Shown piece after piece: positions 1 through 64,000 of a stretch of 64,000 nucleotides of DNA. A model generated the notes under the pieces. That model did no database searches and was not told the origin of the DNA. It worked only from the letters and a program-made list of their open reading frames with translations. Every line of letters starts with the position of its first letter. Positions within the stretch are counted from its first letter, which is position 1. The position numbers and the translations under genes were made by a program. The DNA is from Escherichia coli (GTDB lineage Bacteria > Pseudomonadota > Gammaproteobacteria > Enterobacterales > Enterobacteriaceae). Location of the stretch: the NCBI RefSeq assembly GCF_024502345.1, contig NZ_JALDNN010000001.1; one strand, written 5' to 3'.

Positions 1-10500: not shown

Positions 10501-11895
10501 TTACGGTTCCCAGCGCAGTTCGTCGTTTGACAATGCATCGAACGGTTCGACAAGCGTTAGCGTGATCTCATTGGAGGAGACACGCTGCCCCTGGTTATCT
10601 TCCACCACCACCGACAATCGCCAGTGATTGCTCGCCCCTTCCCCGTTCTGCCAGTCAGGCATGATCAGCGTCCAGCCCTCCGCGCTGTTGGCTTGTGCGC
10701 CCGGCGTCAAACTTAATATCTGCGTATCGCCCTGCCAAATCAGTTGCCGAATACCGTAACGACTGCGGATTTGTAATTTCAGCGGCACTGTTTCGCCAGG
10801 TTTTAGATCCCACGGCGGTGTCGCCAGAAACACCGTTAACGTTTTTCGCTGTCGGTACTCAAGAGTCGGTAGATTATTTCGCTGCGGATTATCATAGCGA
10901 CTACCACGTAACGACTGACTTTCGGCAACCTCGCCCGCAGAAAGTTGTTTTTTGAGCGGTACACCAAAGCGGTAATTAAGATTCAGTCCGAGGTTATTTT
11001 GATTTTCGCCACTTTCACCCTGTTTATGCTGGGCCGTCACAGTGACTAATAGCACAGGGGTGTAATTTAATCCCAGACTCAACGCGACGGGATTGTGATA
11101 ACCCGTACCAGAGTTAAACAAATCAACACGCTCACCAAAATACTGTTCTACCCTGACACTGGTATTGAGGTGTTGATAGAACGGCATGCGCATCCGGGCT
11201 GTCAGGTCATACCCGCGCGCCATCCGTTGTTCCTGCGTGGCTGTCTGTTCATGCCATGCAGCAAACGGCTGATAAAAGTTTGCCGATAGTCGCAAATATT
11301 CGCCCCACGCTTCGGCACCAAAGCCCGCTCGCTGAAGATTTTCGTCCAGCAAGTTGTCATAAAAAGTGTTATAACCCACCAGCCAGTTGCCGCGCGCCCA
11401 GCGTTGCCCAACGCCCACATTGCTCACCAACCCATCATCCTGCTGAGTAAGACCAAGCTGGCTCCAGGTGAGATAACGATCATTATCTTGTAACGGCACA
11501 AACCAGCTTCCACGACTGCCGGTGAAATGTCCTTCGTTATCCACTTTGACGTCAACACTGGCATTTCCCCACGGTGATAGCCAGGACTCTACGTGCTGAT
11601 TAACCTGTTGACTAAGCGCGTCGCGGACTTTTCCCAATGCGAAAGCTTTTGCCTGCTCGCCAGTATCCAGCCCGTTATCATTCATACTGGTTTCGCCGAA
11701 ATCTTTCACAATTTCAGCAAAGTGTTTTTCCCCATCATGATTTTCGGGAGCCATGCCTAAATCCGGCAGACCATCATTGTTATTATCAAAGGGATTTGCC
11801 GCTTTTTGCTCGAAGGTAGATTGTGCGTTAGCTGTACCGCCTGCTACAAGCAAGAGTAAATAAAACGGGATAATGCGAGGAACGAAACGGCTCAA
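10501..11895 (-). CDS. ychO: Invasin/intimin-like outer-membrane protein
   Basis: 464-aa ORF with N-terminal signal peptide; stop abuts narL stop. Confidence 0.8.
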   Translation of the reverse strand: MSRFVPRIIPFYLLLLVAGGTANAQSTFEQKAANPFDNNNDGLPDLGMAPENHDGEKHFAEIVKDFGETSMNDNGLDTGEQAKAFALGKVRDALSQQVNQHVESWLSPWGNASVDVKVDNEGHFTGSRGSWFVPLQDNDRYLTWSQLGLTQQDDGLVSNVGVGQRWARGNWLVGYNTFYDNLLDENLQRAGFGAEAWGEYLRLSANFYQPFAAWHEQTATQEQRMARGYDLTARMRMPFYQHLNTSVRVEQYFGERVDLFNSGTGYHNPVALSLGLNYTPVLLVTVTAQHKQGESGENQNNLGLNLNYRFGVPLKKQLSAGEVAESQSLRGSRYDNPQRNNLPTLEYRQRKTLTVFLATPPWDLKPGETVPLKLQIRSRYGIRQLIWQGDTQILSLTPGAQANSAEGWTLIMPDWQNGEGASNHWRLSVVVEDNQGQRVSSNEITLTLVEPFDALSNDELRWEP

Positions 11896-11921
11896 AACGT
11901 CGGTAACTTCCGGTAATAATG

Positions 11922-11956
<35 letters not shown>

Positions 11957-11957
11957 A

Positions 11958-12061
<104 letters not shown>

Positions 12062-12078
12062 GAATACAGGAGTAAATA

Positions 12079-12432
12079 ATGCAAAAAATCGTGATCGTTG
12101 CCAATGGCGCACCTTACGGGAGCGAATCCTTGTTTAACAGCTTGCGGCTGGCCATTGCGTTACGAGAGCAGGAGAGCAATCTGGATCTGCGTCTGTTCCT
12201 CATGTCTGATGCGGTCACAGCCGGGTTGCGCGGGCAAAAACCAGGGGAAGGCTACAACATTCAGCAAATGCTGGAGATCCTTACCGCTCAGAATGTACCG
12301 GTGAAATTGTGCAAAACCTGTACCGACGGGCGCGGGATTAGTACACTTCCTCTGATTGATGGGGTGGAAATCGGTACTCTTGTGGAACTGGCGCAATGGA
12401 CGCTGTCAGCCGATAAAGTGCTCACATTTTAA
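12079..12432 (+). CDS. ychN: DsrE/DsrF-family protein
   Basis: 117-aa ORF MQKIVIVANGAPYGSE... Confidence 0.9.
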   Translation: MQKIVIVANGAPYGSESLFNSLRLAIALREQESNLDLRLFLMSDAVTAGLRGQKPGEGYNIQQMLEILTAQNVPVKLCKTCTDGRGISTLPLIDGVEIGTLVELAQWTLSADKVLTF

Positions 12433-12475
12433 TGTTTGAGGGGGCGTCTGACGCCCCACTATGCGGGAAGTTTAC

Positions 12476-13171
12476 TCAGGCGAATCCCGGACGTAACACA
12501 CCATCCGGAAAATTCTCCGCCAGCAGTTTTTTTACCGATACCAGCAAATCATTCAGCCCATCGTCCTGCATTCCCAGTTTGATAAGCTCCTGTTCCAGTG
12601 AAAACAGGTATTGTGCGTTGGTTCCCAGCGGACCGCTCGCCGCCGCAATCAACGGCGCGATGACCTGAGCGCGAGTATCAGATTCATATTCTGGATGTCG
12701 CGGATCCATAATAAACACAATGGCGTTTACTGTGCGTCCATCATCAAGATCAAGCTGACACCAGGTTGGCAGATAACAGCCGGTAATCATCTCTCGCTTC
12801 CACAACAAGGTTAGTTCCTGCTCCAGCGTCTCTTCTGGCAGTCGATAGGCGACGCCTGTGGTGCGTCCGCCCTCTTTCAGTGCAAGCATCCGTCCCGGCT
12901 GGTGCGCAGTCCCGCGCCCGGCGGTCAGGCGCAGGCAAAATGCGCGATGCCATCCAACCAGTGTACCGGTGCACGATTCGGTAAACTCCAGTGCCGGATT
13001 CCACATCAACGATCCATAGCCGAAGATCCACACCGGTTCCTCATCAGGTCGACAAGCCAGCGTCGCCGCCAGCGAAGCCGCCCGTTGTTCTGCTGACCAT
13101 AAGAGTGATTCTTCAATGGCACCAAATGCCGTTTTACAATCGGCATTCATCAAGAAATCACGCGTTATCAC
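12476..13171 (-). CDS. chaC: Glutathione-specific gamma-glutamylcyclotransferase
   Basis: ORF 12476-13207; start placed at internal GTG to give 231 aa (MITRDFLMNADCK...); YGSLMW motif present. Confidence 0.85.
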   Translation of the reverse strand: MITRDFLMNADCKTAFGAIEESLLWSAEQRAASLAATLACRPDEEPVWIFGYGSLMWNPALEFTESCTGTLVGWHRAFCLRLTAGRGTAHQPGRMLALKEGGRTTGVAYRLPEETLEQELTLLWKREMITGCYLPTWCQLDLDDGRTVNAIVFIMDPRHPEYESDTRAQVIAPLIAAASGPLGTNAQYLFSLEQELIKLGMQDDGLNDLLVSVKKLLAENFPDGVLRPGFA

Positions 13172-13328
13172 CTTACACCTCCGCCACTGCATACTTCCCT
13201 GCGACAACTTTTTGGTGTCTTCCGGACATTTTTACTGCTCATTTTGAAACCACTAACGGGACAATATGCAATCCACGGACCACTTGCAAGGCAACACCGC
13301 ACGAATAGCTTTAACTAAGCTACCGGTT

Positions 13329-13559
13329 TTACGATTTTTTATGCCATTTATCATCATCCCCTTTGGCATATTCATGCTTCACAGCAGCCCAGGCCACTTT
13401 ATGCGCGGTTTCTTCGCGACTGGCGTCATCACGCCGATCTTCTTTATCTTTATATTGATCCCATGCGCTGTTGAACGCTTCTTTATAGATATCCTGGGCA
13501 TGAGACGGTAGAACGTGCTTTACGCTTTCCGGCAGGTCGCTTTTCGTTTTATACGGCAT
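13329..13559 (-). CDS. chaB: Cation transport regulator ChaB
   Basis: 76-aa ORF MPYKTKSDLPESVKHV... Confidence 0.9.
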   Translation of the reverse strand: MPYKTKSDLPESVKHVLPSHAQDIYKEAFNSAWDQYKDKEDRRDDASREETAHKVAWAAVKHEYAKGDDDKWHKKS

Positions 13560-13828
13560 CGTTGACTCCTTTTACAAAGTTGAACATTAAGTGTGGTCAA
13601 CAATATCTACTCTTGCCAAAACATAAGAATTTTCATGTCAGACTGTTCTTAAGAAACGCTAAAACAAACATTGTCTAAACGTATTACTTATTTTTATGCC
13701 TCAATGAGTAAAAAATCGACAACGGGGTAAAAATTCGTAAAATGTTACCGATATCCAGACACTTTCTGTTATTTTTCCTACCTATTTTTTACATTTTCGA
13801 TAAATTCATCTGCAAAGGGATAACCATA

Positions 13829-14929
13829 ATGTCAAATGCTCAAGAGGCGGTAAAAACCCGCCACAAGGAGACTTCACTTATTTTCCCGGTTCTGGCGCTG
13901 GTAGTGCTGTTCCTGTGGGGAAGCAGCCAGACACTACCAGTGGTCATTGCCATCAATCTTCTTGCGCTTATTGGTATTTTAAGTAGCGCCTTTAGTGTTG
14001 TCCGTCATGCGGACGTATTAGCCCATCGCCTGGGAGAACCTTACGGTTCGCTTATTCTTAGCCTTTCAGTGGTTATTCTTGAAGTTAGTTTGATTTCAGC
14101 TTTAATGGCAACTGGCGACGCCGCGCCAACGCTAATGCGTGATACGCTCTATTCAATCATTATGATTGTTACCGGTGGGCTGGTTGGCTTTTCATTATTG
14201 TTGGGCGGTCGTAAGTTTGCCACCCAATATATGAATCTGTTTGGTATCAAGCAGTATTTAATTGCGCTGTTCCCCCTGGCGATAATCGTACTGGTATTTC
14301 CAATGGCTCTGCCTGCGGCGAATTTTTCAACCGGTCAGGCGTTACTGGTAGCATTAATTTCTGCGGCAATGTATGGCGTATTTTTGCTGATCCAGACCAA
14401 AACGCATCAAAGTTTGTTTGTCTACGAGCACGAAGATGACAGTGATGACGACGACCCGCACCACGGTAAACCGTCTGCCCATAGCAGCCTGTGGCATGCT
14501 ATCTGGTTGATTATCCACCTGATTGCCGTTATTGCAGTCACCAAAATGAACGCCAGCCCGCTGGAGACTTTGCTCGACAGCATGAATGCCCCTGTCGCCT
14601 TTACTGGCTTCCTGGTGGCACTGTTGATTCTGTCGCCGGAAGGTTTAGGTGCATTAAAAGCAGTGTTGAACAACCAGGTCCAGCGCGCGATGAATCTGTT
14701 CTTTGGTTCAGTGTTAGCAACAATTTCGCTTACCGTACCTGTCGTCACGCTAATTGCCTTTATGACGGGTAACGAATTGCAGTTTGCACTTGGTGCGCCA
14801 GAAATGGTGGTGATGGTGGCCTCTTTAGTGCTGTGCCATATCTCCTTCTCCACCGGACGTACTAACGTGCTCAATGGCGCAGCGCATCTGGCACTGTTTG
14901 CCGCCTATTTGATGACGATATTTGCCTGA
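13829..14929 (+). CDS. chaA: Ca2+/H+ (Na+/H+) antiporter
   Basis: Start placed at internal ATG (MSNAQEAVKTRHKE...) for 366 aa; polytopic membrane protein; divergent from chaB. Confidence 0.92.
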   Translation: MSNAQEAVKTRHKETSLIFPVLALVVLFLWGSSQTLPVVIAINLLALIGILSSAFSVVRHADVLAHRLGEPYGSLILSLSVVILEVSLISALMATGDAAPTLMRDTLYSIIMIVTGGLVGFSLLLGGRKFATQYMNLFGIKQYLIALFPLAIIVLVFPMALPAANFSTGQALLVALISAAMYGVFLLIQTKTHQSLFVYEHEDDSDDDDPHHGKPSAHSSLWHAIWLIIHLIAVIAVTKMNASPLETLLDSMNAPVAFTGFLVALLILSPEGLGALKAVLNNQVQRAMNLFFGSVLATISLTVPVVTLIAFMTGNELQFALGAPEMVVMVASLVLCHISFSTGRTNVLNGAAHLALFAAYLMTIFA

Positions 14930-15217
14930 CAGTTATATCTCCTCCGATGACGGAAATCGGGGGAGATAATATAAATTCCTGCTTATTGTATTTCTTCATA
15001 CTACCTGGACAGGTCGTTAATCAGAATTGCGAGCCTGTACCACAACCTGCACGAATCCACTGCAACAGCTGTTGAAAAGCCGGAATGTACTCTTCATTGC
15101 AAACATTTCAGGGATGAAGTGAAGATGAATTGAGACGTAGTATCCACACCAAGCCGGCGTTATCCGGTGAGGCGCAATGTTGCGTGGGCTTTATCCCTGG
15201 TGGCATTGGTTGCTGGA

Positions 15218-15286
15218 AAGAGAAAACCCCCGCACGTTGAGAGGTAAAACCTGACAACAGAACGGGGGCTAATCTTGAAACCAGAC
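15218..15286 (-). ncRNA. rdl: Rdl antisense RNA (antitoxin), copy 1
   Basis: Minus-strand sequence GTCTGGTTTCAAGATTAGCCCCCGTTCTGTTGTCAGG...GCGGGGGTTTTCTCTT matches remembered Rdl RNA; GC stem plus U-run; 48-116 bp upstream of ldr ATG. Confidence 0.6.
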
Positions 15287-15333
15287 ACTTCAAGAATAGC
15301 CGCAAAATGTTGTCATTACAACAAGGCGGCTAT

Positions 15334-15441
15334 ATGACGCTCGCGCAGTTTGCCATGACTTTCTGGCACGACCTGGCGGCACCGATCCTGGCGGGAATTA
15401 TTACCGCAGCGATTGTCGGCTGGTGGCGTAACCGGAAGTAA
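15334..15441 (+). CDS. ldr: Ldr type I toxin peptide, 35 aa (MTLAQFAMTFWHDLAAPILAGIITAAIVGWWRNRK)
   Basis: 108-nt ORF below the ORF-track cutoff; single TM helix with basic C-terminus. Confidence 0.85.
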   Translation: MTLAQFAMTFWHDLAAPILAGIITAAIVGWWRNRK

Positions 15442-15488
15442 GGTGAAAACGGGCGTCAGGCTGCCGTGATGGCAATATGCGCCCGAAA

Positions 15489-15525
15489 CCGGCCGCAGGG
15501 GTAACAGCCTGCGGCCATTTTTGTC
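15489..15525 (+). terminator. Rho-independent terminator of ldr copy 1
   Basis: GGCCGCAGGGGTAACAGCCTGCGGCC hairpin followed by ATTTTTGTC. Confidence 0.6.
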
Positions 15526-15752
15526 TTTATCACTTCCACAAGTAAATATTGGCAACCCGAGCTGGAAGCATCATCCAGAGCACTCATGAAACGACTGTAA
15601 CAGCTGTTGAAAAACCGGAATGCACTCTTCATTGCAAACATTTCAGGGATGAAGTGAAGATGAATTGAGTCGTAGTATCCACACCAAGCCGGCGTTATCC
15701 GGTGAGGCGCAATGTTGCGGGGGCTTTATCCCTGGTGGCATTGGTTGCTGGA

Positions 15753-15821
15753 AAGAGAAAACCCCCGCACGTTGAGAGGTAAAACCTGACAACAGAACGG
15801 GGGCTAATCTTGAACCATCAA
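15753..15821 (-). ncRNA. rdl: Rdl antisense RNA (antitoxin), copy 2
   Basis: Second copy of the Rdl-like sequence, differing from copy 1 at its 5' end. Confidence 0.55.
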
Positions 15822-15869
15822 CAATTCAAGAATAGCCGCAAAATGTTGTCATTACAACAAGGCGGCTAT

Positions 15870-15977
15870 ATGACGCTCGCGCAGTTTGCCATGATTTTCT
15901 GGCATGACCTGGCAGCACCGATCCTGGCGGGAATTATTACCGCAGCGATTGTCGGCTGGTGGCGTAACCGGAAGTAA
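15870..15977 (+). CDS. ldr: Ldr type I toxin peptide, 35 aa (MTLAQFAMIFWHDLAAPILAGIITAAIVGWWRNRK)
   Basis: Second 108-nt ORF; differs from copy 1 by T9I. Confidence 0.85.
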   Translation: MTLAQFAMIFWHDLAAPILAGIITAAIVGWWRNRK

Positions 15978-16024
15978 GGCGAAAACGGGCGTCAGGCTGC
16001 CGTGATGGCAATATGCGCCCGAAA

Positions 16025-16060
16025 CCGGCCGCAGGGATAACAGCCTGCGGCCTTTTTTGT
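16025..16060 (+). terminator. Rho-independent terminator of ldr copy 2
   Basis: GGCCGCAGGGATAACAGCCTGCGGCC hairpin followed by TTTTTTG. Confidence 0.6.
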
Positions 16061-16125
16061 ATCCGGCACCCATGAAAAAAGTCTTAACGCAGAACGCTAA
16101 GACTTTATTTTTCAAGCAAAAAAGA

Positions 16126-16989
<864 letters not shown>

Positions 16990-17015
16990 TTAATCTTGAG
17001 TAAAATGTCGATTAA

Positions 17016-17825
17016 TTAATGCAGCACAATATGTTTATGCGCGATGTTATTTATTTGCGCACGGATCATTTCGCTGATCGGGTCTTCCGGACACTGTTCA
17101 ACGAAATAACTTAAATCGTTCAACGCAACGTGTTCGCAATCCAGTTGCGCATAAATCAACCCGCGATCGCGAATTTCATAGGGATCTTCAGGGTTGAATT
17201 GTAATAAAGCTTCGCTGGTGCGTAACGCCAGCTCCATCTGATTTTCTTCCATCAACGAGGCTTTGAGTGTATCCAGCAATTTGCGGATTACCTCAATGTT
17301 ATCAGCTTCATCAAGGTCTTCATAAAACAGTTCCGCCGACGGGCTGATATTTCCCTTTAACCATACGTCCAGCATATGTTCGCTTAACGATTCACCGTTA
17401 AAAGGATTAATCAGCCAAATTTCGCCATCCGGACACTCAATGCGCAATATCAGCTGCGTAGGGAAAATCACCGGCAGCAGCGGCAAATCGAGACGATTCG
17501 CGACCCATAATAAAACCGCACCTAATGATACCGCACTGCCCTGTCGATTCTTTAACACCTGGTCCAGCCATAATGCATCGGAAAGACGATAAACGCCGCG
17601 TGAGGCTTTAAATCCCCAGTCGCCGTAAAACAGCGCGATCAGTTTTTCCAGCTGCTCTTCTAAAGGCAGAAGCTGGCTGATTTCTTCCTTCGCCAGACTA
17701 ACGAGACGCTCCAGTTCGTCGTAAACATCTTGCGAGGGAAAATCGCGGCGGATTGCTTCGCAAGCCAGGATCATGCCTTCGCACAATGGCGCTTTATTAA
17801 ATTCGAAATCAGCTAACGATCTCAT
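17016..17825 (-). CDS. sirB1: SirB1/YchA family protein
   Basis: 269-aa ORF in the conserved position between kdsA and prmC. Confidence 0.8.
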   Translation of the reverse strand: MRSLADFEFNKAPLCEGMILACEAIRRDFPSQDVYDELERLVSLAKEEISQLLPLEEQLEKLIALFYGDWGFKASRGVYRLSDALWLDQVLKNRQGSAVSLGAVLLWVANRLDLPLLPVIFPTQLILRIECPDGEIWLINPFNGESLSEHMLDVWLKGNISPSAELFYEDLDEADNIEVIRKLLDTLKASLMEENQMELALRTSEALLQFNPEDPYEIRDRGLIYAQLDCEHVALNDLSYFVEQCPEDPISEMIRAQINNIAHKHIVLH

Positions 17826-17828
17826 GAC

Positions 17829-18221
17829 TTACCCCAGTAACGGTACTTTTGTGGTGGCGAGTTTAATGATGATGTACAGCACCACCAACGCCAGCGGGAA
17901 GGCAATAATGCGCGCCTGCTGACTGTGCATACGACGATAATCGAGTGCAATAAAACCCAAAACGATATAAATGATAACTCCAAACAGCTTTTCAGTCAGC
18001 CACTGTGCCTGCCCGGAAAATGGTAGGATGTGCGCTTTAGCCATCAACGCAATGCCGCTTAACAATAACACCGTATCGACAACCGGCGGCACAATGCGCG
18101 TCCAGCGAGCAAATGCCTGTGGATGCTTCTGATAACGTAGCCAGAAACGTAAGGTTAATAGCCCAACAGAAAGCGCGATACTAATAAGATGAACACTAAG
18201 CAGTGTAGAAAAACTTGTCAT
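17829..18221 (-). CDS. sirB2: SirB2/YchQ small inner-membrane protein
   Basis: 130-aa hydrophobic ORF; start overlaps prmC stop. Confidence 0.8.
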   Translation of the reverse strand: MTSFSTLLSVHLISIALSVGLLTLRFWLRYQKHPQAFARWTRIVPPVVDTVLLLSGIALMAKAHILPFSGQAQWLTEKLFGVIIYIVLGFIALDYRRMHSQQARIIAFPLALVVLYIIIKLATTKVPLLG

Positions 18222-19051
18222 TGATAATAGCGGCCGAGCGTTACGCGCTCGTTATCACCATAGTCATGGCAGGTTTCGACGTCATGATACCCCGCGAGGA
18301 TAAATGCTTGTCGCACCGCTTCGCCCTGCTGCCAGCCATGTTCCAGAAGCAGAAAGCCGCCGGATACCAGCGCGTTACGCGACTGTTCGATGATATGCAC
18401 GATGTCTGCCATTCCACTGTCTGCCGCAACCAGCGCAGTGAGCGGCTCAAAGCGGACATCGCCTTGTTGAAGATGTGGGTCCTGCTCGTCAATATACGGC
18501 GGATTGCTGACAATCATCGCAAACTGCTGCCCGGCTAGCGCGCTAAACCAGTCGCTTTGCAGAATGTGGATATTTTTGATCGCCAGATGCTGGGCATTAC
18601 GTTGTGCCAGGGAGACAGCATCAGGCATACGATCTACAGCGATAATTTCGCAGTCCGGGCGCTCGCTAGCCAGCGCAAGCGCAATCGCCCCGGTACCCGT
18701 CCCGAGATCAAGAATACGGCAAGGTTGTTCAGGCAACCGCGCCAGTGCCTGCTCCACCAGACACTCCGTATCCGGGCGCGGAATTAAGGTCGCTGGCGAA
18801 ACAAATAACGGCAACGACCAGAATTCTCGCACCCCGGTTAAATGAGCAATGGGTTCACCATCGCGACGACGTGTCAGTAGCGCATCAAGTTGCTGACATT
18901 GTTCGTCAGTCAGCTGCGTTTCACCAAAGGCGAGAATAAAAGTACGCCCTCTGCCGGTAACATGTTCCAGCAGGATTTCAGCATCACGCCGCGGGCTTTC
19001 GCTCGCCTGAAGTTGGCTTATTGCTTCACGTAACCAGTATTGATATTCCAT
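18218..19051 (-). CDS. prmC: Release-factor glutamine N5-methyltransferase
   Basis: 277-aa ORF; SAM-binding LDLGTGTGAIALALA and NPPY motifs; start overlaps prfA stop. Confidence 0.95.
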   Translation of the reverse strand: MEYQYWLREAISQLQASESPRRDAEILLEHVTGRGRTFILAFGETQLTDEQCQQLDALLTRRRDGEPIAHLTGVREFWSLPLFVSPATLIPRPDTECLVEQALARLPEQPCRILDLGTGTGAIALALASERPDCEIIAVDRMPDAVSLAQRNAQHLAIKNIHILQSDWFSALAGQQFAMIVSNPPYIDEQDPHLQQGDVRFEPLTALVAADSGMADIVHIIEQSRNALVSGGFLLLEHGWQQGEAVRQAFILAGYHDVETCHDYGDNERVTLGRYYQ

Positions 19052-20133
19052 TATTCCTGCTCGGACAACGCCGCCAGTTGGTCGGCCTGATGTTCCTGGA
19101 TAATCGGTTCAATCAGCATATCCAGCTTACCTTCCATCACTTCATCCAGGCGGTAGAGCGTCAGGTTGATGCGGTGATCGGTAACGCGCCCCTGCGGGAA
19201 ATTGTAAGTACGGTTACGGTCGCTGCGATCGCCACTCCCCAGCAGGTTACGACGGGTAGACGCTTCGGCCTGTTGGCGTTTTGCCATTTCAGCAGCGTGG
19301 ATGCGAGCACCGAGCACTGAAAGCGCCTTCGCTTTGTTTTTATGTTGTGAACGTTCGTCCTGACATTCAACAACAATCCCGGTCGGCAAGTGAGTAATAC
19401 GAATTGCCGAATCGGTGGTGTTAACGTGCTGACCACCCGCCCCTGACGAGCGGAAAGTATCAATGCGTAAATCTGCTGGGTTGATGTCCGGCAGTTCTGC
19501 GTCAGGCAGTTCTGGCATTACCGCAACGGTACAAGCAGAAGTATGAATACGACCCTGCGATTCCGTAGCAGGAACACGCTGCACGCGATGACCGCCGGAT
19601 TCAAATTTCAGACGACCATACACACCATCACCGCTAATTTTGGCGATGATCTCTTTATAACCACCATGTTCACCCTCGCTGGCGCTCATGATTTCTACCC
19701 GCCAGCGGCGGGCTTCGGCGTAACGGCTGTACATACGGAACAGATCGCCCGCGAACAGCGCCGCTTCGTCGCCGCCGGTTCCGGCTCGGACTTCGAGGAA
19801 GGCGTTACGTTCGTCATCAGGATCTTTTGGCAGTAACAGAACCTGTAATTGCTGTTCCAGTTGCTCGCTTTTTTCTTTAGCTTCGCGCAGTTCATCCTGC
19901 GCCATCTCACGCATTTCAGGATCGTCGAGCATCATCTGTGCGGTTTCGATATCTTCCTGAACCTGTTGCCAGTCGGTAAAACAGCGCGAAACATCACTTA
20001 ACTGCGCATATTCGCGTGATAATGCGCGAAAACGTTCCTGGTCGGCGATAGTTTGCGCGTCACCCAGCAACGCCTGAACTTCTTCATGGCGTTCATGCAG
20101 GGCTTCCAGTTTGGCAACGATAGAAGGCTTCAT
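19051..20133 (-). CDS. prfA: Peptide chain release factor 1
   Basis: 360-aa ORF containing the GGQ motif (SGAGGQHVN). Confidence 0.97.
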
Positions 20134-20174
20134 AGGCGTAAATGCACCCTGTAAAAAAAGAAAATGATGTACTG

Positions 20175-21431
20175 CTACTCCAGCCCGAGGCTGTCGCGCA
20201 GAATATTCAGGCGTTCGTTATCCCCGTCACGGGCGGCCTGTTGAAGTGATTTCGTTGGCGCATGGATCAAGCGGTTAGTCAGTTTCCATGCCAGATCCTG
20301 CATAATGGCTTGCGCGTCGCCGCCCTGCTCAAGGGCCGCTAACGCTTTGGCGGTTAACTCATCGCGAACTTGCTCTGCCTGGCTGCGATACTCGCGAATG
20401 GTTTCGCTGGCGCTTTGTGCTCGCAGCCACGCCATAAATTCGCTGGTTTCCTGAGCGACAATAGTTTCCGCCTCAACCGCTGCGGCTTTACGCTGCGCCA
20501 GGTTGTGCGAAATGATGCTTTGCAGATCATCAACGCTATAAAGATAAGCATTCGCCAGTTTGCCAACTTCCGGCTCAACATCGCGCGGAACGGCAATATC
20601 CACCAACAGCATTGGTTGGTTGCGACGGCTTTTTAATGCGCGCTCCACCATGCCTTTCCCGATAATCGGTAACGGGCTGGCGGTGGAACTGATGATGATA
20701 TCGGCTTCGCGCAGACGTTCGTCGATATCACTCAGGGCAATCACTTCCGCACCGACTTCATCTGCCAGAATTTGGGCACGTTCGCGAGTGCGGTTGGCGA
20801 TAATCATCTTCTGTACTTTATGTTCGCGCAGATGACGCGCTACCAGCTCGATGGTTTCGCCCGCGCCTACCAGCAACACTGTGACCGTAGAGAGCGATTC
20901 AAAGATCTGCCGCGCCAGCGTACAAGCCGCAAAAGCGACAGACACAGCGCTGGCACCGATATCTGTTTCAGTGCGAACGCGTTTCGCTACAGAGAAAGAT
21001 TTCTGGAACATGCGTTCCAGTTCGCTGGCCTTCATATGGCCTTTTTGCGAATCGGCAAACGCTTTTTTAACCTGACCGAGGATCTGCGGCTCCCCAAGAA
21101 CCAGTGAATCCAGGCCGCTGGCAACACGCATTAAATGGCTAACCGCGTCGTTATCCTGATGCCAGTAGAGGCTTTTACGCAGATCTTCTTCATTAAGATT
21201 GTGATAATCGCAAAGCCAGCGGATTAACGCCTCTTGCAGGTTATCCTGCTCTTCAACGCTAAGATAAAGTTCCGTGCGGTTGCACGTCGACAGCACCACG
21301 CCGCCCTGCACCATCGGCTGCGCAAGCAGGCTGTCAAGCGCCTGATCGAGCTTATCCGGCGAAAACGATACACGTTCTCGCAGCGATACAGGTGCCGTTT
21401 TATGGTTGATACCGAGTGCTAAAAGGGTCAT
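20175..21431 (-). CDS. hemA: Glutamyl-tRNA reductase
   Basis: ORF 20175-21629; start placed at internal ATG ([19 protein letters not shown]...) for 418 aa. Confidence 0.92.
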
Positions 21432-21575
21432 GTCTGCGGGAAATAATACCAACGTTGATAGGGTTAGTCTGCTTGCATCATACAGGATGCGTAAGATCAA
21501 TAAAAGAGAGCGCCCCCTTTTGGAGTAATTGCCGAAAGCCGTTAGATTCTGGCAATTAAGACAACTTGAACATAG

Positions 21576-22267
<692 letters not shown>

Positions 22268-22268
<1 letters not shown>

Positions 22269-23119
22269 TGCGGACACAGTGGCCCTCTCCGGCAAAACTT
22301 AATCTGTTTTTATACATTACCGGTCAGCGTGCGGATGGTTACCACACGCTGCAAACGCTGTTTCAGTTTCTTGATTACGGCGACACCATCAGCATTGAGC
22401 TTCGTGACGATGGGGATATTCGTCTGTTAACGCCCGTTGAAGGCGTGGAACATGAAGATAACCTGATCGTTCGCGCAGCGCGGTTATTGATGAAAACTGC
22501 GGCAGACAGCGGGCGTCTTCCGACGGGAAGCGGTGCGAATATCAGCATTGACAAGCGTTTGCCGATGGGCGGCGGTCTCGGCGGTGGTTCATCCAATGCC
22601 GCGACGGTCCTGGTGGCATTAAATCATCTCTGGCAATGCGGGCTAAGCATGGATGAGCTGGCGGAAATGGGGCTGACGCTGGGCGCAGATGTTCCTGTCT
22701 TTGTTCGGGGGCATGCCGCGTTTGCCGAAGGCGTTGGTGAAATACTAACGCCGGTGGATCCGCCAGAGAAGTGGTATCTGGTGGCGCACCCTGGTGTAAG
22801 TATTCCAACACCGGTGATTTTTAAAGATCCTGAACTCCCGCGCAATACGCCAAAAAGGTCAATAGAAACGTTGCTAAAATGTGAATTCAGCAATGATTGC
22901 GAGGTTATCGCAAGAAAACGTTTTCGCGAGGTTGATGCGGTGCTTTCCTGGCTGTTAGAATACGCCCCGTCGCGCCTGACTGGGACAGGGGCCTGTGTCT
23001 TTGCTGAATTTGATACAGAGTCTGAAGCCCGCCAGGTGCTAGAGCAAGCCCCGGAATGGCTCAATGGCTTTGTGGCGAAAGGCGCTAATCTTTCCCCATT
23101 GCACAGAGCCATGCTTTAA
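22268..23119 (+). CDS. ispE: 4-diphosphocytidyl-2-C-methyl-D-erythritol kinase
   Basis: 283-aa ORF with GHMP kinase motif [14 protein letters not shown]. Confidence 0.95.
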
Positions 23120-23143
23120 GCCGGGCAAGCTGAGTTTCGGTGA

Positions 23144-24217
<1,074 letters not shown>

Positions 24218-36123: not shown

Positions 36124-37542
36124 ATGGTAAACCTGGTCATAGTTTCACATAGCAGCCGACTGGGAGAAGGTGTCGGTGAATTAGCCCGTCAGATGTTAAT
36201 GAGTGATAATTGTAAAATCGCCATTGCTGCGGGAATTGACGATCCACAAAATCCCATTGGTACCGATGCCGTCAAAGTGATGGAGGCCATCGAATCTGTT
36301 GCCGATGCCGACCATGTGCTGGTCATGATGGATATGGGTAGCGCATTATTGAGTGCTGAAACTGCGCTGGAATTGCTGGCTCCCGAGATCGCCGCAAAAG
36401 TACGTTTGTGTGCTGCGCCGTTGGTCGAAGGTACACTGGCAGCAACGGTCAGCGCGGCCTCGGGTGCGGATATCGACAAAGTTATCTTTGACGCCATGCA
36501 TGCGCTGGAAGCCAAACGTGAACAACTGGGTTTACCGTCCTCCGACACTGAAATCTCTGACTCATGTCCTGCGTACGATGAAGAAGCCCGTTCTCTGGCG
36601 GTGGTCATAAAGAACCGTAACGGCCTGCATGTACGTCCAGCCTCCCGGCTGGTTTATACCTTATCGACATTTAATGCCGATATGTTGCTGGAGAAAAACG
36701 GCAAATGCGTCACACCGGAGAGTATTAACCAGATTGCGTTACTACAAGTTCGCTATAACGATACGCTGCGCCTGATTGCGAAAGGGCCAGAAGCTGAAGA
36801 GGCACTGATCGCTTTCCGTCAGCTGGCTGAAGATAACTTTGGTGAAACGGAGGAAGTTGCTCCACCTACTCTGCGTCCCGTTCCGCCTGTTTCGGGTAAA
36901 GCCTTTTATTATCAACCGGTTTTATGTACGGTACAGGCCAAATCAACCCTGACCGTGGAAGAAGAACAAGAACGATTACGCCAGGCCATTGACTTCACGT
37001 TATTAGATCTGATGACGTTAACAGCGAAAGCAGAAGCCAGCGGGCTTGACGATATTGCCGCAATCTTTTCTGGTCACCATACACTGTTAGATGATCCGGA
37101 ACTGCTGGCGGCGGCAAGCGAACTCCTTCAGCACGAACATTGCACGGCAGAATATGCCTGGCAGCAAGTTCTTAAAGAACTTAGCCAGCAATACCAGCAA
37201 CTGGATGATGAATATCTACAAGCTCGCTATATTGATGTGGACGATCTTCTGCATCGCACCCTGGTCCACCTGACCCAAACGAAAGAAGAACTCCCGCAGT
37301 TTAACTCGCCAACTATTCTACTGGCGGAGAACATTTATCCCTCCGCAGTACTGCAACTGGATCCGGCGGTTGTAAAAGGTATCTGCCTTAGCGCCGGAAG
37401 TCCGGTATCCCACAGCGCCCTGATCGCCCGTGAACTGGGGATTGGCTGGATTTGCCAGCAGGGTGAGAAACTGTATGCGATACAACCAGAAGAAAAGCTA
37501 ACGCTGGACGTTAAAACGCAACGTTTCAACCATCAGAGTTAA
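36124..37542 (+). CDS. dhaM: Dihydroxyacetone kinase phosphotransferase DhaM subunit
   Basis: ORF 36118-37542; EIIA-like, HPr-like and EI-like segments. Confidence 0.9.
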   Translation: MVNLVIVSHSSRLGEGVGELARQMLMSDNCKIAIAAGIDDPQNPIGTDAVKVMEAIESVADADHVLVMMDMGSALLSAETALELLAPEIAAKVRLCAAPLVEGTLAATVSAASGADIDKVIFDAMHALEAKREQLGLPSSDTEISDSCPAYDEEARSLAVVIKNRNGLHVRPASRLVYTLSTFNADMLLEKNGKCVTPESINQIALLQVRYNDTLRLIAKGPEAEEALIAFRQLAEDNFGETEEVAPPTLRPVPPVSGKAFYYQPVLCTVQAKSTLTVEEEQERLRQAIDFTLLDLMTLTAKAEASGLDDIAAIFSGHHTLLDDPELLAAASELLQHEHCTAEYAWQQVLKELSQQYQQLDDEYLQARYIDVDDLLHRTLVHLTQTKEELPQFNSPTILLAENIYPSAVLQLDPAVVKGICLSAGSPVSHSALIARELGIGWICQQGEKLYAIQPEEKLTLDVKTQRFNHQS

Positions 37543-37861
37543 ACCACCGTTCGGATGGCATCGTTCTGATGTCGTCCGGCAATTTACTCAGCACTAATGG
37601 TTTTTAACTACCTGTTATATTTTTCACCAATTTATGATGATTTTTCTTCGCTAATCACGAACCCAACGCCGCTGGCTGGCTAATAAACAGACGTTATTTG
37701 ATCACTCTTTTTCGCCGTTATTTATCCCTTTAATTCCCTTTTCTAAAATGCCTGACAGTTCGCAGAATGAGATTTCGATCATGCAGCTAGTGCGATCCTG
37801 AACTAAGGTTTTCTGATACTTGAATACCGTTTTATTCGGTTTCGCCTAAGGAGAATGATTG

Positions 37862-39559
37862 ATGAAATCCCCCGCACCTTCTCGCCCGCAAAAAATGGCG
37901 TTAATTCCAGCCTGCATCTTTTTGTGTTTCGCTGCGCTATCGGTGCAGGCAGAAGAAACACCGGTAACGCCACAGCCGCCTGATATTTTATTAGGGCCGC
38001 TGTTTAATGATGTGCAAAACGCCAAGCTTTTTCCGGACCAAAAAACCTTTGCCGATGCCGTGCCGAACAGCGATCCGCTGATGATCCTTGCTGATTATCG
38101 GATGCAGCAAAACCAGAGCGGATTTGATCTGCGCCATTTCGTTAACGTCAATTTCACCCTGCCGAAAGAGGGCGAGAAATATGTTCCGCCAGAGGGGCAG
38201 TCACTGCGCGAACATATTGACGGACTTTGGCCGGTATTAACGCGTTCTACCGAAAACACCGAAAAATGGGATTCTCTGTTACCGCTGCCGGAACCTTATG
38301 TCGTGCCAGGCGGACGTTTTCGCGAGGTATATTACTGGGACAGTTACTTCACCATGTTAGGACTTGCCGAAAGCGGTCACTGGGATAAAGTCGCGGATAT
38401 GGTGGCCAATTTTGCTCATGAAATAGACACTTACGGTCATATTCCCAACGGCAACCGCAGTTACTATTTAAGCCGCTCGCAACCGCCCTTCTTTGCCCTG
38501 ATGGTAGAGTTACTGGCGCAGCATGAAGGCGATGCCGCGTTGAAGCAATACCTGCCGCAAATGCAAAAAGAATATGCTTACTGGATGGACGGTGTTGAAA
38601 ACCTGCAAGCCGGACAACAGGAAAAACGCGTTGTAAAACTTCAGGATGGTACCCTTCTCAACCGCTACTGGGACGATCGCGATACGCCACGACCAGAGTC
38701 ATGGGTGGAAGATATTGCCACCGCCAAAAGCAATCCGAATCGACCTGCCACTGAAATTTACCGCGACTTGCGCTCTGCCGCTGCGTCTGGCTGGGATTTC
38801 AGCTCGCGCTGGATGGACAACCCGCAGCAGTTAAATACCATACGCACCACCAGCATCGTACCGGTCGATCTGAACAGCCTGATGTTTAAAATGGAAAAAA
38901 TTCTCGCCCGCGCCAGCAAAGTTGCCGGAGATAACGCGATGGCAAACCAGTACGAAACGCTGGCAAATGCCCGTCAAAAAGGGATCGAAAAATACCTGTG
39001 GAACGATCAACAAGGCTGGTATGCCGATTACGACCTGAAAAGTCATAAAGTGCGCAATCAGTTAACCGCTGCCGCCCTGTTCCCGCTGTACGTCAATGCG
39101 GCAGCGAAAGATCGCGCCAGCAAAATGGCGACGGCGACGAAAACACATCTGCTGCAACCCGGCGGCCTGAACACCACGTCGGTGAAAAGTGGGCAACAAT
39201 GGGATGCGCCAAATGGTTGGGCACCGTTGCAGTGGATCGCGACAGAAGGATTACAAAACTACGGGCAAAAAGAGGTGGCGATGGACATTAGCTGGCACTT
39301 CCTGACCAATGTTCAGCACACCTATGACCGCGAGAAAAAGCTGGTGGAAAAGTATGATGTCAGCACCACCGGAACGGGGGGCGGCGGTGGCGAATATCCA
39401 TTACAGGATGGCTTTGGCTGGACCAATGGCGTGACGCTGAAAATGCTGGATTTGATCTGCCCGAAAGAGCAACCGTGTGACAATGTTCCGGCGACGCGTC
39501 CACTCAGTGAATCAACAACACAGCCGGTAAAACAAAAAGAGGCGGAACCTACGCCTTAA
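37862..39559 (+). CDS. treA: Periplasmic trehalase
   Basis: ORF 37859-39559; signal peptide and glycoside hydrolase 37 motifs. Confidence 0.95.
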
Positions 39560-39563
39560 CTTT

Positions 39564-39589
39564 GCTGTATATCGAGGCTGTATATCGAG
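39564..39589. repeat. Perfect tandem duplication of 13-bp unit GCTGTATATCGAG
   Basis: Two adjacent identical 13-mers immediately after the treA stop. Confidence 0.9.
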
Positions 39590-39630
39590 CAATGCCATTA
39601 TGTGCATAAAATTGGCATTGCTCTTTTTTC
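39589..39630 (+). terminator. Rho-independent terminator after treA
   Basis: GCAATGCCA...TGGCATTGC hairpin followed by CTCTTTTTT. Confidence 0.7.
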
Positions 39631-39901
39631 GCCACGAAATGCCCCCCACTCTACGGTCTATGCCTTTATTTTCTTTTATTAGAGAAGATTTTAATTTTAT
39701 TTTATCAATTTGTTAATCATTACACCTCTATTTATATTTTTCGCCACTCCGCCATTCTCCCTGACAATTTTCTTGTGGAACAAAGTGTTATTTAAGCAAC
39801 AAGCAAATCACTCTGTCTCTTTAGACAAATTTTGACATCAAACATGATTTTTTCGATATATATGTAAATATATAGCGGTTTTAATTATCAGGATATAACT
39901 T

Positions 39902-40924
39902 ATGTCACTAACCAGACGGAGGTTTACACAGATTCTTGCGTCGACGTTGTTCCTGCATCATCTGCCTTCTTTTGCACAATCAGTCAAATTCTGGGCCTCA
40001 CTGACGCTTCCCGAAGCCCAAAACATTACACGCATCGTCAGCGCAGGTGCGCCCGCCGATTTGCTATTGCTGGCTGTCGCGCCAGAAAAAATGGTCGGTT
40101 TTTCCTCTTTTGATTTTGCCCGTCAGGCATTAATTCCATTGCCAGAGCACATTCGCCAGTTACCCAGGCTGGGACGACTCGCCGGGCGCGCCAGCACACT
40201 CTCGCTGGAAGGGCTTATGGCGTTACATCCCGATTTGGTCGTTGATTGCGGCAATACGGATGAAACCTGGATCTCCCAGGCACGGCAGGTTAGCGAACAG
40301 ACACAAATACCCTGGTTATTGCTTAACGGGAAACTGGCGCAATCAGCAGAACAGTTAACAACGCTTGGCAAAACGTTAGGCGAAGAGCATCGCGCCGCAG
40401 AACAAGCCAATCTCGCCAGCCGCTTCGTTGGTGAAGCTCAGGCATTCGCCGCCTCACCCGCCGCTAACCTCCGCTTTTATGCTGCGCGCGGTCCTCGAGG
40501 GCTGGAAACGGGCTTAAAGGGTTCGTTGCATACCGAGGCGGCGGAATTATTAGGTTTGCACAACGTCGCGCAAATAGCCGATCGCCACGGCCTGACACAG
40601 GTTTCCATGGAAAATCTCCTGCGCTGGCAGCCGGATATTATTCTGGTTCAGGAGGCCGTTACTGCAGATTTTATTCGTCGTGATCCTCTCTGGCATGGCG
40701 TGAAAGCCGTTGCGGAACAACGCATCTTATTTTTAAGTGGCTTGCCCTTTGGCTGGCTGGATGCCCCACCGGGAATCAACCGTCTTCTGGGATTACGCAG
40801 ACTTCACGCCTGGCTGGATCCCGCCATCAATCGCCAGTTTAAAAGTGACATGCAGCATTACGCCCAACTGTTCTGGCATTGTTCACTCAGTGACGCCGAC
40901 TATCAAAAATTGGTGGCGAGCTAA
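39902..40924 (+). CDS. Periplasmic substrate-binding protein of a siderophore/cobalamin-type ABC importer, with twin-arginine-like signal (LTRRRFTQ)
   Basis: 340-aa ORF; AGGA RBS 8 nt upstream; signal peptide followed by a FecB/FhuD/BtuF-like domain; first gene of a tightly coupled operon. Confidence 0.8.
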   Translation: MSLTRRRFTQILASTLFLHHLPSFAQSVKFWASLTLPEAQNITRIVSAGAPADLLLLAVAPEKMVGFSSFDFARQALIPLPEHIRQLPRLGRLAGRASTLSLEGLMALHPDLVVDCGNTDETWISQARQVSEQTQIPWLLLNGKLAQSAEQLTTLGKTLGEEHRAAEQANLASRFVGEAQAFAASPAANLRFYAARGPRGLETGLKGSLHTEAAELLGLHNVAQIADRHGLTQVSMENLLRWQPDIILVQEAVTADFIRRDPLWHGVKAVAEQRILFLSGLPFGWLDAPPGINRLLGLRRLHAWLDPAINRQFKSDMQHYAQLFWHCSLSDADYQKLVAS

Positions 40925-41922
40925 TGAGAATCGTAAACGGATGTATTTTGCTGCTGGCAGCTATCAGTATCACTTTTGCCGCCGTAAGTGGGGCTTATCA
41001 TCTCGATATGCAGCAACTGCTGGCGCTAATTCTTCGTCAAGAAAATGTTCCTGTGCAGGAACAAATTGTCTTCTGGCAAATCCGCGTGCCGCGTATTCTT
41101 GCTGCGCTGTTACTGGGCGCGGCGCTGTTACTGGGCGCGGCGCTGGCAGGAGCCGGAACCACTTATCAGGGAATGTTGCGTAATCCCTTAGTTTCACCGG
41201 ATATTTTAGGCGTCTCCGCCGGTGCCGGACTTGGTGCCTGCGCGGCAATCCTGTGGGGATTATCCATTGTTTACATCCAGCTGTACGCATTTTGCGGCGG
41301 GCTGATGGTGGTCGCGGGCGTCTGGTTGATTACGCGTCGGGTGACCCGCCACGATCCGATCTTAACCCTGGTGCTGGTAGGCATTGCGTTAGGAACGTTG
41401 TGCGGAGCGGGGATATCGCTAATTAAAACGCTGGCCGATCCTTACACCCAGTTACCGTCAATTACCTTCTGGTTGCTGGGGGGACTGTCCACCGTGACCT
41501 TACGCGATCTCTGCTATGCTGCACCGATCATTCTCATTGGCTCCTTGCCCCTGTTTTTTCTCCGCTGGCGCATGAATTTACTCACGCTTTCCGACGACGA
41601 AGCCCGTTCGCTGGGACTGAACGTGACGCGTCTGCGCTTTGGATTGATTGTCTGCGCCACACTAATCACCGCCAGTACGGTAGCAATAGCGGGCATAATT
41701 GGTTGGGTCGGCCTGGTCGTTCCGCACATTGCCCGCTTGTTGACCGGTCATAACCATCAGCAGCTGTTGCCCATGGCAATGTGTACTGGCGCGATTCTGC
41801 TCCTGCTGACCGATACGCTGGCACGCAGCATTGGAACAACAGAAATCCCACTTGGCATTCTGACCGCTTTTGTTGGCGCACCGTTTTTCCTGCTTTTGTT
41901 GTTACGCGGAGGTCGCCAGTGA
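40924..41922 (+). CDS. FecCD/BtuC-family ABC permease
   Basis: 332-aa polytopic ORF with C-terminal GAPFF signature; start overlaps upstream stop (TAATG). Confidence 0.85.
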   Translation: MRIVNGCILLLAAISITFAAVSGAYHLDMQQLLALILRQENVPVQEQIVFWQIRVPRILAALLLGAALLLGAALAGAGTTYQGMLRNPLVSPDILGVSAGAGLGACAAILWGLSIVYIQLYAFCGGLMVVAGVWLITRRVTRHDPILTLVLVGIALGTLCGAGISLIKTLADPYTQLPSITFWLLGGLSTVTLRDLCYAAPIILIGSLPLFFLRWRMNLLTLSDDEARSLGLNVTRLRFGLIVCATLITASTVAIAGIIGWVGLVVPHIARLLTGHNHQQLLPMAMCTGAILLLLTDTLARSIGTTEIPLGILTAFVGAPFFLLLLLRGGRQ

Positions 41923-42677
41923 CTTTGCTTGCCGTCCGTCATGCGTCTCTGGGTTACTCCCGCCATCCAGTGCTACGCGACGTGTCCTTCACCCTGTCGC
42001 AAGGAACAATTTGTTGTCTGCTTGGCGCGAATGGTTGCGGCAAAACCACACTCATGCGCTCCATTCTTGGCGTTATACCGTTATTAAAAGGCGAGGTCTT
42101 ACTGGATAGCCTCCCTGTGCAGACACTCAGCCATCGCCAGCGCGCGCAGGCTATTGCCTGGGTGCCGCAGGCGCACGACGGTATTTTTGCTTTTAGTGTG
42201 CTGGATATGGTGTTGATGGGCCTGGCCCCCACCATAGGCACTTTTTCCGTTCCCGGTAAGCAAGAACGCCTGAAAGCCACGGAGCAACTGGAAAAGCTGG
42301 GCATTTTGCATCTGGCGGCACGACGCTGGAATACGCTTAGCGGCGGTGAACGTCAGCTGGCTTTAATCGCCCGTGCACTCGTCCAGCAACCGCGCTTGTT
42401 GTTACTGGATGAGCCTGCCTCCAGCCTCGATTTTGGTCATCAGATCCAACTACTGGACACGCTGGCGCAGCTCAAAAATAACGGCATGACAATGTTAATG
42501 TCGACTCATCATCCGCTCCATGCCAACGCCATTGCCGACAGCATTATCCAGGTAGAGCCAGATGGACGAGTAACACAAGGCTTACCGACCGAACAGTTAA
42601 CAACGAACAAACTGGCTGCCCTGTATCGGGTTTCTGCCGACCAGATTCATCATCACCTCTCTGCAATTAGCCACTAA
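41919..42677 (+). CDS. ABC transporter ATP-binding protein (FecE/BtuD-like)
   Basis: GTG start overlapping the permease stop (GTGA); Walker A GANGCGKTT, signature LSGGERQ, Walker B LLLDEP; 252 aa. Confidence 0.85.
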   Translation: MTLLAVRHASLGYSRHPVLRDVSFTLSQGTICCLLGANGCGKTTLMRSILGVIPLLKGEVLLDSLPVQTLSHRQRAQAIAWVPQAHDGIFAFSVLDMVLMGLAPTIGTFSVPGKQERLKATEQLEKLGILHLAARRWNTLSGGERQLALIARALVQQPRLLLLDEPASSLDFGHQIQLLDTLAQLKNNGMTMLMSTHHPLHANAIADSIIQVEPDGRVTQGLPTEQLTTNKLAALYRVSADQIHHHLSAISH

Positions 42678-42686
42678 GGAAAAATC

Positions 42687-43499
42687 ATGCTCATTGATGA
42701 TATTGATTTTGCAGACCTCTACCTGCAGCAACTCAAACTGGCCCACCGCACAGAAAAAACGCCGGATCACTGGGATCAACGGGCGGAAAAAATGGCGGAA
42801 AATTGCGCCTCGCCTACGGACAGCTACCTGCAACAACTGATCGCTAAAATTGACCTACAAGGCGCTCAGACCTTATTCGATATGGGCTGCGGACCGGGTA
42901 CCGTATCGCTGGCGCTGGCTGACAAACTCACGACGATTTATGGCGTTGATTACAGTCAGGGGATGCTGAACGTTGCCGCCCGTCGCGCCGCCTCGCTGAA
43001 GGCAGACAATGTCCACTTGATCCAGCGCGCCTGGGAAGAGGACTGGAGTGACCTGCCACGCTGCGATATTGCCGTGGCTTCCCGCTCCACTCTGGTGGCT
43101 GATATGCGCCAGGCAATGAGCAAACTGAATAATCAGGCACGGCTTCGCGTCTATACGACTCATCTGGTCAGCACCTCGTTCGTCTCTCCAGCCATTCAGC
43201 GGGCGGCTGGTCGGGAAGTGATCGAATTACCCAACTATATCTTTGCGCTCAACGTCCTGTATCAGATGGGAATTTATGCCCACGTTGATTTTATCCGTGG
43301 ACAAAATTGCCAACAGGATAACAGCACCTGGGAACGTTTTGAGCAGAACGTCAGCTGGAGTCTTGGCGCGCTTAACGACGATGAGCGTGAGCGGTTATAT
43401 CACTGGTATCAACAACAAGATGCTCGTGCCCTCGCCCCTGCCAGCCGCGACTGGGCGCTCATCTGGTGGGATAGCGTACCGCAGGAGGCACTGCGATGA
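42687..43499 (+). CDS. Class I SAM-dependent methyltransferase
   Basis: 270-aa ORF with AAGGA RBS and SAM-binding motif I (LFDMGCGPGTVSLALA). Confidence 0.75.
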   Translation: MLIDDIDFADLYLQQLKLAHRTEKTPDHWDQRAEKMAENCASPTDSYLQQLIAKIDLQGAQTLFDMGCGPGTVSLALADKLTTIYGVDYSQGMLNVAARRAASLKADNVHLIQRAWEEDWSDLPRCDIAVASRSTLVADMRQAMSKLNNQARLRVYTTHLVSTSFVSPAIQRAAGREVIELPNYIFALNVLYQMGIYAHVDFIRGQNCQQDNSTWERFEQNVSWSLGALNDDERERLYHWYQQQDARALAPASRDWALIWWDSVPQEALR

Positions 43500-44350
43500 T
43501 TTTCCTTTCTCAGGCACAAATCGATGCGTTACTTCTGGAAGATATCCAGGGCGGTGACCTGACTACGAGAGCATTAAATATTGGACACCAGCATGGCTAT
43601 ATAGAGTTTTTTCTCCGTCAGGGCGGCTGCGTCAGCGGCGTTTCTGTTGCGTGTAAGATGTTAACTACGCTGGGATTAACTATTGATGACGCGGTCAGCG
43701 ACGGTTCACAAGCGAACGCGGGTCAACGGCTAATCCGTGCGCAGGGTAATGCCGCAGCACTTCATCAGGGATGGAAGGCAGTCCAGAATGTGCTGGAGTG
43801 GAGTTGCGGTGTTTCTGATTATCTCGATCAAATGCTGGCGTTACTTCGTGAACGTTATCCTGATGGCAATATCGCCTGCACCCGAAAAGCAATTCCGGGC
43901 ACCCGCTTACTGGCCTCGCAGGCAATTCTGGCTGCCGGAGGACTGATTCATCGTGCCGGATGTGCGGAAACCATATTATTGTTTGCCAACCACCGCCATT
44001 TTCTTCCTGACAATCAGGACTGGTCAGGCGCAATCGATCAGTTACGTCGCCACGCACCCGAGAAGAAAATTGTTGTTGAAGCCGACACGCCGAAAGAGGC
44101 AATCGCCGCGTTACGCGCGCAACCTGACGTACTTCAGCTCGACAAATTTAGTCCGCAACAGGCAACTGAAATTGCGCAAATAGCGCCGTCGCTGGCTCCC
44201 CACTGCACGCTGGCTCTGACCGGCGGAATTAATCTGACGACACTCAAAAATTACCTCGACTGCGGCATTCGCCTTTTTATTACCTCCGCGCCTTATTACG
44301 CGGCACCGGCTGACATTAAAGTCAGTCTGCAACCCGCAGCCTCTATTTAA
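43496..44350 (+). CDS. ModD-like protein (NadC/quinolinate phosphoribosyltransferase fold family)
   Basis: 284-aa ORF; AGGAGG RBS; start overlaps the methyltransferase stop (ATGA). Confidence 0.65.
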   Translation: MIFLSQAQIDALLLEDIQGGDLTTRALNIGHQHGYIEFFLRQGGCVSGVSVACKMLTTLGLTIDDAVSDGSQANAGQRLIRAQGNAAALHQGWKAVQNVLEWSCGVSDYLDQMLALLRERYPDGNIACTRKAIPGTRLLASQAILAAGGLIHRAGCAETILLFANHRHFLPDNQDWSGAIDQLRRHAPEKKIVVEADTPKEAIAALRAQPDVLQLDKFSPQQATEIAQIAPSLAPHCTLALTGGINLTTLKNYLDCGIRLFITSAPYYAAPADIKVSLQPAASI

Positions 44351-44375
44351 TTCTTTGTTAAACGGAATTTATTCT

Positions 44376-46346
44376 ATGAGACTCAAAAAACGTTATCTCT
44401 GCACAGCATTATCACTTGCCTTTACCCAGCAGGCCGTAGCGGCTCAGGAGAGCGACACGCTGACCGTATGGTCCAGTCCGGTATCATCGACGACGACCAC
44501 CGTTCTCGATCAACCCACCATGAAGGCCCTGGATAAACAGAATGTCGCTCAGGCATTAAGTGTCGTCCCCGGCGTGGTGCTGCAAAAGTCAGGCAGCCGC
44601 AACGAAGAACAGGTAAAAGTTCGTGGCTTTGATAGTCGGCAGGTGCCGGTCTATTTCGACGGTGTGCCCATTTATGTTCCCTATGACGGCAACCTCGATC
44701 TGGCGCGGATTCTGACCAACAATCTGGGGGCAGTCGAAGTTTCCAAAGGGTATTCGTCGCTGCTTCAGGGGCCTAATCAGATGGGCGGAGCCATTAATAT
44801 CACCACCCAGAAGCCATCAAAACCTCTGGAAGCAAATCTGGGATATCGCCAGGGATGGAGCCGTAGCCAGGACAATGCCTACGATATGCATGCTTCATTT
44901 GCCGCCAGTAGCGATCTGGGGTATTTGCAAGTCAGCGGTAGCCAGCTAAAGCAGGATTTTCTCGGCCTGCCGCATGGTGTAAATAATGATATTGCAGGCA
45001 AACACGGCAAGATGATTAATTCATCGGCTGATGATAAACGCGGCATTGTGAAGCTCGGATTTACACCACGTGAAAACGATGAATACACACTGACTTACAT
45101 TAAGCAGGATGGTGAAAAAGATAACCCGCCATACAGCGGAAATAGTGGTCAAAAATCACGCTACTGGCAGTGGCCAGAGTATGACAAAGAAAGTTTTTAT
45201 TATCAGGGAACGACCCAACTAAACGATCGTTTTACCCTGAAAAGTCGGCTGTATCGCGACACCTTTGAAAATACGCTGATGATGTACAACTCGCTGGCTG
45301 ATTTGAAAAATAAAAAAGGCAGCTACAGCCATTATTCCGATTACAGCGACGGTGCCGGATTACAACTGGCAGCCGATGTGCGTGAAAACGATCTGCTGTC
45401 GTTTGCCGTTAACTGGAAAGATGACGTACACCGGGAAAAAGGTGCGCCGCACGCCGCTTACGATCGCTATGAAGATCGTACCTGGTCGCTCGCCAGTGAA
45501 TATCAATGGGCTGCTGCCGATAATGTCGATGTCGTGGCTGGAATCAGCTATGACTGGCGCGATAGCGTAGAAGCGAAAAAACACGAGAAAGATGACAGCA
45601 TCACCCATTATGACGACAACAATCAGTCAGCTTTTAACTGGCAAGTGATGGGGAAATACCACTTTGCCAATGAAGACACGCTGGCGCTTTCGTACTATGA
45701 CCGCACACGCTTTCCGACGCTGAAAGAACGCTATACCACATCCAAACCTGCGTATAACCAGATAGCGATTGTTAACCCGCAGCTCAAGCCGGAACGCGCT
45801 CGCGGGGTGGATTTAACCTGGAATGGTGCCTTCACGCGCGACTGGGGATTTGAGGTCAGCGTTTACTATAACCGGGTGAGTGATGCCATCCTCTCGCACA
45901 ATATCGATGCCGATACCATTCAAAATCAGAACAGCGGCACGGTGGATTACAGCGGTCTGGATGCCGGTATTAAGGGGAAAATCAGCAATATACTGGATGT
46001 AGGATTGAGCTACGCCCTGATCCACGCTGACGCCAAACGCAAAGACATCGGCAAGATAACCGATCTGCCAACGCAGACAATGACCGCATGGATGACTCTC
46101 AAACCGTGGGAGCCGTTAAGCGTAACGCTGTCGGAAGAGGCGCGTTCCTCCAGCTACAGCAACAGTGACGGTTCACAAAAAGCCGCCGGTTTTGCGGTGA
46201 CCCACATTCGAGCCGATTACACCTTAGGTCATGGCTTCAGCGTCAATGCGTCGGTCAATAACCTGTTTGATACCCAATATGCCTACAGTGAAGGGTTTAT
46301 TGAAGAAGGCCGCAATTTCTGGGCAGGTGTCGAGTATACGTTCTGA
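44376..46346 (+). CDS. TonB-dependent outer-membrane receptor
   Basis: ORF 44355-46346; likely start at ATG 44376; signal peptide, TonB-box-like DTLTVW, plug domain, C-terminal ...GVEYTF. Confidence 0.85.
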   Translation: MRLKKRYLCTALSLAFTQQAVAAQESDTLTVWSSPVSSTTTTVLDQPTMKALDKQNVAQALSVVPGVVLQKSGSRNEEQVKVRGFDSRQVPVYFDGVPIYVPYDGNLDLARILTNNLGAVEVSKGYSSLLQGPNQMGGAINITTQKPSKPLEANLGYRQGWSRSQDNAYDMHASFAASSDLGYLQVSGSQLKQDFLGLPHGVNNDIAGKHGKMINSSADDKRGIVKLGFTPRENDEYTLTYIKQDGEKDNPPYSGNSGQKSRYWQWPEYDKESFYYQGTTQLNDRFTLKSRLYRDTFENTLMMYNSLADLKNKKGSYSHYSDYSDGAGLQLAADVRENDLLSFAVNWKDDVHREKGAPHAAYDRYEDRTWSLASEYQWAAADNVDVVAGISYDWRDSVEAKKHEKDDSITHYDDNNQSAFNWQVMGKYHFANEDTLALSYYDRTRFPTLKERYTTSKPAYNQIAIVNPQLKPERARGVDLTWNGAFTRDWGFEVSVYYNRVSDAILSHNIDADTIQNQNSGTVDYSGLDAGIKGKISNILDVGLSYALIHADAKRKDIGKITDLPTQTMTAWMTLKPWEPLSVTLSEEARSSSYSNSDGSQKAAGFAVTHIRADYTLGHGFSVNASVNNLFDTQYAYSEGFIEEGRNFWAGVEYTF

Positions 46347-46351
46347 TGTGA

Positions 46352-46384
46352 AAGCGGATAGCGGCATCTGTATCGCTATCCGCC
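46352..46384. terminator. Bidirectional terminator hairpin between the receptor gene and ymgE
   Basis: Inverted repeat GCGGATAGCG-loop-CGCTATCCGC between convergent stops. Confidence 0.55.
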
Positions 46385-46395
46385 TTATGAAAATC

Positions 46396-64000: not shown

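What the first reader, a model, noticed from the sequence alone, without database searches (positions are those of the whole stretch)
15064..16060. Two tandem Ldr/Rdl type I toxin-antitoxin modules invisible to the ORF track
Each ~536-bp unit encodes a 35-aa Ldr toxin (15334-15441 and 15870-15977), an antisense Rdl RNA on the opposite strand and a terminator hairpin. The ORF track instead shows spurious 79- and 87-codon antisense ORFs here. The two toxins differ at residue 9 (T versus I) and the two Rdl copies differ at their 5' ends. As I remember it, K-12 has three copies at this locus, so the array appears to vary in copy number.
Basis: partly seen in the sequence, partly recalled or inferred. 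Interest (0 to 1): 0.5.

Follow-up and report, generated by a model that had tools for sequence, protein, structure and literature searches.

The report
Two tandem Ldr/Rdl toxin-antitoxin modules
This stretch of an E. coli chromosome holds two tandem copies of the well-known Ldr/Rdl small-toxin and antisense-RNA module, an ordinary arrangement that is already annotated in many sequenced strains.

Summary
Between chaA and kdsA lie two ~536-bp "long direct repeat" (LDR) units. Each has a 35-aa Ldr toxin ORF (15334-15441, 15870-15977; Pfam Ldr_toxin, E=3e-26). Each also has an Rdl antisense RNA on the minus strand (15221-15286, 15756-15821; Rfam rdlD, 91 and 84 bits against a gathering score of 50) and an intrinsic terminator.

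Unit 1's toxin gene and Rdl are base-for-base identical to K-12 ldrB and rdlB. RefSeq annotates both toxins at these positions in near-identical loci of other strains.

K-12 has three units here. In an evenly spaced sample of 59 complete E. coli genomes the array has 1 unit (15 genomes), 2 (17), 3 (26) or 4 (1), so copy number does vary. The window's two-unit form recurs in independent closed genomes, including O157:H7 and O55:H7.

The 79- and 87-codon antisense ORFs exist but are almost certainly spurious.

One small addition: the Rdl 5' end, where the two copies differ, pairs with a predicted hairpin loop in the ldr leader. That loop is the most variable spot of the whole unit, with three alleles across strains.

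Verdict: real, correctly interpreted, already known, low interest.

The parts
15048..15524 (+). LDR unit 1 (chaA-proximal), carrying the 'alpha' leader-loop allele
   Evidence: Direct repeat. Alignment with K-12 LDR-A/B/C: 98.3% to LDR-C over the full unit, and the ORF is identical to ldrB.
15525..15583 (+). Inter-unit spacer. It is also found between units in K-12.
   Evidence: Alignment.
15584..16060 (+). LDR unit 2 (kdsA-proximal), with the 'beta' leader-loop allele and a gamma-like ORF and 3' part
15334..15441 (+). ldr toxin gene 1: 35 aa, T9, identical to K-12 LdrB (RefSeq WP_000170963.1)
   Evidence: Pfam Ldr_toxin E=3.3e-26. 108/108 nt identical to ldrB. Annotated at the same position in NZ_CP049201.1.
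15870..15977 (+). ldr toxin gene 2: 35 aa, I9/G29 (RefSeq WP_000170954.1)
   Evidence: Translation. Annotated at the same position in NZ_CP049201.1 and other genomes.
15221..15286 (-). Rdl antisense RNA 1, identical to K-12 rdlB. It consists of a 5' tail plus a terminator-like stem-loop and a U tail.
   Evidence: Rfam RF01813 at 91.4 bits. Identity to rdlB. Fold of -26.7 kcal/mol, z=-4.5. Terminator-like site.
15756..15821 (-). Rdl antisense RNA 2. Its body is identical to Rdl 1; its 5' end is a non-K-12 allele, and the exact 5' end has not been mapped.
   Evidence: Rfam RF01813 at 83.6 bits..
15491..15524 (+). Intrinsic terminator of ldr mRNA 1
   Evidence: 9-bp stem with 8 GC pairs, followed by a T run.
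16027..16058 (+). Intrinsic terminator of ldr mRNA 2
15273..15295 (+). Predicted leader hairpin 1. The 7-bp stem contains the TTG at 15275. The 9-nt loop (15280-15288) is complementary to Rdl nt 1-7 and is the hypervariable spot of the unit.
   Evidence: Fold. Column entropy over 23 units. Alleles.
15808..15831 (+). Predicted leader hairpin 2, with the same stem and a 10-nt loop of the beta allele
15296..15333 (+). Predicted hairpin immediately upstream of the ldr-1 ATG. It encloses the Shine-Dalgarno-like AAGGCGG.
   Evidence: Fold of 15255-15345: -30.4 kcal/mol, z=-5.6.
15832..15869 (+). The equivalent hairpin upstream of the ldr-2 ATG
15275..15337 (+). Candidate leader ORF of unit 1 (20 codons, TTG start inside the Rdl target). 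Its TGA stop overlaps the ldr ATG as ATGA. It may be the proposed 'ldrX'.
   Evidence: ORF list. The ldrX hypothesis is described in PMC4147584. The identification is an inference.
15810..15869 (+). The equivalent TTG-initiated reading frame in unit 2. Because of the 1-nt insertion it is in frame with ldr and would give a 55-aa extended product, as in K-12 LDR-D.
15293..15321 (-). Inferred Rdl-1 promoter: TTGTAA, 17-nt spacer, TATTCT, with the -10 hexamer ending 6 nt before 15286. The same hexamers occur at 15829-15857 for Rdl-2.
   Evidence: Read directly from the sequence. It matches 8 of 12 consensus positions, below the scanner's threshold (one search found none). Inference only.
15316..15555 (-). 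Spurious 79-codon antisense ORF
   Evidence: No NCBIfam match. Not annotated. The frame is broken in LDR-D.
15852..16115 (-). Spurious 87-codon antisense ORF. Its start lies in unique sequence next to kdsA.

Best explanation
This is the chaA-kdsA LDR locus of an Escherichia coli chromosome, carrying two tandem Ldr/Rdl type I toxin-antitoxin modules.

How each module works: a plus-strand mRNA with a long 5' leader encodes a 35-aa single-pass inner-membrane peptide, Ldr. When over-produced, Ldr damages the membrane, stops ATP synthesis and condenses the nucleoid. A ~66-nt Rdl RNA made from the opposite strand pairs with the leader upstream of the ldr start codon and keeps the toxin from being translated.

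Inferred from the sequence: the ldr ribosome-binding site sits inside a stable hairpin, so translation probably depends on ribosomes arriving from an upstream reading frame. That frame starts at a TTG inside the Rdl target (the proposed ldrX coupling, analogous to mok/hok). Rdl's single-stranded 5' tail pairs with the loop of the hairpin that holds this TTG. Pairing would block that start, and it creates an RNase III substrate.

Origin of the two-unit array: it is one of several natural states (1 to 4 units) produced by unequal recombination and gene conversion between the repeats. The window's form (alpha plus beta) looks like a derivative of the alpha-beta-gamma three-unit array, with the junction inside unit 2.

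The confidence given applies to the identification. The coupling mechanism itself I rate at about 0.6.
For: Shown here:
- Repeat structure.
- Pfam Ldr_toxin, E=3.3e-26.
- Unit 1's ORF and Rdl are identical to K-12 ldrB and rdlB.
- Rfam rdlD at 91.4 and 83.6 bits against a gathering score of 50.
- Terminators.
- Same flanking genes as K-12.
- RefSeq annotates both toxins at these coordinates in a 99.8%-identical locus.
- Copy number of 1/2/3/4 in 15/17/26/1 of 59 sampled genomes.
- Array compositions.
- Diagnostic sites place a beta/gamma junction at 15820-15881.
- Leader hairpins fold at -30 kcal/mol, z about -5.5.
- Unit 1's leader ORF ends in an ATGA overlap with the ldr start.

From the literature:
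- LdrD toxicity, RdlD repression and the ldrX hypothesis (PMC4147584; PMC8167048).
- LdrA membrane localisation and inhibition of ATP synthesis (PMC12643268).
- An RNase III-dependent dsRNA at the ldrD/rdlD overlap (PMC7373196).
- Lineage-specific duplications and losses of Ldr (PMC2887945).
Against: - Nothing contradicts the identification.
- The mechanistic details are not shown for these copies. Only LdrD/RdlD and LdrA have been studied experimentally, and the reviews themselves call the ldrX coupling a hypothesis.
- The relation of the leader frame to ldr differs between the two units: an ATGA overlap in unit 1, in frame in unit 2. A single fixed 'leader peptide' is therefore not conserved.
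- No sigma-70 consensus promoter was detected for ldr or rdl by the scanner.
- The beta/gamma junction rests on few diagnostic sites.
Confidence: 0.95

Rival explanations
1. Assembly artefact: the strain really has three units (alpha-beta-gamma), and the assembler collapsed two of them, producing the hybrid-looking unit 2.
For: Unit 2 looks like a beta 5' part joined to a gamma-like 3' part. A repeat collapse would produce exactly that. Three-unit arrays are the commonest state.
Against: The same two-unit structure aligns as a single ungapped piece at 99.5-99.8% in at least 30 independent complete genomes. These include closed O55:H7 and O157:H7 chromosomes and the loci L002, L009 and L010. 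It is therefore a real, inherited allele.
Confidence: 0.04
2. The 79- and 87-codon minus-strand ORFs are the real genes, and the 35-aa ORFs are incidental.
For: They are the longest ORFs in the region, and they stay open in all K-12 units.
Against: - They have no NCBIfam match and are not annotated in RefSeq.
- Their starts lie in non-homologous flank sequence, so their N-termini differ.
- The frame carries stop codons in the paralogue LDR-D, whereas the Ldr ORF is kept there.
- They would have to be transcribed antisense through the ldr terminator.
- The Ldr ORF matches a curated family, and the family has experimental support.
Confidence: 0.01
3. Rdl represses mainly by triggering RNase III cleavage and decay of the ldr mRNA, or by reshaping the leader fold, rather than by blocking a translationally coupled leader ORF.
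For: A ~21-nt RNase III-dependent dsRNA maps to the ldrD/rdlD overlap, and RNA half-lives change in an rnc mutant (PMC7373196). The leader ORF's frame relation to ldr is not conserved between units, which weakens the case for a strict ldrX model.
Against: The change in stability in rnc mutants was described as slight. The ribosome-binding site is predicted to be sequestered, and a TTG start preceded by GGGGG lies inside the Rdl target in every unit. Both fit the coupling model.
Confidence: 0.3
4. One of the two modules is an inactive relic.
For: Decayed units do exist elsewhere. Examples are the two middle units of the 4-copy array in L003 and a 5-nt deletion in the Rdl stem of O157:H7 unit 1. 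The 5' end of Rdl-2 is a non-K-12 allele, and its transcription start has not been mapped.
Against: In the window both ORFs are intact and equal widely conserved RefSeq proteins. Both Rdl stem-loops, both terminators and both inferred Rdl promoters are intact and identical.
Confidence: 0.08

Closest known systems
E. coli K-12 LDR-A/B/C array (ldrA-rdlA, ldrB-rdlB, ldrC-rdlC) between kdsA and chaA
   Same: Same chromosomal gap, same unit length (~535 bp) and same internal layout. Unit 1's ORF and Rdl are identical to ldrB and rdlB. Unit 1 is 98.3% identical to LDR-C and unit 2 is 98.1% identical to LDR-A over the full unit.
   Different: There are two units instead of three. Unit 2 carries the 'beta' leader-loop/Rdl 5' allele (ACCATCAACAAT, +1 nt), which MG1655 lacks, and its toxin is I9/G29 rather than LdrA's I9/S29.
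Two-unit LDR arrays annotated in RefSeq E. coli genomes (e.g. NZ_CP049201.1, O55:H7 CB9615, O157:H7 G5295)
   Same: Essentially the same allele: 99.5-99.8% identity over 1.7 kb in one ungapped piece, and the same two toxin proteins, WP_000170963.1 and WP_000170954.1.
   Different: Nothing of substance. In O157:H7, unit 1 has a 5-nt deletion in the Rdl stem that the window lacks.
LdrD/RdlD (LDR-D), the experimentally characterised member
   Same: A 35-aa toxin of the same Pfam family, Rdl antisense to the 5' leader, and the same hairpin architecture. Its TTG leader frame is in frame with the toxin ORF, as in window unit 2.
   Different: It is a single copy at a different locus (bcsG-yhjV). The literature gives 74% amino-acid identity between LdrD and LdrA (PMC12643268). 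Its loop sequence is different.
hok/mok/sok of plasmid R1 and the chromosomal hok loci
   Same: The logic is the same: a small membrane toxin, a long structured leader, an antisense RNA that targets an upstream reading frame rather than the toxin's own ribosome-binding site, and an antisense 5' tail meeting a target hairpin loop. The Rfam sok/hok-leader model gives weak hits over the ldr leaders (27 and 23 bits against a gathering score of 59).
   Different: The toxin families are unrelated. The Rfam hits fall below threshold, so this is an analogy and not membership.
Ibs/Sib tandem type I modules
   Same: Tandemly duplicated type I modules in one intergenic region. Cognate discrimination there is set by a few nucleotides (PMC2943612, abstract listed).
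   Different: Sib overlaps the whole ibs ORF. Discrimination among Rdl copies has not been tested.

Membership tests
Ldr toxin family (Pfam PF13940) | Full-length match to the 35-residue Ldr_toxin profile | tested here: met
   E=3.3e-26, 91.5 bits, residues 1-35 against model positions 1-35. The NCBIfam hmmscan gave no hit, so the assignment rests on Pfam and on identity to K-12 proteins.
Ldr toxin family (Pfam PF13940) | Near-identity to the named K-12 proteins LdrA/B/C | tested here: met
   Toxin 1 equals LdrB (35/35 aa, 108/108 nt). Toxin 2 differs from LdrA/LdrC at one residue, G29 versus S29.
Ldr toxin family (Pfam PF13940) | Hydrophobic transmembrane stretch followed by a conserved Trp and a charged C-terminus (the Ldr/Fst signature described in PMC2887945) | tested here: met
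   Read directly from the sequence: LAAPILAGIITAAIVGWW followed by RNRK. The signature is described.
Ldr toxin family (Pfam PF13940) | Toxic when over-expressed | not testable with these tools
   Shown for LdrD and LdrA in the literature, not for these exact alleles, although toxin 1 is identical to LdrB.
Rdl antitoxin RNA (Rfam RF01813) | Covariance-model score above the gathering threshold over the full model | tested here: met
   91.4 and 83.6 bits against 50, model positions 1-66 of 66.
Rdl antitoxin RNA (Rfam RF01813) | Encoded antisense to the ldr 5' leader, not overlapping the ldr start codon | tested here: met
   Each Rdl lies 48 nt upstream of its ldr ATG on the opposite strand: 15221-15286 versus ATG 15334, and 15756-15821 versus ATG 15870.
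Rdl antitoxin RNA (Rfam RF01813) | Transcribed as a small RNA that represses the cognate toxin | not testable with these tools
   Needs RNA-seq or northern blots and a co-expression assay.
LDR (long direct repeat) elements of E. coli | A ~530-bp unit repeated in tandem in the chaA-kdsA intergenic region | tested here: met
   Spacing of 535/536 bp. Flanking genes chaA and kdsA.
hok/sok-like coupling mechanism (ldrX leader ORF) | An upstream ORF whose start lies in the antisense target and whose translation is coupled to the toxin start | tested here: inconclusive
   A TTG preceded by GGGGG lies inside the Rdl target in all units. In unit 1 the frame stops in an ATGA overlap with ldr; in unit 2 it is in frame with ldr. 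The ribosome-binding-site hairpin is predicted. Coupling itself has not been tested.
hok/sok (Rfam RF01794) | Score above the gathering threshold | tested here: not met
   27.0 and 22.9 bits against 59. The loci are not members of this family.

The most novel reading that the evidence does not exclude
The hypervariable leader hairpin loop, together with the complementary Rdl 5' tail, may be the recognition determinant of the system. It has three alleles (alpha, beta, gamma), and the commonest arrays carry one of each. On this reading, tandem modules in one array would be partly insulated from each other's antitoxins, as shown for Sib/Ibs. The loss or conversion of units seen in different lineages would then change which toxins are cross-protected. 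The beta allele, present in window unit 2 and absent from K-12, also shifts the leader frame, so it could alter coupling or yield an N-terminally extended Ldr.
Probability: 0.2. Interest if true: 0.35.

Novelty: already known. Interest (0 to 1): 0.1.

Why it matters
It matters little beyond correct annotation. Ldr/Rdl is a textbook chromosomal type I toxin-antitoxin family, and this two-unit allele is already annotated in many RefSeq genomes.

The practical lesson is that ORF tracks with a 60-codon floor miss these genes and show misleading antisense ORFs in their place.

There is one modest scientific hook. The natural allelic series at the Rdl 5' tail and the leader loop, and the array states alpha-beta-gamma, alpha-alpha-gamma, alpha-beta, beta-gamma and single units, could serve as ready-made variants. 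They could be used to test the still-unproven ldrX coupling model and cross-talk between tandem antitoxins.

Tried and rejected
- NCBIfam hmmscan of the two 35-aa peptides and the two antisense ORFs gave no hits. For the toxins this is a false negative of that library or its filters, because Pfam matched strongly.
- The sigma-70 consensus scan found no promoter in 14900-16150. The Rdl promoter given in the parts list is read by eye at 8 of 12 matches and is only an inference. The ldr promoter was not located.
- The primary papers could not be read because they are not held: Kawano 2002 (DNA Res), Kawano 2012 (RNA Biol) and Fozo 2008 (MMBR). What I cite from them comes through reviews.
- A plasmid search found only 18 records, all non-mobilizable and several of chromosome size. 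There is therefore no evidence that the unit is plasmid-borne.
- I considered within-array distinctness of loop alleles as a rule and rejected it, because K-12 carries alpha-alpha-gamma.
- No further LDR unit, tRNA or large tandem array was found elsewhere in the window.

Full report
**What is there**

The window is Escherichia coli chromosome. A 1.7-kb query around the finding matches 5,425 of 5,426 complete E. coli genomes. The finding lies between chaA (ends at 14929, + strand) and kdsA (16126-16980, - strand).

Two direct-repeat families with spacings of 535 and 536 bp cover the interval. The homologous core of each unit is about 15048-15524 and 15584-16060, with a ~58-bp spacer between them.

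**The toxin genes**

- The ORFs at 15334-15441 and 15870-15977 each encode 35 residues and differ only at residue 9, T versus I.
- The first matches Pfam Ldr_toxin end to end (E=3.3e-26). At the nucleotide level it is identical to K-12 ldrB (108/108).
- The second differs from LdrA and LdrC at one residue.
- In a 99.8%-identical locus of strain PapRG-04-4, RefSeq annotates "type I toxin-antitoxin system toxin Ldr family protein" at positions that map exactly onto 15334-15441 and 15870-15977.
- An NCBIfam scan gave no hit for these peptides. I regard that as a false negative.

**The antisense RNAs**

- Rfam's rdlD model matches 15221-15286(-) at 91.4 bits and 15756-15821(-) at 83.6 bits, against a gathering score of 50 and over the full model.
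- Rdl-1 is identical to K-12 rdlB.
- Rdl-2 has the same 59-nt body but differs at 5 of the first 7 nt, and unit 2 is 1 nt longer at that point.
- Both fold into the expected terminator-like stem-loop with a U tail (z about -4.5).
- Each ldr ORF is followed by a strong intrinsic terminator, at 15491-15516 and 16027-16052.

**The long antisense ORFs**

The 79- and 87-codon minus-strand ORFs exist. I consider them spurious for these reasons:
- They have no NCBIfam match.
- They are not annotated in K-12 or in the near-identical RefSeq locus.
- They start in non-homologous flank sequence.
- In the divergent paralogue LDR-D the corresponding frame is broken by stop codons, while the Ldr ORF is kept.

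They stay open in the K-12 A/B/C units. That says little, because those units are about 97% identical in this region.

The toxin ORFs are "invisible" only because of a length cut-off. With a 20-aa minimum they are listed as 44- and 55-aa ORFs running from upstream in-frame starts.

**Copy number**

K-12 MG1655 has three units here: ldrC, ldrB and ldrA, counting from chaA. I searched with 3 kb of each unique flank joined together and took 60 rows spread evenly down the ranking. In 59 of them both flanks were joined, so the insert could be measured. The annotations of representatives confirm the counts.

| Units | Genomes (of 59) | Insert size and notes |
|---|---|---|
| 1 | 15 | ~0.54 kb |
| 2 | 17 | 15 at ~1.07 kb; two more at 1.78 kb, one of which was checked and is two units plus an IS200C |
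| 3 | 26 | ~1.61 kb |
| 4 | 1 | 2.05 kb; the two middle units are decayed |

So the array does vary, and three is merely the commonest state. Lineage-specific duplication and loss of Ldr loci has been in the literature since at least 2010 (PMC2887945).

The window's two-unit form recurs as a single ungapped alignment at 99.5-99.8% in at least 30 independent complete genomes, including O55:H7 and O157:H7. An assembly collapse is therefore unlikely, though I cannot check the reads.

**How the two-unit array relates to the others**

I aligned 23 intact units from 13 arrays. The most variable 10 columns of the whole unit fall exactly at 15280-15288. Three alleles occur there:
- alpha: AACCAGACACT
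- beta: ACCATCAACAAT, one nucleotide longer
- gamma: ACCAGAACAAT

| Array state | Where seen |
|---|---|
| alpha-beta-gamma | L008, L011 |
| alpha-alpha-gamma | K-12 |
| alpha-beta | the window, O157:H7 G5295, CV839-06 |
| beta-gamma | L004, L012, L013 |
| single alpha / beta / gamma | L015 / L014 / L005 |

I compared window unit 2 with a closely related alpha-beta-gamma array. It is mostly beta-like up to 15819 (three sites, at 15581 and 15693-15694, match gamma) and gamma-like from 15882 onward. This is what unequal crossing-over between the beta and gamma units would leave. Only three sites support the right-hand side, so the inference is tentative.

Unit 2's Rdl 5' end is thus an allele that K-12 does not have. 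That explains its lower Rfam score.

**Mechanism**

From the literature:
- LdrD over-production kills E. coli and RdlD counteracts it.
- Rdl overlaps the 5' leader rather than the ribosome-binding site.
- A leader ORF, ldrX, has been proposed to couple translation as mok does for hok, but this remains unconfirmed (PMC4147584; PMC8167048).
- LdrA is an inner-membrane peptide that inhibits ATP synthesis, presumably by forming pores (PMC12643268).
- An RNase III-dependent dsRNA maps to the ldrD/rdlD overlap (PMC7373196).

From the sequence here, the 80 nt before each ldr ATG fold into two hairpins (about -30 kcal/mol, z about -5.5):
- The first (15273-15295) holds a TTG at 15275 in its stem, preceded by GGGGG. 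It presents the hypervariable loop, to which Rdl nt 1-7 are complementary.
- The second (15296-15333) encloses the Shine-Dalgarno-like AAGGCGG.

In unit 1 the TTG frame runs 20 codons and stops at a TGA that overlaps the ldr ATG as ATGA, a classic coupling arrangement. In unit 2 the extra nucleotide puts the same TTG in frame with ldr, giving 55 codons. The same is true in K-12 LDR-D, the one experimentally studied copy.

I therefore think the coupling model is the most likely one, at roughly 60%. RNase III-driven decay or leader refolding is the main alternative or an additional layer. All of this is inference for these copies.

The Rdl promoter I list (TTGTAA, 17-nt spacer, TATTCT, correctly spaced from 15286) is read by eye and falls below the scanner's threshold. 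The ldr promoter was not located.

**Comparison and verdict**

The locus meets every sequence-level criterion for the Ldr toxin family, the Rdl RNA family and the LDR repeat class. Functional criteria cannot be tested here. It resembles hok/sok in logic but is not a member of that family: the Rfam sok model gives 27 and 23 bits against a threshold of 59.

The finding is real and correctly interpreted, but already known and already annotated in public genomes. The only mildly new angle is that the Rdl 5' tail and the leader loop coincide with the variability hotspot of the unit and come in three alleles. That would bear on antitoxin specificity between tandem copies, but K-12's alpha-alpha-gamma array shows that distinctness within an array is not obligatory.

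Interest is 0.1.

Noticed in passing
window 15280-15288 and 15815-15824 (also loci L003-L015): The loop of a predicted hairpin in the ldr leader is complementary to the first 7 nt of Rdl. It is the most variable 10-column stretch of the whole LDR unit across 23 units from 13 E. coli arrays, and it has just three alleles. Many arrays carry different alleles in each unit.
   Followed up: partly
window 15275-15337 versus 15810-15977: The TTG-initiated leader frame ends in an ATGA overlap with ldr in unit 1. A 1-nt insertion puts it in frame with ldr in unit 2, as also happens in K-12 LDR-D. The proposed 'ldrX' peptide is therefore not conserved as a separate ORF.
   Followed up: partly
L009 (E. 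coli O157:H7 G5295), ~70 nt upstream of the unit 1 ldr ATG at 3332: The O157:H7 chaA-proximal unit has a 5-nt deletion (ACAACAGGGCTAATC instead of ACAACAGAACGGGGGCTAATC). It removes part of the Rdl stem, so this Rdl copy may be defective while its toxin ORF stays intact.
   Followed up: no
L003 (strain d1-58) 3871-4416: This is a four-unit array whose two middle units are decayed: the annotated Ldr ORFs are 29 and 34 codons, and there are internal deletions. It could be real decay or sequencing errors in a repeat.
   Followed up: no
L004 (strain WP7-S18-ESBL-09) 4184-4642: An IS200C transposase gene is inserted between the last LDR unit and kdsA. A second sampled genome (H84) has the same insert size.
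   Followed up: no
window 15186-15336 and 15719-15872 (+): The Rfam sok/hok-leader model (RF01794) gives sub-threshold hits over the ldr leaders (23-27 bits against 59). This echoes the proposed architectural analogy between hok/sok and ldr/rdl.
   Followed up: no
window 62511-62589 (-): A strong match to the Rfam family C0299 sRNA (111.9 bits against a gathering score of 40).
   Followed up: no
window 13742-14929 (+): The mechanical ORF for chaA starts at 13742 and is 395 aa long. RefSeq annotates chaA as 1101 nt (366 aa), which corresponds to a start at 13829. The upstream extension is probably not translated.
   Followed up: no
window 16057-17019 (+): A 320-codon ORF lies antisense to kdsA. 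The same antisense ORF is open in K-12 (L001 1127-2089). It is another long shadow ORF opposite a real gene.
   Followed up: no

What the first reader, a model, noticed from the sequence alone, without database searches (positions are those of the whole stretch)
39564..39630. 13-bp perfect tandem repeat fused to the treA terminator at the edge of the accessory cluster
GCTGTATATCGAG is duplicated exactly, directly after the treA stop and abutting the terminator hairpin, at the point where the accessory operon begins. It may be a scar of the event that created the junction or a short-repeat polymorphism.
Basis: seen in the sequence. Interest (0 to 1): 0.3.

Follow-up and report, generated by a model that had tools for sequence, protein, structure and literature searches.

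The report
Rare 13-bp duplication after treA
A 13-base stretch just after the E. coli trehalase gene is copied twice in this strain and in about 1% of related strains; it is an ordinary small duplication polymorphism that leaves the gene's terminator intact, not a scar of how the neighbouring iron-uptake gene cluster arrived.

Summary
GCTGTATATCGAG occurs twice, perfectly and head to tail, at 39564-39589. It starts 4 nt after the treA stop. Its last 3 nt (GAG) begin the 11-bp stem of a hairpin-plus-T6 terminator (39587-39629).

The "junction scar" reading fails. Of 5,426 complete E. coli genomes, 2,143 carry the same treA-to-cluster junction. Of these, 2,114 have one copy (701 GCTG..., 1,413 ACTG...) and only 29 have two. 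None has three. The roughly 3,180 genomes with ycgY instead of the cluster lack the 13-mer and the hairpin entirely.

The break in homology between the two locus types is not at the repeat. It lies inside treA at 39502, 58 nt before the stop, and inside the 3' end of the TonB-receptor gene at 46323. The 13-mer has no other copy in the window, so it is not a flanking target duplication.

The terminator hairpin folds the same with one or two copies. The same spacer carries other small tandem indels in other lineages.

Verdict: a derived, rare, probably neutral tandem-duplication polymorphism in the treA 3' UTR. Whether it arose once or a few times is unresolved. Interest is low.

The parts
39564..39576 (+). 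Copy 1 of the 13-bp unit GCTGTATATCGAG. This is the extra copy relative to 2,114 single-copy genomes; which of the two copies is 'new' cannot be determined.
39577..39589 (+). Copy 2 of the 13-bp unit. Its last 3 nt (GAG, 39587-39589) are the first 3 nt of the terminator stem.
39587..39629 (+). treA intrinsic-terminator-like hairpin: 11-bp stem GAGCAATGCCA/TGGCATTGCTC, 15-nt loop, then T6. It is conserved in all cluster-type genomes examined, with a T/C polymorphism in the loop.
   Evidence: -18.4 kcal/mol, z -4.4; same stem predicted with 1 or 2 copies. The simple terminator scan missed it because that scan only allows loops of 3-8 nt.
37859..39559 (+). treA (periplasmic trehalase), stop TAA at 39557-39559. 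From 39502 to the stop, the sequence is the cluster-type allele of the C-terminal tail ([19 protein letters not shown]).
39502..46322 (+). Variable segment that distinguishes cluster-type from ycgY-type E. coli. It comprises the diverged treA tail, the 3' UTR with the 13-mer and terminator, a 313-nt spacer, and six genes: periplasmic binding protein 39902-40924, FecCD permease 40924-41922, ABC ATPase about 41919-42677, SAM methyltransferase 42687-43499, ModD 43496-44350, TonB-dependent receptor 44355-46346.

Best explanation
A 13-bp segment of the treA 3' untranslated region was duplicated in tandem in one sublineage, or a few, of E. coli that carry the treA/iron-transport-cluster arrangement. 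The window's strain inherited it. The ancestral and overwhelmingly common state is one copy. The likely mechanism is a replication or repair misalignment next to the terminator hairpin; this is inferred and not shown, and no flanking microhomology is visible. The duplication lies upstream of the terminator stem and regenerates the same stem, so it adds 13 nt to the treA 3' UTR without changing termination. It is therefore most likely selectively neutral. It has nothing to do with how the cluster junction was formed.
For: Shown: (1) Exact population counts in 5,426 complete genomes give 29 with two copies, 701 with one GCTG copy and 1,413 with one ACTG copy. These sum to the 2,143 genomes that hold the contiguous junction, so there is no third state. 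(2) Alignments of seven junctions across identity bands show a clean 13-nt gap in five of them. In an 8.5-kb alignment of 15 strains, the indel separates 9 carriers from 6 close non-carriers. (3) All 29 carriers rank among the 40 closest local haplotypes out of more than 2,100. All are of the G-variant type and none of the 1,413 A-variant genomes carries it, so the event is rare. (4) The predicted terminator hairpin is identical with one or two copies. (5) The same spacer holds other small tandem indels in other lineages: AAATACC x2, (ATTTT)2 to 3, and poly-T length. The window has a private 18-bp tandem duplication in the permease gene. Such events are therefore ordinary here. (6) The homology breakpoints with ycgY-type strains are at 39502 and 46323, not at the repeat. 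Inferred: the slippage or misalignment mechanism, and neutrality.
Against: Carriers are not a clean clade over 8.5 kb. They differ by up to 95 SNPs, which is as much as carrier versus non-carrier. SNP-free tracts around the duplication are no longer between carriers (median 364 nt) than between carriers and non-carriers (median 322 nt). A single origin therefore requires several recombination events close to the site; otherwise the event recurred. There is no microhomology at the duplication boundaries (T before and C after, unit G...G), so classical slipped-strand mispairing between short repeats does not explain it. With two copies, the fold gains a weak extra helix between the junction (GAGGCUGUA) and the end of treA (UACGCCUU), about -5.6 kcal/mol. 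An effect of this helix cannot be excluded.
Confidence: 0.85

Rival explanations
1. Recurrent hotspot: the same 13-bp duplication arose independently two or more times, because the adjacent terminator hairpin stalls replication and favours one specific misalignment. This is a variant of the best explanation that differs in the number of events.
For: Carriers fall into at least four local haplotype classes (1, 4, 16 and 8 genomes) and at least three groups over 8.5 kb. Four-gamete incompatibilities occur within about 220 nt on both sides, at sites 39352 and 39811. Carrier-carrier shared tracts are no longer than carrier-non-carrier tracts.
Against: There are no duplications among 1,413 A-variant genomes that have the same hairpin, and no three-copy alleles (sum exactly). 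E. coli recombination is evident in the same alignment; for example, XJ34 treA matches the O145 haplotype. That recombination can scatter one old allele. The two right-flank SNPs that set window and 873.10 apart (39649, 39680) are private to that pair among the 15 aligned strains. In one search the closest right-flank matches after 873.10, carriers and non-carriers alike, are at 99.0% or below, which fits these SNPs being later mutations.
Confidence: 0.15
2. Scar of the event that joined the accessory cluster to treA, for example a target-site duplication or recombination footprint.
For: Only its position, between treA and the first cluster gene.
Against: 2,114 of 2,143 genomes with the identical junction have one copy. 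The left breakpoint is at 39502 inside treA, 62 nt upstream of the array, and the right breakpoint is at 46323. There is no second copy of the 13-mer, or of its 10-nt cores, anywhere in the 64-kb window, and no flanking direct repeats of the segment. ycgY-type strains retain the last 24 nt of the receptor gene. This suggests the cluster was replaced there rather than inserted here.
Confidence: 0.02
3. Footprint of a mobile element: an insertion sequence that makes 11-13-bp target duplications (IS4-family behaviour, recalled from general knowledge) inserted here and was later removed, leaving both target copies.
For: 13 bp is within the recalled range of target duplications of some IS4-family elements. 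There is no microhomology to explain slippage.
Against: 2,144 genomes hold the cluster-side spacer and 2,143 hold the contiguous junction. At most one genome could therefore have anything inserted at the site, and none was seen. Known precise excision in E. coli removes one target copy. Rejoining that keeps both copies with no remnant would need end-joining, which E. coli largely lacks (general knowledge).
Confidence: 0.04
4. Adaptive regulatory change: the extra copy alters treA 3'-end formation or mRNA stability, or read-through into the downstream iron-transport operon.
For: The two-copy RNA is predicted to gain an 8-bp helix that sequesters the treA stop region (-24.2 against -18.6 kcal/mol for the whole segment).
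Against: The terminator stem and U-tract are unchanged. No promoter-like site is created in the array. There is no Rfam match above threshold and no convincing Fur box in the spacer. The allele frequency is only 1.4%, with no sign of a sweep.
Confidence: 0.05
5. Sequencing or assembly artefact.
For: None.
Against: The identical 36-nt junction is present in 29 independently sequenced complete genomes from different hosts and countries.
Confidence: 0.01

Closest known systems
Small tandem-duplication indel polymorphisms in bacterial non-coding DNA (replication or repair misalignment)
   Same: An exact head-to-tail copy of a short unique segment. It is present in a minority of strains and sits in an intergenic or 3' UTR spacer that carries other small tandem indels.
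   Different: There is no flanking microhomology, so the textbook slipped-strand model between short direct repeats does not strictly apply. The position at the foot of a hairpin may matter, but this was not tested.
Phase-variable simple-sequence repeats (contingency loci) and VNTRs
   Same: A tandem repeat whose copy number differs between strains.
   Different: Only two states (1 or 2 copies) occur in 2,143 genomes, with no higher copy numbers. The repeat is outside the coding sequence and the promoter, and it is rare (1.4%). This is not the behaviour of a hypermutable tract.
Target-site duplications of insertion sequences or genomic-island insertion scars
   Same: A short direct repeat next to a boundary between conserved and variable DNA.
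   Different: The copies are adjacent with nothing between them. There is no copy at the far end of the cluster. Most genomes with the same junction have one copy. The real homology breakpoints lie elsewhere.
Rho-independent (intrinsic) terminators
   Same: The adjacent element has a GC-containing 11-bp stem followed by T6, directly after the treA stop, and is conserved across cluster-type genomes.
   Different: The 15-nt loop is longer than typical, so the simple scanner missed it. Termination activity was not measured.

Membership tests
Tandem-duplication indel polymorphism | Two adjacent identical copies where related genomes have one copy of the same sequence in the same place | tested here: met
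Tandem-duplication indel polymorphism | The derived state is restricted to a subset of lineages, and the single copy is the majority and present in all divergent haplotypes | tested here: met
   29 of 2,143 genomes; a single copy in both G- and A-variant lineages. Formal rooting with an outgroup species was not possible (one search found none).
Slipped-strand mispairing between microhomologies | Short direct repeat (1 nt or more) at the boundaries of the duplicated unit in the ancestral sequence | tested here: not met
   Ancestral sequence is ...CTTT|GCTGTATATCGAG|CAAT... The base before the unit (T) differs from the last base of the unit (G), and the base after (C) differs from the first base (G).
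Contingency locus / hypervariable VNTR | Many copy-number alleles across strains | tested here: not met
   Only 1 or 2 copies; the counts sum exactly to the number of junction-bearing genomes.
Contingency locus / hypervariable VNTR | The repeat lies in a coding sequence or promoter so that copy number switches expression | tested here: not met
   It lies between the treA stop and its terminator. No promoter-like site is present in the array.
Target-site duplication flanking an inserted element or island | Direct repeats flank the inserted DNA, one at each end | tested here: not met
   The 13-mer and its 10-nt cores occur only at 39564 and 39577 in the 64-kb window. No matching repeat lies at the right end, 46300-46400.
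Target-site duplication flanking an inserted element or island | The empty site in strains without the insert has one copy of the repeat | tested here: not met
   ycgY-type strains REL606 and 165 have no copy of the 13-mer or the hairpin.
Intrinsic terminator (for the adjacent hairpin) | Stable GC-containing stem-loop immediately followed by a U-tract, downstream of a stop codon on the same strand | tested here: met
   11-bp stem, -18.4 kcal/mol, z -4.4, followed by U6; 28 nt after the treA stop in the two-copy allele and 15 nt in the one-copy allele.
Intrinsic terminator (for the adjacent hairpin) | Transcripts actually end at the U-tract | not testable with these tools
   Needs 3'-end mapping (Term-seq or 3' RACE).

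The most novel reading that the evidence does not exclude
The identical 13-bp duplication arose independently in several E. coli lineages. The foot of the treA terminator hairpin would then be a sequence-specific, microhomology-independent duplication hotspot. The extra copy might also subtly change treA 3'-end processing or read-through into the iron-uptake operon.
Probability: 0.1. Interest if true: 0.3.

Novelty: new member of a known kind. Interest (0 to 1): 0.08.

Why it matters
It matters little. The result mainly removes a false lead: the repeat is not evidence of how the iron-transport cluster came to sit next to treA. Its practical value is as a simple two-state marker for a minority of E. 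coli lineages. It is also a reminder that the boundaries of this variable segment lie inside the flanking genes (the treA tail and the end of the receptor gene). That pattern points to allelic replacement by homologous recombination rather than insertion of a mobile island.

Tried and rejected
- **Outgroup search.** I scanned 100,044 species-representative genomes for the terminator hairpin to root the polymorphism. It returned only an E. coli-like contaminant contig in a Collinsella MAG (L023, truncated inside the 13-mer) and an unrelated Chitinophagaceae hairpin. No outgroup information was obtained.
- **Rfam scan of 39000-40200.** Only a sub-threshold mir-310 match to the hairpin, which I take as chance.
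- **Promoter/terminator scan.** No promoter in the array. The scan's terminator rule (loop of 8 nt or less) missed the real hairpin and instead flagged a weak minus-strand site inside treA.
- **Fur-box scan.** The best match in the spacer is 13/19, which is no better than the window background.
- **LexA half-site.** The A-variant reads TACTGTATAT, a perfect left half of an SOS box as I recall the consensus, but the right half lacks CAG. I rejected this by inspection.
- **Single origin from local haplotypes.** Inconclusive because of recombination.
- **Literature search for ycgY + treA.** Nothing relevant to this junction.

Full report
**What is there.** The window is E. coli chromosome: dhaKLM, treA, a six-gene cluster, then ymgE and ycgR.
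- treA ends with TAA at 39557-39559.
- After four bases (CTTT), the 13-mer GCTGTATATCGAG occurs twice, perfectly and head to tail, at 39564-39576 and 39577-39589. Tandem Repeats Finder reports period 13, 2.0 copies, 100% matches.
- The last three bases of copy 2 (GAG) open an 11-bp stem, GAGCAATGCCA/TGGCATTGCTC, with a 15-nt loop followed by T6 (39587-39629). As RNA it folds at -18.4 kcal/mol, z = -4.4 against shuffles.
- The consensus terminator scan missed this hairpin only because that scan requires loops of 3-8 nt.
- A perfect tandem duplication of period 13 or more is expected about 0.0013 times in 64 kb.

**The surroundings.**
- The downstream ORFs are a periplasmic binding protein, a FecCD permease, an ABC ATPase, a class I SAM methyltransferase, a ModD (QRPTase-like) protein and a TonB-dependent receptor. 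These assignments come from Pfam and RefSeq annotation of the nearest genome.
- The first of these genes starts at 39902, 313 nt after the array.
- There is no Rfam family, no promoter-like site in the array and no convincing Fur box in the spacer.

**Population test.** All counts are from 5,426 complete E. coli genomes.

| State | Genomes |
|---|---|
| Any match to a 601-nt probe across the junction | 5,322 |
| Match to the whole probe (cluster-type junction) | 2,143 |
| Two copies of the 13-mer | 29 |
| One copy, GCTG variant | 701 |
| One copy, ACTG variant | 1,413 |

- The three copy-number probes were 36-mers built so that megablast's 28-nt word can only be satisfied by one allele.
- 29 + 701 + 1,413 = 2,143, so every junction-bearing genome is accounted for. 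No three-copy or other allele exists in the collection.
- The genomes that do not match the whole probe match only its treA part.
- Alignments confirm a clean 13-nt gap in five of seven junctions sampled across identity bands and in six close non-carriers.
- The duplication is thus a derived, rare allele: 1.4% of junction-bearing genomes, 4% of the G-variant lineage.

**Where the junction really is.**
- Strains without the cluster (REL606 and strain 165 were checked) carry ycgY between treA and ymgE.
- Their sequence is 98.9% identical to the window through treA up to 39501. It then drops to 57% identity over the last 58 nt of treA. The length is the same but the tail differs: [19 protein letters not shown] against PTVKSATTQPSTKEAQPTP*.
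- Beyond the stop there is no similarity. These strains have neither the 13-mer nor the hairpin.
- Homology resumes at 46323. The last 24 nt of the TonB-receptor gene (AGVEYTF*) are therefore retained in strains that lack the gene.
- The variable segment is 39502-46322, and both of its ends lie inside genes.
- This looks like allelic replacement by recombination. The receptor remnant suggests the cluster is the older state at this locus; this is inference.
- The 13-mer lies 62 nt inside the segment. It has no second copy anywhere in the window, and the segment has no flanking direct repeats.
- The "scar of the junction event" reading is therefore rejected.

**One origin or several?**
- All 29 carriers fall among the 40 closest matches to the window's 8.5-kb treA-cluster segment, out of more than 2,100. 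All are G-variant.
- They are nonetheless not a clean local clade. Nine carriers differ by up to 95 SNPs over 8.5 kb, as much as carriers differ from non-carriers.
- They form at least three haplotype groups and four classes in a 501-nt probe, of 1, 4, 16 and 8 genomes.
- Four-gamete incompatibilities occur within about 220 nt on each side.
- SNP-free tracts around the site are about as short between carriers (median 364 nt) as between carriers and non-carriers (median 322 nt).
- Recombination is evident in the same alignment; for example, XJ34 carries an O145-like treA block.
- The absence of the duplication from 1,413 A-variant genomes with the same hairpin argues that the event is rare.
- I favour one old event scattered by recombination. 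Two or three independent events cannot be excluded (about 15%).

**Mechanism and consequence.**
- The ancestral sequence ...CTTT|GCTGTATATCGAG|CAAT... offers no microhomology at the unit boundaries, so classical slippage between short repeats is not indicated.
- A misalignment during replication or repair at the foot of the hairpin is the most likely cause. This is inferred.
- An IS footprint was considered. 2,144 genomes hold the cluster-side spacer and 2,143 hold the intact junction, so essentially no genome has anything inserted there.
- The terminator stem and U-tract are predicted identically for one- and two-copy RNAs.
- The only predicted difference is a weak extra helix between the new junction and the end of treA.
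- The simplest reading is a neutral 13-nt lengthening of the treA 3' UTR.

**Context that makes it ordinary.**
- The same spacer shows other small tandem indels in other lineages: AAATACC x2 just 3' of the terminator, (ATTTT)2 to 3 at 39694-39703, and a variable T-run at 39847-39853.
- The window itself carries a private 18-bp in-frame tandem duplication in the permease gene (41104-41139; 0 of 5,426 genomes).
- Strain 873.10 has an 18-bp deletion between 9-bp repeats in modD.

**Verdict.** This is a real, rare, lineage-restricted tandem duplication in the treA 3' UTR. It is an undescribed instance of a very familiar kind of variation. It is unrelated to the origin of the cluster junction and probably has no function. 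Interest is low.

Noticed in passing
window 39502-39559 and 46323-46346: The boundaries of the cluster/ycgY polymorphism lie inside genes. The last 58 nt of treA are only 57% identical between the two locus types, against 98.9% upstream. The last 24 nt of the TonB-receptor gene (AGVEYTF*) survive in strains that lack the gene, which suggests the cluster is ancestral here and ycgY a replacement.
   Followed up: partly
window 41104-41145: A perfect 18-bp in-frame tandem duplication (GCGCTGTTACTGGGCGCG, 2.3 copies, +6 aa) in the FecCD permease gene. It is absent from all 14 related loci aligned and from all 5,426 complete E. coli genomes searched, so it is private to this strain.
   Followed up: yes
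window 44190-44216: An 18-bp segment of modD bounded by a 9-bp direct repeat (CGCTGGCTC). It is deleted in strain 873.10 and looks like a repeat-mediated in-frame deletion.
   Followed up: partly
window 39627-39633, 39694-39703, 39847-39853: Other small tandem indels in the same spacer in other lineages: AAATACC duplicated in RIVM_C019217 and FDAARGOS_536, (ATTTT)2 expanded to 3 in strain 319, and T-run length variation just upstream of the binding-protein gene.
   Followed up: partly
window 40286: Strain 873.10, the closest complete genome (99.4% over 27.7 kb), lacks one C here, and its binding-protein gene is annotated as frameshifted. The window's copy is intact.
   Followed up: no
L023 2330-2481: A 2.5-kb contig in a 'Collinsella sp.' MAG is E. 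coli-like treA-cluster spacer DNA that ends inside the 13-mer. It is probably binning contamination.
   Followed up: partly
window 51664-53100 (repeat 52831-52937): A 478-aa ORF with leucine-rich-repeat Pfam hits and a degenerate 9-bp periodic tract (GACCTGGAG, about 12 copies). The counterpart in strain 873.10 is annotated as an incomplete hypothetical protein next to an IS1.
   Followed up: no
E. coli genome searches: A handful of matches to the treA-cluster junction (3-12 places) lie on records classed as plasmids.
   Followed up: no

What the first reader, a model, noticed from the sequence alone, without database searches (positions are those of the whole stretch)
39631..46395. Accessory TonB-dependent uptake operon with embedded methyltransferase and ModD-like gene, sitting between treA and ymgE
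Six co-directional genes are packed with overlapping or near-overlapping stops and starts (TAATG, GTGA, 9-nt gap, ATGA, 25-nt gap): a Tat-signal periplasmic binding protein, a FecCD-type permease, an ABC ATPase, a class I SAM-methyltransferase, a ModD/NadC-fold phosphoribosyltransferase-like protein and a TonB-dependent receptor. Two enzymes embedded inside a transport operon suggest the imported ligand is chemically modified (methylated or phosphoribosylated) after uptake, which is not a feature of classical fec/fhu/btu systems. As I remember the K-12 gene order, this position holds only ycgY, which I do not see here, so the cluster looks like a strain-variable island. The substrate and the enzymatic roles are unknown from sequence alone.
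Basis: partly seen in the sequence, partly recalled or inferred. Interest (0 to 1): 0.82.

Follow-up and report, generated by a model that had tools for sequence, protein, structure and literature searches.

The report
Molybdate-regulated TonB-dependent uptake operon
The six-gene "iron transport" operon between treA and ymgE carries a perfect, widely conserved binding site for the molybdate sensor ModE and is most similar to the Haemophilus MolBC-A molybdate importer, so it is most likely an outer-membrane-to-cytoplasm molybdenum scavenging pathway that E. coli K-12 has lost.

Summary
Six intact, co-directional genes lie at 39902-46346 with the stated junctions: a Tat-signal binding protein, a FecCD permease, an ATPase, a class I SAM methyltransferase, ModD and a TonB-dependent receptor. 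K-12 has only ycgY there.

The interpretation needs correcting in three ways.

1. The cluster is already named in comparative genomics: prrA-modD-yc73-fepC, O157 OI#55. It is called "putative iron uptake" and has never been characterised.

2. It is not an acquired island. It sits at the same treA/ymgE site in E. albertii, Citrobacter, Raoultella and Enterobacter. K-12 still keeps the last 24 nt of the receptor gene.

3. The substrate can be inferred. A zero-mismatch ModE operator lies 25 nt before the first start codon.
- 47 of 48 orthologous clusters keep this operator, and 24 of 26 clusters with a gap before the receptor gene have a second one there.
- No conserved Fur box and no riboswitch exists.
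- The permease and ATPase are closest to H. influenzae MolB and MolC, and the binding protein's closest characterised fold is MolA.
- ModD sits beside modABC-type genes in other phyla.
- Receptor orthologues in Shewanella and P. aeruginosa also carry ModE-like boxes.

Best reading: a ModE-repressed, TonB-dependent molybdate/tungstate acquisition system. The roles of the methyltransferase and ModD remain unknown.

The parts
39587..39629 (+). treA intrinsic terminator: 11-bp arms GAGCAATGCCA / TGGCATTGCTC followed by T6. It is the upstream boundary of the operon's own control region.
   Evidence: Read from the sequence. The terminator scan missed it because the loop is 15 nt.
39832..39837 (+). 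Perfect -35 hexamer TTGACA, 16-19 nt upstream of the left half of the ModE box. It is the inferred operon promoter, with its -10/+1 region inside the box.
   Evidence: Sequence. A TTGAC(A/T)-like hexamer at similar spacing recurs in Symbiopectobacterium, Serratia, Pantoea, Erwinia, Providencia, Morganella and Proteus. No transcription start data; inferred.
39854..39877 (.). ModE operator CGATATATA-TGTAAA-TATATAGCG, at -48 to -25 from the SBP start codon.
   Evidence: Zero mismatches to CGNTATATA-N6-TATATANCG and the only hit in 64 kb even at up to 2 mismatches (0.01 expected). Consensus taken from PMC545781. The same pattern finds only the known modA and moaA operators in 34 kb of K-12. Conserved in 47 of 48 orthologous loci.
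39902..40924 (+). Periplasmic substrate-binding protein (cluster A / class III, Peripla_BP_2) with a twin-arginine signal.
   Evidence: By sequence the closest solved structure is 4pag (8.6e-27), with MolA HI_1472 at 5e-08. In the fold search of the AF2 model (pLDDT 87), MolA 3psa ranks 4th and is the best functionally characterised hit.
40924..41922 (+). FecCD-family type II ABC permease, MolB-like. This strain has an 18-bp in-frame tandem duplication at about 41105-41140.
   Evidence: The best PDB match is HI1471 MolB (2nq2_A, 8.5e-62, 212 bits), against 156 bits for FhuB and BhuU. The duplication is shown.
41919..42677 (+). ABC ATPase, MolC-like.
   Evidence: 2nq2_C HI1470, 2.7e-36, is the best single-domain importer ATPase. 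NCBIfam matches are generic.
42687..43499 (+). Cytoplasmic class I SAM-dependent methyltransferase ('yc73'); substrate unknown.
   Evidence: Pfam Methyltransf_31/25/12/11. AF2 model pLDDT 87. Fold matches are generic small-molecule O-, N-, S- and C-methyltransferases with TM about 0.5. It stays next to ModD or the transporter in all Enterobacterales loci and in Shewanella.
43496..44350 (+). ModD, a quinolinate-phosphoribosyltransferase-like protein.
   Evidence: TIGR01334 at 501 bits. Homologous to M. tuberculosis QPRTase 1qpn at 3.6e-19. Keeps R139, K140, H161, R162, E201, D222 and GG, but has R105K and K172F in every ModD examined.
44376..46346 (+). TonB-dependent outer-membrane receptor ('prrA'): signal peptide, TonB-box-like DTLTVWS, plug and 22-strand-type barrel domains, C-terminal ...AGVEYTF.
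   Evidence: Below the cut-off of every named receptor family. Orthologues in Shewanella and P. aeruginosa sit behind ModE-like boxes.
46354..46383 (.). Inverted repeat GCGGATAGCG-N10-CGCTATCCGC between the convergent receptor and ymgE genes; a candidate shared terminator.
   Evidence: Sequence. It is retained in K-12, because homology resumes at 46323. The function is inferred.

Best explanation
The operon is a member of the ModE (molybdate-sensing repressor) regulon. It encodes a complete two-membrane pathway for acquiring molybdenum, and probably also tungsten.

When cytoplasmic molybdate is plentiful, ModE-molybdate binds the palindrome at 39854-39877. That site covers the -10/+1 region of the promoter whose -35 is TTGACA at 39832-39837, so binding shuts the operon off, as at modA.

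When molybdate is scarce, all six genes are transcribed. The TonB-dependent receptor captures the molybdenum species at the cell surface and moves it into the periplasm using TonB energy. The Tat-exported binding protein hands it to a MolBC-type (type II) ABC importer, which carries it into the cytoplasm. The methyltransferase and ModD then act on the cargo or on molybdate handling in the cytoplasm.

Shown here:
- gene content;
- the operator match and its conservation;
- homology to MolB, MolC and MolA;
- ModD's association with molybdate transporters;
- absence of Fur and riboswitch signals.

Inferred:
- that ModE binds and represses;
- that the transported species is molybdate or tungstate. 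I put free oxyanion at about 0.55, a complexed or thio form at about 0.2, and the remainder on not being molybdenum at all;
- any enzymatic role of the methyltransferase and ModD.
For: (1) Operator.
- CGATATATATGTAAATATATAGCG has zero mismatches to the E. coli ModE core. It is unique in 64 kb, with 0.01 hits expected (consensus from PMC545781).
- Control: the same pattern at up to 3 mismatches finds only the two established operators, modA and moaA, in 34 kb of K-12. The modA site lies -43 to -20 from its ATG; the site here lies -48 to -25.

(2) Phylogenetic footprint.
- 47 of 48 six-gene loci from about 15 genera have a box with at most 3 mismatches within 350 nt upstream of the SBP gene. The flanking DNA is otherwise unalignable.
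- 24 of 26 loci with a ModD-receptor gap over 90 nt have a second box in that gap.
- Only 20 other hits occur in 1.49 Mb, and many of those that were looked at precede MT-ModD or modABC-like genes.

(3) Transporter homology.
- The permease is closest to MolB HI1471 (212 bits, against 156 for the next hit) and the ATPase to MolC.
- MolA is the best characterised structural neighbour of the SBP.
- MolBC-A is an experimentally shown molybdate/tungstate importer. Its locus also holds modD, and molB is repressed by molybdate (PMC4031551, PMC3928620, PMC4245157).

(4) ModD contexts. ModD lies beside modA/modB/modC-type genes in Cedecea, Gilliamella, Actinobacillus, an Alcaligenaceae MAG and Treponema. 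It also lies in the Zymomonas nif cluster with modE and two TonB-dependent transporters (PMC8594446).

(5) Receptor orthologues.
- Shewanella has SBP-FecCD-ATPase-MT-receptor with a zero-mismatch box before the SBP gene and a one-mismatch box before the receptor gene.
- The P. aeruginosa core orthologue (45% identity) sits next to an Oxidored_molyb ORF, moaA and narGHJI. A palindrome CGTTATGTA-N6-TGCATAACG ends 15 nt before its ATG and is the only hit in 20 kb.

(6) Other signals. No conserved Fur box: best matches are 9-15 of 19 at varying positions, the same as the window's background. No riboswitch.
Against: - No experiment is available. ModE binding, molybdate-dependent expression and transport are all inferred.
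- The SBP is only distantly related to MolA: 20% identity, and sequence similarity is significant only over residues 206-287. Its closest solved relative, 4pag, has no known ligand.
- MolA itself binds molybdate weakly, about 100 uM (PMC3928620). The true ligand of this transporter family is therefore not settled.
- Type II importers and TonB-dependent receptors usually carry bulky chelates.
- The two enzymes have no role in known molybdate metabolism.
- Databases and comparative-genomics papers call the system an iron transporter.
- Several strains carry inactivated genes: the O157 EDL933 methyltransferase has an internal stop and the strain 873.10 SBP is frameshifted. About 60% of E. coli lack the cluster, so it is dispensable.
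Confidence: 0.72

Rival explanations
1. It is what the databases say: a Fur-type, iron-regulated uptake system for a ferric chelate or haem, and the ModE-like palindrome is incidental.
For: RefSeq names the SBP 'iron ABC transporter substrate-binding protein'. The literature calls the cluster a putative iron system. The receptor's best subfamily matches are the haem and siderophore receptor models, and the permease and ATPase resemble Fec/Fhu/haem importers. SBP fold neighbours include YiuA, haem and siderophore binders.
Against: All these matches are far below family cut-offs, for example TonB-hemin at 125 against 317 bits. No Fur box is conserved in sequence or position across 48 orthologous promoters; matches of 12-13 of 19 are as common elsewhere in the window. 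The ModE box is conserved instead. MolB is a clearly better match than any iron permease. No experiment supports iron.
Confidence: 0.08
2. It imports a molybdenum-containing complex rather than free oxyanion: a metallophore-bound, thio- or cofactor-derived form. The methyltransferase and ModD dismantle or neutralise the carrier after uptake.
For: A TonB-dependent receptor plus a type II importer is the architecture normally used for chelates. The SBP is distant from MolA, and MolA's affinity for free molybdate is poor. Two cytoplasmic enzymes are co-transcribed and conserved. ModD keeps the PRPP/ribose-binding residues of an active phosphoribosyltransferase but has an altered base pocket, K172F and R105K. 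The methyltransferase fold resembles small-molecule methyltransferases.
Against: ModD also accompanies ordinary modABC transporters that carry free molybdate. Shewanella has the transporter without ModD, and the Edwardsiella loci show MT-ModD with no homologue of this cluster's transporter genes nearby. The P. aeruginosa receptor has no dedicated inner-membrane partner nearby, which suggests its product can use ModABC. No biosynthetic genes for a carrier are linked.
Confidence: 0.2
3. The methyltransferase and ModD are not part of transport. They are molybdenum-independent back-up enzymes, repressed by ModE when Mo is available, that replace a function normally done by a molybdoenzyme acting on N-heterocyclic carboxylates or bases.
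For: Repression of cofactor-independent substitutes by the cofactor's sensor is an established pattern (discussed in PMC545781). In the Edwardsiella loci examined (L024, L041, L050) MT-ModD has a ModE-like box (1 mismatch) upstream and no homologue of this cluster's transporter genes nearby; no box was found in L043 or in Leminorella L054. ModD is a QPRTase paralogue with a changed substrate pocket.
Against: Pure inference, with no substrate candidate tested. ModD is embedded in transport operons in most taxa.
Confidence: 0.12
4. Corrinoid or tetrapyrrole uptake (Btu-like), with the methyltransferase acting on the macrocycle.
For: The permease's top NCBIfam match is BtuC (229 bits). The methyltransferase's top, weak matches are CpaM, CbiT and BchM.
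Against: No cobalamin riboswitch at E up to 1. The BtuB model scores 79.6 against 599.7 and BtuC 229 against 461. The methyltransferase matches cover only the SAM-binding core. The ModE operator is unexplained.
Confidence: 0.03

Closest known systems
Haemophilus influenzae MolBC-A (HI1470-HI1472) with the adjacent modA/modD genes (HI1469, HI1473-75), the 'secondary molybdate transporter'
   Same: A type II (BtuCD-fold) ABC importer with a class III binding protein. MolB is the best PDB match of the permease, MolC of the ATPase, and MolA is the best characterised fold match of the SBP. modD is in the same locus. molB transcription falls when molybdate is added (PMC4031551).
   Different: The published descriptions of the Haemophilus locus read here list no TonB-dependent receptor and no methyltransferase. 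The regulator of mol was called unknown there, whereas here a canonical ModE operator is present. The SBP here is only about 20% identical to MolA and carries a Tat signal. MolBC-A is described as low affinity, whereas a TonB-dependent receptor implies scavenging at low concentration (inference).
E. coli ModABC / ModE regulon (modA and moaA operators)
   Same: The same operator sequence class and almost the same distance from the start codon as modA. The predicted logic is also the same: repression by ModE-molybdate.
   Different: ModABC is a type I importer with a class II binding protein and no outer-membrane component. This operon is absent from K-12, the strain in which the ModE regulon was mainly defined (own knowledge, not checked here).
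prrA-modD-yc73-fepC cluster of uropathogenic/avian E. coli and O157:H7 O-island 55 / S-loop 83 (ECs1693-1699)
   Same: It is the same gene cluster.
   Different: The literature treats it as a putative iron-uptake marker of pathogenic lineages or islands. No link to ModE or molybdenum, and no synteny or loss analysis, was found in the papers searched.
ModD of Rhodobacter-type modABCD operons (TIGR01334) and quinolinate phosphoribosyltransferase NadC
   Same: Clear family membership at 501 bits. The type II phosphoribosyltransferase fold and most catalytic residues are retained.
   Different: All ModDs examined replace QPRTase K172 by Phe and R105 by Lys, so quinolinate is unlikely to be the substrate. 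Function is unknown in every organism.
TonB-dependent transporters for metals other than iron (zinc ZnuD, copper OprC, nickel FrpB4; own knowledge)
   Same: An outer-membrane receptor controlled by the sensor of the metal it is thought to import.
   Different: No TonB-dependent transporter for molybdenum was found in the reviews and papers read (PMC7759655, PMC10174112, PMC9171197). This would be one.

Membership tests
ModE regulon (operator-bearing operon) | DNA match to the ModE operator consensus atCGnTATATA-N6-TATATAnCGat | tested here: met
   Zero mismatches in the 18 core positions at 39854-39877, with 0.01 hits expected per window. This is better than the known modA (2 mismatches) and moaA (1 mismatch) operators found by the same pattern.
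ModE regulon (operator-bearing operon) | The site is conserved in orthologous promoters | tested here: met
   47 of 48 loci have a box upstream of the SBP gene and 24 of 26 have a second box upstream of the receptor gene. The sites are also present in Shewanella and P. aeruginosa.
ModE regulon (operator-bearing operon) | The site is placed so that binding affects the promoter | tested here: inconclusive
   A perfect TTGACA lies 16-19 nt upstream, so the box would cover the -10/+1 region. The consensus promoter scan did not call a -10 there, and no transcription start is known.
ModE regulon (operator-bearing operon) | ModE binds, and expression responds to molybdate | not testable with these tools
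   Needs EMSA or footprinting and expression assays.
MolBC-A type II molybdate/tungstate ABC importer | Permease and ATPase are closest to MolB and MolC | tested here: met
   2nq2_A at 8.5e-62 and 212 bits, against 156 bits for the next hit; 2nq2_C at 2.7e-36.
MolBC-A type II molybdate/tungstate ABC importer | Binding protein is of the MolA kind | tested here: inconclusive
   Class III fold; MolA ranks 4th at TM 0.67-0.70 and 20% identity. By sequence the match is only local at 5e-08. The closer relative 4pag has no known ligand. The oxyanion-binding residues could not be checked.
MolBC-A type II molybdate/tungstate ABC importer | Binds and transports molybdate or tungstate | not testable with these tools
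   Needs ITC or uptake assays.
TonB-dependent outer-membrane transporter | Signal peptide, TonB box, plug domain, beta-barrel and C-terminal aromatic residue | tested here: met
   Plug at 7e-21 and barrel at 3e-33. The N-terminus is MRLKKRYLCTALSLAFTQQAVA|AQESDTLTVWS and the C-terminus ...EYTF.
ModD (TIGR01334) | Scores above the curated cut-off | tested here: met
   501.1 bits against 178.85; the NadC model scores 134.6 against 198.4, below its cut-off.
Quinolinate phosphoribosyltransferase (NadC), as an enzyme activity | Full set of quinolinate-binding residues (R105', R139, K140, H161, R162, K172) | tested here: not met
   K172 is Phe and R105 is Lys in all 20 ModDs aligned. The M. tuberculosis reference sequence was recalled from memory but agrees with the alignment printed.
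Fur-regulated iron/siderophore uptake system | Conserved Fur box in the promoter, and membership of a named siderophore or haem receptor family | tested here: not met
   Best Fur matches are 9-15 of 19, with no positional conservation and at the window's background level. All receptor and SBP equivalog scores are far below their cut-offs.
Cobalamin uptake (BtuB/BtuCDF) | Cobalamin riboswitch, with BtuB and BtuC equivalog scores above cut-off | tested here: not met
   No Rfam hit at E up to 1 in 37500-48500 apart from a chance sRNA match. BtuB scores 79.6 against 599.7.
fit (FitABCDE-R) iron system of E. coli | Divergent fitA / fitBCDE promoter, two permeases and the FitR regulator | tested here: not met
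   The architecture described in PMC2593036 differs. Here there is one permease, no regulator and a single direction.
Horizontally acquired genomic island | Atypical composition, and absence from the same site in related genera | tested here: not met
   G+C is 52.7% against 50.8%. No integrase, transposase or tRNA gene lies between treA and ymgE in the ORF list or RefSeq annotation. The cluster is syntenic in five other genera. K-12 retains a 24-nt remnant of the receptor gene.

The most novel reading that the evidence does not exclude
This receptor family is the missing outer-membrane step of bacterial molybdenum acquisition: a TonB-dependent transporter under ModE control, present in pathogenic E. 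coli, Citrobacter, Proteus, Providencia, Morganella and Shewanella, and as a core gene in P. aeruginosa. In the Enterobacterales version the cargo is not plain molybdate but a bound or thio form of Mo, as expected in sulfidic or host-restricted gut niches. That cargo is freed in the cytoplasm by a dedicated methyltransferase and a phosphoribosyltransferase-like ModD. This would finally give ModD a function and would define a new route by which tungstate or Mo-restriction therapies act on Enterobacteriaceae.
Probability: 0.18. Interest if true: 0.88.

Novelty: new variant of a known kind. Interest (0 to 1): 0.66.

Why it matters
Molybdoenzyme-dependent anaerobic respiration (nitrate, S-oxides, formate) is held to fuel blooms of Enterobacteriaceae in the inflamed gut, and tungstate is used to poison this pathway. 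That is my own knowledge; the importance of Mo uptake for virulence is reviewed in PMC7759655.

Molybdenum uptake in these bacteria is described as ModABC plus non-specific anion carriers. No outer-membrane step is described.

If this operon is a ModE-controlled, TonB-dependent Mo/W pathway, several things follow:
- It adds an energised outer-membrane step to the model.
- It explains why a 'putative iron' cluster tracks with pathogenic and animal-associated E. coli lineages.
- It extends MolBC-A, until now treated as a curiosity of some Haemophilus strains, to many clinically important genera.
- It gives a genetic handle on ModD, a protein family without a function since its first description in Rhodobacter (own knowledge).

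It probably escaped notice because K-12 has deleted it, and to my knowledge the ModE regulon was mainly defined in K-12.

Tried and rejected
- **Riboswitch (B12 or Moco) in the 340-nt leader.** Rfam at E up to 1 found nothing relevant.
- **Identity with the fit iron system.** Rejected on architecture.
- **Fur control.** A 19-mer consensus scan of the window and 48 orthologous promoters found no conserved site. The Fur-like TTGTTAATCATTAC near 39710 that I first noted is not conserved.
- **Consensus promoter and terminator scan.** It did not call the promoter next to the box, nor the treA terminator, because of its strict -10 and loop rules. These were read by eye instead.
- **Literature.** All ten full-text searches are used. 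Combinations of ModD, TonB, molybdenum, ModE and locus tags found no functional study of the cluster and no report of ModE control of it. Studholme & Pau 2003 and Tirado-Lee 2011 are not held. I therefore could not check whether the site was already predicted there or in RegPrecise, nor retrieve the MolA ligand-binding residues.
- **Methyltransferase substrate.** NCBIfam, Pfam, PDB sequence search and Foldseek on a good AF2 model gave only generic class I matches, so there is no substrate inference.
- **ycgY as a remnant of the cluster.** tblastn found no similarity. ycgY is unrelated replacement DNA.
- **Zur and NikR motif scans.** The ModE result made them low priority.

Full report
**What is there.** The window is E. 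coli chromosome: dhaLM-treA, then the cluster, then ymgE-ycgR-emtA-ldcA-cvrA. Between the treA terminator (hairpin 39587-39623 plus T6) and the convergent ymgE gene lie six intact + strand genes.

| Gene | Coordinates | Assignment | Evidence |
|---|---|---|---|
| Binding protein | 39902-40924 | Peripla_BP_2; twin-arginine N-terminus MSLTRRRF | |
| Permease | 40924-41922 | FecCD family | |
| ATPase | 41919-42677 | ABC ATPase | |
| Methyltransferase | 42687-43499 | Class I SAM methyltransferase | |
| ModD | 43496-44350 | TIGR01334, 501 bits (cut-off 179) | |
| Receptor | 44376-46346 | TonB-dependent: plug and barrel | |

**Distribution and history.** 2139 of 5426 complete E. coli genomes carry the cluster; the others match only the flanks. 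A K-12-type strain has a 622-bp segment with ycgY instead. Three results argue against an acquired island.
- Homology to K-12 runs to the treA stop codon on the left (39560) and resumes on the right at 46323. That point is inside the receptor gene, so K-12 still carries its last 24 nt (...AGVEYTF*) and the downstream hairpin.
- The cluster lies at the same treA...ymgE/ycgR/emtA/ldcA position in E. albertii, eight Citrobacter species, Raoultella, Enterobacter and Intestinirhabdus.
- Its G+C (52.7%) is like that of the window (50.8%).

The cluster is therefore ancestral and has been lost, and replaced by unrelated DNA, in K-12 and many other E. coli. ycgY has no similarity to it. Decay is visible elsewhere too: the methyltransferase has an internal stop in O157 EDL933, and the binding protein is frameshifted in strain 873.10.

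**What the literature calls it.** It is the 'prrA-modD-yc73-fepC' cluster of uropathogenic and avian E. coli, and O-island 55 / S-loop 83 (ECs1693-1699) of O157:H7. It is 'proposed to be involved in iron uptake' (PMC1890555, PMC12928451). I found no functional study. It is not the fit system, which has two permeases, a divergent promoter and FitR (PMC2593036).

**The regulatory signal.** The 342-nt leader has no riboswitch and no convincing Fur box. It does contain CGATATATA-TGTAAA-TATATAGCG at 39854-39877.
- This is a zero-mismatch match to the core of the E. coli ModE operator, atCGnTATATA-N6-TATATAnCGat (consensus as quoted in PMC545781).
- It is the only hit in the 64-kb window even when two mismatches are allowed, with 0.01 expected.
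- As a control, the same pattern with up to three mismatches was run on 34 kb of K-12 holding modEF-modABC and moaABCDE. It found exactly two sites: CGTTATATTGTCGCCTACATAACG, 20 nt before the modA start, and CGCTATATACATGATTACATAGCG, upstream of moaA.
- The site in the window matches the consensus better than either known operator. It lies at -48 to -25 from its start codon, against -43 to -20 for modA.
- A perfect -35 hexamer, TTGACA (39832-39837), lies 16-19 nt upstream. The box would then cover the -10/+1 region, the arrangement expected for repression. This is inferred; there are no transcription start data, and the simple promoter scan did not call a -10.

**Conservation of the signal.** A scan of one genome per species with a ModD profile returned 80 loci. 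The gene order binding protein-permease-ATPase-methyltransferase-ModD-receptor is kept in 15 genera: Escherichia, Citrobacter, Yokenella, Raoultella, Klebsiella indica, Enterobacter, Serratia, Symbiopectobacterium, Pantoea, Erwinia, Pectobacterium, Affinibrenneria, Proteus, Providencia and Morganella.
- Of 48 such loci with enough upstream DNA, 47 have a ModE-type box with at most 3 of 18 mismatches within 350 nt of the first gene; 37 have at most 2 mismatches.
- The box usually lies 25-45 nt before the start codon, in intergenic DNA that is otherwise unalignable between genera.
- Where the gap between ModD and the receptor gene exceeds 90 nt, as in Proteus, Providencia, Morganella, Pectobacterium and Serratia, 24 of 26 loci have a second box in that gap.
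- Only 20 further hits occur in the whole 1.49 Mb. Many of those that were looked at lie before methyltransferase-ModD pairs or modABC-like genes in loci without the six-gene order.
- Best Fur-box matches in the same promoters are 9-15 of 19 at scattered positions, which is no better than the window's background.

**Homology of the transporter.** Against all PDB sequences:
- The permease's best match is HI1471, MolB of H. influenzae (8.5e-62, 212 bits). It is well ahead of FhuB, BhuU, HmuU and BtuC, which score 156 bits or less.
- The ATPase matches HI1470, MolC.
- By sequence the binding protein is closest to 4pag, an uncharacterised Sulfurospirillum protein. Its match to MolA (HI_1472) is only local.
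- With an AlphaFold model (pLDDT 87), MolA ranks fourth (TM 0.67-0.70) and is the best hit with a known ligand.

MolBC-A is an experimentally studied type II importer of molybdate and tungstate. MolA binds them at about 100 uM, the locus also contains modA and modD, and molB transcription is repressed by molybdate through 'an unknown factor' (PMC4031551, PMC3928620, PMC4245157).

**ModD and the methyltransferase.** Outside the six-gene order, ModD lies next to molybdate-type ABC genes (modA TIGR01256, Mo_ABC_porter TIGR01581, modB, modC). This holds in Cedecea (divergent, with ModE boxes between the genes), Gilliamella, Actinobacillus, an Alcaligenaceae genome and Treponema. In Zymomonas, modD sits in the nif cluster with modE and two TonB-dependent transporters (PMC8594446). 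ModD is thus linked to molybdenum across phyla.

Compared with M. tuberculosis quinolinate phosphoribosyltransferase, every ModD examined keeps R139, K140, H161, R162, E201 and the GG loop, and nearly all keep D222. All replace K172 by Phe and R105 by Lys. ModD therefore looks like an active phosphoribosyltransferase-type enzyme whose substrate is not quinolinate.

The methyltransferase has a confident model (pLDDT 87), but its neighbours are generic small-molecule methyltransferases. It stays with the system even in Shewanella, where ModD is missing, and pairs with ModD alone in Edwardsiella and Leminorella. I cannot assign either enzyme a reaction.

**The receptor family elsewhere.** Receptor homologues occur beyond Enterobacterales.
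- **Shewanella (58% identity).** The receptor ends a five-gene cluster: binding protein-FecCD-ATPase-methyltransferase-receptor. A zero-mismatch ModE box precedes the first gene and a one-mismatch box precedes the receptor gene.
- **P. aeruginosa (45% identity).** The orthologue was seen on more than 1000 contigs. It lies beside a small Oxidored_molyb ORF, moaA and narGHJI. The palindrome CGTTATGTA-N6-TGCATAACG ends 15 nt before its start codon and is the only hit in 20 kb. No dedicated inner-membrane importer is nearby, which fits a product that ModABC can take up.

Recent papers on Mo uptake in pathogens, in P. mirabilis and in P. aeruginosa mention no outer-membrane receptor (PMC7759655, PMC10174112, PMC9171197).

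**Explanation.** The best-supported reading is a ModE-repressed, TonB-dependent acquisition pathway for molybdenum, and probably tungsten: receptor, Tat-exported binding protein, MolBC-type importer, plus two cytoplasmic enzymes of unknown role.
- Confidence that it belongs to the molybdenum regulon and transports a Mo species: about 0.7.
- Free molybdate or tungstate is the simplest cargo, given MolA's ligands, ModD's company with ModABC and the P. aeruginosa arrangement.
- A complexed or thio form cannot be excluded. It would better explain the chelate-type machinery, the divergent binding protein and the two enzymes.
- The database label 'iron' has no support beyond family-level similarity.

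**Limits.**
- Nothing here is experimental.
- The Studholme & Pau ModE-site survey and the MolA structure paper were not available, and RegPrecise cannot be queried. The ModE site may therefore already have been predicted.
- MolA's ligand-binding residues could not be compared.
- The M. tuberculosis enzyme sequence used for residue numbering was recalled from memory, though it agrees with the PDB alignment.

Noticed in passing
window 41105-41140 (permease gene): This strain has an in-frame 18-bp tandem duplication (GCGCTGTTACTGGGCGCG x2). It adds six residues (LLGAAL) to a predicted transmembrane helix of the permease relative to O157 EDL933 and RefSeq (332 against 326 aa). It may impair the transporter.
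   Followed up: partly
window 39564-39589: A 13-bp perfect tandem direct repeat, GCTGTATATCGAG x2, lies immediately after the treA stop codon and runs into the treA terminator stem. Its origin and function are unknown. It lies at the left boundary of the segment that differs from K-12.
   Followed up: no
window 39501-39560 (3' end of treA): The last ~60 nt of treA diverge strongly between cluster-positive and cluster-negative strains. Megablast breaks at 39501-39519 although blastn aligns to 39560. The C-terminal ~15 residues of trehalase therefore differ, which suggests the replacement event reached into treA.
   Followed up: partly
L003 12863-13675 (O157:H7 EDL933); L001 3904-4925 (strain 873.10): Inactivating mutations occur in single genes of the cluster in otherwise cluster-positive strains. 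The methyltransferase has an internal stop in EDL933, where treA is also frameshifted. The binding protein is frameshifted in strain 873.10, the window's closest relative.
   Followed up: no
L015 (Citrobacter koseri), L008 (C. braakii), L053 (Morganella morganii MMsCG): Signs of local decay in other species. C. koseri lacks a full permease match and part of the ATPase. C. braakii has no ModE box upstream. One Morganella genome lacks a full binding-protein match.
   Followed up: no
L085 10977-11525 (P. aeruginosa): A 182-aa ORF with an Oxidored_molyb (PF00174) domain overlaps the 3' end of the P. aeruginosa receptor orthologue and is co-directional with it, next to moaA and narGHJI. It could be a periplasmic partner of the receptor.
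   Followed up: no
protein hits P0124 and P0142: One E. coli record has a 720-aa product that joins most of the receptor to PilZ/YcgR domains (PF07238, PF07317), probably through a deletion that removed ymgE. Shigella flexneri records carry a 486-aa truncated receptor without the plug.
   Followed up: no
(12 places on plasmids; up to 3 places per genome): A few E. coli plasmids, and some genomes with two or three copies, match the 39000-47000 query. I did not check whether these are extra copies of the cluster, as reported for the CFT073 pathogenicity island.
   Followed up: no

Follow-up and report, generated by a model that had tools for sequence, protein, structure and literature searches.

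In a 64,000-nucleotide stretch of Escherichia coli DNA (contig NZ_JALDNN010000001.1; hereafter the window), an ABC permease gene carries an 18-bp sequence repeated head to tail within its reading frame, which raises the questions of how this duplication arose and whether the transporter can work with it. The original prediction was that a recent slipped-strand event had added six residues to a transmembrane helix and could alter or inactivate the permease. Direct reading of the sequence confirmed that the perfect unit GCGCTGTTACTGGGCGCG is doubled back to back at 41104–41139. With the gene start at 40924, codon 61 begins at 41104, which places the duplication in frame; the doubled-peptide string AALLLGAALLLGAALAGAG that had been given matches the translation. 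In the protein, W51-Q-I-R54-V-P56-R57-I-L-A60 is followed by ALLLGA at residues 61–66 and again at 67–72, and then by ALAGAGTTY, Q82, GML, R86, and NPL. The coordinates of the repeat and of the surrounding genes are collected in Table 1.

Tandem Repeats Finder reported 41104–41145 with a period of 18, 2.3 copies, 100% matches, and no indels. The true extent of the repeat is 42 bp, and the boundary of the duplication can be placed anywhere within a 6-bp register. This was the top-scoring tandem repeat of the whole window. When we searched for the longest run in which each base equals the base p positions further on (p from 6 to 60), the duplication gave a run of 24 bases, and the runner-up in the window gave 13. 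The longest periodic runs in 20 first-order Markov shuffles were 9–13 bases. Because a run of 24 bases stands against at most 13 in the shuffles, a chance origin of the repeat is excluded.

Table 1 Features of the permease duplication and of the genes around it.
Feature	Coordinates	Strand	Remarks
Periplasmic substrate-binding protein gene	39902..40924	+	340 aa, PF01497, intact
FecCD-family (type II ABC importer, MolB/BtuC-like) permease gene	40924..41922	+	332 aa here vs 326 aa in all other E. coli
Coding segment of transmembrane helix 2 (TM2)	41053..41175	+	Residues 44–84 of the window allele; from AlphaFold2, invariant columns, and HMMER to 2nq2, 7lb8, and 5b57
Unit copy 1, GCGCTGTTACTGGGCGCG	41104..41121	+	Codons 61–66, ALLLGA; 18-bp gap opposite in single-copy strain 873.10
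Unit copy 2, GCGCTGTTACTGGGCGCG	41122..41139	+	Codons 67–72, ALLLGA
Partial third copy, GCGCTG	41140..41145	+	Downstream member of the 6-bp direct-repeat pair (microhomology)
ABC ATPase gene	41919..42677	+	252 aa, intact; start overlaps the permease stop codon
Class I SAM-dependent methyltransferase gene	42687..43499	+	270 aa, intact
ModD gene	43496..44350	+	284 aa; TIGR01334, 501 bits; intact
TonB-dependent outer-membrane receptor gene	44376..46346	+	656 aa, intact; last gene of the islet

The identification of the product as an ABC permease was borne out by Pfam PF01032 (FecCD), which matched with 286.1 bits (cut-off 26.5) over profile positions 2–311 of 311, and by the solved homologues, among which HI1471 (MolB) was the best match (E 8.5e-62), followed in the sequence ranking by FhuB, BhuU, HmuU, and BtuC. 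In Foldseek comparisons, the AlphaFold2 model gave TM-scores of 0.82/0.87 against 2nq2 and 0.79–0.82 against the remaining type II importers (0.82 for both 5b57 and 1l7v). The helix pattern of the single-copy model agrees with the BtuC/MolB-type fold of ten transmembrane helices plus helix 5a. Two overlapping ORFs, 40737–41183 on the plus strand and 40970–41290 on the minus strand, were set aside given the strong support for the FecCD frame. In a search for a named transporter, the permease reached none of the NCBIfam equivalog cut-offs; because of this, it is not BtuC, FecC/D, FepD/G, or FhuB proper.

By sequence and by fold, the closest known system is MolB (HI1471; 2nq2) of the Haemophilus influenzae MolBC-A molybdate/tungstate importer, with ca. 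37% identity in the structural alignment. Both proteins carry the same TM2 motifs, R-x-PR and Q-x3-RNPLV-x-P, whereas TM2 of MolB has the length that is standard in the family, and the alignment leaves a six-residue gap opposite the E. coli duplication. The ModD gene of the E. coli operon (TIGR01334) counts as a further likeness to MolBC-A. In contrast, the E. coli binding protein matched MolA (HI1472) weakly (E 5e-8 over ca. 80 residues, 206–287), its best match being the uncharacterised 4pag (E 8.6e-27), and the E. coli operon adds genes for a methyltransferase and a TonB-dependent receptor. The permease is thus closest to MolB, but given the weak resemblance to MolA and these additional genes, membership of MolBC-A and the substrate are not established.

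As in the operons of type II importers, genes for a cluster-A binding protein (PF01497) and an ABC ATPase adjoin or overlap the permease gene. Together with the methyltransferase, ModD, and TonB-dependent receptor genes, these form a six-gene accessory islet between treA and ymgE/ycgR. The permease gene was found in 2139 of the 5426 complete E. coli genomes, and the islet is missing from ca. 60%. Across 24 kb, the window shared 99.4% identity with the best-matching complete E. coli genomes. A search of 36000–48000 against Rfam for an RNA element or riboswitch near the operon returned no family at the gathering score.

One comparison that the original prediction had proposed was with orthologous permeases, which might all have carried the doubled motif. 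The doubled motif proved to be derived, being present in 0 of the 2138 complete E. coli genomes that have the permease gene and in 0 of 105 homologue representatives. With the 999-bp gene as query, the matches listed in complete E. coli genomes spanned 981 bp; a 171-bp query with the repeat at its centre matched all 2139 records at 80–90% identity, the best at 153/171, which is exactly an 18-bp gap. The 36-mer of the doubled unit was not found among 100,044 GTDB species representatives (one genome per species) or in the JGI metagenomes. None of the 105 full-length representatives, which were drawn from the 120 best homologue clusters and come from genera including Escherichia, Shigella, Yokenella, Klebsiella, Raoultella, Edwardsiella, Providencia, Serratia, and Shewanella, has a six-residue insertion. 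Absence from all of these collections rules out the doubling as an ancestral or shared state.

The printed HMMER alignments of MolB, FhuB (both halves), and BhuU also have a gap of six residues exactly where the extra copy lies. Among homologues in which both motifs are present, the spacing from PR to NP(L/M) was 25 residues in 109 of 110, the sole exception being the singleton P0003 with 27 (an extra AG); it was 31 in the window. The spacing is also 25 in BtuC, MolB, FhuB-N, FhuB-C, and BhuU. The solved relatives share ca. 30–38% identity with the permease. The single-copy parent has the canonical TM2 length of 25 residues from PR to NP, and the window allele misses it. Judged by these alignments, the off-length TM2 is a property of the window allele and not of the permease gene.

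The single-copy sequence, taken from the alignment with strain 873.10 (locus L011, NZ_CP061754.1), reads GCT-GCGCTG-TTACTGGGCGCG-GCGCTG-GCA. The 6-bp GCGCTG direct repeats flank the unit exactly 18 bp apart with 12 nt between them, and the predicted slipped-strand origin is thereby well supported. Two hexamers one unit apart are a textbook substrate of slipped-strand mispairing. During replication, the nascent strand would have slipped back so that the second GCGCTG paired with the first, and 18 bp would have been copied again. From this anatomy we infer a slippage mechanism. The window allele shares with standard microhomology-flanked slippage duplications the perfect head-to-tail copies and, in a close single-copy relative taken as the parental form, the short 6-bp direct repeats one unit apart. 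A hairpin-driven duplication was also considered and rejected; because single-strand DNA folds of both strands and of the single-copy sequence were no more stable than those of shuffled sequences (z = −0.21, 0.39, and 0.31), no hairpin is needed, and plain direct-repeat slippage suffices. Nothing about the mutation goes beyond an ordinary slipped-strand tandem duplication; it adds one more instance to a familiar kind, and it is nearly certain that the duplication is real, derived, and due to slippage. We found no account of an ALLLGA-doubled allele.

Ala, Gly, and Leu codons abound in the duplicated stretch, and other E. coli permease alleles are altered in or beyond it. P0003 has its AG directly after the duplicated stretch, P0005/P0006 have lost 24 residues in frame between AGAG repeats, P0065 lacks 96 residues, and P0072, P0073, P0086, and P0100 have C-terminal frameshifts. 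These alleles suggest a slippage-prone stretch and relaxed selection on the permease in parts of the species. Another perfect tandem repeat, the 13-bp unit GCTGTATATCGAG in two copies at 39564–39589, lies five bases past the treA stop codon in the intergenic region between treA and the binding-protein gene. It is polymorphic, with one copy in L012 and two in the window, L001, L011, L018, and L019; this repeat and the permease duplication, both slippage polymorphisms, lie within 1.6 kb of each other.

The description of the duplication as recent stood in part: it arose within the species, but it is not private to one genome, since at least 24 independent contigs with diverging flanks carry it. 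The exact 332-aa protein was listed in 26 assembly-collection blocks, and we read 24 contigs, from the NCBI isolate assembly GCA_001484235.1 and from ENA and Logan assemblies of different samples. All ten carrier loci that we fetched contained the 36-mer and differed from the window by 0–20 SNPs per ca. 5 kb. In the 5-kb alignment, the carriers differed from each other by 0–18 SNPs and formed one haplotype group. The single-copy strain 873.10 falls inside this group, separated from the window and L001 by 5–7 SNPs per 5 kb, whereas eight other single-copy loci were 35–57 SNPs away. The window has two derived SNPs that most other carriers lack (42240 A and 44125 T), so the duplication predates some diversification. 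The exact parent protein, without the six residues, was listed in 945 blocks, which by this crude block count makes the duplicated allele ca. 3% as common as its parent. Within the permease gene, single-copy haplotypes differed from the window by 1–5 substitutions, which were synonymous in the eight loci chosen for an identical parent protein. A search for a three-copy protein found none on record, and only the one-copy and two-copy states were seen. The confinement of the carriers to one haplotype group is consistent with a single origin, and the allele marks a circulating E. coli haplotype group.

Two carrier contigs showed unusual substitution patterns. The metagenome contig L010 (ENA ERZ507969) has four synonymous differences in the permease gene at positions equivalent to 41538–41676 of the window, two of which match the single-copy haplotypes L012, L016, L017, and L018. 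This pattern could be due to recombination, a chimeric low-coverage assembly (1.9x), or an independent origin; at 1.9x, the contig cannot separate recombination or chimerism from recurrence, and independent origins on different backgrounds were not adopted. In L003 (ENA ERZ19693311), modD has eight substitutions within 36 bp (equivalent to 44108–44143 of the window), seven of them absent from all other compared loci. The cluster resembles a recombined patch or a mistake in the assembly.

The predicted position of the doubled segment in a transmembrane segment was confirmed and could be specified as TM2 from HMMER alignments to solved structures and AlphaFold2 models; that the duplication lies in TM2 is almost certain. 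The helix is bounded by the invariant residues W51, R54, and P56-R57 on one side and Q82 and R86-N87-P88-L89 on the other, and in any register the insertion falls 17–25 residues into it. The six added residues (ALLLGA), which had been correctly announced, amount to ca. 1.7 helical turns in the middle of TM2. By analogy with BtuC, TM2 would run from a periplasmic W-x2-R-x-PR end to a cytoplasmic Q-x3-RNPLVSP end at gate II, an assignment resting on the alignment of Q78, F81, N83, and L85 of BtuC with Q82, L85, N87, and L89 of the window allele. In molecular dynamics simulations of BtuCD, the cytoplasmic end of TM2 lies in a bundle of TM2, TM6, and TM7, and this bundle and a conserved Asn relay the motion of the L-loop to cytoplasmic gate II, which is the loop between TM2 and TM3 (PMC5117765). 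Equivalent interaction networks occur in the crystal structures of MolBC and HmuUV (PMC5117765; PMC4245157).

Codon 85 of the permease (41176–41178) encodes Leu, whereas Phe occupies this position in at least 90% of homologues (GM-F-RNPL). This position corresponds to F81 of BtuC, which hydrogen-bonds the gate II Asn in the published simulations (PMC5117765). Leu85 is common to the single-copy parent allele and the Shigella flexneri-named cluster P0002, and it therefore predates the duplication.

Modelling of the helix, one of the checks proposed at the outset, gave a continuous TM2 for the single-copy form and a broken, low-confidence TM2 for the duplicated form. In the former, TM2 was a continuous 35-residue helix (residues 44–78, pLDDT 83–92) in a model with an overall mean pLDDT of 83.0 and a pTM of 0.84. 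In the latter, built from the same 61-sequence alignment, TM2 was split into helices 44–58 and 66–84 by a non-helical break at 59–65, and pLDDT was below 50 at 59–64 and at the gate II stretch 88–93. The overall mean pLDDT of the duplicated form was 76.8 and its pTM 0.79, values to be read with the caution that AlphaFold is unreliable for mutational effects and that some of the lost confidence stems from the gap in the alignment itself. The Pfam FecCD score fell from 297.6 bits for the single-copy form to 286.1 bits for the duplicated form, a drop of 11.5.

Across the sequences compared, the fixed PR-to-NP spacing indicates a strong constraint on TM2 length. Because this spacing is fixed across the family, the insertion would either shift the invariant ends of TM2 out of register by ca. 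9 Å and 240° or break the helix. The permease would then be misfolded or uncoupled, and the allele would be a loss-of-function or strong hypomorphic one. Given the conserved spacing and the results of the duplicated model, the likeliest consequence is that the permease loses its function or retains little of it, and we consider it probable that the duplication impairs the permease in this way. The locus as a whole is probably best explained as a heritable in-frame slippage duplication that impairs the permease of an accessory importer. An impaired allele would be tolerated since the operon is accessory in E. coli and often degraded, and because the operon is accessory and decaying elsewhere, even a null allele could drift. 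In the single-copy strain 873.10, the binding-protein gene is annotated as frameshifted (L011 4864–5885), which is independent evidence of islet decay in the haplotype group of the duplication. The same strain has an internal stop in ycgV.

A possible but rather unlikely alternative is a tolerated, effectively neutral insertion whose six residues are taken up by a lengthened or more strongly tilted TM2, a slid register, or a local bulge, so that the importer still works. The inserted residues are small and hydrophobic and exactly repeat a helix-compatible sequence, the overall fold is still predicted (TM-score 0.82 to 2nq2), and P0003 carries its two-residue insertion beside the duplication site. 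The allele has moreover been inherited by carriers that differ by as many as 18 SNPs per 5 kb, and the operon shows no secondary decay, its six genes being intact in the window and in those fetched carrier contigs that cover them. A perfect repeat can revert by slippage, yet this one persists, which argues against strong counter-selection; such persistence is equally compatible with retained function. However, the near-invariant spacing of 25 residues, kept even in solved relatives at ca. 30–38% identity, and the model of the duplicated form, in which TM2 breaks and confidence is lost both around the insertion and in the gate II loop, speak against neutrality, as does the rarity of the allele relative to its parent (26 vs 945 blocks). 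Impairment of the permease stays the preferred reading.

It is improbable that the duplication is a selected inactivation of the TonB-dependent receptor/ABC uptake route, for example against a toxic ligand, a colicin, or a phage, or a reversible on/off switch in which slippage back to one copy would reactivate uptake. Such a role would fit the inherent reversibility of a tandem repeat by slippage, the occurrence of the allele in many independent samples, and the further indels in the same Ala/Gly/Leu-rich stretch (the additional AG of P0003 and the 24-residue deletion of P0005/P0006). In contrast to a phase-variable contingency locus, in which a long tract toggles a frame or promoter, the repeat has two units of a length that is a multiple of three, and the reading frame is never switched. 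The states seen are one and two copies, and the carriers form one haplotype cluster, which fits a single origin over recurrent switching. There is also no evidence of selection. With no three-copy product on record, classification as a phase-variable contingency locus or variable-number repeat was rejected.

For the doubled copy, an artefact of sequencing or assembly is conceivable insofar as short tandem repeats occasionally mis-assemble and the window was judged without reads. It is ruled out for practical purposes, because at least 24 independent contigs of varied samples, sources, and contig-naming styles share the same 36-mer and the exact 332-residue protein, and an 18-bp repeat is far below read length.

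Beyond strain-level annotation, the significance of the duplication is small. It marks the permease of an uncharacterised, accessory MolBC-like importer as probably hypomorphic or null, and the 36-mer is a clean marker for one E. coli lineage. Annotation pipelines would call the permease gene intact; if the allele is non-functional, it would be a hidden pseudogene. The allele is also a natural TM2 insertion mutant of a type II ABC importer and could be used to probe the role of TM2 in coupling the L-loop to cytoplasmic gate II.

Elsewhere in the window, a 478-aa leucine-rich-repeat protein (Pfam LRR_4), which may resemble LRR-type secreted effectors, is encoded at 51664–53100 on the plus strand between cvrA and dadX. 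Its gene is intact here and contains an array with a 9-bp period at 52831–52937, and the C-terminus of the protein is acidic and rich in repeats (DLEGLEELEDLDDL...). In strain 873.10, a close relative, the corresponding gene is truncated and lies beside an IS1.
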